Part shown: piece by piece, positions 1-64,000 of the stretch
How the letters are laid out: each line of letters starts with the position of its first letter
How positions within the stretch are numbered: position 1 is the stretch's first letter
Origin: Oikopleura dioica
Taxonomy: Eukaryota > Animalia > Chordata
Direction of reading: 5' to 3'
Assembly (NCBI GenBank): GCA_907165135.1
Contig: OU015569.1
Coordinates: 2,232,001-2,296,000, forward strand
DNA length: 64,000 bases
Notes under the pieces: generated by a model
The model's database searches: none
What the model saw: the letters and a program-made list of their open reading frames with translations, nothing else
Told to the model about the DNA's origin: nothing
Made by a program: the position numbers and the translations under genes

Positions 1-820
1 TCCATCGTCAAAGATCGCAAGTCGATATAGCATGGAGTTCCTGGCAAAAAATTATCCCGCGATGGTCGAAGTGTATATCGCCCGTTTCCGAGGTTGATCT
101 TTCTTAGATCTCTCAACACGACGTCTTGGACAGCGTCCATCCAGCGCATCAGTGGAATCTTTTCTGAACAGTCACAGTCGTCTCCGAATCCCTCTGCGCA
201 GACATCGGGTGAATTTTTGAAGTCAAACCATTTCTTCATGTGCTGTATTGCAAAATTCATCTGATGAATCACTCGGAAGCCGTCTTTTTCGATGTGTTCA
301 GTAACATCATATTCTTTCTTGTCGACGACGCTTACTTGATAAAGAAATCTTCCGTGGTAGCCAGGAATGTGACATGGTTCAGTTGAACGATCGAATTTAA
401 GTTTTGGATCTAAATTTTCAGCATTCGTAAAAAATGAGGATTTATTTTTTTACCATTTTCCTTGCCCATTGGAATCAGCAAGGTGGACTGGCCAAGACTC
501 ACTTCTTTGTCCAAACTATCCGGTTTGACAAGTTCTTTACAAGCTCCGACGAGAATGTGTAATGGTAATCTCGTTCTTCTATTTCTTTTAGCAAGCAAAC
601 CAGCCATTTCTTTCGACGTTTTGGTTCTGGTCAAAATAATTTTTTCGAAATTTTCTACCTCCAGCGATCGCAAGTCTATATAAGACGGAAAAGCCGAAGC
701 GTGAAGTGAATATCGTCCTTTACTGATCTGTTCTAAGTCCCTCATTACGACTTTCCCGACATTTTCCACCATCGATTTTGCAATTAGTTTTTGTTGATTC
801 AGTGATAATTCAGTGTTCAT
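1..820 (-). CDS. Unknown protein with an internally repeated motif; 5' part only, continues past the left edge
   Basis: ORF 820->410 joins through a short GT-AG intron (~455-409) to an open frame running to base 1. Motif VVMRDLEQISKGRYSL...PSYIDLRSL recurs as VVLRDLRKINLGNGRYTL...PCYIDLRSL. No family recognised. Confidence 0.6.
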
Positions 821-1290
821 TCTCTCGTAAAATACCTCAAGCTATTAGGTAAAAAGAAAACAATGCATATTCTGAAAACAAACATCGAAACTAAGAATGT
901 ATTCTCGAGAAAAAATTTCGATCGTTCCCCTTATTTAACCAAGTCTCACAAAATCTTTATTTCGAACTGAGCAAGGACACCCTTAATCGGTAGAACTGTC
1001 AAATGCCTTATCAGTTCTTTGGTTAGCAGTGAATAATGAATGTAACGGGTGTTGAAAATGACCGAGTTAAACAATAATTTGTTTAAATCGAACGTTACGA
1101 CGTTCAGGAAGCTCCTGAGAAATCCATTCACTTCCGGAGTCTTTTCTTACAAACTTCGGACACAAAAAAACGACCAAATAGTCAGATCCGTAGTTAGTGA
1201 ACAAAGAACTTTTTCCACAGGGCCATATATAAGGACAGTTCACAAATACATTCCGACTTTAGTCAATCGTTCCAGCTAAGTTCTGATTTC

Positions 1291-3798
1291 ATGAAGATTG
1301 CTGCGAGCTTGCTTATAGGAAAAGTTGCTTATAGATAAATTATTTGAGAATGAACAAAGAGATAGAGATAGCATTAAAGCTTAACTTTGATAAGCAAGCA
1401 GTACTGCCTATCAAGGAGACGGAGAATGTAGACCTGGAGGTTTATGGTGGGCTGCGGAACAATGTGCAAACGAAGATGCCTGCTGCAGTGATCAACAGCT
1501 TTGCACAAAATATTGCGCCGAAGAAGACTTCTACGCTCATTTTGCCGAACAGAATAGATTCCTTGATTGTTATCAGTAAGATTTTTTTCTTATTAGGGAA
1601 TTTCATTTCCTTATATTTAAGGCCTGCTTGGGTTGACTTTTTGCCAAAAGAATGTCGAGAAGATCAAAACTCAGAGGATTGCTGCAGTATGCGCGGAAAC
1701 ATTTGCACAATTTTTGCACTAGGTGTCGACCAGCCAAGCACCAGTGCTATCGATCTTAATCTGTCCTTGGACGCCAATATCGAAATTAATCTCGGCCTTG
1801 GCGACTTGCTCACCATCAGCGTAAGCACCATTGTTTCTTTGATTCTTCATAAGGATTTATCTTTAGGGAGAGAAACTCAAAGATATCCTTCTTGAATTGA
1901 GAAGCGAGTGTGCTTCATACACGACTACTACCACTACAACTACCACAACAACTACGACATCCACGACGACTACTACCACAACTCCCGAGAAGATCACCAC
2001 AACACCGATTTCGACCGAAAAGACGACGACCACAACTGTTTCAAAGACCACGACTACATTTACGACTACTCCAGTGACAACGACAACTGTCCCAATAACT
2101 ACAACTACAACAATTCCTTCAACCACATCAAGCGATCCTATCACAACTACTGAAATCTTAACAACTTCGATGCTTACAACCGAGGACTTCACAACTACCG
2201 AGGAATTCACAACTACGGAGGAGATTGATTTCACTACTACTGTCGATACTTTTACAACGACTGAGGAGATCATCTTCACAACTGAAGAGCAAGTAGTTAC
2301 TGAAGAAACTATCACAACCGAAGAAATGGTTTTTACAACTGAGCCCGAAACTGTGTTTACAACAGAGTCTGATCCAATCACCACCACAGAAGTAGAGACA
2401 ACTACATCAATCATCGATTCAACAACAGAGGAACAGAAGCCAGTTACGAAGGTTGATACGACAACAGTGGTTGTAGAAACAACAACCGATCCAACAACAA
2501 AAGCTGAGTCAACTACAGAAATCGAGCTAGAGACAACCACATTCGGTGAGTTAACTACCGAAGAAAGCACTACCATGATCGAGGAGACAACGTTTGAGCC
2601 AACCACGACGTTTGAAACTACGACAACATTCGAACCAACCACACCAGAAAAAACGACTACTGAGTCATTGACGACAACTTCCGAAATTGTTACTGCAGGC
2701 CCAACAACTAAAATTCCTGAAACCACTACATCTAATTTGGAGACAACAACGACTAGAATCTCTACTACAATGAAGTCAACTACGGTTCCAGTCACAACTA
2801 CTACGACTAATATAAAGACCACAACATATCCAAAAACGACCACAAAAGCGACTTCGTCGACGACAACCTCAATCCCTATCACTTTCTCTTCAACTACTAC
2901 GACTTCGAAAGTACCAATAACTACTGGTAGCACATCAACCACTACAGTCAAGCCAACAACCACAACAATGGAACCAACAACAACAATGAGGCCAGCAACT
3001 ACAACAATGAAGCCAACAACCACCGCGGCAACCACTACAACTACCAAGATCGTTACAGTTCCCACAGTTACAACTGCACGACCAGCTGGGGGTTCTGACT
3101 GTGAACTTTTCCTCGAGCTGCTGACCGAGAAAGCCGGCTGCTGTTCTAGCTGCTGCGGCGGACAAGTTGTTTTTGCCCCGGCTGAAAGTGACGTCCACAC
3201 TAACGTCAATGTCAAGCAAAACTTCATTACAAACATCAACGTTCATGCCCCCGAAAAAATTCATACATTTGAGAAAGACCAGGTTCTATAAGCTTTAAAA
3301 TGTTTTACTAATGAGAATAAGATCGAGGAAATGTTTGGTGAATTCTCCGAGCGATTCGGTTTCGATGGAAAACTCGAGGATCTTTTTGCGATGTTCCACC
3401 AAGAGAAGCCTATCGCATGGACAACAACTACGACTACTTCAGCGCCAATGACAACGCAGCAAGTCAACTACAAGCGCGAAATCTGCGACGATTACCTCCG
3501 AACTCTCAGTAAATATCATTTCGTTGAATTTCAGACAAGTCTTTTTAAGTCCGAAAGCTGCACGGTAAGGGGGGAAAAATCAACTTCGATCACGACGTTG
3601 TCATCTCTGTTGATATCGATGTCGAACACTCTCAGCGACACTTGACACGGGATCAGGTTAATTTATCTATTGAATGAGGACATCGGCCTAACGCGTTTTT
3701 AACAGCTCAAATCTGCGTTTAACCAATTTTGCAAGGAAAAGGGAATTTCGGCGGATTTCGACGAGGTATTCCAAGAGTACAAGAACAACCGAGCATAA
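1291..3798 (+). CDS. Secreted mucin-like glycoprotein: signal peptide, Cys-rich N-terminus, ~400-aa Thr/Glu-rich region, Cys-containing C-terminus
   Basis: Spliced model MKIAASLLI|ASSTAYQGDGEC...CANEDACCSDQQLC (GA-AG intron 1319-1394), then the Thr-rich ORF 1897-3291 and three more exons ending ...QEYKNNRA* at 3798. TATA-like CATATATAAG at ~1223. Confidence 0.75.
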
Positions 3799-4918
3799 AC
3801 ATTTCTTCTGATCAATTGTCCCTGCAACACCTCCTATTTACAGAAATATAATAGCCAATCCAAGCGCGAATTAAAATATATACATTTTTTTCTTTTAAAG
3901 AGTACAGTCTCATATACTGATTGAAATATACTCGGCTTCCTTTTTTTGGGGTCGTGAAAATTCTAAACGGCGGATAACATTGATTTCATTTGACCTGTGC
4001 CTTTTGCATTGGACATTCCTTGGGAACAAGCGGTTCTGTCGTCTCGGATTGATGAATTCTTATTTGTGGAATATCTTCGTTTGCTTGGAATTTGGACGGG
4101 TATCGCTTCGGCGTTATGGAGTACCTTTCACACGTTCAAAACGCTTTTATTCAAATGGCTCAGTTTATCGAACTGGGCCACCTTCAAATTGGCGAGGGGC
4201 TGAGAAGGTTTTGACATTTCTTGATCCAGTTCCGCAGAAAATGTGAACATAACAAAGCGCTTTGCAGAAATATATAAGTGTCATGCGCTCGACTTACGCA
4301 TTCGCATAATAACGTTATCTATGACGAGGTGAACACATATTTCGTAGCCGGACACGAAAAGAAGGATGATAGGGGGCAGAAGTAAATACACCACTTTCCA
4401 GTTCCTAAAATAGTGAATGGTAGCAATGAGGTTATAATATTGGCGAAAGATACTGCGATACGAGTACGTGAATACATTATTTTCGGGCAAATATGGTGAA
4501 CAATTAACATACCCAAAGTATCTAACAGAGGGATGAACCATCGAGCGAAGGAAGAATTTCTCTTAGAAAATAGGAGGATAATCTCAGTGAGCTATGCCTA
4601 ACGATGTCAATTATTTATTCAGAACATTATTCGTAAATCGATACGCAAATCTATATTTAATTTAAACTACTGCAATTATCTCCCTCTCAAATACAATGTG
4701 CTTCTATTATACCGAATGTCGAATATCATCAAATCAGATGATATTTTCGATTCAGGTCAAGTCGAGACAACAGATTCGTTATTATGTAAAATCATATTTT
4801 TACTTTCAAAAACTGAGAAAATTTCCAAATAAGGTAAATTTTTAAGTTAACCAGCTGCTTGCATTTTTGAGCGCTTACCCCGGGAAATATTATTTTTAAG
4901 TCAGACACGAAATTTTCG

Positions 4919-7676
4919 ATGTTGCGAACAGAGATTTTATTAGTTTTATGTGGAGTCGCATTCGTGGATGCAAACGACTGCGTTGAGGGTACTCAAACGT
5001 GGGTCAACTGCGATGGGTACAAGCAATGCTTAGACGGCAAAACACGGGACTTCATTTGCAATGCTGGCTTCCAGGTCCACAAGGCAGGCGATGGAAAACT
5101 AGCGTGCAAGGTAAGTGACGGGCGATGATCTTGCTTCCTTGAATCTGTTTGTTTTGAATTATGCTAATGCGGCATTGTTTAGCACCCACATCAAGACCAC
5201 ATTGGCGACGACTTTGGCGAATGTTTCCAGCACGAGTGCCTCAACAACGATCCTGACTACGTGATTCCCATCGACTGCAATCATTTCTACGGCTGTCTTC
5301 ATCACCAAAAGGTAGAGCACGCATTTTGAAGCAGTGTTGTTTTGAAAATTATTAGGTTCGAAAAACATGTCCAGATGGCAAGGTGCACGACGGCGTCTCG
5401 CCATATTGCGTGTCTGCTGATTCGCTTCAGTCTTCGCACAAATGCTACAGTTCCGAATGTACCGAAGGCACCGTCTATCCGATCGACTGCGATTCCTTCC
5501 GCTCCTGTATTGGTGGCAAAATGCGCAGCGTCTTTTGTAAGACCGGACTTGTGCACGACGGCCAGGCGAACAAATGCGTCAAGCTAAATGAGCTTCCAGG
5601 TATAGAAACGTACGCAATTTTCACTTTTCTAAGAAGCGATCATTTTCAGCGGGACACAAGTGCCACCCCGCTCCAACGACAACAGCAGCCAGTGCGCGGC
5701 CAACACTCCCTCCATTATGCGTAGAAGGCACAATCAAACCAGTCAGCTGTAACTCGTTTGAAATCTGCGCCGATGGGCTTTTCAGACAAGTATTTTGCGC
5801 CCCTGGATCTGTGCACGTCGGCTTCGAAGGTACGAATGAGAGACTCTCGAAGCTAAAAATTGATCCTATTGTTCTAAGCCAACCTCATTTTCCGTCGCTC
5901 TACTAGCAGATCTATGGTTCAAAACATATGAACAGTCTAAAAAGAATTAAAGCCTTTTGTAAGTTTTTTATCTTGTTTGACAAGATGGATTTGGTAATCC
6001 TCTTTATAGAATATTCTAGTTCCCTCTTGAAAGAATTAAAATGTAAACTAAGTAGCTGGTACGAGGTTAAGTCCTTTTTCAACGTATACTGATTCTGAGT
6101 GGCAATTCGGCGAAAGCGTCTTGTCACTGATGCTCGTGATTATATTGGGTGCCTTTACAACCCAGATAGTTTGCTTTTGTCAATTCAAACAGAGTCGCCA
6201 CCCGGATTTTCTAACCACGTTTTGAGCGCAAATAAACCTTATTCTGCCATTTCGGGCATTGTTTGTCAGCTTTATGTTTTTCAGCCGAGTGCATAAGACA
6301 AGAACAATTGGTTTGTGGAACTAAGTGCGCTGCTTCGTGCCCAGTCGAGGTATGCAAGGCTGGCGACGTCCTCCACATCGACTGTAACTCCTTCTACCTC
6401 TGTATCGACAACCAGTGGGTTTCAACTCACTGCGAAGCCGGCAAAGTCCACGCGAACGCCAACTTGGGTATGTGTGTGTTTTGAATGATTTAGCAATAAG
6501 CGGCAGCGCGAATTGCAATTCTACGCGCGCATGAGCCGAGAGAATCTCTTTTTATGTGATGCATTAGAACAGAAAGGATGCATAACTAATTGTACCGTAG
6601 CGCAATGCGTCGATAAGAGCAGCCTTCAATGCGATTCTGTATGCGCACCTGCTTGCGCTGTCATTCCAGTGGTGGATATCTGTGAGCGAGGTGCCATAGA
6701 ACAAATCGACTGTTCGTCCTTCAACTACTGTCTCGGCGATCGATGGGTTACCAAGTACTGCAGCGAGGGGCTCGTTATGGCTGCGCCGGATCAAGGTTAG
6801 CAAGAAACAAAAAAACTTGTTATTCAATTTTTCACTTTAGCTCAATGTGTTTCGCCAAAGAGTCTGCCGTGTGGCTCAACATGCGCCCAGGATTGCTGCA
6901 TTTCTGGTTCGATCATTCCTCTTGATTGCCAATCGTTCAAACTCTGCGTCAATGGAGAATGGAAGAGCTCGACTTGCAACGATGGACTGGTGCATGCCGA
7001 CCCTCTTGTCGCACAGTGCTTCTCGCCCAATGTTCTCGCGTGTGACTCACGTTGTGCGCCTGCATGTACTACTCCTGCTCCAGCTACAACTACTGCTCCG
7101 CCCCCACCAGCCGGAGACGTCACCGACGAAGAAGAGTACGAACATGATATGCTTGGACACTACGTGCACGTTGAGAGCATCAGCTGCGTCAAATACCTCT
7201 TTTGCTACGGACACACTCACAGGTACAAAATCAAAAAGAAGGAACACGCGTGAAACTTGAATTAAGCAACGATCCGTCGCAACATCGATGCGATGAAGTA
7301 GACTGCAATCCTGGTTTCGTTCACCTGGTTGGCCAGCAAGGTAACTTCCTCTTTTGTAAACGCAAAGTGGTCGCGCTTTCTTGCAGCTCACGCAAGTCCC
7401 CACCGCGTCACAAAGCCAGCTTTGATACAAACTAAAAGCATCAATTATGAACTCAAAATTCGCTAAACTCGTTTTCTATAGCTACCGAAATTTCTTTTTT
7501 TAAATGGAAAAACGTATTTTTTAGAAGCTTTCATTATTCCTTGATAAGTCTTCTTTGGTGAGTAGAAGGGCTTGGCGCTAACCGAGAGTTATTCAGTTGG
7601 CTGTATCCCTCAAGAATTTATCGACTGTAAACATGAGTGTGGGCCTGCTTGTCCTCCACCAACCGTGTGTGCCTGA
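4919..7676 (+). CDS. Secreted protein with ~8 chitin-binding type 2 (peritrophin-A/CBM14)-like repeats
   Basis: Signal peptide MLRTEILLVLCGVAFVDA. Repeats C-x2-G-x5-(D/S)C-x2-F-x2-C-x2-(G)-x6-C-x2-G-x-VH-x(n)-C across short GT-AG introns, e.g. CTEGTVYPIDCDSFRSCIGGKMRSVFCKTGLVHDGQANKCV. Thr/Pro linkers. Last exon boundary uncertain. Confidence 0.75.
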
Positions 7677-10600
7677 TGAAGGTGCCCGCCACACGTGGCG
7701 CAGCAGATTGACGAATCGAAGACATCTGATACCATCTACGCTTATCATTAACGTACTTTGTTTTAACAACTGTTGTTAAAAGCCCCTCACTGTTTTAGAC
7801 GAGTCTTTCTGCCCCTGCCACGCATAATAATAAATAACTCTTTTAACAGAAAAGAACTGTCTCAATATTATCTCAAGTTAACGCCAGAACAAGCAATTAA
7901 TAAAGCTGGAATTAGGAATCAATCATTTTCGCGAAAGTAGGAAACGTGCTTGGGATATATCTCCGAGCTAAGTGTGGTACTGTGGCCAGTTATCAAACAA
8001 CGGGCTCGTCAAATTGGCTGATAAACGGCCCCCCATCGAGAGAGACCGCCCGGCGCTTAGTTACAAGACCTTTTGCTGCACAAGTCCCCCAGTGAGGAAA
8101 AAAAAAACGATAACGCGCGGCCAGTTGCGGCGGGCAGCACTGGTAACGTGGTTGATCTTGCGCCATATTCAACGCTGAAAATATTCTAGAGCAAAATTGC
8201 AACATCCCAAATTCTATCTCCGTCGAATTGCAGTTTCTTCTCGAAAATTTCGCTCGATAAAGAAACTTATTGAACAAGGAATGAATATCTTAATCAGTCT
8301 CAAGCATCACATGACTGTTGTCAGCAGTCTCTTCTACTCTTGAATAGAGAGTGCCAATCGTAGCAAATTCAGATTTTCCCAAACACACACACAGAGCGAG
8401 ACAGTACCAGAAGTTCTACTCGATAAGCAAAGAAGCCGATTGCCTTTGTTTATAAGCATTTATAAACACGCTCTTTAAATCATTACGCACTTAAACACAC
8501 AGATTTTTAGCACCTCGGCAAAGTCACGTTTTTCCACTCGAAGTTTTCCTGAAAATTTCCAAGTCCAAGATTTTAGAAACGAGTTGGAGATCGACGTTGC
8601 GTGAAATAGAAGAATCCTCAGCCATGGTTACTGCATCGTGCTCATGACCCTTATTCGTATTTGATAATCCGCGCATTATGGTGAATAATCGTGGCTTGGG
8701 CCTCTGATCCGAGATAATTCAGGTTACCTAGCGCAGACGCTCTCGTCCAGAAAGTGCTTGACCTTGCGAAAACGTTTAAACGAGCTCACGAAAATGAGCG
8801 ACTGCTGATCCTCTAATTTGCCAGTGCATGTTGCCTGTGTGCAGAATCGCCGCGCCTTCGCTTTTTACGGTTTACGCAGGCTCCGGGGCTTTACGTGAGC
8901 CAACTTAATGAGCATCTTGGGAAGCCAGAGCCCTTAGTTATTCTGTTCGGAGAGTGCAAAACCGCATCTATCCCCGACCTTTTCGAAATAGAGACTAAAC
9001 CTGAAATTTATACTTTGAGCGATTACACAACAACCGTCAAAATAGTCATACTTGTATTATGAGCAGACTGATTTTTCTGTCACTAATAATGACAGGTCTA
9101 GATCTATTTAACTTTGAGTTCGCTGGAACCAGTGTTAAAAATAGCCATTGATTTAAACAAATTTTTGCATAATTTTCAACAACGTGAGGGAGATGAATGT
9201 AGTATTGGCCACCAAGACAAGCGAGTTGCGACAAGCCAAAATGTGTATGAACAAGTAACCGGAGTTGAATACGAAGCCGCGCTATTCAAGGAACTCATTA
9301 CAAACGCGCCGGAAACCCGTCGGTAACATCGTTCGTTTTTTCTTTCTTTCTTCGTCGCTTACGAGTACAGGAGTACTTTATTGTCGATTGAGCTTGATAA
9401 GTGTTTTCCAGCAGCTCAAGAACTCAGTGGATCACGCCTTTCGAGTGGCTCTCCTCAACCACTCTGGACTCAACAGTTTCCGGCTGCTCGGGCGAGCTCT
9501 AATTTCTAACTATCCACAGCTGCCAGTTGAGAAAGAGAGTCCTTTCCATAAACGGGCAAAAGTACCCCTTAGAGGCGGCCATCGGCGATAAGGCAACTCA
9601 GCAACACGTATGAGCGAGTTGCTGCGAGAAATCGGGGCTTCATTTCCGCCCCGGCCGAGTTTAACAATTGAAAATATTTAAACGCAAGTGAATTTGCATA
9701 CGCACTGATTCCACGTTAGTCGACACTTAAACTTCAATCGGTACCAGTGATGGAAAAGTATCTCTAGAATGCTTGTTGCCGAAGAAATGATATTTCTTAA
9801 GAAATCTTTAATTAAAAATCGTCAGCATCTTTTTGACGACCACTTTTTCAGTTTTCAAGCGTCAATGAGAAATTACGGTTGGATCGTGGTCGGCTGAGCC
9901 CCTAAATGGGGCTCATATAAAGGTAAAACTAAACGAAATATCATAAACTTATTGTCTCTTTTAGCAGACTTTCGCCATCTCCATCGAGGCAACAGAAGTG
10001 TGAACGAATAATTACCGTTTCTCCGTTTTTCATCTGCTGATAATAAATAATTTAAGGACTTTTTCGTTTTTGTAGAATAATTCAACTGCTCAAGAATTAT
10101 CTACAGTTATAATTGTGTCTCGTTTTTCATGAGCATCATCTGCCTTTTTCAGTGTATCGCAAATGCTAGAATTCTAGTGGAGCATTTCTTCTCGCCTACA
10201 AGCTCAGATGATGTTGTTCTGGTGTGTTGACGCTCATGAGAGCGGAGCTATACGTCGGTCAGAATGCTTCTGTAATTGCGTTTTCAGAATTTGCCCAAAG
10301 CAAGTGCTCCGAAAAATTTTCAGTAGCGATCTTGGCATTCCTCAGCTCTCCTTCTAATTTGCGGCGAAAGATTTGATTGCGTTTTTTCAGCCGGTTAGCT
10401 CATCGTCATTTTTTTATTTTCAAAGTTGCTACATTTTGGAAATCAGGAGGTGACCTCAAGGCAGAGTTAAGTGAGCGAAATGCTCAAATATGCATAATGA
10501 GCATCGCAGTTAACGCTCAAGAATAGTACGAGAAATTCCTGGAATACGAATATCATACAAACTTGCTTCTTTTACCTAAACAAGTGCATTTCAGAAATTC

Positions 10601-11292
10601 TGGCGCGAATTGAAGATATTTTTTTTGAATTGTCGACTTTTCAAAAATTTTCGATAACATGATCACAGATTTGCAATAAATTAAAAAAGAGAATGAGATG
10701 GTTTCACGGAAGAATCTAATGCATCAAAGCGCGACAAGTGGCCGCGTTCTTTAGCGCGAATTTAGCAAAAACTATGCGTTTTCTGGCGGACAGTGCCCTG
10801 TTGAGCAATAAACACGATGTAATAGTACGGTTAACGGAAAGGCCTCACGCAGCATCTGGGCCCGAATTCCACAGCTGCGAAAGTGGACACCGTGGGCGTC
10901 TAGTTATGCCTCCTGACATTCCTCAAAACGGCAAGACTCAGAGTCCACAGCTTTCTGCGTACACTTCACTTCACTCGCTCGTCACAGAATGAACTCGCAT
11001 TACGCAAATTGTTTATCATATTGCCATGCAAACTCGCACCGAGAAACTGTGGAAATACTCGAATCTCCGAGCTTGCAGCTCTTTCAGACGTCTGTTCGGG
11101 CAGACTGACGATAATGGTGCCTCAAAATCGTCTTTTAATTTGCTCTGCGTCAATTTCTTCTTTGAGAATAAAAACATGATAAGGAGCAGACAAAACAATT
11201 CTTGCGACTTGGGGGTTTATATACCGAGCTAAATGCAATTTCGCGTGCAGATAGATAGTCAATTTGGACAAAAGAACGTTTCTAAGATAAAG

Positions 11293-11646
11293 ATGAACTT
11301 CGACGAGATTTTTCAAGTTTCCAAAAAGGATGAACTACCTGGGATTGACGATTGGATTTATAAACTTGCTGATAATTCTGAAGAATCTGAGATAGACGAT
11401 TCCTTACTCGTCGAGTTTCTCAACTCTGGAGGTAACTTATTTTGGATTTGATGAAAAACATGCAGAGGATGTACATTGTACAATATATCTTGAATTTCAG
11501 TGATCAATGGAACGGTGCTTGGACTGTACGCTTTGGCAGTAGTGGTCGGGTTTCTTCTGGTAGTCTTTGCGGCAGTGGGCGCGTTTGCTCTACTGAAAGG
11601 CCTTTGCGAAGCATGCATCAAAAAAGCTGAAGTTGTACCAGTGTGA
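11293..11646 (+). CDS. Small (~94 aa) single-pass membrane protein with acidic N-terminus
   Basis: Two exons (GT-AG intron ~11431-11500) give MNFDEIFQVSKKDELPGIDDWIYKLADNSEESEIDDSLLVEFLNSG|VINGTVLGLYALAVVVGFLLVVFAAVGAFALLKGLCEACIKKAEVVPV*. One ~25-aa hydrophobic helix followed by Cys/Lys. Confidence 0.6.
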
Positions 11647-12472
11647 AATCTCGCCGGATTACAACTTCTTGAACAATTTTAAAACTTCCGAATTTTGCTC
11701 AAAATCATCGACTGTTCTTCTTTTTATTTGGATTGATAATTGACTTAATAAAAAACCAACAACTGATTAAAGCTTAATCAGGTTCTAATAATATTTGAAC
11801 TGTTCTTAATTTCTCCGTACTGATTCTAGGTGAGTAAGTTAAACTTTTTCTACCGGGTGTAGATAGCGTCGGGTGCTCACGTTACGTGCTCGAAATAATT
11901 TCCTTTTCCAATCGAAGAGGGAACGATTTAGACCCCATCAATCGTGAGCCCCTTAAGTGACGGAGTATCCGATGCTCTCGCCAGGCTTAGTTGAGCCTCT
12001 TCGAGCGACTCAGAGTAGTAATTTGTTTCTAACCTTTTTATTCTATTTTGGAAGCCGCAGTAACTTCACAAAAACAGATTATGGGCTCCTCGAAACCGAG
12101 TGGTACTAAAAATGCGTGTGGAATATTTTTGCTGCTGAGAAGAAGCGCACTTTACGATTTCGTCGCACCGGGCGCACAAATGGCGATCATCGCCCTCAGA
12201 ATGATCCCATGTGAGAGCTAATTGACCTCAAACACCGACCAGGTGACTAAAAACCGAGCACGGGAACTATGCATTCAGTTATTATGCAGTCCCGGCACTT
12301 TTTCGGCCATTTCTTCGAATTTGAACTGCGAATTGAGAGAAGAGAATAGATATTTACGCTAGAAAATGGTGGAAATCAGCAAATAAATTAAAGGCTAGCG
12401 CGAAACCAGCATATTCTCTGCTAGATTCTACCAGGAAGAGTCTCTAAGTTCTACAGGCTTTAATTTCTCGAT

Positions 12473-12913
12473 TTATCAAAACAAAAACATTAGCGATGGC
12501 CGGGCGGCGCCACGTTGAGTCAATCACAGCTGATGTTTTGGACATCAGTTAATCGGCAGCGTTTGGCTTATATCAGAGGGGAAGGGATGTCATTTCCCAA
12601 ATTGCGGTTATCATCGTCCACAACGGGGCTGAGCAGTGATCGCCTACAGGATTATCCATCCTCAAAGTTGCCTTATCGCCTGAGACCGCTGATATCAAGC
12701 CGGGCGAGAGTGACTAGAAAGCTTTGCCGATAAATTCCACGATATACTCTAAAACTCCAAAAATTAGATAAAAATAACGAACCGTCCCCCTCGCCGCCCG
12801 TTCATTATCGACCATGTAAATTGTCCAGCGTGGAATTTTTCATACAATATACGTTTCCGCCCTTCAACGGCTCTGGGCTGGCAGCTCATCTTATCAGTTA
12901 TAAAGTTTTTATC
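12473..12913. promoter_or_regulatory. Cluster of GATA-type motifs (candidate enhancer)
   Basis: Nine GATAA/TTATC pentamers (12473, 12608, 12652, 12673, 12729, 12767, 12805, 12891, 12909) plus GATATC in ~440 bp of non-coding DNA. Confidence 0.35.
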
Positions 12914-13024
12914 AAATCATGTCTCCACGAAATTGAAAGAAAATATATTCCACAAGAAAATTGAATTTCCATCAGCTGAAGACATTCCCAAATGAGCGAG
13001 TTTTCAAAGGAAGTTCAACAGAAC

Positions 13025-13060
13025 CTGGGCTCGGAAGCCTGTGTAGAAATCCTGAGTCAG
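13025..13060. mobile_element. Solo terminus of the CTGGG MITE family
   Basis: ctgggctcggaagcctgtgtagaaatcctgagtcag matches the TIR of the copies at 18628 and 23745. Confidence 0.6.
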
Positions 13061-13869
13061 AGACCTAAAAGTTCTGATTCATGATTTCTCCCCAGGTTGA
13101 CGAGCTCTGGAGGAAACTTTTGAACCTTGAAGAGAGTAGTACCCCGTATCAATCTTCTTTTCAACGAAGTTCAAAAAAGAAGGAAGTCGGTAGTTAAAAT
13201 CTGTTAGTGAAACTGGTGATTGGTTTGTTATCGGTGCGTTATTCGCATTAACTTTCGCGAGGGTTGAGTGCTCTTCATCCATAAATTTAGAGATACGATT
13301 TCAGAAAAGCGACTCGGGCAGTCACGTTTGCTTAAATTTCTATTGAATCGCTTATATTTCCTTTCCTTCGGCTGCTCGTTATGGTTTCTTTGCGGCGCGG
13401 CAAGAAAACGCACCTGTGGTGCCTAGAAATCACTCAAGCGCCAGTCTATCACTATACGTTTTAGCTCCTTCCGATGTTCTACAAACCGCAAAGTGTAACT
13501 CTACTAAAATATGAAATCTTTCTAGCACTGACAAAGCGGCCGTCCATTATTTTCCGCAGATTTCCCTAATAAAAATTTCTTGTAGATGATGAATTCTTCT
13601 GTTGATTTTACACTGAAGATACTGTGTATCTACAATCGCATCTTACGCAATTAGAAAATTCTGATCATTAGATAACCAAATTTAGTGTCCTATTTTTCTT
13701 TCGATTTTCATTTCGAGAAGTTCTTTTGCGGGGTATTTTTTCGAGAATGTGGCTGATTCTCTAGATTCTGACTTGAGCGCCTCGCCTTTCGGAAGGCGAA
13801 GTTTCTTTTTTTTGTCGAGAAAGATATTTTTTGATTTTTTCTGATTGGACTCAGGTCTTACGAGAGAAG

Positions 13870-14963
13870 ATGAAGAATCACACCGAGATTTTTTACTTGG
13901 AAGAGGCTGTTTCTCCAGGAGAACATGGATGCTGCGCCTCATGCAAAAGGTTATCGACGTAAAAAATTACAAATTTAATCATAAAAATAAAGATATCCTC
14001 CCAACACCGCACTCATCAACGATGTCTCATATTGTGGTGAGTGTGTCATAGAAAAATTTCCTTTCGACATCTATAAAACAGTGGAATTCACTGACTCCGA
14101 TGCAATGTATCGATGCCAGTTTTGTGATAAGGAAGACCTCTCTTTTCGAGAAGCCTTCATCGGATCATGCTGTAGCATTTCTTTAAATGCCGATTTTGAT
14201 GGTATGTATTCAAGATTTTTTTCTTTATTTTGCGTGAAAATTTAGTGGAGGACAGATATGCAGAACTCCAGCTTGTCCAAAAAATCTACCGAGAATCAAT
14301 AACGAAAGTACGTTCACTCAAAGAGGAATCAAAACAAGCTAAAGAAGATGTAAAAGAAAAGAAAAATGAGGCCAAAGAAGCGGATAAAGCTTTCGAAGAA
14401 GTGGAAAAAGCTGTCGAAGAAGCGGAAATAGCTTTTGCGAATCTTCACTTTCTTGCCCGTCCCCGTATTTTCCCCCGGGCAAACGCCCAATTTCCAACTC
14501 TGCTCGAAGGACTAAAAGAAGATTTTAAAAAATCCAAAGAAAATCGCAAAAAAGCAATAGAAAATTTGAAAAAGTCCGAAGAAAAAAGTGTATCTGCTGA
14601 TAAAAGACTTGAAGCGGAAAAGGAGTTCCGTAATGAAGCGAAAAAACGATGTCTGATGGTCACACGGAAATTTGAAGGTTAGAAATTGATTTTATTAAAT
14701 TGGTCTAACAGTTCATAGATGATAGTTCTGACGATGAGGGACCAGCCAAAAAGAAATCAAAGGAACCCCTCTCTACTGAACGGAATGAATGCGGTATCTG
14801 CTGCAATCCCTACGACGACGAGCACCATGAAGCCGTCCTTACTTCATGTGGGCATAAGACTTGCTACATGTGTATAACCGCCAAACTGCCCTCGAAAAAA
14901 TGCGCATTCTGCAAGAAGCCCTTCACCGCCAAAAACATACTCAAGGTTTTCAACCCTTTGTAA
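13870..14963 (+). CDS. Cys-rich N-terminus, coiled coil and C-terminal RING-HC finger (probable E3 ubiquitin ligase)
   Basis: Four exons joined by GT-AG introns. N-terminal CxxC pairs (CASC, CGEC, CQFC), Lys/Glu coiled coil (ORF 14230-14682), last exon CGICCNPYDDEHHEAVLTSCGHKTCYMCITAKLPSKKCAFCKKPF (C3HC4). The start could lie further upstream. Confidence 0.8.
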
Positions 14964-17878
14964 ACTTTTTCCCTGCCTGTCCAATCTACCATGAGATTTT
15001 TTTAGAGAGGGAGAAGGCCCCTGGCCTCGCTTCCCCGTTTCACTCTCGGGGAAGTCTAGAAATTTCTTTCAGCTCCTGTTGGGTACCTCAGAATAAAGAA
15101 TTTAGAGTGCGGCGCACTGCGGAAAAATACCGTCATTTGATTGGCTAGCCGCGCTAAGCGCGCGCGGCTAAACTGAGAGTCCCAGAGGGCTTAGGACCCT
15201 CAGATTCTCCGATCTCCCTTTAGAAAAAAATCTCATGGTAGTATCTACTCCGATCCTCTATCGTCGAGCAAAAAATAAAAAACAAAATAACTCAAACCAA
15301 AATTTCTTATTTATTCAGCATTTCTATTTCAAGATAAGTCTTAAAAAGCTGTGTTTCGAATTACTCCGCGAGTCACTGGATTTATAAAATTGCTCCGTCC
15401 TGTAACGAAGTTATACTGGAATCTGCGGGAAAGAGGTTTCATCAAATTGCCACGCAAGTTATCGTATTTATCGTTGCGCAAGTTGACGCTGATTCAAAAG
15501 CAAATTATGTATAAATAGAAATCTGATATATTTCTTATTTTGGCTCTGTGGTCCGGCGCCTTATCTAAAGAGAAACCCTGTCAAGTCTTCGTATCAATTG
15601 AACCAGCTTGTTTGAGTTATTCAACAGAATTGAGAGCGATCTTCAAAATGCAATATTTTCTCGAAGGGTTAAGCTTCCGTCCAGCCGCTTGTGCTTGTAC
15701 TACGAAAGTACAAGCGACCAGTGAAAGCCTCGCAAAGCCCCTGCCAGCCACAGAGTTGGCCATTTCGACGCGCGCCGCAGCGCCACCTGAGCGATACGCT
15801 ACAACTCATCAGCGCACCCTTGCCACAACCCTAGACCATCTTTCAGAAAAAAAGGACTTTTTCCCGGCGATCATAATATTTTTCCAATAGTCAGCAAAAT
15901 CGAACTCATTTAGAGGATTTTTCAAGACAAAACTAGAGCTTATTTAAACGAAGACGAAAAGAATAGAGATTAACGAAAATCAGCGCGAAAAAATGAAAGA
16001 AGAAGAAGACATTTTCCGACAGGTGAGAAAATCAAAATCCTAAAACGAAAGATATCTTCTAAATTGTAAATTGTGCTTAATTGATCAACCATTTCTGTTG
16101 TAAAGGTTGAAATGATCAGCGTTCTTTTTTCTTGCACTCTTTTCTGAATTAATATCCCCATCCTTGTAGATTCTAGCAAAAGCTGGAGCATTTACTGCTG
16201 TCGATTTAACGATATTGTCAATAACCTTTGATTAAAAGTAGCCTAGAAATGAGCAAATCATGTTACTATTTAATTTGATATGTTCTTTTGTATTTTCTAC
16301 ATGAAAATGCGCTATTAGATTTTCCTCGTTTTGCAACGGTTGATCCAGAAAACACAAAAGTCAAGTTAAAATTAGGCAGAAAACTCAATCAAAATCAGCA
16401 GTGAATCAATTTCGGAGCTAGAAAAATAAACAGTGCGATATTAATTTGTTCAATAATGCGGCGAATAATGCCAAGCTTGAAACAAAGAATGCTTTAAATG
16501 GTTTTAGAAATTTCGAACAAGAGTTTTTCACTCTTGAATCGAGACTCTTTTTCAGTAAGAAAAAATGGTGAGCAGCTATTTTCCAATTAAAAAAGTGCCG
16601 GACTGCTTTGAAATCTGAAAATGTTTTATTGAAAATTAACTTCTGAGATTGATTTAGAGCCTTGGCTGAAAGTTTTGAAGTGTTTTGCTCATTTGAATAT
16701 AGGAAAGATAGTTGAGTAAAAATGTTTAACGTTGAGGCAGGCCGTAGGAGAAGGTAATCTTTGGGTAAGGATTTGACATCGAACACGTTTCCGGATTACA
16801 GAGTCGTTAACGCCGCGACGATGAATATCGATCAAATAGCTAATACGTGTCCGCTGCAATTTATTTTAATAATTATTTATGCCGAAACTGAGGGCATCTG
16901 TCGCCTTTGCGCTTTCCGGCCACCTCCTAAACTCATTTTACAGTACCAGCCTTTAAATAGCCTGAAAATCGCGAAGCCGCCTGCGGCTTCCAGTAAAAAA
17001 GTGTCAAAAGACATACAGTAACGATCTTTTCGTTGTTTTAGCGGAGAGATACTGAAGCAGGAGTGCGGGGAAAATGAGCTCAACTCGTCGCTCCCGCCAA
17101 ACAACTGCCCAAGAGGAGTTTTGACATCGAGTTGTCATTCTTATTGACGCCACTTGTGGATCTCCAGGAAACAAACAAAATTGTCATCCTTTTTTTCAAA
17201 TAAAAAATGTAGCATGGGTACTTGTGTTCTGGCTAAGTTGGTTGAGTAAGCCCTTCATATTAGACACGAGGTCATCTTGACCTTAGCTCGGTAATTTTGG
17301 GATGAGCGCAATTAGAAGCGAATTTTGCACAAGCACCAACACTCGTCAACAATCAACAACTCTTAGTTTTCTGATTTGATAACGCTTCTTTCATTTGAGC
17401 GAATTTAAGTATCTTCTCGAAAATTTTACTAAAGAATAAGTCGCCCTTTGAAAAATCTACTCATTATTTCGAATTCCTTTTTCTTAAAATATCGTTTTTT
17501 TTTTTGATAAAAGTAAATATTTTCTGCTGAATATAAACGGTTACGAAACGTGTTGATAATTGACAAAATAAGATCTAGTTACATGGAAAGCAGCTTTATA
17601 TTGTTGTCCGGGCATATTCCATAAATTCTCATGATGCGGAATATTTTCCGGTATTACAAGACCTATTTCCGGCCTAGGCAAAATATTTGAGTTTGCGGAC
17701 ACAATCAAATGGCCCTGCGATTATCTCCTGCCCGCCCTCTATCCAAAATTCAAGTGCTTTAGAAACCAATTAATAATTTTTCTAACTAATAAAATTCAAT
17801 CGAAAAGATAACGGCCACGAAAAACATCCAGAACAAGAAATTTTATAGGCGGTACTTTAGGAGCCAGAAAAAGCATTT

Positions 17879-18116
17879 TTCGGCAACATGTATAAGAAAA
17901 CTGAGTCAGGTTCTCAAGGGCCTAAATGAAAAGCCGCGTAGCGGTTTTTTTTTAACGAAGCCGCGAAGCGGCTTCGCCAGAACTTAAAAATGGATAAAAG
18001 ATATAATTTTGCGAAGCCGCTTCGCGGCTTCATTTTTCAAAAAAGCCGCTTCGCGGCTTTTTACTTAGGCTTTGAAGAACCTGATTCAGATTATTCACAC
18101 AGGTTGCCGAGCCTAG
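17879..18116. mobile_element. Palindromic MITE, CTGGG family, degenerate left end
   Basis: ~100-bp inverted arms (cggcaac...ctgagtcaggttct...gaagccgcgaagcggcttc) homologous to the 18628 and 23745 copies. Confidence 0.8.
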
Positions 18117-18627
18117 TTTTAGAGGGTTCAGAAGGCGCTGCCAAGCGTTAACAATGCGATGATGAGTTTTAATGAAAAAGAAAGCGCTGGGCGGGGGATT
18201 GAATCTTTGCCGTGCTAAACTTCCTTGGAATCAGGGATTTAACACCCGCTCGTGTGTTTGGCCTGGCAGTGGACGGTCGGTGACATCCGTTTTTCATTTC
18301 TCGCCATTCGCCAAAATTCGATCTGTCGCAAAAGAAAAACTGGTTGATCAGCGCTGTCTCGCGCCGGAAGTGACTCTCAGCGAGTAAATTGAAGGAACTC
18401 GAAATTCACGCAAATAGTGGCCTCTCTCCTTCAACTCAAGAATTCCATAGTCCAGCACTCCGCTGCGCAACGTGCGCCTGCCCAACTCTCGAGCTTCTCA
18501 CACGTCTCTCGTTGTATTTTACTTGACAAGCCGGCGCAGGCGATTGTTAATTGTAGATCACACTCTCCCAGCAGTTATCCTTTCCTTTTATCTTTTCCTA
18601 AAATTCAAATTTCAAGGGGAAAACATC

Positions 18628-18870
18628 CTGGGAGCGGCAACCTGTGTGGAAAACCTGAGTCAGGTTCTGAAGAGCCAAAATGAAAAGCCGCGCAGCGGCT
18701 TTTTTAAAAACGAAGCCGCGAAGCGGCTTCGCAATTCAATCACTCTTATCTATTTTTAAATATTGGCGAAGCCGCTTTGCGGCTTCGTTTTTTAAAAAGC
18801 CGCTTTGCGGCTTTTCATTTAAGCTCTTCAAAACCTGACTCAGGTTTTCTACACAGGTTGTCGAGCCCAG
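18628..18870. mobile_element. Palindromic MITE (243 bp), hAT-like, 8-bp TSD
   Basis: TIR ctggg(a/c)(g/t)cg(g/a)caacctgtgt. Exact flanking direct repeat aaaacatc at 18620-18627 and 18871-18878. Confidence 0.9.
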
Positions 18871-19095
18871 AAAACATCGTAAAACTGATTCTCTAACTGA
18901 CTCATGAGCTAGAATTAAGGTTCAGACACCCATAATTTTATCCAATCAAAAGAAACTTTTAACTTTTTCAATTTTTATTCCATTTTTTATTGAAAAGTTT
19001 TTCGCAGTTTTCGTCCCTCATTGAAATCTTCCCTCGTTCTGTTAATGAATAAATAAGATGATTCCCTCAGCCGTGATACTAACTTTCAACTTCAG

Positions 19096-22000
19096 AGTTC
19101 TTCAATATGCGTCAACTACTGTGGCAAAGCCGTAAAAGTGAGCGACTTGACGCGTCGGAGCACAGTGACCCAGGTGATACGGAAGCTCGTCAAGCAGCTG
19201 TCCCTGCACAACGAAACAAGCTGGGAGATTGTGGAAGTAAGTTAATAACGTCTTTCTGGGATGCGGCGTGTTCTTGATTAAAAAAACAGTGAAATTTGGG
19301 ATAACACGTTGTGCTTCGCGAAGCTCCATGTTCCGAAGGGAATTTCAATCGAACTCGCGAAATAAAGCGCCAGCACGTGTGTACAGCTATAATTTCGTTG
19401 CTCGCGAAGGAGTCCAAAATCCTTAAATAGACTCGGCAAAAAGCGCCGTTTATATTCAACTAATTCACTTTTTAGAGCAGCTTTTTTTCAAAGTGATTCG
19501 ATCAAAATCAAGCGATGCATTCAATTTGATTGTATTTTACTGAAATTAGTATTTTATTTTGAAACAATCGGCAAAATTGGTGCTCTCACGTGCCATCGTA
19601 ATATTTTCAAAGGCACTAGCGGCCCAGTCCAACTTGAGTAAACACGCTCGCTGGATTTGGTCGGTTAAGAGGGAGACCTTAACAAAATCAGGAATATTTA
19701 TTTACCGGTTCAGGAGTGGCGGGGTACCGAGCGACCGTTACCTACTCGTACACGTCTATTGAAAGTTTGGCACGCATGGTCCTCTGAGCAAGTGCATGTC
19801 AGCTTCAGACTCCAGCTCTCCTCCAAGCGAAGTGCCTCCTACAGACATCGAAGAAGACATCGCCACTCCGTCAGAGGTACAGTATACTACAGTGATAGTT
19901 TTTTTTTCGATCGTATTCGCTAAAAACTTAGGACGTTTAATCGATCGAATATGACTACTCCTGCAGCGCAAAATTGAATATGAGCGAGTCTTTTTGCAAT
20001 CTCATTTTTGGCGTTTCATTTTTCAAATATTATTCTTAATTGACGCCTCACGTTATCCCGTTTGGACGCAGAAGGTTCAGAATCAATTTTGTCGCTTCTT
20101 TGGGCCTGTGACGTGAGATTTATTTTCGAAATAATTACGGACGAACGCAAACACGTGCCATAATATTTCATCAATCGGCAGCATTAGAAACAACCCTTTC
20201 CAAAGGCGGGTTAGGAGCTCTTCCCACCGATAATCCCACGGCGAGGCTTCTTTAAAAAGCTTCTTTAAAAATAATTTCAAAACACGACAGCTAGAAAAAA
20301 TGAATATGCGATACAACCATTTTGACATCAGATAATTACGATCAACATCGCGATAAGGAAATGAGCGGGAATTTCAGGACAAGACCAAAACTATTTTTTT
20401 TTCTCTTTCAGAAGGGCAACGAAGATACATCTCCGAGTGGAGCGAGAGCGAGTCTTCCGAATCTTCGGACTCGTTCCTTTCCGACTCCATCGTCAGCGAC
20501 AGCTCAACAGAATCCGAGTCCGACTGCGAGCTCGTTCTCCGAAGCCGGAAGAAGACGACTCCACAAGTCGACCTCGCAGCGGAGCGCAAGAAACAAATCG
20601 AGCTCATCCAGAGTCAGCAGATTTCCCTCGCCGCCATGGCTAAAACCGAGGCGCAATTGAATGCAAGTATCGAGACGCAATTAGCGAAGATCGAGGCTGG
20701 TGCGAAACAGGAAGGACTGATAACGGCGTTGGGCTCCTCTTACAAACTGGTTTGTTCTTTATCATTATTTCAATCCATTTTTAACGGTTCAATTTAAGAT
20801 CGCAAGCATAGAAGAGCGCCTGGCCCCGTTGAAAAAAGAAATCATCGAGCTAAACAGCCAAATCTCCGAACTCACTTCAAACAGCTCTGAAAACAGCGCC
20901 GTACTGCAGCTAAGAGCAGCCATCGACGCGCAAATTGAGATCACGAAAAGGTAAAGTCCAGCCAAAAGTCGACTAGAATCAAATGACTTAATTTTGAAAG
21001 GCCTTTTTTATCCCAGAGGGTCATTTGCTGGCCGCCTCCGTGGTGAATTTAGAATTTGAGAAAAAGGCGAATGTTTTGCAACGGATTCGCGCCCTGTATT
21101 TAAAAAAATGAGAGCTTTGACGTTCGGCGAAAGTCGGAAGTGGGACGCTGCAAACGTTCATGGAAATTGTTAGCTTTTTTTTTACCACGCAAAAGCGCTC
21201 TTTCGTAATCTACTATTGAAGTTTCTTTGTTGGGTATTTATTCTTTTAACGGGTTAGGGTTAGGGTTAGAGCTAGGGTTAGGGTTAATTAATTGTTTTGC
21301 ATTTTGGATTTTTTGTTTTCTTCTTTTTCTTTACTTATATTGAAAACCGTAAAAGCGAAATTGCCTAAATTTAAAAATCAAAGGTGCGGCAACTAAAACT
21401 GGGCGCGAGCAAGAAAAAGCGCAACTATCTCGTCGTGTCGCTCTCAAGCACCACTTGGTCACGATAAACGTGATCATTTTTTTTTTCTTAAATATAACCT
21501 TTCTAAACAGGAGAGAAAACTCCGCCCATGCAGGAATTTGCTTGTCTCCTGTTAACCAAAAATCTTCATTCCAAGACGCAAATTTCGATAATTTCGCGAT
21601 TTCGTGTTTCGATAATTCATCTTTCCAAATGTCAGAGTTAGAAGAGAAAGGAGAAAACGGATACGTCTTCTAGCTCTGGTTTAACATTTAGTGTTTTTCT
21701 CACAGTCGTGAGGCCATAATCGCGTTCATCACCGAATCGTAATCCGGTTTCGAGAACGTTTGTAAAATAAAAGGAGGGAGCCAGAAAAAGAGAGAGAGCC
21801 GCAAAATTTTGCAACGACTGTAAAAGCGAGCATAAGCGCATACATCTTTATGTAAATTTGAAAAAAAACGAGAGGATCATCATTTGAGGCTTTCGTCATT
21901 TGAGGCACCGCATAGTGACTACGCTCGTCACTTGAATAAAGGCTAAATCGCCAGAAATTGGCCGAGAATATACTTCTGCCGGGCTTTAGCCGTGATAAGC

Positions 22001-23259
22001 TTTTCTGCGGCTAATTCAATCAGGTGTCGCCTTTTTCTTTCTTTCAATTGTCGCTTGATCCCGCGTTTGATAAAGAGAACCTTGGGCTAGAAATTCGAGC
22101 GAATTTATATTTACGGCCTATCTACTGGAACATGGCTGATAAAACGCTGGCGACACGATAAAACATTTTGTGCATAAGTCAATGTAAGACTAAGCGCCCT
22201 TATCGTGGTCCGGATCAAGGGGAGCTTTTAGAACGGGAGGCCTACGATTCTAGTGCCGCAGAGAATCGCGTTTTTCGGTTCAAACATTGCAAATTAATTA
22301 ATCAAATTAGGAAAGTGGTTCTTGGCTTTTATGTTTATAAGAGCGATCCTCGTATTTAGAGTAGAGCTTGTCAAAAAGTGCGAAGGAGCTCTAGGAATAA
22401 AGCCCTTGTCAAAAGTTGTGTTTAGACTCGATGATGAAGCCGAAGAGCTTGCGGCCGCACAACATGATCTAGCGGAATGCGTGGAGGACAGAGAGCACTT
22501 TCTCCTTGATTCGATCCACAACGCGAGTGGAAACCAGCAGGTAAGCCGCGATTCTAACCCGCCTAGGATGCTAGAGAGCGAAAAGTCGAGCAATTCCTCC
22601 TCGGAAGACGCCGACGACGAATGGTCAATGGGCCGGCTGAGTTCCTACGACGAAAATGTTGAGAAGAAGCACACGTCGAAAATGGAAACGAGCGGTGCAT
22701 ACGGCCGCGTCAAGCCGGTTTATTCTACATCGACGACCTGTTCGGACTCTGGGCACGTGTCCGATGGTTCAGACTCGAAGAACGGGTCGGCAGATCGCTT
22801 CAGTTTCACCGACAGTGCGATTGACTCATCGACAGAATGCAAAGCCAAACTAAGGAACGTGGTCCAAAGCGCACAAAACCTGGCGAGATTAAGTTACCAT
22901 CCAACTTGGCTCACAGACTTTACCAGTTATGACCTAATAACCTAAAGCGATAAAATTTATCATCAGTATTTAGTCTCTTTTTTTGCTGACCACTTGCGAG
23001 ATCAAATTGTCACGTTGAAAGTGACTCGGATTCAGTGAGACTGAACTACGTGCAACAACTGCGGCAGAGCTCGTTGATCATTCGCAGCACATCCATCAGA
23101 CTGTCTCGAGAAGCCAGACGACAGAACTCCTCACTTCAGAAAGCTCGCGAAACGAGTCCTAGCAAGAAGGCGAGCTCTCAAAAGCAGCCGGAAAAGACGA
23201 AAACGGCGGCGAAAGAAAACCCGCTGCGTGTTAGTTCTGTGTTCGAAACGCTCGTCTGA
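19096..23259 (+). CDS. N-terminal RASSF family protein (RASSF9/10-like): RA domain and coiled coil; start codon not located
   Basis: Exons give ...TVTQVIRKLVKQL...WEIVE|EWRGTERPLPTRTRLLKVWHAWSSEQVHVSFRL, matching the RASSF9/10 RA-domain signature (E.WRG.ER.LP..TR.L..W.AW..EQ..V.F.L). Coiled-coil exons follow at 20411-20950 and 22427, then a Ser-rich tail ending FETLV*. Confidence 0.75.
21251..21296 (+). repeat. Short interstitial telomere-type (TTAGGG) tract in an intron
   Basis: gggttagggttagggttagagctagggttagggtta: about 6 units, one degenerate. Confidence 0.7.
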
Positions 23260-23744
23260 AATCAATTATTTAATAGCTTGTCAAGTTAACAAACCCTTCT
23301 TTCCTCAACGTTTTAAAATAAACGATCGACAGATGTTGACCCTAACTTAACCGAAATCTCTTTTTTTACGAAATTAATGCCCGCCAGGTGGAATTAATGA
23401 AGTGAGCCTTTTTCCCGCGCTTCTTAATTTATGCTAGATAACATATGGAATGATGATTCTTTTGGCGACCCGAGGAAACACTACAAACACCAGGGTCACC
23501 CGTTCCACGATCACAGAGATAGATAGTCATTTCAATTTGTTACTCAAATAAACGCGCCTCTTTAATCGACTCTAAAACATAATTAATCAAAAAATCTTCG
23601 AAATTGAAGTCAAACCAAGATTCTCAAGTACTGCTACAATCATATTACTGTAGGGGGTATTCGAGGAAAAATTCAAGAATATTAATGAATAGGCATTATT
23701 TGCATAATTTACGAAAATTTTGAAGCCAATACAAAAAGTTGCAG

Positions 23745-24014
23745 CTGGGCTCGGCAACCTGAGTGGAATACCTGAGTCAGGTTCTGAAGAGCCAAAATGA
23801 AAAGTCGCGTAGCGGCTTTTTTAAAAACGAAGCCGCTAAGCGGCTTCGCAATATAACCACTTTAATCTATTTTAAAATACTGGCGAAGCCGCTTTGTGGC
23901 TTCGTTTTTTAAAAAAGCCGCTACGCGGCTTTTCATTTTGGCTCTTCAGAACCTGACTCAGGTTTAGCTTTTCAAAACCTGACACAGGTTTTCCACTCAG
24001 GTTGCCGAGCCTAG
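23745..24014. mobile_element. Palindromic MITE (270 bp), CTGGG family, 8-bp TSD
   Basis: ctgggctcggcaacctgagtgg ... ccactcaggttgccgagcctag; flanks agttgcag / agtttcag (7/8 match). Confidence 0.9.
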
Positions 24015-25014
24015 AGTTTCAGCGACAATCGAAATCGCTGCCTAATTGCATCACCAAAAAAAGCGCATGTTTAATTGCCAACTTGACATTGGGGGGAGCG
24101 ACGTGGTTAATATAACTACGAGTGGACAAGGCTTTCTTGTAGCGAAAGAATTGATTTCGTGAGTGAAGCGCGAAATCGTCATGAACGCGTCTCTCAAACC
24201 ACAATTTGGTTACCCCCGGTATCCAAATTTTCTCTCTTCCGATTTTTCAAGCTCGGAAATATTCGCTTTCGATTTTCCATGCTTTTCTGATTTCTTTTGG
24301 TAATCTTAAAATTTTAAAATTCTCGATCTCGTTTTATTTTTCTTTCTAAAAAGTGCGATTCTTTCTAAACAGAAGCGCAGGCAATTAGGCGAATTGCTAG
24401 ATGACGGACGGTAACTAGTTGATTATAGATTTGCTCAACCAGTACTCTCTTCTGTGGGGAGTAAGCTCATTTAGGAAAATATTAGGAGTCTGAGACCGCG
24501 GCGGTCTCAAATCAGCCCAAAGCCTGTGGCCTGCTCGCAACTTGATTTTTCAGACTCCCAAAATCGAATCTAATCAGGCGGGGATGAGCCACACCACGCA
24601 ACAACGTCTTCAAAAACATGCGCAATGCGTGTACTCTCCCTCCCGTAACGGCTTTAGAATGTCTGACACTTCCGACGTTGGTAAATGACGCAATTTTTTA
24701 ATTTTCACAAACAGCGATTTTTCTCACAGCGTTTTTCGAGGACCACGTTTTTGGAATAAATTTAATTCCTCGAAATAAAACGATAACAATAAACAAGTGG
24801 AAAGAGATAACCCCAAAATTTGCCCCAAAAAAGCGATTTAATCCCTGTTTGTTTGACTCTCCAGTGGTTTAAAAAAGCTCCTCCAATTACTGTTAGTCCT
24901 GCTCAATTAAAAAACAGCAGACCTTGAATGAACCGCCAACCAATTTAGCAAAAATGCTTCGGATAAAAAAAATCAAGGTTTTCAAAAATGGACTTTATTT
25001 TGGTTTGATATATT

Positions 25015-25332
25015 TAGGGTCTCCGGACAAAAATTATCTTTCGATCCTCGAGGGGTTTTTTGCATTTTTATGGGCTCTATCGATAGCTTAGAAGATACTC
25101 AGGAAGAATATGAAATAAAAAAATAGGTGTATAATTTTGGAAGTTGGTCAAAAAAGGGATTAAAAATTCGTACTTTTTCACATTTTGGCATTTTTGACCA
25201 ACTTCCGAAATTATACACCTACTTTTTTATTTCATATTCTTGCTTGAAATCATCTAAGCTATCCATTGAGCCGATAAAAATGTAAAAAACCCTTGAGGAT
25301 CAAAAATTAGCATTTTTTTACCGGGAACCCTA
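25015..25332. mobile_element. Palindromic MITE (318 bp) with TAGGG termini, hAT-like
   Basis: ~140-bp imperfect inverted arms (tagggtctccgg...gtgtataattttggaagttggtcaaaaa and its mirror). Flanks gatatatt / gatataga. Confidence 0.8.
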
Positions 25333-27874
25333 GATATAGATAGATATATTCAGCTAGATAAACACTATTCTTGTCGCTTATGAGTCCTTATTACTGTTTT
25401 TCATGAGCTGTCACTCAATGATGAAACTAAAGGGAGACACAATGGTTTTAGTAGGCTCTTTAATTTACTGAATTGTTTCAAAAGTGTAACCTGAAGAATC
25501 GCGCATTTGATGGGTGAGTCCGCGCAGCTGCAAATATCTTCCTTTACTTTCGTGCACTTTTAGAATTAAGTCGGTGCTGCCGGCTAATTGCATCATCGAA
25601 AACGCTCAAATCCGTTTGATTGGATTCGGCACAGTATAATTCTGCGCTACTTCTACTTTGCTGTTATATTATGCGCTTATTGTCAAAGTAAACGAAGCTT
25701 TTTAAGAAAGCGAAAATTTACTTGCACGCCTTCTAACGCTAAAATCATGGCGATTAGGAGAAATTAACGACCCTAAGTACCCTAATTATGATTTAATGCC
25801 AACTGTTAGAGTTTTGGGCGGAATTGAAATCATGGAAGAAAATGCCATTCCAAAATGCTTTCTACTTCGTCTGCGCGATCGCGAATGTGCCGCTACTTTT
25901 GTTTGCATTTGTATCCGCATTTTTGTAGACCGAAAAGAACTCCAAAGGAAAATGCCAAATAGCGTCACCGACAAACATTTATGCAATTGAGAAAGTCTTT
26001 TCGGAGAAGTTTCAGGGCATTGAAGGGAGACGATTCGGGCGACACGGAACAGCGAAAAGGAAAAAGCGGTTCACTTTTGATTTCAACCCTTATTTCGAAA
26101 ATTCTTCTTTTGAACCGGTTCCAAAAGAGGTCGAAAGGAAAGAGTAAGTTGGGGAACTCCTGCAAATAGCGGAAGTTTTTTCTATTTTCAGACGGAAGTT
26201 GTCATTTTCGAAAGACCATTTTTTCAGAAGCAAAAATTTCAACGCTTATGCAAATATTTACCCGACATTCTATCAATTTAATCGCGAATATTCTATGAGT
26301 TCAACAATTTGAGATTCCCAAACTTTGCAAATTCCAAAACAAAGCTATGAATCCAAGCAGTTCTGCACTTTTCAAATTAGAATTTTCCTAACTTGAAGCT
26401 AACTTTAATATGCTTGATTGATGAAAACAAGTCAATTTTTTGGACTATTTTCACGATCTGTGTAGAAACGGCTTGCTTGGTTTTCCCAAAGTACGTCAAA
26501 AATTCCACCATGATAATTACGTTACGGATGGACGTAGCCATGATCTCATTCAGAGTGACATTTGTGATCTTTACTAGGAAAAAATTCCAGCTCTAGATTT
26601 ATGTCTTGTTAAATGCCACCTTTGAAGTCTTTTGAGCGATTCCTGTGAAAGAAATTAATCCTACAAACTTTAATTTCTAGCTAGTAATTTATCCAACTAT
26701 CGAATTTTCGTGCGAAAATTGATTGAACGATGAGGTCGTTAATTTATTACACGGAGCGCGAGAAAGAGTAACTTGGGTAAATGTAAGCTACTCAACCTTG
26801 CTGCAATATTGTATGGTGGTTATGGAGACGAGGTCTTGAGTGTTTGGGATTTTTTAACTTTGAAATGCGCTTAGTCGCTCTCACGAGGCATTCCATCAGG
26901 CTTCTCCCGCCGCGTTGCGCCTTACCGCGTGTGCCTAAATCCTCCCCAAAAAGGGCGCAGCCCAGTCTAAGATCAGCCAGATTTAACTCTGACGATTCTG
27001 GACTAGAGATCATTTAACAAAGAGCATCGCCCGAAGTACAGTTGAAATACAAGGATCAACCCTTTTTACCATTTGCCAATTCTAGAGCCGACGAGCGAAT
27101 TCTTGTAGAAGACGAGTGGACTGTCCGGAATAGTAGTACATTTCGCATCGAAGGTCAGTTCGAATTTTAAGAGTATTGAACAAGCATAGCAGTGAAAAGA
27201 TGGTCGAATAGTTCAAATCAATACTCCGCAAATAGTCAGTTGACACAAGGACAAACGTTCAAGCCTGAGCGTAGGTCTTTTATCGAGCTCTAGAACGTTT
27301 CAGCCAGCGAGTTCTGAGCCCAGTGAGTGCCCTTTTGAGTGTTTGACGAGCAAAGCTAACTAACCTAGGATGCTTAGGAAATCTAAAACAAAACAAGCGA
27401 GTCAAAATTGATAACGACTCATAATTTGTTGGGAAATCGGGGAAATTCGCGAACGTAATTGGATATTTTTCAGATCATTGTTACGTCAATCCGGCGCTGA
27501 GCTTGACCGTGGACGATTTTGGTAAGAGCCGACGTGCCCTTGAGCGAGTGAGTTCGCTCGAAAGAAGGGCGCTTTTACGATTTGGATCATTCCATTGTTA
27601 CGCGCTATTTTTACGCGGAGCAAGGGGCAGAAAATCAATTCAGAGAAATCTTATTAGTCAAGTAGAACTTGCCCTGCGGCGCGTGTACAGGCAGAGTCTA
27701 GTTGAGTGCGGTATTTGCACTAGGAAAGTCGAGTACATTTTAGTTAAACTTTCACTAATATTATGGGTGGTTGAAGGAGTCCGTTCGATCAGATCAGCGC
27801 GCCGCTACCTGCCCGATTCCTTTTCTTGAGAGAGTACTCTTGTCCGGCATCTTATCGGACATCTATTTTCAGAA

Positions 27875-30800
27875 ATGGCAAGCTATGAGGGCCTTTCCAG
27901 GGTCGTCGAGATCAAGAGGAAAAAGAAGAAGGATCCTCTAGGCTTCAAAGTCGCCTATATACCGGACAGAAAGGGAAACGTAAGTCTTACTATAGCTTTT
28001 CTCATATCTATCAAAATTTAAAAATTAGTGAAAAAGATTATTTGATGTTTCTTCCGTAAAAATGTCGAGTTAGTTTTCTAATGAAATACTGTTTCAATTA
28101 ATTCTTCGAAATTCCCCGCGAGATCTTCGGATAATTTAGCTTTGGCAGAGTTGATAAGACTTAGAGCATTGCAAACAGTCTTATAGAAGTACCGGGCGCA
28201 TGTGTGCTTCCAGCCCTTAAGTAAATATTACCGTCAGTCAGTGACCTTAAAGCAATCTCTGTTGATCGCCGAGGAAGGAATTCCACTTGAAGAATTCAGC
28301 GTCATTTAGGATTGGCAATTCGTTAACAGGGCTCATTCAGGTGTTTACCGCGGTTACTGAAGGTAGCATCTCAGCGCAATGTGGTCTCCTTGCTGGTGAT
28401 CGAGCCCTATCTATCGATGGAAAGAACGTTGAAAAGCTCGATCATCAGAAATTTGTCGACACTCTCAAGAAGACAAAGACAAACATCAAACTCGGCGTCA
28501 TCGGATACCAGGTCGATCCAGTCAATCCCGCTCGAGATGCCGAAGCAGCTGATCTTGGATTCAAGATTTGCGTTCTCAAGAAAGAAGGCAAGGGATACGG
28601 CTTCTCGTTGAACACCAATCCTGGCTCGACCGAAGGAACTTCGGAGCACGTTCTTCAAAAGGTTGCTCCAGGTGGTGCTGCCGACAAAGCTGGTGTTTCT
28701 GATGGTATGCACCTTATCGCCATCAACGGCGTCGATTTGACATCGAAGAGCCACGCTGAAATCGTCAATATTGTCAAGAAAGGCGGCTCTACTCTCGTTG
28801 TCAAGGTCAAAACCGGACCCAAGAAAGAAGAAGACGAACGATCGGAAATGGCAGAGAGCGAGATCGCTGCTGCCAAATCCGTCGCACCGGTTGAAAAAGC
28901 GTCGACAAATCTGCACGAGTCGTTCGCGTCATGCGAAGCTCCGGCACCGATTACGGCTTCAAGATCGTTTTCAATCAAGAAATTAGAAAAAGTGCTGTTA
29001 CTAATGTTAGCAATTCCACTCCGGCTGATATTTGCGGTCTTAAGCAGGGCGATATGGACGTGGTACTCGATAAAAAATAGAATTTTCAACTTCAGCAAGA
29101 AATACTATTAGTTCAACATTGATTGGCAAATATTTTCCGTAGCAGGCGGGGTCCCGCCGCGGAATACCCAAGAAATAGATTTTGGGAGTTTGCTTTGTTT
29201 ATTCACTATAATCGTTTATCTTTGTAAATCTTTGCTACTTGAATTAGAAGAATTCATATAACGGAAGTTGATTACCACGAAATAAAGCATCTGGGCTGTG
29301 AACTCAAAGTCTATTGTCGGGCTTTCTCATTCGGAAGTGGTTAGCCTCATCCGCACTCATCAAAACCACGTCGTCTTCCTTGTCACCAGCCTCGCCGCTC
29401 ACGATCAATTTGTCGCCGACGGTACCGAACCAGACGCAAGCCAGGCCACTCTTGCTTGGGAAGCGGTAGGAAAGTCACTCTCTCCAAAACTTATTTTTTA
29501 TTAGGATTACGGTAACTTCGGTATCCCGCGAAATCTTTTGGTTGAGAAGCAGCCTGATGTCAAATATGGCTTTAACTTGACTTACAAATGTAGGTAGTCT
29601 TAAAATGGGAACAGAAGTAGCTCTTGAGTCTTTATACCTGTGAAATTATATATTTTACTCATCATAAACTTCAGCACACACACATGCGATCACAGTAAAC
29701 CCTGGCTCGCCCGCGGAAGCTGCTGGATTCCAAAATGGCGACATAGGAAAGGATATAAAAATTCTCCTGATTTGCGAAAGAGTCGTGCATATCCGGAAAA
29801 TAAAACCGGTTGTTAAACTACCTTTTGCAAATACCAATGACTTGTATCGCTATAACGGCATTTTTGAGCTAATATTTGGACACCGTTTGTGATATTATCG
29901 AAATTTGTAATGTAGTACTGCCGGGAGTTTGTATTTGCGCTTCGTGAGCATAAAAGTTACTTTTGCCAAGGACAATCTCCGATTCTTAGACGGGAAATTT
30001 AAAGGGCTTGTAAAGCTTACAATACGTAGATATTCAAGGTGGCTCGTTTTATACGATCACGGGCATTTTTATATTCATAAAAGTCTGTGCCATCAATGGA
30101 GCCGACGTGGAGGGACTCTCCCACAGCGACGCGATGACCCACGCCAAAGTTCATGATAACCACATTGAGATGACTGTCATCGACCCTGCTGCCTTGAAAC
30201 TATTCCAAAAACTCGGCATCAAAATCACAACCGAATTGGCTGAGCTCCTCGCCAGCTTCAAGATCATCAAGCGCCAGCTTTCTGAGCCCCCACAATATGA
30301 AGAGGCCACTGCCCCTGAGCCTGAACCGGAAGAGGAAGAGCCCGAGCCCGAGGCAGAAGAGCCCGAGCCAGAGCCAGAGGAAGAAAGTGACAGGCTCGTC
30401 GAACATCCAGCACTTGCTGCCGCAGCCATCGCAAAGGCGAGGGTCAACAAATCGTTGCTATCGCTTCTGCCTTCTCTAATCACAGAGCAAATAATCTGGA
30501 CGTGGCAATTAAAGGCAATAAAACATATTCACTCGAGGAATATCGTCAGGCTCTTGTTAAAAGACGAATGACCTGTGCACATGAAAATTTAATTTCAAAT
30601 TTTCTGCTCGATTACGAATCTTAGATGCACTCGAGAACAGTTTTATTTAGCTTTGTATTTTTCCAAAGATCTTCTTATCCATGCGGATGACGTGAATTCC
30701 TAACGCCCTTTGTTGACCCAGTTGAAAGGCGCGCGCTGATTCTGATGGACCTGCCCCTCTACCCCGTCTTGTCACTCTCAAGGACAACAACGGATACGGC

Positions 30801-33800
30801 TTTTTCCTTCAAGACAAGGATGGTGGCCACTACCTCACAGATGTCGAAGAAGGCGAAGCCGCCCAATTGGCTGGCGTTCTCGACAACGATCGAATCGTTG
30901 AAGTCAACAATAAGAACGTCGAAGGTGCTAAACATAGCACTGTTGTCGATCTCATCCGACAGCACACTGATCACGTAACGTTCTTGGTCGTCGACAAGGA
31001 GTGCGATGACTACTATAAAGGAAAGTTTCATAATAAAATTACATAAAACGGCTATTATTCAAAAGACAAACATCCGACTTAATTGTAGCACTTCCTTCAG
31101 AGGTCAATGCTTGAACAAGTTTTTCCATAAAGTCTGTTTTCTTTTGTTGAAGAAGTTGTAATGAAACATTTGAATAGAGCGTGATGTAAAGATCACGAAG
31201 GCTCTGCTTGGAATTGAACCACGAGCACGCCTTATCCGAGTGAAGAAAGCCGAAGGTACCTTTGGTTTTGAGATGCACACTGAGCCTTCCGAGCTTGGCC
31301 GCGTCCAGCTTCTACGAAACATTGTTGTTGGTGGCCCGGCTGCTCAAGCGGGACTTGAGGAGCACGATCGAGTTCTTGAAATCAATGGCCAGACACTTGA
31401 CGATGTCAGCCATGAAGACGCTGTTGACATTATTCGCAACTCGGGTGATACCGTTGTGTTCCTTGTTGCCGATGAGGAATGTCTCGCCTTCTTTGCCGCA
31501 AAATCGATCACAATTACTCGTGAGCAAGCGAATGAGCTCGAACCAGAGGAAGAGGAGGAGCCAGAGCCAGAACCAGAAGAAGAAAAACGTATCGAACACC
31601 CAATCGCAGCCGCTGCAGTTGTTGCTGCCGTTGTTCGATCTCGATCTCCATCACCGGAACCAGAGCCAGAGGCTGAACCCGAACCAGAAGCTGAAGCCGA
31701 ACCCGAACCAGTTTCAGAAGAGGAGCCAGAACCCGAGCCAGAAGAAGAGAAACTTATTGAACACCCGGTTGCTGCTGCAGCTGTTGTTGCTGCTGTCCGA
31801 AGGTCTCCAACTCCTGAACCTGAGCCAGAAGCTGAGCCGGAACCCGAACCCGAAGAAGAACCAGAGCCTGAGGAAGAGCCAGAACCAGAAGAAGAAGAAA
31901 AACGCATTGAGCATCCTATTGCTGCAGCTGCCGTTGTTGCTGCCGCTGTTCGATCTCGATCACCATCACCCGAACCAGAACCTGAACCAGAAGCTGAACC
32001 TGAGCCAGAACCTGAACCTGAGACCACTTATGAAAGTGACCCAGAACCTGAACGAATCGCGCATCCAGTAGCCGCCGCCGTTGCTGTTGCTGCCGTGCGA
32101 CGATCACCATCTCCTGAACCAGGGAAGTGGCTCAAATTCCTCCAGACATTCTATTTACTTTGACCTCCTAAAGCAAAGTCGTCTCCCAGTCGACATCCCA
32201 AAATTCTTACCTAGCAGAATACTAAAGTTTCCTAAAGTAAATAATTGAGCCATTCTAAAAGAAGCGGAACCCGAACCTGGTAAATATTGGCCCAAGCACA
32301 ATAAAACTAATCACTAGAATTTCAAAAGAGTAATGTTGAAATAATCAGGATTATTTCAAGCTATTGTTGGCACTGCCGACTCACGTTCCTTCCTTTTGTT
32401 GAAAACATATTCGATTTCTAGTATCCACAACTCTTTCACTCACTAAAGATATTTTCATGTGAATGATTTCTTTTTTGACTATATATTATTTATAAGAGAA
32501 GATTAGAATGAAGGGGAAACATTTGAGTTTACTAAAAATAGCTTTAAAGAAAGCTGGTAAAAAATAAGACCTAGGATGAATCTTCTCCGCACATTGTCAC
32601 TCCCATTTAGAAGTCGATTTCGAAGAGCCAGAGCCCGAGCCTTCCGTCAACGGAGACTCGGTCGCTGAATCGGTTCCAGAGCCCGATTCGGAGCCTGAAC
32701 CAGAGGCACCAAAGGTGCCTGAAGGTAAACTGCTCATGCTCTCGTCGCTTTCCGTAGAAAACACGGTCACCAATCACTCTTCCATGATTTCAGCTTCAGA
32801 TATTTTCCATAATTTCGGTTTTGGGAAAGTTAAGAAATTGATTGCGCAGTGATTATTTCATGAACCATGATCTTAAAAAAGTAACCAAAATCAATCCTAA
32901 CATGCCATTCCAAGTTCATGAAGCAAATTTATCTGTCGCCGCCGCAGCCGGAATTTACGGAGGCCGCACAAACGGTAATCATTTGCTTCGTTCCACCCTC
33001 GCTACATCAAAACTGCATGGCTAAATTTTTTGATACATTCTGCTTTTAAAATAGATTTAGCAGTGACAGCAGCTGCCGCGACCGTTTCCACCATCACCAC
33101 CGAAAAGACTGTGGCCCTAAAGGAAGAGCCAGATGTATCTGCTGGTCTTACCGTGGCGATGGCTAGACAAATGAAGATTTTCGGAACCGTCAAGTCCTTC
33201 AAGGTTAACCCACGAGCTCGAGTCAATGATCAAGTGCCTCTTGTCGATAGAACACCAACTCCTCAGCCAGCATACAGTGCTCCTACTCCAGTAGCTCCAC
33301 CAGCTCCAAAACCAGTCCATGTTAAGCCAGCGGTAAATATATTAATTGATTAAAACTAAATTCAATAATAAATTGGAAAGGCTGCCGCTGCTGTTGTTGT
33401 TAACTCAAGCCAGCCACAAACTTCTAAGCCTCGGGCTCCAGCTGGTGCTTCAATCGCAGCTCTGATGAACCGATTCCAACAGGTAAACTAACTTTGGCTA
33501 CATTTATAAGACAAACATTAAGGATGGAGACACTGATCAGGTTTTTTGTGTATTTGTGTAAAAACTTCATTAGCTAGAACTAACTAACTCCGGAGCGTTT
33601 TTGTTCATGTCCTCGAAGATTTCAGAAATTAATCAAGCTATTCAGAACGGACAAGTACTCACAGGAGGCCAGATGCCCGAGCAAGGAGTGCCAGAACAGC
33701 AGAGCGTCAAAATCGTCGCTGCTAAGGCAACTGTCGATGGCAGTGCGACCGCTGGCGCTATCGGAGTCGCTGTCAAACAACAGCCCAAATCACCTGAGCC

Positions 33801-34229
33801 TGTCGTCAATAAGGTCATGCGCCCCAACATCTCTGAGGTCAACAAAATGGCAAATGGACAGGGTTTGATTTAAATGCGTTTTATTTTTTAAAAATCTTTA
33901 GTCGCTCCGGCTGCGCCCATGCAACCAACACAGATGTACGGCCAGCCACAATACCAACAACCTCAGCAGCCATTCCAGCAGTACCCAATGTATCCGCAAT
34001 CTCCTCAGGGTGGCTATCAACCATTCCCCGTACAGCCTTTTGCTCCGGTAATATTTTCGATGTCAACTTGAGATTTTGAAAGTGAGTTCAGTACGGCGCA
34101 CCCCAACCCCAATATGGCGCTCCCCAACCTGGCTTCATGCCATACATGAACCAAATGCCTCCACAACAAGGCTTCTACCCACCTCCACCACCGCAACAGC
34201 AGCAGCAACAACAGCCACAGTACCGTTAA
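27875..34229 (+). CDS. NHERF/PDZK1-like scaffold with six PDZ domains, Glu/Pro/Ala repeats and a Pro/Gln-rich tail
   Basis: Six PDZ folds with R-x-x-x-L-K...G(Y/F)GF loops (DPLGF, GYGF, DYGF, KYGF, GYGF, TFGF). NHERF-type ends such as [29 protein letters not shown] and [24 protein letters not shown]. The model needs GA/GG/GC donors and one frame change near 28894-28899. Ends QPQYR*. Confidence 0.8.
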
Positions 34230-34801
34230 TTTAACATGTAAGTTTTCAAACTCAATACTATCTCCTAGTTTGATGTTCTAGGTGTCTGCCTGCTCTTGTA
34301 TATTTCCGAATTTAATCTTCAAGACGCCGCCGACCCTTTTAGTTTCAATTTTGTAGTGCTTTGAGGTCGCCCCACGGCCACAAATGCGAGCTTCTTGACT
34401 TCCTGCAGAAATGAACAACTAATTCGACTCTGATACGACTGTATATATATTGATAAATAAACCTAAAACCTTACTTTCGACTTGTATTTTTCATAAATTG
34501 ATCATGCACAAAACATCACTCGAGACATATTTTTACTGCAATAAATACATACAGGTTTGGGTTTATCAGTTGTGTCAGGATTGTGCTCCCGAAAGTTTAT
34601 TTCACTTTTCGGAGTCAGAAGATTGAGCTTGCGGGATATTTACAGTAGTGGCAGATTCTAAACTACTCAGTTTTGATTTGACAAGTTTGATATTTGTCCG
34701 AGAGCCAGATGTTCCTGGAGTCGACATTTTTGGAGTGGCCTGGCCGGATGAGCGAGGTGTTAGTTGACCATACGTTGTCTGGCCGCCGCCTTTACCGAAG
34801 A

Positions 34802-37106
34802 TTATAGATAATAAGGTTTGGTTTTTGGTTTACCAGATTGAAATTGGACTGGACTGCTTCGTTCTTCAGCTTTCTTAGCAAGTCTCTCTAGAGCAGAAGA
34901 GACAGGCTTGATGTTCCCACCAGAAGGTTTTCTATTTCGTGGCTCCTGAGGCCCGAAAAAATTCAAATCAGCCAGCTTCGGTTCCGTTTTCACCTAAATT
35001 AAATTTAAGTTGATCATGCCGACTGTGATCTTCTCTACCTTTTGTTTTGCTATTTTTGTTTGAGATCGTTGGGTGTCCACCCGTGGCTTAGACGTCTTTG
35101 CAGCAATAGGTTGTGGCTATCGAAGAGAATTAGTTTCAAAATACTGTTAGCGGCCAACTTACAATTTGGACCGCTGGTTGAATGGCTGGCTGAATCGTTG
35201 GAACCATCGAAATCACTTGCCCACTAGTGCCCATTTGAGCTTGTTGAATTATTTGCTGACCAGGCAGAAGTTGAAACACTTGCTGTCCACTTTTCTGGTC
35301 GCCAGCAATCGCCTGTATGGTTGAAAAGTTTGACCCAAGGATTGACTGAAGTTGACTTTGAGGAATCTGGATGGCAGTCTGGCCCGTTGGTAGCTGAATT
35401 TGCTGAGTATTCGGGGCGATCATCATTCCACGCTGTTCTTGTGGTGGAGGTGCGGATGTTATCTTCGTTCTTGGCGCTACTGAGCTTGGCATACTCGAAA
35501 CAGGAAGCAGTTTTGGACCTGGATTTTTGGGCGGTGGCTGAGGGCGTCGGGGAACTGCTTTCTTTGCTTCTGGGGCAGGTACTTGAAGAATGTTTCTCGT
35601 TGAATCAGAAAGTGGATTTGGCGCATTGATGTCATAAAGCCAGTTTTCAAGCTAAAGAAACTCAATAAGCTAGGGAGGATGTTATATATTTACCTTTATA
35701 ACACTTCCAAGACCACCCTGTTGAAACGGCTTCTTCTCCCACTCAATAGGCGCATAATCTTTCGACTCAGTATTGTCGGAGTCGCCTCCATCGTCGCTGC
35801 TTCCTGATTCCGACAAAGTCCAAGGCTTATCTTGTTTGACTCCGCCAATTTCGGTACTTTCCTCGCCAAGAATGCTTTTGGAAATTTCCATTGATTCCTC
35901 TTGAATACCATTCAATTCCCTTTTACGAACGTTAACTTCTGACTTCGGAGGAACCATAGCTGAGAATCTTCCATTTGGTGTTCCTGGCTTCGAAGAATCG
36001 GACATGTTACTTTCAAGAAAGTTCGGCGTCGAAGCTCTTGAGTTTGCTCTCGAATTCGACCGCGAATTGGATCGCGAGTTCGATCTTGAGTTCGATTTTG
36101 AGTTCGATTTTGAGTTAGATCTTGAATTAGCTCTCGAAGTAGTACGCGAAGTTGCTCGAGAAGTATTGACGCTTGACTCTCCCGCATCAGTATCTTTCTT
36201 TCCTTCGTCCCAGTTGACATTTGCGAAGTGTTTTTCGTATGCCTCTTTCAGCTTTGCGACAGGTGTCTCACTGTATCCGGCGTCATCGAGGACAATGTCG
36301 TCAACATTTGAGGGCAGGTATCGATAAATGTAGGGAATGTTTGGATTCGAGGGATCGGCGATGTGTTCTTTACAGTGTTCTGCAAGTGGCAAAGCGCAGT
36401 CCCAGCAGTCTTCAAATACACACCGTCGCTTTGTTGGTTCCCTCACTTTATCTCCAGGCAACTTGTAAAGTTGATAACGTTTCTTCTTCGCTAACTGAGC
36501 GACAAGATACTCATTGCCTGTTAGTGAGTGTTTTAGGAAATCCAGACGGCCCGTCTTCTTTCCAGTTTGAACTAATTTCCTGTTGATAACATCCAGTTGT
36601 GCGAGTCGAAGTTCTTTTTCCGCCTGTGCAGCTTTTAGCATAAGCTTCAAGAATTCCTTCTCCTCAACAACGCTGGATTTTATCAGTGGATGGGGATTGT
36701 GTTCGACTGCTATTTCGGAGTCGGATTCTGGATAGTCCATCTCGCAATCCTTCAATTTTCGATACAGCTCCGGATTCGGTGAAATCTGTTTCATGTGTTG
36801 GCCGCATTGGATCTTATCATTAGCCTCGTTCTTGTCCGATTCTTTCTGTTCCTCCGATAAGTCTGCATCAGTGACTGAAAACACTCATGTTAACATCGAT
36901 CTCGCCCCTCCGCAACTACCTTTCACTGGGCGTTGACATCTCTTGCCTGAAGCGTTCCTATATGCGCAGAGTCTGTAGCCCAAACTAGGGGCAAACTTCG
37001 AGCTCAAAATATGCCTCTGACAGTAGCTTGTACTCTCTATGACGACGTCGCAACACCGATTGTAACGACATGTGAAGCTGGAGGCTTTTTGATCAACTTT
37101 CTGCAT
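34802..37106 (-). CDS. KANSL2: KANSL2 (NSL complex subunit 2)-like zf-C3Hc3H protein with long low-complexity C-terminus
   Basis: YCQRHILSSKFAP...CAYRNASGKRCQRP...CGQH resembles KANSL2 FCIKHILEDKNAP..CSY...GKRC...CAEH. ESDSE...HPL...EKEFLKLM resembles DSDQEDPLKHAGV..EEVALIM. Later finger C...LPLAEHCKEHI. INO80D shares the finger and is not fully excluded. Confidence 0.55.
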
Positions 37107-37299
37107 CTGAGAAGGAAGAAGACTTGAGTGAAAAAAAATCTATTTATTCGAGTGTTGGACAGGTAAGAGGGAATAAAAAAGGTTCGTGAAAAGTTATTGA
37201 CTATGCATAAAAGCATCCAAGTTTGAGAAATGTACGGGTAAAATGAATATGGCAGTTAGAAACTTTTCGTGATAGCTAGCAGGCTTCCCAGAAAATCTT

Positions 37300-38342
37300 C
37301 CGAAGCTTGAAGCTGCTGCCAACGCAAGGAGGACATGTTCTCCGCAGCCACTCAAATTTCATCCAAAGCACCCGATGTATATTGACGGCCGAAGGTTTCA
37401 CGCGCTAATCAGTCGTCAATCATAAATCGAGGACTCTATAATTGACACGGTTGGATGAGGTGGAATTTAAGATAAAAAATCAGCAGATGTTGGAAAATAG
37501 CGCAAAAATAGGACTGTTAACTGTTACAGTTATTGTTGTCTGGACGAGAACCTCAAGAAGGCACAGGTTCAAGATCGCGTATGCGATATCAATCTTCACT
37601 AGCTTGTCTAGCTTGCAATTCCATCAGCTTCTGGCCTCAGACTTATGTCTGAAAGGCCGATTGGAAGGCGACTTGTGGCGTATTCAACGCCACATCTCAG
37701 TAGAAGGGAGAATCACTGTGTCAAGTCCTCGTCGGACAAGCGATCTAAAAAGGCTAGATAAGTATAAAGTCTTTTTTTCAGGGTTAATTACCTCCGCTTC
37801 TTTTTTGAATTCAGGACAGCCTTCACTGTCGCTTTTTGGGCCACCTCAAGAAATGTTGGGACGGCATTCCACTCGTGCTGATCGACCATTTACCAAAGCA
37901 TCCGGACTTGCGATTTGAACTGTAGGTATCACTCGCTTCAGTCGCCATCGAAAGCTCGAACACTCTAGAAGAAAATAATTGTTAGATCAAAGTAAAGATA
38001 TGAAAAGTTGAGTTCTGGTGAAATAAAAAAAGAAGGTTTTTGAAAGATTTGATAAGAAATGAAGTCCAGGAAATAAATTAACAGCTTGAGAGACTCTTGA
38101 TAGGTAATCGGATTGTACTCTGGGACTGAGTTGTTGTCGTCGGAAGCATAAGCTTAGCATTGTGTCCTTATTAACGCTGTTCTCTTCCTTGATTTTCTCA
38201 ATCGAGCGCTTCAGCAGCTCTCCTTCATCATATTCATTCGCAATCAGCCGCAGCACTTTCTTCTGACTTCCGGAATCAGACAAAAGTTCCAAAGGTTTCA
38301 CTCGCTTTAAGAACTCTTATCTACCGGAAGGATACGACGCAT
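37300..38342 (-). CDS. Probable spliced gene of unknown function; 3' exon structure unresolved
   Basis: Acceptor then ATG (MRRILP|KKVLRLIANEYDEGELLKRSIEKIKEE...). A canonical 47-nt GT-AG intron at ~37791-37745. I could not build a stop-free model for the 3' half. Confidence 0.35.
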
Positions 38343-38621
38343 ACTCTCAAAACGTTTCTGAAAATTTAAAAATCAAGATTTTGTTAGAAGTGAAAGAGCA
38401 TGAATTTTAAGTAAAAGAAGGCGGAAAGAATGGCCCTTCTGTCAGGTAAAAATGAAAGGTTTGAAAAGGAAGTTGAACAGGTGAATTTAAGGTAAAAATT
38501 GAGAACGAGTCAAAGAAGCTGAAGAACGAATTGACGTGTAGTACAAAATTAGAAAAGAAACTCAGATAGTAAGGAATGGGAACTAAATATTGGGTGGGAG
38601 AAGTGGCGATTCGTCTTAGTT

Positions 38622-41473
38622 TTACTGGCTGCTGTGAAGCTCCTGTGACTTGGAGAGTTTAAACTTGTCTCGGGCAAGTTTGCCGAGAGATATTCGTCCA
38701 ATTTGGCCGTTTGGTCGCTTGTAGTTAAGTTCTAATAGATACGAGTAAGAGACGGAAGGGGTCGAAAGGTGGGGGGAAATCTCTTTGTCGTAAGCTCGCG
38801 TGAAATTATGCTCTGTGTCGGGTAAGTTCCGAGTCGGAAATGATCAAAGCTTCCTTGTGGCTCGAGCAGTGGCCCCCCGTGACAATCACTAACCAATAAG
38901 AGCGCAGGGCGCAGTGCGCCACCCGCCCCCGCGTGGTCCGCGCTATGCGCTCGTTGAGCGTGCCCACCGTTCGCAGTCTGACAGACACGCTTCCAGAATA
39001 TCACAAAAAAAAAAACACTATTTTAAGATGAAAATTAATGTCTTATACAATCATTTCGATGGGATTACGACTAAAAAGATGCATGCTTACTAAATTTACA
39101 CGAAATGTATTTCAAATGTGAATTTTATCAATAATAAAAGCTCATTACCTTTGTCAGTAATCGATGTTATCTTGACTGTCTCTCGACTGTTCGACTCGCG
39201 CTGGAAGAGGACGACGACTTCGTTTTTGAAAAAGTACTTCAATCCGATCTTGAGCTTGCCGTTTATGACTTGCACATCCTTCTAAATCAATGTTATCATT
39301 AATAATTGTTGTTCGCGCTTGATGATTTTTGTAAAGATAGTAACAAAATTGGAGCTTACAAAAATCTAAAGCAGGAAATGCTGAAGAAAATTTCCATCGC
39401 AAGAAGGCACGGTTAGGAAGCTGAATTATTGAAATTGTCTAATCGAAATTATTGAAGGAGCAGTTTGAGACTTAGAACGTTTAGAGCACTCTAGCGAATT
39501 CTACCTGAAGCTGGCCTAATAAAATGCGCAGAAAGTATTTACATGAAGATGATAAGAAAGCGGAAATAGGCGAGTATGCGGTGTACTGCTTCGAGTTTCT
39601 TTGAATGTTGAAATGTTGTTGAAAAAAGAGGGTCAAAAATGTTGAAAAGAAGAATAGGTCAATCTAGGTTTTAATGAATAATAGTAAATGTCTTTGAATT
39701 GAATTGTATCTTGGCAGGTCTCGAACTGGAAGTCGAAATGAAAGGTTAACATCTGCTCTGGTCTTATGGTCATCTATGCTTCATTTGTAAAAATAGCTAG
39801 CACTAGAATAAATAAGAAGATCATTTTCGATTGAAGAGAAGGAGAAAAAATAAGAATAAAGGAAAAAACGAACATTGAGACAGGTCAAATAACCTTTTGA
39901 GCTGGAGCGGCGTTGTCGCGACGCTTGCGACTCGTTTTGATGAGCTTGAGGTCTTCGGCGATCTCGGCCTCGGTGAGTAGGATTTCTGATTCAGTGAGAA
40001 GTGTCGCACTGTGGCCGACGCGTTTGCGCTTTGGATCCAGCTCAGGGTAATAGAGCTTCGCCTTCTTACGCAGCCACTTCAAGCCGCTGTTCTGAACGGG
40101 CTTATTAACAGCTCTCCTGTTATCGCCAAGTACCTGGATTGAAATGCTGAGGGGATCGTCTGGCTTGTCGTCCTTCGCATCACGCGGGCGTAATCGCCGT
40201 TTGTTCTTGTTTTCGTACATTTCAATCCAGTTGGGACACGAGTCCATTTGTGCCTTTTCCTCGAGCATCAAGCGCTGCTTCTCCTCGTATTCCTCATGCA
40301 GGCTTCAGAGAAATCATTTAAGATTTAGCAAAAACTTATCGAAGCTGGCCCTTTCCTGGAGTAGTTGATTTCTGAACTCTTCTCGTTTGCTTTCTAGCTC
40401 GGCGTCGGCCTCATTCATTTCCTGTTTGGACTCCGCTGTTGCCGAATCGCGCAAGTACTCCTTGTACGCATGAAGTGTTCGTTTGTCCGCAGCGGCTTTG
40501 GATTCAATCTTTTTCCATTTCTAAAACATTCTCCCGTCTAGATTCTAGACAACATGAGAGGAATCGACATAACACCGGATTACAGATCAATCAAACCATT
40601 AGTTACTTTACCATCACATTCAATTACTAGCTAGTGTAACAATCAAACAAATCAGCAATGATCGACTGGCTTTGTTTTCTCTTGTGACTATGTATTAGTG
40701 ATTTTGAATAGTATGTTCGACGTAGCATGCATACATATTGATGTAGTACAAAGAGTGATATCAATCAATTAACATTTCAGTTTTCCGGCGCGTTGAAAAA
40801 TACCTATCAACTACGACTAAATTCCTTTGAACGGAAACAACTCTACGTTTTCATATTTTTCTAACCTCATCGATACCGCAATACTGAAGTCTTTTCTCTC
40901 TGGCTTGAGCCTGGTAGATTGCCTCCGCTAAAACGCACGGTCCGCAAGGGCAAGTCTTTTGCCCCTCAAAAAAGCCTCGTCAGTGGATTTAAGATCGTTC
41001 CTTATTTTAACTGTGCTGAACAAGATAACTCAAAACAGCAGAAACGAATAAACTCAAACCCGTTTCCTGACCACTCAAACGGCCACACTCCCTCACACTT
41101 TCCCTCGGACGCAGGAATATTTATATTTTTCGACGGAATTTTAGGACTTTTTTCAACGAGGAAATCCTGAAAGATTCTCTGATTAGAAAACGTGAAACGA
41201 AACTAAGCACCAGCGATCAAACCTTCATCAGCTCAGGTAGCGTTTCTTGCTCTGTGTTCTCGGATAGAGAATATGCCCTTTATTAAAAGAACTCTCTTGT
41301 TCTTATTCACTGTGTCTTTCTCTAGCCATGCCTAATAGCTCGAGTTTGTCCTCCAAATCGGCGATTTGCGAAAGTAACTCTCCTTCTCTCTTTGATGGCG
41401 AAAGGAGGTCCTTTTGAGAGTCCGTATTGTCCTGTGAAATGTCCGATAGTTCTTCTGTCGAAATATCATCCAT
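38622..41473 (-). CDS. SUDS3: Sin3-HDAC subunit SDS3-like (SDS3/BRMS1 family)
   Basis: LEDKLELLEQETLPE...EYEEKQRLMLEEK...RRLRPRD...LLTEAEIAEDLKLIK...NGKLKIG...RISLGKLARDKF parallels SUDS3 (LQQLQEGTLQE, ELEEKKKMIENEK, RKLRRRPND, LLTDEQIMEDL, RIYLGQLQRG). Confidence 0.75.
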
Positions 41474-41730
41474 TTTCTTAAATTCGAATACATTTTATTT
41501 TCGAGTTCGAATTCGTTGAATGGGTACTGTTGAAGAAGGTCGAGTGAAGTACAGATTGAATGGTCTGAGTACAGAAAGATGTGAGCAGTTATCCGTGTTT
41601 GAAATGAATAATTTTCTTTCGTCGAATGATATGTACAGATATTTACTGGTAAAACGTAGGCATTGATTGATTGGTCGCTAGATTTCGGAACTTCAAAAGA
41701 GTCGCAAGAAGAGGCAAGTGAAGGTAAGAT

Positions 41731-44490
41731 TTAATCTGTCTGGCCGGAGTAAGAGTTCAGTCGAGCTTCCGAAAATTGAATATACGCTTAAAATGATAGT
41801 TTACCTATATGATAAAGAATGTCCTTTCGAGTAATGATTCCTTGAAGTTTTCCATGTCGGAGGACCATGCAGTGGCGAATTCCAAGTTTTCGAAAGATCT
41901 AGAATGAAAATTCGATAAATTTGGAAAATAAGGACCGTTGAATACCTCTAGAACTAGCGCCATTGGGGTGACGTCGGACACATTCACCGGGGCAATATCG
42001 AGAATATGAGATAAACGAGCAATCGAGGGTTCTCCAGGCTTCTGGATAGGAACCGTGTCGGTAAAGTGTGCCATCGACTGGGAAGTGATTCCTTTACAGA
42101 GTTATTCGAAGGTCTGTCAAGCTCGAAGGCATGGAAAAATATAACTCAGTTCCTTGAGATTGCATGCGCAATTCGTCAATCGCAAGTTGAAGATCTTGGG
42201 CGACAACGAAGCCGATAAGACGCATGCATGATCGCGATAGAACGACTGGAAATCCATGGTATGGTGCGTTTTTGATCATCTCTTCAATCTTTCAAATAAT
42301 TAAGGAAATTATCGAAAAGGGAGGAGTAACCTCGGCAAGTGTTTGACCTTCAGCAGTGATGACTTGGAGTTTCCGCTCGCTGTGATCTTCTGGCCGAGGA
42401 CGCATAACATCACATGCGAGATTACTATAGTTATAATCCGTCTATCTTGAGGTCAAATAATGTCATACGCGACAGATGTGATAGATGATCTCATGATTCC
42501 TTCAAAAGTGACCCGGTCCTTACTATCGAGAAATGGGTAATTGTTGAGTTTGATGTGTAAATCGTAGATGCCTTCATGGCCAAAAGCGTCGCCGATCCAC
42601 TTTGCAGTCATCGTTGCAACCATCAGTGGTACAATGTAGAAAAGGCCGCCAGTTAGTTCGTACATGATAACAACGAGCGAAACGGTCATTCGAGTAACAC
42701 CAGATAAAGTACTCGCAGCGCCAACCATCGCATACAAGCCCGGATTGACACAAACTATCGAAAAATTGATGAAACCGTAGGTAGGAGTCGTTTACCTTGT
42801 CCTTCCCCGCAGTAGCTTGAGAAAATAGACCAGTGATTGAAGTTGAGAACAAATTGCTGAATTCCCAGACCTACAAGTCGACCGAAGATGGCACCAACAG
42901 TCATTGAAGGGATAAAAAGACCGGACGGGACTTTGATTCCGAAAGTAACGATTGTAAGCGCGATGTAAAGTAGCATTGCAAGAATGAGGCCAGTGATTGA
43001 TCGTTTCTAAATGAAAAAATAAAGTTGAATAAATTTCATCTATATTACAATTTCAGGGCTTAGTCCTCCGATTATCATGTCATCAGCAGAAATGTGTTTT
43101 GAGTCGTTGGAATTGAGCGTATAGTGGCAGATGTCTTCATCCCATCGCTCGTAATTGCAAGTTTTGAAGAGCATCGCGATGAGGTCTGATTGAGCCATTT
43201 GGGTGTAGTAATTTGGAAAGCAAAGAATAGCCGTCGCTAAACAAAAACAACTTATTAGTAAAAATCAGTCATGATATAACTTACCAACACAAGTAACAAC
43301 GACTTCGAGGTAAGGCCAGTCAGATAGTTTGGAGCTTCTTCGAAATTTACAGTAAATAATGTTCATTTTATTGAAGAACGCGCCATAGAGTCCACCAAGA
43401 ATGCCAACAACAATAAAGCCGATGAGTTCGAACCAGTACCAGGGTTCGTCGTAGTGACTGTAGAACATAACGAGATGCTCGTTACCAAAGGGATTGATAG
43501 AGCGCAACACAAAAGCAGCAGTCATTGCTGATAAGAATGAACGATAAAGTGTCTTGAGTGGAAAATAGTAAGACACTTCTTCTAGGGAAAAGAGAACGCC
43601 ACCGATGGGAGCTCCAAAAGCGACGGATACACCGGCAGCGGCGGCTGCAGAAAGCATTTCTCTTCTTTTGGCCTGATTGTATTTGTATTTTGGGAAGAGT
43701 CTCGAGATAGCGTTGCCGCAGCAAGATGCCACATGCACAAGAGGGCCTTCTTTTCCGAGGGAGAGGCCGGCACCGACTGCGAGTGGAAGTGCAAACATTT
43801 TCCCAAGAAGAGTGCAAATTCCCAAGTAACCGTGGATCACAAAACCCGACAGAATCGTCTTCACTTCTGGAATACCACTTCCAGTGGCGTACGGGGAGAA
43901 ATACTTGACGACAAGTCCGCAAATGGCGCCCATAGTTACAGCGAATAGGATGTACATAAAGTAGTCCGCTGTGAAGAGAGAAGTCTGAGAAGAAGCACCG
44001 AACACTTCGCCCCATCGTTTCCACTCCGTGCAGTTTTCGGTCGAATACGAGGTCCAGCAGCATTGTTCTTGGTTCAACCAAAAATATCCAGTGCAGATTC
44101 CTCGCTTGAAATCGGCAAGCCACTTCGTCGTTACATCAACGACACCGGCGCACAATCCCGAGGCCACACCAATGAGCAAAACGACGATCCAGCCACTCGC
44201 TGCATCAACGATTTTGTTGATTTTGTCTTTTGCTGGAGACGAGCGGGAGCCTGCTGCTCGGTTGATCCTTTAAATTTAATGGCTAATCAACTTGTGCTTC
44301 GATTTTTGTGTTACCTCTGATGCCTTGCTTTATCCTTAGAAAGCTCTCTCAGCCAGTCTATCGAGTGATAATTTCTGTACTTTGCTCGGGGCTGAGGATG
44401 ATTCCGTGACGTATTCGAGAAAGACATCTCGATCGCCAGGTCCGAAAAACGATCGCTTTCGAGAAGTTGATCATCACTGTCACTGTCCAT
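41731..44490 (-). CDS. CLCN3: ClC-3/4/5 subfamily Cl-/H+ exchanger with CBS domains
   Basis: [77 protein letters not shown]; C-terminal [25 protein letters not shown]. The paralog (3, 4 or 5) cannot be resolved. Confidence 0.9.
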
Positions 44491-44591
44491 TTCTAAAAGG
44501 AAAGCGATAGATTAATTGAATTTGTTTCTCAATTCTTCATTTGTACAGGTCGTCGTCAATCATTCGAGAAAAGAACATTCGGGTTTCAATT

Positions 44592-45111
44592 TTAACCGTC
44601 CTCCTTGTCCGTGTGGTGGCACTTTTGACAGCGATAGAAACATGTTTGACCTTCGTCAGCGCTTCGTAATTGCATCGTCTTAATTTGCAACGTAAAGAAT
44701 CAAACTAAATTGCGAAAGAATCAACCTTGAGCCAAGCGAACATGTGCCCGCACTTGGAGCATAAGTGCGTCGTCTCCTGGCCCAGATTATCATCGTCCTT
44801 CTTCTTGAAGTAATTGCTAGGGTAGTTGATGATCACCTCCGACCAGTTCAAAACTGAGTCGTGGTAAATCTTCGCTGGCGCTTTGAACGGACACTTTTTG
44901 CAACGGATTACCATTTCTGTCGAGAAACTCTTTTTTCGGAATTTTGAAAATTTTAAATTCAGGATAAAGAAAAGAGACTCACAACTTTGAGATTTTCAAA
45001 AGCCTTTCACAGAATCGTCCAACAACATGGACAAAAAGTTTTATCTTCCATACTCTCGACCTGTGCTTTCATTCTAGCAAATTCCTCCTTGCTATACTCC
45101 TCTGTACTCAT
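44592..45111 (-). CDS. POLR1H: RNA polymerase I subunit RPA12 (ZNRD1)
   Basis: N-terminal FCPCC...CKKC zinc ribbon. C-terminal CSKCGH...TMQLRSADEGQTCFYRCQKCHHTDKEDG* matches RPA12 (QMRSADEGQTVFYTC..C...KED). Confidence 0.9.
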
Positions 45112-45341
45112 TCTGAAGCTTTATTCGATTATCACCAGTTGGACATACGGTGTCCCAATGAAGAGATCTACTGAATCAGTTAGTTTTCGCAGCTTCTTAA
45201 CTTTAGAAATTTCATGAAATCGAAAAGCCATTAAGGGCCTCGAGTTTTTCAAATCTAAGGCCTCACTTTCCATTTCCGTCACTAGAAGCCGCAAGCGGGT
45301 CCTCAAGTTTAAATAAATAATTTATGACAAAATCTTCCTCG

Positions 45342-45551
45342 TTTCGGCAGCCTGTGAAGAGAACCTGAATCAGGGCTGGTAAAGCTTTTATAAAAAGTTA
45401 CGCACCGTCTATTTCTAGCAAAGCGGCGAAAAAACTTTTTCCATGGTTGTTTCCGAAATCAATCATGAAGCGCTACACGGCTTTACATAGGACAATCACA
45501 TAGCTTAATCAGGACCTTGACACAGGTATCTCCAAAGATTGCCGAACCCAG
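45342..45551. mobile_element. Degenerate MITE related to the CTGGG family
   Basis: ttcggcagcctgtgaagagaacctgaatcagg at the left and gacacagg...ttgccgaacccag at the right. Confidence 0.5.
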
Positions 45552-45655
45552 GACGATAGTTTTGGTGGTTCAAAACTGCAATGATTGACTAAATAACGAG
45601 ACGAGAAAGAAATGTCCAGTAAAGGATTTATTCACAAGGCAGGAGAGGAAGCAGT

Positions 45656-46363
45656 TTACTTAGAGCCCTGCTTGGCCTTGAGGATCTTGACAACCATCTT
45701 CTGTTCGTCAACGAGGAAAGCTCGGACGATTCGGGATCGGACGGCGCCGCCGGAGAGGGTGCCACCGTACGCTCGGGAGACCTGGCAAAAACGTAAGACA
45801 AAGGATAAAAAGAAACTCGTTTATTAAAATGGTTATACTATTAGAAAAATGATAAGTCTGACGTACAGTCTTTTGTCGTCGGGAGAGCTTGGAAGCTTCT
45901 CGGGGTCGGACGGCGCGGACACCTCGAAGGGGCTGCTTAGTGTCACCGCAGATTGGGACGGAAGCGGCCTTCTTCACTCGCTAAAATTTGGCTGCAGAGA
46001 TTTCTTATGAAAACATGTTCTTTTGGAGATCGGAAGTATTTACGACAAAACTTTTAAATAAACCTAAATCGTAATATCGCGAAGCCGCATAAACTTTCAC
46101 CTAAGATTTTTAGGCCCTTACACAGGTTGTCTACGGAGATTGCCTAGCCCCGATTTTAGCAGGCTTCTTTCTCCGAAAGAAAGAGCTTTGATGAGGGTGT
46201 TAAAATAGAATGATAAATTTAATTCAAATCTAAATTAAGCATTAACTGTTTCTGCAGCCATTTCCTGGTAAACGAGCTTTCCACCGGGAGTCTTGACGAT
46301 CTTTCGACCGTTAGAAGCGGTGTTGTAAGCCAGTCGACGACGGTAGGTAAGTCGCTGGACCAT
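45656..46363 (-). CDS. RPL34: 60S ribosomal protein eL34
   Basis: [33 protein letters not shown]|[26 protein letters not shown]...|[40 protein letters not shown]. First coding intron is GA-AG (46264-45981). Confidence 0.97.
46080..46152. mobile_element. MITE terminus fragment in RPL34 intron
   Basis: gaagccgc...cttacacaggttgtctacggagattgcctagcccc resembles the right end at 45520-45551 and the CTGGG family TIR. Confidence 0.45.
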
Positions 46364-46699
46364 TGTGACCGATTTGATAAATCTGAAACCGCTTCATATT
46401 AGTTTTGACAAGGTATTGAGTTTATCAATTTAGATACGAGGAATTTTCATACAATAAGTATTAAAAAAAGTCAATCATCTATCCTTTTACTAATTATTTA
46501 TACAAGTTAACGCTTATTGCTGCGATCAAAAGATGATAAATTATTCAATAAGGAAAATCTTCAGGAAAGTAACACCAATCTTCAAGTTCGACCTTCTTAC
46601 AACGATCTCTAATGAAAATCCTCTCAATGGGGGGAGTTTTTAGGCCTCTAGAAACTCCAGAGTCACTGTAATAGTGGAAAAAGGAGGAGATTAGCACCG

Positions 46700-47030
46700 G
46701 ATTCACGGAATTTCTCTGGTGGGAAGTATTTTTTCATTCTTTCCAGCAGCGCAGCCAATCAGCGCCGAGCAGGAAAAAGCGTGGGTGTTCTCGAGCGTGG
46801 ATTGAGTCACCACGTGAAAACCAAAAGAAAAAAGAATCGACGGCGAATCAGTCGAATCAGTTCGCTTCCGTTCGCTCCGGCGATCGGGCGCGAACTCTGA
46901 TTTTACTGATTCTCCAAGAAAATATAAAAATCGAAGAAGAAAATCAGTCAGTTTGAATGCCGACTCGAAGATACGATCGAAGTGAGAGAGATTGAGAGCG
47001 CCCTTTTCGAGTGAGTAAACAAAGCGTAAC
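46700..47030. promoter_or_regulatory. Probable promoter of the minus-strand gene run, possibly bidirectional
   Basis: GC-richer non-coding island upstream of RPL34 with CCAATC (~46756), TGAGTCA and CACGTG (~46802-46816). Confidence 0.3.
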
Positions 47031-47605
47031 ATTCTCTTATTTTGATTTCAGAATCGAAATAATCTATGTATCTTTACTTTTTTCTTCTTGGTCTTTATTA
47101 TTCTTATTCAGGAATTGAAGGGGAGCCGTGAACGTCCTTGAGGGGAATCAACAGTTTCAATGTCCGCCAAGATATTGAAAAATGTAAGTTTCTCGCTTTG
47201 ACTTCAGCTTTTGATTTTGTTGTTCAGGTTTCTCTTGGAAGACTTGGCGGTATGAGATAATCGAAATTCATTGAGTTCGATTCAATGAAGAAACGCAACC
47301 GAGACAGCGTTCCTGCTCGGTTGCCGACGCCCATCCTGAAACTGCCCTGCCACTCGTCCAAAGGAGCTGGATGGGCTACAACGTAACCCTAGTGGCGGCT
47401 GATTCTCCACAGTAAAGGTCGCTTCACCGCGATCTTCACTTCCACAAGGCTAGATGGAGATTCAGTTTGCCAAGAAACGTCGAAAACCGACGGCAGAATT
47501 CACTGAAAGAGTTATTAAAACTCTTTCTGTGTCTTGTACCTCAGAAAATCTTTCTGTGGCTTGTACCTCTTTATTCCCGCAACAATATCGCTGCCAGATT
47601 ATATT

Positions 47606-48330
47606 TTAATTACTTCGAATTAACAAAAGTGTCTGATTTAGATAAATTATGAGCACGAAGTCTGGTTGTTCAAGAAGGTCACCAAAGCAACAACCAGTAA
47701 TGTGAACGAAAGTGCGAAGTTTCTCGAGGAAGAAAACATGGCGTTTCTGAAGAAGCTTTTCATGACAAAAGTCATGAGAAGGCCTTTCAAATGGACGGAA
47801 GATTTCCCATCGTGTACTATTTCCTGAATACAATAAGAAACTACTTTTTCATAAAAAGATCTTTGTTTTTCTTGTGTTACTTTTTTACATTCGCAGAAAT
47901 TATGCAGGTTTATGTCTTGACTTGTTTCTGCCATCTTATTCCGGAATAACTTGCTGTAGGAAAAAAATGCTGTCGAAAGCGGTAGATTTGCTTACTTTCC
48001 CCGAAATCAAACAAAAGCTCGTGGCGCGCGAACGTTGTCAAAGCATCGCCGCAGCCATGAGATCGGAGGAGTCCAAATTTCTGGTTTGACATCGTATCCA
48101 TCGCATTTCCTAATTTGCAGTCTCAGAGTTGTAAGATTTCTAGTCTACTTGTTCCTTTTCTCATCACACAGAGCTCTTTTTCAACCAGCCCTGGCGGAGA
48201 GTACAGTAATCAAAAAAATGTTCGTCTAACAATGCAGCGGGATTAGCCACCTTCGGTGTTCATTTTCTTGTCTTTTTTTCTTCGCTTTTCTGAAAAGTTG
48301 CTTTTTCGTCTGAACAAGTCGGGCTCTTTC
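47606..48330 (-). CDS. Possible spliced or degenerate gene of unknown function
   Basis: Protein-like minus-strand segments (LIKKERARLVQTKKQLFRKAKKKRQENEHRRW; FGLLRSHGCGDALTTFARHELLFDFGE; WEIFRPFERPSHDFCHEKLLQKRH) and a clear GT-AG intron near 47993-47953. No complete model. Confidence 0.25.
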
Positions 48331-48557
48331 TTTTTGATCAATCCGCAAGTTCACTTTCGACAGATAGTGTTTTTTACGAAAGAGTCTTTTCAGTAACGGA
48401 AAAAAAGAGCGCGTCTTATTTGCAAAATACTTCTTTCAGGCGCAGGAAACTGTCAACTTCTCAATTGAAGACTCCATTTTCGTTTCCCAAGAGTTTTTTG
48501 GATCCCAGCGAGACTCTTTCTTTTTCAGAGTAAACTCGACTGTGGCATGCGAAGAGA

Positions 48558-51500
48558 ATGATGCAGTTGGAAAAACCAGCCACTGAATCGGATCTGGCAA
48601 ATGCTCAGGTAATTTTTCCCGTTTTTGCTAATCCCAAGGTTTAAAAAATAATTGTCAGGTGCAGTTCGACGAATGGCTTCAGAAGCAGAAAACCTCGCTG
48701 TCGGAAGAGAAGAGCCGACTCCAGGCGCAAAAGGAAAACCAGAACCCGATGAAGGCGCCGAAGGAAGATAGCGCGCTAGAATTAACGGGTAAAACGCAGC
48801 CTCTGCGCAGGAGCTACTCAAAAGACACAGAACCGTTGATTTTTAAAATGGGTGAAGAGAACCTTTACCGCAAGAGGCTTATTTCAAAAGGTATTGGTGA
48901 GGAGTCAGAACTTGTCGTTGTTGTTTTTGACAGCGGGAAGCGGTAATATCTAGCCCGATATTGCCGCCACCGACCAATCCATTTATCGAAGCGAAAATGG
49001 CACGCACTCTCACTTATCACGAATGGCACCTTTTAGCATCCGTAGCTTGCACTTTACACTCACTTATAGGTAGCGGCACGCTTTGCAAGTAAACGTTTAT
49101 TCGCTTTTTTAGCTTTTTGTTCTTTTAGTTGTATGCACAGAAATGCATGAAGCTAATCTTCTCCTGATGTTAAGTGCTAAAATCATTCTTAGACGCGAGA
49201 ATAGCGAAGACGGGCATCAATTTGCCACAAAAAGGCTACAATCCCTTCGACACAGATCTCACTCGAGAAGCGGCTCATCGTCGACGGCTTCCGCGTGAGG
49301 CTCCCTCATCGTCTGGTGGAGATCTCTTTGCGCATCGTCCAACAACGGCTGAAGTAAAAGATAAGCAAAGACGCGCCTACAAGGCAGCACTCGATGCTCA
49401 AATGGCATCGCGAAGACGAGGAGCTATCGCTTCTGTCAGAAGCCATAAAACAGAAATGCCCATGGGTTGGGTTCAGAGAGTTCTAGTGTTGATTTTTCAT
49501 TCTATAAAATGAATTTCTCTCATCCAAAATAAGCAAATCCTCCAACAAAGCACGAGTCGATCATCCACCATCCAAGCTTTGAAACGCTTGTGAACAACCC
49601 CGAACTTAACCAAACTCCTCGGCCGACGAGTCAACTTGCCAAACAAGCGCAGAAATCCGCTGCTATTCAGACTCCTGATATAGACGACTACGAAGACGTA
49701 AAAGTACCGACTCCTCGAAATATCAGACAAAAATCGTTTGATCGCGCTCCTCCGCCGCAGTTCGTTCAGCAACCGGCTCCCCAAGTTCACATCGTGCACG
49801 CTCCTCCTGCTCAGCAACCAGCGAACCCGCCAGTCCAGCAGATATACCACCAACCTCCTCCCCCGTCGCACTCTATCGACGATTCTCGACTCCAAGCGGC
49901 CCTAGAGCAAGCGACGATGAATCTTCAATCGACAAGTGCTGCATTGACGCGCACTGGAGGCATCGCACCCGCGAATTTTGCTCAATATCCAACGACGACA
50001 GTGCAGTACTCTTCGCTTCCAACCTACCAAGAGCCGGAGAATCAAGTCAATACTCCCCGACGGGTGCAGATTGATCACACACCGAGAGTATCTCAAAACG
50101 AGCCACAGCAATACAGAACGCGCGGAGACGGATCAAATCCGAATAAGCAGTCCGCTAGTGATTACGCAAAAATGCTTCGAGAGCAAATCCAGCAAAGGCA
50201 AAGAGAGAAACAGAGGATCAAGAACGAGGAGAATGCATACAACGGTAACTTGTTTAAGAGAATTAAAAAGATTTAACAAAAACTTGTAGCTAAGAAAGAA
50301 GTGGAGATGAGATACTATGATCCTTTTGGACGAGGCGGAGCAGGCGCCCCTGTTCGAGGAAAAGACGGCCAAGTGATGACTGATTTGAGGCAAATGCAGT
50401 TCATCAATAAGCAGTTGGAAAACAACGTTGATCTGGTTAGATATAAATAAATGCCATACTCATATATAATCCTCCTTTAGACATACGAACTCAAGGACGT
50501 TGAACAACGAAATACTCCAGCTCCTCCATCCAGAATCGAACAACTCGATTACGATCGCGAAGAAGCGTTGGGAAAAGGAGCTCGTGTGAAAAGTGACATC
50601 TTTGGAGAGCCACAGAAAAAGGACTACAACTACATGGGTAAGTTCTTTCATAGACAAACTTCTCTATGCGACATTTTTTAGCTTACTTAGAAGATGAGAT
50701 CAGAAAGAAAGAAGAATTGAAGAGGAAAAAGAAGGAGCAAGAAGAGGTTTGTTTTTTTGCGAAAGATTAGATTTATCATTCATGTCTCCAGCTTGAAGCG
50801 CAGAAGGAAGAGCAACGAATCATGAAAGAAATCGAAAAGCTCAACCGTCAAGCTGAGGAAGAAAAAAGACGCGAAGAACTTGCAAAGGCGCAGAAAGAAG
50901 TAAGCTTAGCAATCGCGAACTTTTCTTACGGTTAAATTCAGCAACAGAAGATGGCCTCTATTCAACGCCAAGCGCCCAAGCTACGGTTTTTACTAACTAT
51001 GTCCGACGGCCATTTGCCGTGCTAACACCCGACTAAACTCACGTGCACGAAATAAATCACATGTATTTTTGATTCTTTAAAATTATGAATTAAACTTCCA
51101 GATTCCTTGATTGACTCTGATTTTGATTTACTTGATTTACATAAATGATTTTGAAAACTTTGATTTTTGGGAAAATTGGAAAAAACCGAAAACCAGGAAA
51201 CGAAATTCGAAGAACCGAACGTCCATAAAACCGCAAAGGATCGCCCTAAAAAGGTTGTTGATACGTCTGGTTGGGATGCAGAGCAAAAGAAGCTCGACGA
51301 CGCTCTTAAATCCGCGAAACATCGCTCTCAATCTCGCCAGTCTCAAAAAACGCCTCGTGAAATCCCGCGAACGCCAGCTCACGGAAACGAGCCCGTCCGC
51401 CGCTCTGATAACTTGCATCCTCCTCCAACAGCTTCGTACTCCTCCCCCGTTGCGAATCAATCGTACGAGCCTACAGTGAAAAGTCGATCTGACGAGGTGC

Positions 51501-54500
51501 AGCGCCGTACTCAGTTCAAAACCACTCCGCGCCAGCCTCAAAGAGAGTATCGATCACGCGGTCGTCAGTCTACTACATTGAGGTGACTCTTGTTTTCATT
51601 AAATTTTGCGGCTTATTGAATTGCGTCAGTGATATTTCTTGGGATCAGCGAAGTGAGATGAACCTTTATCTGGATCAGCCGGCGCCGTCGCGTCAGAGCC
51701 GACATCCCTATCACACAAACCACGCTGCGATTAACACGAAGGCGCTCGAAGAAATCGACCGAATGAAGGAAGCCCTTCAACAGGAACTGATGCACGTCCA
51801 GTACAAAGTCGAGCAGAAGAATCTCGAAAACAAATACAGCCAAGATCCGGTCTACAACAGTTCTTATCCAAAGGTAATTGGTTTCTTGCCTCTCAACTGA
51901 TAAGGAGCTTGATTCATCCTTTCTTCAGACAACATATATCTAGGGTCTACGCGCAAAAAATGGGCAACCTCTTCCGCTTATTTTCACGGAAATCCAATTG
52001 TACCATATTTTAGAGCATCCCCGAATTAGTATAAATCGGTTTTAAAAAGAAAAAAAAATCGAGTTTTTCAACCCTTTTTCTCATGTCAAAGTTCCCAAAT
52101 TCTGGTGTTTTTCAGTTTTTGGCACCGGAAGTGGGTCGCACCCCTATAAAGTACCCTTTTTTTTGTTCTCTGATAATAGCTTACCGTCTGTTGCATCTAT
52201 ATCAGCAAAAAAAATCGTATCGGGTACCTAGTGCAAGATGAGATTTTTAAGTCGGAAGTTCCTCCGGAAGCACTAAAAATGCCGAAATTCGCTCTACTTC
52301 TCTGAACTTGGGATTTCTTGAATGGATAACCCCTGCAACTTATCAGAACTGGTCTTACCAAGACTTATCTAACCGAACCGCGGCCCAACCAGCCGGTTTT
52401 CTTCAAGAATCATCGAGTGAACCATAATAATGTATGTTTTTTGAATATTGATCAATGGACGATCATTTTGCTCGGCCAGTAAATGGCCACTTATGGTCAA
52501 CTTTGGTCTTGTTCGGCCGGAGGATCCCGGAGGACCTCCCTGGTGGAAGACCATCCGCTGGAAGACCAATATTCAAAATATTCAATATATGGCCGCGCTC
52601 GGTCAGTATATGGCCACCTTTGGTCATCATTGGTCATGTTCGGCCGGAGGACCCCGGAGGACCTCCCTGGTGGAAGACTATTAGATGGAAGACCAAAATT
52701 AAATAATAAAATAAAATGCCTTGCTGGGCTAAAAATTGACAATTTCGGCAAACTTTGGTCACTTTATGCTTGAGGACCCCTGGAGGACCCCTTTTGTCGG
52801 ATAACAATCAACTGGAAGACCAACATTTAAAAAAATAAAAATCAATCATAGTCAATTCAGCGACGCCCATTTATTCTTTTAAATCAGTGTCAGGGCGAAG
52901 CCGACCCGGAGGGGAGGTCACGCCCATTTATTCTTTTCAATAAGAGTCAGGGCGAAGCCGACCCGGAGGAAAGGCCAGGCCCGATTATTCTTATCAATCA
53001 GTGTCAGGGCGAAGCCGACCCGGAGGGGAGGTCACGCCCATTTATTCTTTTCAATAAGAGTCAGGGCGAAGCCGACCCGGAGGAAAGGCCAGGCCCGATT
53101 ATTCTTATCAATCAGTGTCAGGGCGAAGCCGACCCGAAGAGGAGGCCACGCTCGTTCATTCTTTTAAATCAGAGTCAGGGCGAAGCCGACCCGAAGGGGA
53201 GGCCACGCCCGTTCATTCTTTTCAATCGGTGTCAGGGCGAAGCCAACCCGAAGGGAGGCCACGCTCGTTCATTCTTTTCAATCAGTGTCTGGGCGAAGCC
53301 GACCCGAAGGAGGCCACGCCCGTTCATTCTTTTCAATCGGTGTCAGGGCGAAGCCGACCCGAAGGGGAGGCCACGCTCGTTCATTCTTTTCAATCAGTGT
53401 CTGGGCGAAGCCGCCCCGAAGGGGAGGACACGCTCGTTCATTCTTTTAAATAAGAGTCAGGGCGAAGCCGACCCGGAGGAAAGGCCAGGCCCGATTATTC
53501 TTATCAATCAGTGTCAGGGCGAAGCCGACCCGAAGAGGAGGCCACGCTCGTTCATTCTTTTAAATCAGAGTCAGGGCGAAGCCGACCCGAAGGAGGCCAC
53601 GCCCGTTCATTCTTTCAATCGGTGTCAGGGCGAAGCCAACCCGAAGGGAGGCCACGCTCGTTCATTCTTTTCAATCAGTGTCTGGGCGAAGCCGACCCGA
53701 AGGAGGCCACGCCCGTTCATTCTTTTCAATCGGTGTCAGGGCGAAGCCGACCCGAAGGGAGGCCACGCTCGTTCATTCTTTTCAATCAGTGTCTGGGCGA
53801 AGCCGCCCCGAAGGGAGGACACGCTCGTTCATTCTTTTAAATAAGAGTCAGGGCGAAGCCGACCCGAAGGGAGGCCATGCCCGATTATTCTTTTCAATCA
53901 GTGTCAGGGCGGAGCCGACCCGGAGGGGAGGCCACGTTCGATCATTTTTTCCAATCAGAGTCAGGGCGAAGCCGACCCGAAGGGGAGGCCACGCCCGTTT
54001 TATTTTTAAAATCAGTGTCAGTGTGTAGCAGGCCCGAACGGGAGGCCATGCCCAATTGATTCTTTCAAATCAGTGTCAGGGCGAAGCCGACCCGGATGGA
54101 AGGCCACGCCCGAATATTTTTCTTAAACAGTGACAGGGCGAAGACCACCTGAAGGGGAGGCTACGCTCGTTTATTTTTTTTAATCAGAGGGAGGGCGGAG
54201 CTGACCCAAAGAGGAGGCCACGTTGGATCATCTTTCTCAGTCAGAGTCAGGGCGAAAAGGATTTAACAGGGCTTTTCTGTTGTGCTTTTGTCTGTTGAAT
54301 TTTGAACGCTCTGAAATCCCGAATATTGAATCCGTAAGAAACCTTCCGAATGATTTTCGGGACGAAGTTATTCGGAAAATCTAAAAAAATTCGTGAACTT
54401 GAAATATTTTTAGAGACAAGCCTTGCTTTACCTCAGACTTAATAAGATGGACGGAAATGTGATTCTCTTCCGGTCGCCTTCGCCCAAACCCTGATTTAAA

Positions 54501-57500
54501 GAATGAACAGCCGTGGCCTCCCTTTCGGGTCGGCTTCGCCCTGACTCTGATTTAAAAGAATGAACGAGTGTGTCCTCCCCTTCGGGTCGGCTTCGCCCAG
54601 ACACTGATTGAAAAGAATGAACGAGCGTGGCCTCCCTTCGGGTCGGCTTCGCCCTGACACCGATTGAAAAGAATGAACGAGCGTGTCCTCCCTTCGGGTC
54701 GGCTTCGCCCAGACACTGATTGAAAAGAATGAATGAGCTTGCCTCCCCTTCGGGTCGGCTTCGCCCTGACACCGATTGAAAGAATGAACGGGCGTGGCCT
54801 CCCTTCGGGTCGGCTTCGCCCTGACACTGATTGAAAAGAATAATCGGGCGTGGCTCTCCTTCGGGTCGGCTTCGCCCTGACACCGATTGAAAAGAATGAA
54901 CGGGCGTGGCCTCCCTTCGGGTCGGCTTCGCCCTGACTCTAATTTAAAAGAATGAACGAGCGTGTCCTCCCCTTCGGGTCGGCTTCGCCCAGACACTGAT
55001 TGAAAAGAATGAATGAGCTTGGCCTCCCCTTCGGGTCGGCTTCGCCCTGACACTGATTGAAAAGAATAATCGGGCGTGGCCTCCCCTTCGGGTCGGCTTC
55101 GCCCTGACTCTAATTTAAAAGAATGAACGAGCGTGTCCTCCCCTTCGGGTCGGCTTCGCCCAGACACTGATTGAAAAGAATGAATGAGCTTGGCCTCCCC
55201 TTCGGGTCGGCTTCGCCCTGACACTGATTGAAAAGAATAATCGGGCGTGGCCTCCCCTTCGGGTCGGCTTCGCCCTGACACCGATTGAAAAGAATGAACG
55301 GGCGTGGCCTCCCCTTCGGGTCGGCTTCGCCCTGACTCAAATTTAAAGGAATAAACGAGCGTGTCTTTCCCTTCGGGTCGGCTTCGCTCAGACACTGATT
55401 GAAAAGAATGAATGAGCTTGTCCTCCCCTTCGGGTCGGCTTCGCCCTGACACCGATTGAAAAGAATGAACGGGCGTGGCCTCCCCTTCGGGTCGGCTTCG
55501 CCCTGACTCAAATTTAAAGGAATAAACGAGCGTGTCTTTCCCTTCGGGTCGGCTTCGCTCAGACACTGATTGAAAAGAATGAATGAGCTTGTCCTCCCCT
55601 TCGGGTCGGCTTCGCCCTGACACCGATTGAAAAGAATGAACGGGCGTGGCCTCCCCTTCGGGTCGGCTTCGCCCTCACACTGATTGAAAAGAATAATCGG
55701 GCGTGGCCTCCCCTTCGGGTCGGTTTCGCCCTGACACCGATTGAAAAGAATGAACGGGCGTGGCCTCCCCTTCGGGTCGGCTTCGCCCTGACATTGATTG
55801 AAAAGAATAATCGGGCGTGGCCTCCCCTTCGGGTCGGCTTCGCCCTGACACCGATTGAAAAGAATGAACGAGCGTGGCCTTCCTTTCTGGTCGGCTTCGC
55901 CCTGACACTGATTGATAAGAATAATCGGGCCTGGCCTTTCCTCCGGGTCGGCTTCGCCCTGACTCTTATTGAAAAGAATAAATGGGCGTGACCTCCCCTC
56001 CGGGTCGGCTTCGCCCTGACACTGATTTAAAAGAATAAATGGGCGTCGCTGAATTGACTATGATTGATTTTTATTTTTTTTTAAATGTTGGTCTTCCAGT
56101 TGATTGTTATCCGACAAAAGGGGTCCTCCAGGGGTCCTCAAGCATAAAGTGACCAAAGTTTGCCGAAATTGTCAATTTTTAGCCCAGCAAGGCATTTTAT
56201 TTTATTATTTAATTTTGGTCTTCCATCTAATAGTCTTCCACCAGGGAGGTCCTCCGGGGTCCTCCGGCCGAACATGACCAATGATGACCAAAGGTGGCCA
56301 TATACTGACCGAGCGCGGCCATATATTGAATATTTTGAATATTGGTCTTCCAGCGGATGGTCTTCCACCAGGGAGGTCCTCCGGGATCCTCCGGCCGAAC
56401 AAGACCAAAGTTGACCATAAGTGGCCATTTACTGGCCGAGCAAAATGATCGTCCATTGATCAATATTCAAAAAACATACATTATTATGGTTCACTCGATG
56501 ATTCTTGAAGAAAACCGGCTGGTTGGGCCGCGGTTCGGTTAGATAAGTCTTGGTAAGACCAGTTCTGATAAGTTGCAGGGGTTATCCATTCAAGAAGTCC
56601 CAAGTTCAGAGAAGTAGAGCGAATTTCGGCATTTTTAGTGCTTCCGGAGGAACTTCCGACTTAAAAATCTCATCTTGCACTAGGTACCCGATACGATTTT
56701 TTTTGCTGATATAGATGCAACAGACGGTAAGCTATTATCAGAGAACAAAAAAAAGGGTACTTTATAGGGGTGCGACCCACTTCCGGTGCCAAAAACTGAA
56801 AAACACCAGAATTTGGGAACTTTGACATGAGAAAAAGGGTTGAAAAACTCGATTTTTTTTTCTTTTTAAAACCGATTTATACTAATTCGGGGATGCTCTA
56901 AAATATGGTACAATTGGATTTCCGTGAAAATAAGCGGAAGAGGTTGCCCATTTTTTGCGCGTAGACCCTACATATATCTTTTTTGTCGAGAATGGAACTC
57001 CTATACTTTTTGTATGTTTATACTCTTGCATGTATTTCGGTGAAGATGAAACTAAAATGTTCATTTTCAGCCGCAGTTTTCTGCACCGCCAAGGCACAAT
57101 CTCTCCGCGCGGAATCGCTCTATTATGGCACCGCCAACGGATGAGCAGATTCGCCAAAACACGCAAGAGTACATTAACCGTACGACGGCGACGGATGATT
57201 TGACCGAAAAGGATCTTCTCGATATTAAAAACGACGATCAAATTGGCGATGGCGCTAAGCTTGACGATAACCCAGATCCTACTTTCTTGACTGCTGTTCC
57301 GACGGAAAAAAGTATTGATATTCAGAGGTCAACTAAGGTCGAATTCGCCCCGAGTCCTGAGTCTTCCCAGACTGAGTTGGATACAGGAAGGAGTTACTAA
57401 AGCATATTATGTTCTACAACTTTACTCTTCAAAAATCTCAATCAATCTCTCATCAAATTTTAGCTATTTCTTCGTAACTTTGATTAGCCGGACTTGCGGA

Positions 57501-57993
57501 AAGAAACGCTGCTCGCGAGGTATCTAAAATATCTTCTCTGCATTCTCGCTCCTCCCAAAAACTCATTCACACAGACAGCAGCGAAGCTGTGCTTGAGAAC
57601 CGAAAAGTTTCAACCATCCAAACAGGGTTAAAAGGGGCTAAACGGCCGGGTGAAGAGCGTAAAGTGTCGCGCAAGATCCACGCGCTGCTCGAGCTCCAAG
57701 CCGAAGGTTCTAGCGAAGGGTTGAAAAGTGAGAGCTCAAACTTGAGCCAGCTGAACCGTCTCTCCGCCATGCGCCACGATATTCGCAAAAAGTGGCAGAG
57801 CGTCATAGACTAATCGTAAATTTTCGATGTTGATAAGATTATTCGTCGTTTTTTTTGTTGTTGTTTCCCGTCTCGCCCCTGGCAGAGAAACGGAATTTCA
57901 TGTCAGAAAATTTTAAAATCTAAAGCTTTTTCGTTTCAGCCTTCGAATGCCAGTTTTATTGGTCAAGTAGATGAACTCATCTATGCTTACTAA
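48558..57993 (+). CDS. CSPP1: Centrosome and spindle pole-associated protein 1-like
   Basis: DYAKMLREQIQQRQREKQR...EMRYYDPFGRGGAGAPVRGKDGQVMTDLRQM matches the CSPP1 motif ([28 protein letters not shown]). Coiled-coil exons follow. A phase-0 intron (51874-57070) contains the 5-kb element. The terminal exons are tentative. Confidence 0.75.
52864..54256 (+). repeat. Tandem array of ~24 x 56-57-bp units (left arm of foldback element)
   Basis: Unit ~cagggcgaagccgacccgaaggggaggccacgcccgttcattcttttcaatcggtgt. Innermost units are degenerate. Confidence 0.95.
54470..56045 (-). repeat. Tandem array of ~28 x 56-57-bp units, inverted relative to the left array
   Basis: Reverse complement of the same unit, separated from the left array by a ~210-bp unique spacer. 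Confidence 0.95.
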
Positions 57994-58708
57994 CATAACA
58001 GTAAGACTAACACGCTGTGTACTATTTGAACAAAATAACTTTCATTTTTTAAAAAGCCGGTATCTTGTCTTCCTCGTTGATTGCATAAGACATAGGTTCC
58101 GCCTTGAAATGATGATTAAAAGAATTGATTGAATTTGAACTCTTGCCCTGCTTGTTTTTGAATTTTTATGGCTACTGAAGCATGTGTGTATAGCGATAGA
58201 GGCATGAATATTCATCCCTAATTTGTTTTTCAGAAATTGATCTTGGAAGTTGAGAAGAGTCTTGAAGCGCCAGAAGACTCCAGCGATCGTCTGCAAATCG
58301 TCTCCAACTCTCATCTGGACTAACTTCATCGAACTCTCTACCTTCAACTTCAAATCAACCCTATCCCATAAATGACTGTACATTTACCTCCAAGAAACAA
58401 ATTTCCAATTCTAAAGATAAACAGTGCACTTTCGCACAGCTTCCAAAATACCGTCATTGTCTTATTAAAAAAGTACCACTTTCCCTCGAACAATCAATTC
58501 GTCTTTCCTGCAATTCCCGATTCAAAAAACAAACCTACAGATTGGAATTTTCTCATACCAATTCTTGTAGAATCAAAACTGAAAAAAATATTTTATGTAT
58601 TTTTATGCGACACAATTTTCTTTTTGTATTTCTATTTTTGTAGCACAATATAGTTCCTTTTCTATAAAACAAAGCAAAACTGATGAATTTAACATATTTT
58701 TAATCAGT

Positions 58709-61700
58709 ATGTCGGCAACGAAGTCGGAACTGGAATCTCCGGGGGGAAATCGAAAGCTTCGCCCAGAGATCCAGAGATACGTTCCAGGAAAAACGAAGAT
58801 CTCGAAACAAGAGCAAAACCAAAACGACGAAAATTCGCAAAAGCGCCTTTTAGGAAAGTTAAAAAACCCAACAAAATCGCTGACAAAAGCAAAAGTTCGA
58901 GAGTGTATTAAATCACATGACCAGAGTTGACCGGGCTTCTAACTAAAGAACAGAGCTTATAAATCAGAAGCAAAAGTTTCGAAATGAAAAACTGTCGCAG
59001 CAGAACAACGGCGAGAGAGCGAGAAGCCGAAAGAATTCGGAAAACGTTCCTGCCAAGAACGCGAATTCCGTAGCCACAAACAGCCACGCAAAAGCCATGG
59101 CCGAAACAAACAATAATGAGCAGCAGAAAAGCATCGAGCGCAAAGAACCCAATCCGAAGAAGCCAAATCAGAACAAACGCAAAAATACGAAGAAAAAAGG
59201 TAAACGCCCGACATTTCTTGCTCCCTCAAAGCCTTATCAATTAACTCTCAATAATCGCTGTTGTCTTCAGACAGTCGTCCCCAAAACACTCAACAGCAGG
59301 ACAACTCAGACGCTCGTTCGGACATCTCGCGCGCTTCGACCAACATTTCCTCCCGCGGAGGCCGGAACAACCAAAATCGACAGAATCAAAAGTCGTCAAA
59401 GTTTCAAGAATTCCGAAAAATATCCAAGCAAAGAGAGGAAATCCAAGCCAAGGTCTCGGATTTGGTGTGACCCGCTGTGCGCAAAAATGAGTCCCCTGAA
59501 ATGGCGCACAAAATGATGTGCGCAGCATTCGCGGATCACAGAAAAGGCTGTGATTCAGTCTAGCACACCGCCAAATTTGCTGTGGCCGATCACAGCTCTC
59601 AATCACAGAATTCGTGTGATCCAAAAATTAGGGATGGGAATTCAGGCTTTCATAACGAGGGATTGTTGAATCATCTCAAAGGTCGAAGCCGCGTTATCGG
59701 AAATTCTTATCATCCGGCCATGGGATGAATAGTTTTAACAGGTTTCAAATAAGTCGGACATAAATTGGTGGAGCGATTTTGAAAGTGTTAGAGTCGAGAT
59801 ATTTCGACTCTCTCTTTTGCACCATGTTGGGGAGGGTCTGATGTGTGTTAAATAAGATTTTGGTGTTATTTGAATATGTGGAGGTGGAGTAATGAAGTCA
59901 CAAAGTTGATTGTGCCCTTCTATAACGCATTTTCATGACGTCATAACTCCACCACCAGAAATGTTATTGACACCAATTCTTCTTAAAATATGTAAACTTA
60001 TATCCGGCTACAGTCTGCAAGTTACAGATCGTAATTATCTTAGCCCAATCAAAAGTTACAGACATCGTATGTCCGACTAATTTGAAGCCTGTTTTTCCTA
60101 ATGAAATTCAGTGATAAATTCATGGGTCGGGCGAAAGGAATTCTGGATCACAAAAAAATTTGTGATCCAAATAAGACTGAATTTCAATTCTGTGATCGAG
60201 CCTCGATCACAGTTCTTCTGTGATCGAATAAACCTGCGCACATCTTATTGTGCGCCTTTTCAGGAGACATGTTTTCGTGCACAGCGGATCACACCAAATC
60301 CGAGACCTTGATCCAAGCTAGAGAGGAGCGCCCGCGAGACGATCGAGGATCCTACTCCCGCGGTGGTCCCCCAAGAGGAGGATCTCATCAACCAGATCGA
60401 GAAGTCCGTATTCAGCAAGAAACGAGAGAAGCAAGAGCTAAAAATGACAATCCTCCACGAAATAACAGAAACCGACACGAACCGACTAACCGACGAGACA
60501 CAGACACCAGAACAAAATCTGAAACGTCGAGGGGTTCAAATAAAGAGAGCAATATAAGAAATCGCCAAGAAAACAACAGATCCAATAATCAAAAACAACA
60601 GAAGCCACGAGGCAAAGCAGAGGATAGAAGAAAAGTCGAAAAAGAAAAGACACCTCCTCCTGCTGAGCGAAAAGAAGCTTCACCGGAAATCAAGTCGCCA
60701 GAAAAGGCACTTGTGTCTACTCCACAGAAAACGGCCGATTGGGGTGATCTCATGAACGAGGAAGACGAAGGGTTTAGCTTCGAACCACCAGGCGTTTCCA
60801 GGCGCGATTCGTGGGCCACTCTTGAAAATTCTAGCAGCAGGGACGCTGATACGGCTCCAAGACCATCAGGAAGCGCCAGACAACGGCCACAGAAAATCAA
60901 AGAGGAAGATGACTCTTCATCATCGAAACGCGCAAACGGCATTTCAGTGATAAGAATAAATCCGTCGCAAATGTCCCGCGTGCGCAAAGAATCGGAAAAA
61001 TACAACGCTTCAGGTTCGATCTTTCACTATTTCACAACATGCCCTATCAAATAATAATTAGACTCTGATGGGTACTCCACGACCGGGAATCCGGGAAGCG
61101 TTTATGGCAATCGTGCAAGGAAAAGGATCGATCGATTTAGTGCCGCTCTTGTAACTAACAGTGGCATCGACAAAAAAAAACTTACTTAAACGAGAAACAT
61201 AGTAAACGAAAATAGATTAGCATGTCTTTTTAGTATCGAGAAAGTTATCCTTCCCAAAGAGCTCCGCCAAATGGTGCCCGAATGGTCAAAAGTCGACCGC
61301 GAGGTGGTGGCCGCGGCGGTTACGATCCGGATTACGACCGTAACATCAACAGATACAGGGGTCGAAACGACGACAACTTCCGAGATCAGGACCGTGTCGT
61401 CGAAATGGTCAACAACGATACTCGCAGACGCAGTAAGATCACTTTTTTTGGTTTCTTTTTTCATCGGTATTTAGCAAAAGAAAGCGACATGAAGTACAAC
61501 CTCGAAAACGCAATTTGTAATTTCAAGCAAGCATATGAGAGCGCTCGTTTCTTAAAAACCTCAATTCCAGAAAAGAAACGCGCACTCGATATCTTCACAC
61601 AACTTGTCACATTCCATCCCGTTTTTACTTTTTCGGAAAAAGTTTTTGATCTGGTAAGGTCGTTTGCAAATTCGCGATTTGTCATTTTTTAGGTCTGGAA

Positions 61701-64000
61701 GGGAATTTTTTACCGGGAAGTAGAGATCTTTCGAAAAAAACTCGAAAACAGCAACGATCAGGAGGAAACATCGAGGACTACTGCTGATTTCGTCGAATGT
61801 CTTCTGATGGGCGTGGACTTCTACGACGATCTCGTCCGCAGCTGCGAGGAAAAATTCCAATTCAGCGTCAAGTACCACGAAAATCACGGAATCAAAGTCG
61901 CTCGGGCAAAGCAAGTGAAAGTGTGTCTATATTTGTGCCAACAGTTCTTCATCCACATGGGCGACCTAAGTCGATACATCGAACAGCTCGATAGAAGCGG
62001 TAAGCCGACTATATCTTGAGATAAAACTGCACGTTGACGCATTGAGAAAAAAATATATATTTCGAACTTTATCTGTGAAAATGAAAGAAATCGATTTAAA
62101 AAAGCAGAAATCGCGAACTCCTTTAATTGATGCAAGAGTAACCAGCAGAGAAAGAGGACAAAAAAGTGGCTGTGAAAAAAAGAGGTTGACTCATATTTTA
62201 AGCCCTTCCGCGTCTGTCACGCAAGATGCCAAATTCGCGTGAGTTCTACACGACGGCCAAAAACCTGGATCCTAGGCATGCGAAGCCCCATTACCAGCTC
62301 GGCGTCCTTTCCACCGAGCAGCAGAGACATTTTGAAGCGATCATTCATTACATTCGCGCCGCTTCTGTTGATAAGGGAGGTGGCAGTGGCACTGCAATGA
62401 GCCTCAATAAAGGTACTAAACTTTGTCGTTCTCAAATCGTTAGCATAAAAAATAGAGTTCGAAATGGCTCGCCGCGAAGCAGTGTCTTTCCTCGCCCGAA
62501 AGGAGCACCAAAAAGAACTAGCAAAAACACTGGACAATCGAGAAATCTGGTTCATAAAGAGAAAACTGCCGAATATGTCGAAAGAGCAGCTGAATAAGCG
62601 TTTTAAATTGACGTTTCTCGCAGCTCTTGGTCGAATATTCACTGGGATCGACGTCGCTATGGTCAAAGACTTTCTGGAACAAGCGTACAGTGATTTGGAC
62701 TCGCTCATTTCAATGACAAAGAATGGCGAAAGGCCATACATCCCCGCCGGTTTCCTCGTTGAATTGTCGATCGCCGCTGTCTTCGGAATTCAGCAAAGTA
62801 TCGAAAGGAAGCAAAACGAGAAGGACGCGTTGATGATGTTCTTCGGTCTCTTGGCGCTGCTCTGTAGAAGACTCAAAAACAAACTCAAGAGCTTGATGAA
62901 GACATGTCCGGACGGGGACATTTACATCATCGGGGACGGAATGTGTCGACTACTCGCTTTTGACGAGATTCAAAATCGTACGACCCATGTCTACCCGAAT
63001 CCGGGAAGAACGATCAACGAGATAAAACAGCGAGTTGAGCAGCTATCAATAACTACTGGTAAGAAAATGCACGATTTATATATGCCTGCCTCAAGCGTCC
63101 CTCCCAGTCCCACATGGTCTAGGGGTTAGGATTTCGGATTTTCACTCCGACGGCCCGGGTTCGATTCCCGGTGTGGGAGGACTTTTTCGTTTTTGATTTC
63201 TTACTGTTATTCAGGTCCTACTGTACCCATCTGCATCTTGCACGTCGGTAGCGAGGATTCATCGACTGCTCATCAGACAAAACCGGTTGAAGAGATCGTC
63301 ACGAACTTCCGCGAACTCGTTTCCGTCGTTAAGGTTCGTCAGAGGAAATGATTCAATAAAATTCAATAACTAAATTTACTTTCAAATAGTCGACCTTTCC
63401 AAACGCTGCGATTTACTTTTCTGAGATTTTCCCTCGCTGGGATCAGGACAGTTCCAGATCAGAAAAGCTCAATAATGAGATGTACAGAATTGCGCCAGAG
63501 CTAGGCATCAAATTCCTTCGAAACAAAGAAAATTTCAACAGGAAGGAATTATTCGTATTCAAGTATGGCTATCTTCAGATCTCAATTTTTTTTTGCTTTG
63601 AATTAGGGAGAAAGAACTGACGGTCTTGAGCGACAAGGGCAAGAAGCTATTTAGTTCGGAGCTCACCAAGGTAGACAAGAAGCGTTTCGATAGTACACTA
63701 AGGAATGAATTCTAGTGCATCGAAAAAGAGCTGTCAAGCCACAACGATTTCGGCCGAGCGCTTGAGAACGATCAAGTGAGCGCACTTCTGCCAGCAATGC
63801 GCATTCTCACCGAGTACTTGGCCACTCATCACCAACAGTAATGATTGAAGCAGTGATAGACAGTTACGGAGTTTTTAGCTCAATGTTCGCCAGCCAGAGG
63901 ATCCAAAATCTGGAAAGTGTAGGCAGCTGTGGAGCGATTTTCTCCGAGCTAGCGAATTTGATCTGCCACAAGGAACTCCCTGTTCACGTTTCTTCCACGA
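58709..64000 (+). CDS. SMG6: SMG6/EST1A-like NMD factor (EJC-binding motif, disordered region, 14-3-3-like/EST1 domain); PIN domain expected beyond the window
   Basis: KLRPEIQRYVPGK resembles the EJC-binding motif. VWKGIFYREVEIFR, GVDFYDDL, HMGDLSRYIEQ, SREFYTTAKNLDPRHAKPHYQLGVL, EAIIHYIRA, LLPAMRILTEY parallel SMG6 (LWKNAFYQVIEKFR, GSDFFDSL, QGDIARYREQ, ARSWYLKAQHIAPKNGRPYNQLALL, DAVYYYMRS, LLPSVKVWSDW). Confidence 0.85.
59449..60310. mobile_element. 862-bp MITE (CAAGG termini, hAT-like) inserted in SMG6 coding sequence
   Basis: caaggtctcggatttggtgtga... / ...tcacaccaaatccgagaccttg with ~170-bp imperfect arms. Exact TSD atccaagc (59441-59448, 60311-60318). Confidence 0.92.
62911..63730 (+). 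other. SGNH/GDSL-fold pseudo-hydrolase (OSK-like) domain encoded within SMG6 exons
   Basis: Spliced translation DIYIIGDGMCRLL...YPNPGRTINEIKQRVEQL...ICILHVGSED...KPVEEIVTNFRELVSVVKSTFPNAAIYFSEIFPR...EKLNNEM...IKFL...VLSDKGKKLFSSELTK shows SGNH blocks I, II, III and V with the catalytic residues replaced. Confidence 0.75.
63108..63179 (+). tRNA. tRNA-Glu (anticodon TTC), intronic
   Basis: TCCCACA/TGTGGGA acceptor stem, TCGGA-TT TTC AC-TCCGA anticodon arm, CCGGG-TTCGATT-CCCGG T arm. TTTTT Pol III terminator at 63183-63187. Confidence 0.97.

Follow-up and report, generated by a model that had tools for sequence, protein, structure and literature searches.

A probable LINE-derived, catalytically inactive SGNH domain inside a predicted SMG6 of Oikopleura dioica

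Our analysis points to an SMG6-type gene that carries an extra SGNH domain within its helical region. The gene lies on the + strand at the end of a 64,000-nt stretch of Oikopleura dioica DNA (hereafter the window, meaning this whole stretch), and the insert comprises ~185 residues, runs from 62893 to ~63745 over five exons, and sits in frame inside the helical EST1_DNA_bind region. Judging from sequence similarity, the insert is closest to the esterase domains that non-LTR retrotransposons encode in their ORF1 proteins. We consider it likely that SMG6 captured a LINE ORF1p esterase domain, which later became a pseudoenzyme in the clade of the window and was kept as a noncatalytic module. Few components of nonsense-mediated mRNA decay (NMD) are as conserved as SMG6, in which, to our knowledge, no accessory enzyme-fold domain is known. 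A literature search returned no link of SMG6 with SGNH. The gene appears to be a clear-cut example of domestication, in which a core RNA-surveillance nuclease has taken in a domain of a retrotransposon protein.

The assignment of the gene to SMG6, as made in a preliminary description of this DNA, was upheld by domain matches in the window and in a sister lineage. The stretch at 61693-62016 matched Pfam PF10374 (EST1) above the cut-off (E = 3.2e-10), which places the 14-3-3-like domain in an exon at 61693..61999; this exon follows a 39-nt intron (61654-61692) read from the sequence as GT..AG, and an ORF of a related contig, L011, is uninterrupted across that upstream junction. The next exon (62203..62412), whose upstream acceptor is probable only, begins the TPR-like EST1_DNA_bind region, with a match to PF10373 at 62226-62411 (E = 6.2e-9). 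After a 43-nt GT..AG intron (62413..62455), for which the same junction peptide was found in the P0011 and L002 ORFs, the helical part of exon A (62456..62892) covers PF10373 profile positions 80-196 of 282 and holds the last helix before the insert. A search of the PDB with a profile of the helical part gave human SMG6 (4UM2) as its sole match (E = 4.6e-4). The upstream ORFs are basic and of low complexity, and no match to them was found in a Pfam search. The window stops at 64000, before the PIN domain, and we took both the PIN and the full-length continuity of the gene from contig L012 of a sister lineage, in which the ORF continues to a PIN_4 domain (Pfam, E = 1.1e-10). The best PDB matches of this PIN were those of human SMG6 (2DOK/2HWW, E = 2e-8), and the DTN and TDD motifs aligned with it, two of the three Asp motifs being visibly aligned. 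Taken together, the gene is predicted to encode an SMG6-type NMD endonuclease.

Exon A does not end with the helical part but continues in the same ORF into blocks I and II of the SGNH domain (62893..63058), such that block I and the preceding SMG6 helix belong to one exon. The rest of the insert is spread over exon 2 (63215..63333; block III and the following helix), exon 3 (63390..63562; the middle of the domain, with the strand and helix after block III, and a homologous stretch in L010 and L003), exon 4 (63607..63670; the block V equivalent), and approximately the first 10 codons of exon 5 (63716..63837), which then passes into strongly conserved non-SGNH sequence (pN 0.032 versus pS 0.66 in comparison with L012). 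The peptides quoted in the preliminary description were all recovered where it had placed them, on the + strand, and the four introns that it proposed between these exons (63059..63214, 156 nt; 63334..63389, 56 nt; 63563..63606, 44 nt; 63671..63715, 45 nt) proved sound. All four are GT..AG, translation through any of them would run into an in-frame stop, and joining the exons brings back the reading frame in every case. An alignment of the window with L012 (93% amino acid identity) has gaps at exactly these four intervals, and intron 1 occupies the identical position in L011, a genomic contig of the L012 lineage (1 mismatch in ~275 nt). Uninterrupted ORFs of distant relatives span the exon A/exon 2 junction (P0004) and the exon 2/exon 3 junction (L010). 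The splice sites of the gene model are backed by a natural spliced contig. Both L011 and L012 were found by a contig scan with exon A as the query.

Several further features of the locus were observed. Seven residues between "...LMKT" and "IIGDG" had been skipped in the preliminary description, and a fifth intron (63838..63878, 41 nt, GT..AG) comes after the end that it gave. In L012, this fifth intron is retained as a diverged 49-nt stretch (identity 22/41); the two lengths differ by a number not divisible by 3, and only splicing out of the stretch preserves the frame. Exon 6 (63879..64000) is cut by the window end, and its ORF reaches the PIN in L012. The SGNH-coding stretch of L012 also has one single-base frameshift; this contig is not a clean mRNA, and incomplete processing of a transcript, an error of assembly, or an origin as a retrocopy could each account for it. 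Intron 1 of the window harbors a nested tRNA-Glu (TTC) gene on the + strand (63108..63179; ARAGORN; Rfam RF00005, 61.6 bits), followed by a T-run, which had previously gone unmentioned and was not found in L007 or L011. When exon A served as the query of a representative protein search, the matches amounted to 11 ORF fragments, none of them a complete protein model of the gene, and for this reason, no database protein could be used for the spliced product. No candidate came from a homologous-protein search with exon 3, and no relative came from a scan of the JGI metagenomes with alignment A2.

The SGNH identity of the insert was supported by profile, structural, and sequence comparisons. We built a profile from 113 LINE-type esterases and searched it against all 3216 stop-to-stop six-frame segments from the window and three loci. 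The best three window matches were three successive exons in collinear order, namely, the end of exon A (profile positions 42-99, E = 7e-4), exon 2 (109-138, E = 0.57), and exon 3 (140-187, E = 2.8). The contiguous ORF of L012 matched a local HMM of the 113 family members with an E value of 1.6e-10, and hhalign of L012 ORF1 against the family gave a probability of 94% (E = 1.1e-7). The only significant PDB sequence match was 4C1B, which was reached by L012 ORF1 (E = 3.7e-4 over 128 residues) and by profile A1 (E = 8.4e-6), the latter bearing on blocks I and II of exon A. This structure is the zebrafish ZfL2-1 ORF1p esterase, with the triad S143/D279/H282 and the oxyanion residues G165/N195 (PMC3905857). 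An AF2 model of the relative P0004, covering its N-terminal half only, had a helix followed by beta-alpha-beta-alpha-beta-alpha with a core pLDDT of ~80-89, and the top Foldseek matches of this half-domain model were 4C1B and a GDSL protein, although these were nonsignificant (best E = 0.02). In Pfam, no SGNH match was found for P0004 or for single window exons, which are too short, and Lipase_GDSL_2 was not reached by the window exons, P0004, or L012. The earlier suggestion that the domain came "possibly from a retrotransposon" is now the best-supported origin, given that 4C1B is the closest solved structure and that a close non-SMG6 relative, P0015, lies ~150 nt upstream of an ORF with Exo_endo_phos and RVT_1. 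The copies in the window and L012 instead lie within SMG6 sequence, with no endonuclease/RT ORF2.

Comparison among lineages suggests when catalysis may have been lost. At least seven marine lineages carry this insertion, and in each it occupies the identical junction. Block I reads GDG in the window, L007, L011, and L012, the nucleophile Ser being replaced by Gly, and block III reads GSED in the window and GNED in L012, with the oxyanion Asn replaced by Glu; the preliminary description had been right that both residues are gone. In block II, the Gly is kept, that of a P-G motif in the window aligning with the invariant Gly of the family. Four distant lineages keep GDS/GTND where their contigs, which end before block V, cover these motifs: block I is GDS in P0004, P0006, and L010, and block III is GTND in P0004, P0012, L003, and L010. 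These intact motifs had not been foreseen. Since the distant lineages keep GDS/GTND and the window and two close lineages have GDG with GSED or GNED, the motifs were presumably intact at capture and lost later. The C-terminal quarter, which contains block V, gave nothing significant when searched alone against the PDB and the family profile. An hhalign local match, nonsignificant on its own, puts exon 4 just after the invariant G-L-H of the family, and by collinearity, the position of the catalytic His is probably occupied by Val in the window and by Ile in L012. A MAFFT alignment put the row for the short exon 4 beneath block I, a misplacement that we disregarded.

We considered several other explanations for the insert. 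The SGNH exons might be a LINE ORF1 remnant or a nested gene in an SMG6 intron, outside SMG6 itself, as the closeness of LINE ORF1p esterases and the missing Pfam matches of single window exons could be taken to indicate. We regard this as extremely unlikely and rejected it, given that no stop or splice site separates block I from the SMG6 helix with which it shares an ORF, either in the window or in six further lineages, and that L012 joins the SGNH exons to downstream SMG6 exons; moreover, what follows downstream is a PIN in L012 and no endonuclease/RT ORF, and pN/pS is low. The values behind this ratio also bear on whether the insert is neutral ballast, a relic decaying in the clade of the window since catalysis was lost. 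For the pooled SGNH pieces of the window and L012, pN was 0.124, far under the pS of 0.77. The window copy is free of stops and frameshifts, all of its splice sites are intact, and GDG is common to three lineages with saturated synonymous sites. Even though three key catalytic positions have changed and pN in the SGNH pieces is ~10-fold that of the flanking helical part (0.012), these data make the relic explanation highly improbable, and the putatively dead copy is evidently under purifying selection. The same selection, together with the retained block II Gly and scaffold, could be read as a sign that the domain still works as an enzyme in the window lineage via noncanonical residues. Such activity is scarcely credible in light of the Ser-to-Gly and Asn-to-Glu changes and the Val that appears to stand in place of His, as the canonical SGNH mechanism requires a nucleophile Ser, an oxyanion Asn, and a His (PMC3905857; PMC10792757).

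Two further possibilities accept the insert as a noncatalytic part of SMG6 and differ in what it would bind. By analogy with the Oskar OSK domain, and as the preliminary description suggested, the dead SGNH could be an RNA-binding module that ties SMG6 to germ granules. OSK is likewise an inactive SGNH domain, it binds RNA, and catalytic residues are lost in both; in addition, the only Pfam match of L012 ORF1 was OSK (PF17182, E = 0.047). However, the score of this match was 13.4 bits, far under the cut-off of 27, and we rejected OSK membership for that reason. Pfam searches with P0004 and with the window exons yielded no OSK match, nor did PDB searches by sequence and fold bring up an OSK structure. 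The term "OSK-like" in the preliminary description is to be taken as an analogy only. The charge of the insert speaks against this role as well: pooled residue counts give a net charge of ~ -2 over 182 residues, whereas LINE esterases have +6 to +9, and a predicted near-neutral charge does not favor the binding of RNA in bulk or of acidic lipids. Oligo(A) RNA was not bound by the ZfL2-1 esterase, the closest relative (PMC3905857), and overall, we find an Oskar-like role quite unlikely. Homology to the ZfL2-1 esterase could, on the other hand, mean that the module has kept the binding of acidic phospholipids by that protein and draws SMG6 to membranes. This would be an unlikely outcome in view of the same charge difference and the changed residues of the pocket.

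The explanation that we prefer is the capture of a LINE ORF1p esterase domain by SMG6, followed by its conversion into a retained, noncatalytic module. An ancestor of these animals, which are presumably appendicularians, would have acquired in its SMG6 a domain whose catalytic motifs were still intact. In the clade of the window, this domain would then have become a pseudoenzyme without the Ser nucleophile, without the oxyanion Asn, and probably without the His. It may have been retained for binding or scaffolding, between the 14-3-3-like domain, which binds phospho-UPF1, and the PIN nuclease, and its most likely effect would be on the site or partner to which SMG6 is recruited rather than on the chemistry of cleavage. 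One specific form of such recruitment is suggested by crystals of ZfL2-1-type esterases, which contain domain-swapped dimers built from two half-domains (PMC3905857). On the basis of this dimerization, an ORF1p-derived domain in an endonuclease could pair with LINE ORF1p and might bring the PIN nuclease to element RNA, an idea to which we attach only a slim chance. If true, it would amount to genome defense of the gag-decoy type inside the NMD machinery, with which the loss of catalysis in the clade of the window is compatible. More broadly, the gene bears on whether NMD factors were retooled in the fast-evolving, compact genomes of tunicates.

The protein can be compared with four known systems. 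It shares EST1 and EST1_DNA_bind with canonical SMG6/EST1A (human; 4UM2, 2DOK, and 2HWW), as well as, in the sister lineage, the C-terminal PIN, but unlike canonical SMG6, the window gene bears the SGNH domain after EST1_DNA_bind profile position 196 of 282. Blocks I, II, and III of the insert, and the strand after them, agree with those of the ZfL2-1/CR1/L2-type LINE esterases in both order and spacing. In contrast to those esterases, it is embedded in a cellular SMG6, is split by spliceosomal introns, and comes without an ORF2; in the window, it also has Gly for Ser, Glu for Asn, and probably Val for His, and it is roughly neutral in charge where those esterases are basic. Inactive SGNH proteins such as the insect PAF-AH homologues (PMC3905857) likewise keep the SGNH scaffold after the loss of hydrolytic residues; these are stand-alone proteins, unlike the inserted domain. 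Finally, Oskar OSK (PF17182), for which a bacterial origin has been proposed (PMC7250577), resembles the insert as an SGNH-like domain that has lost catalytic residues within a protein of posttranscriptional RNA control. Unlike in Oskar, no LOTUS domain accompanies the insert, which is not basic and groups with LINE esterases. The series from intact motifs to a pseudoenzyme still under selection may offer a system for studying the roles of SGNH pseudoenzymes, in parallel to Oskar OSK.

We take the gene that carries the SGNH insert (window 62893 to ~63745) to be SMG6-like on the basis of its domains, assuming that the window continues like its 93% identical sister. Pfam matched EST1 at window 61693-62016 (E = 3.2e-10) and EST1_DNA_bind at 62226-62411 (E = 6.2e-9), and exon A (62456-63058) extended the latter profile match to position 196/282. 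The sole PDB sequence match of the helical profile preceding the insert was human SMG6/EST1A (4UM2, E = 4.6e-4). The last exon in the window is truncated by the window end, and the PIN domain lies outside. In the sister contig L012, the open reading frame (ORF) continuing from exon 6 terminates in PIN_4 (E = 1.1e-10), the best PDB matches of which were the human SMG6 PIN structures 2DOK and 2HWW (E = 2e-8), and its first and last acidic motifs align with those of human SMG6 PIN. The SMG6 assignment made in the preliminary description was therefore supported within the window by EST1, EST1_DNA_bind, and 4UM2, while the PIN domain was seen in the sister only.

A window ORF (62464-63129, +) passes from helical EST1-like sequence into SGNH block I with neither a stop nor a splice site between. 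Every peptide quoted in the preliminary description was found in the window, and the four introns it proposed (63059-63214, 63334-63389, 63563-63606, and 63671-63715, all +; 44 to 156 nt) were upheld, given that each starts with GT and ends with AG, each contains an in-frame stop on read-through, and joining the codons split between exons brings the sequence back into frame. A fifth intron follows at 63838-63878 (+). Intron 1 is about three times as long as its neighbors because it contains a tRNA-Glu(TTC) gene (63108-63179, +, sense to the SMG6-like gene; Rfam 61.6 bits), after which lies a T-run. In sister lineages L007 and L011, the equivalent introns showed no tRNA within the parts that their contigs cover. 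Intron positions vary among lineages: a 39-nt intron at window 61654-61692 is absent from L011, L007/P0001 has an additional intron within exon A, and L003 has one just downstream of block I. In L010, one intron falls precisely on the boundary between the SMG6 helix and the SGNH sequence, and a long one separates blocks II and III. Upstream of the EST1 exons, the low-complexity 5' region holds an inverted repeat (59449-59543 and 60216-60310; 95-nt arms, 83% complementary, spacing 672 nt) that may be a small transposon or transposon ends; an Rfam search over it found nothing.

Scanning metagenome contigs with exon A recovered L011 and L012, each at 93% protein identity. The very small GT..AG introns and the relatives in marine metagenomes agree with the appendicularian origin assumed in the preliminary description. 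The gaps in the alignment of L012 to the window coincide precisely with the four introns. L011 is genomic DNA of the L012 lineage (one mismatch in ~275 nt) and parts from it precisely at the donor site of exon A, running on with GT; L012 is therefore a spliced copy, which we interpret as a transcript contig, with a retrocopy being less likely. L012 has one single-base frameshift in its SGNH-coding stretch and retains a diverged 49-nt stretch at the fifth-intron site, so its three ORFs (2-622, 346-753, and 761-1612) were analyzed separately with frames kept apart. In the distant relative L010, one ORF spans the stretch where L012 has the frameshift, and by this comparison the conserved reading frame is that of the window. 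ORFs also run uninterrupted across the junction of exons A and 2 in the relative P0004 and across that of exons 2 and 3 in L010. The ~1.1 kb after the stop of the PIN ORF (L012 1613-2717) lacks any ORF above 98 aa; it may represent a long 3' region, downstream sequence left unspliced, or a join made in assembly.

Single window exons were too short for an SGNH match in Pfam. The contiguous L012 ORF1, however, matched the zebrafish ZfL2-1 LINE ORF1p esterase (PDB 4C1B) over 128 residues (E = 3.7e-4), and a profile of the window exons and their relatives matched it at E = 8.4e-6. Outside SMG6, the nearest proteins belong to a large family annotated Lipase_GDSL_2 on eukaryote-sized contigs; one member, P0015, lies ~150 nt upstream of an Exo_endo_phos and RVT_1 ORF, which is a LINE ORF1-ORF2 layout. 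A local HMM of 113 family members matched L012 ORF1 at E = 1.6e-10, its three best window segments were exons A, 2, and 3 in collinear order, and hhalign gave a probability of 94%. The proposed SGNH domain was thus borne out as homologous to LINE esterases. In an AF2 model of P0004, covering a half-domain, a beta-alpha-beta-alpha-beta-alpha series comes after the last SMG6 helix, and its top Foldseek matches, 4C1B and a GDSL protein, were not significant. The suggested likeness to the OSK domain of Oskar was sub-threshold in sequence: the Pfam match scored 13.4 bits against a cut-off of 27, and OSK gave no match in PDB searches. Among P0017-P0042, many family members carry a precomputed Pfam G-patch (PF01585) beside or replacing Lipase_GDSL_2. 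The LINE bearing P0015 occurs as three near-identical copies (L013-L015, gene table) among Bro-N, Endonuclease_7, and rve/Chromo genes, a region that may be a repeat-rich or virus-derived part of a eukaryote.

The ZfL2-1 triad is S143/D279/H282, with an oxyanion hole of G165 and N195 (PMC3905857). The block I nucleophile is Gly in the window and in close lineages (GDG in L007, L011, and L012), versus GDS in distant ones (P0004/L001, P0006/L002-6, and P0013/L010). The block II oxyanion Gly is kept throughout, and the block III Asn is Glu in the window (GSED; GNED in L012), versus GTND in P0004/L001, L002/L003, L010, and P0012/L008-9. Block V searches gave no significant match, and the contigs of distant relatives end before this block. 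The claim of a catalytically dead domain was therefore read directly for blocks I and III, while the presumed His position, placed by collinearity, reads Val in the window. The junction from SMG6 helix to block I is shared by the four distant lineages. On the simplest history, the domain was captured while its catalytic motifs were still intact, and the clade of the window inactivated it later.

The window insert has no stop or frameshift, and its splice sites are intact. Between the window and L012, the pooled SGNH pieces gave pN 0.124 and a saturated pS of 0.77, compared with pN 0.012 for the helical end of exon A and 0.032 for exon 5 (63716-63837). Given these values, the insert is clearly under purifying selection, yet with looser constraint than the SMG6 core.

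Our literature search found no publication that treats SMG6 and SGNH together, and the one paper matched for Oikopleura and SMG6 deals with something else. For the insert, the data establish its homology, its place in the gene, how it is spliced, the loss of its motifs, and selection on it. We infer further that it is a pseudoenzyme and works as a module for binding or scaffolding, located between the domain that binds UPF1 and the PIN nuclease. The ZfL2-1 esterase bound acidic phospholipids but did not bind oligo(A) RNA (PMC3905857). Composition lends little support to RNA or lipid as candidate ligands of the insert: LINE esterases have a net charge of +6 to +9, whereas the insert has a net charge of about -2 over 182 residues.
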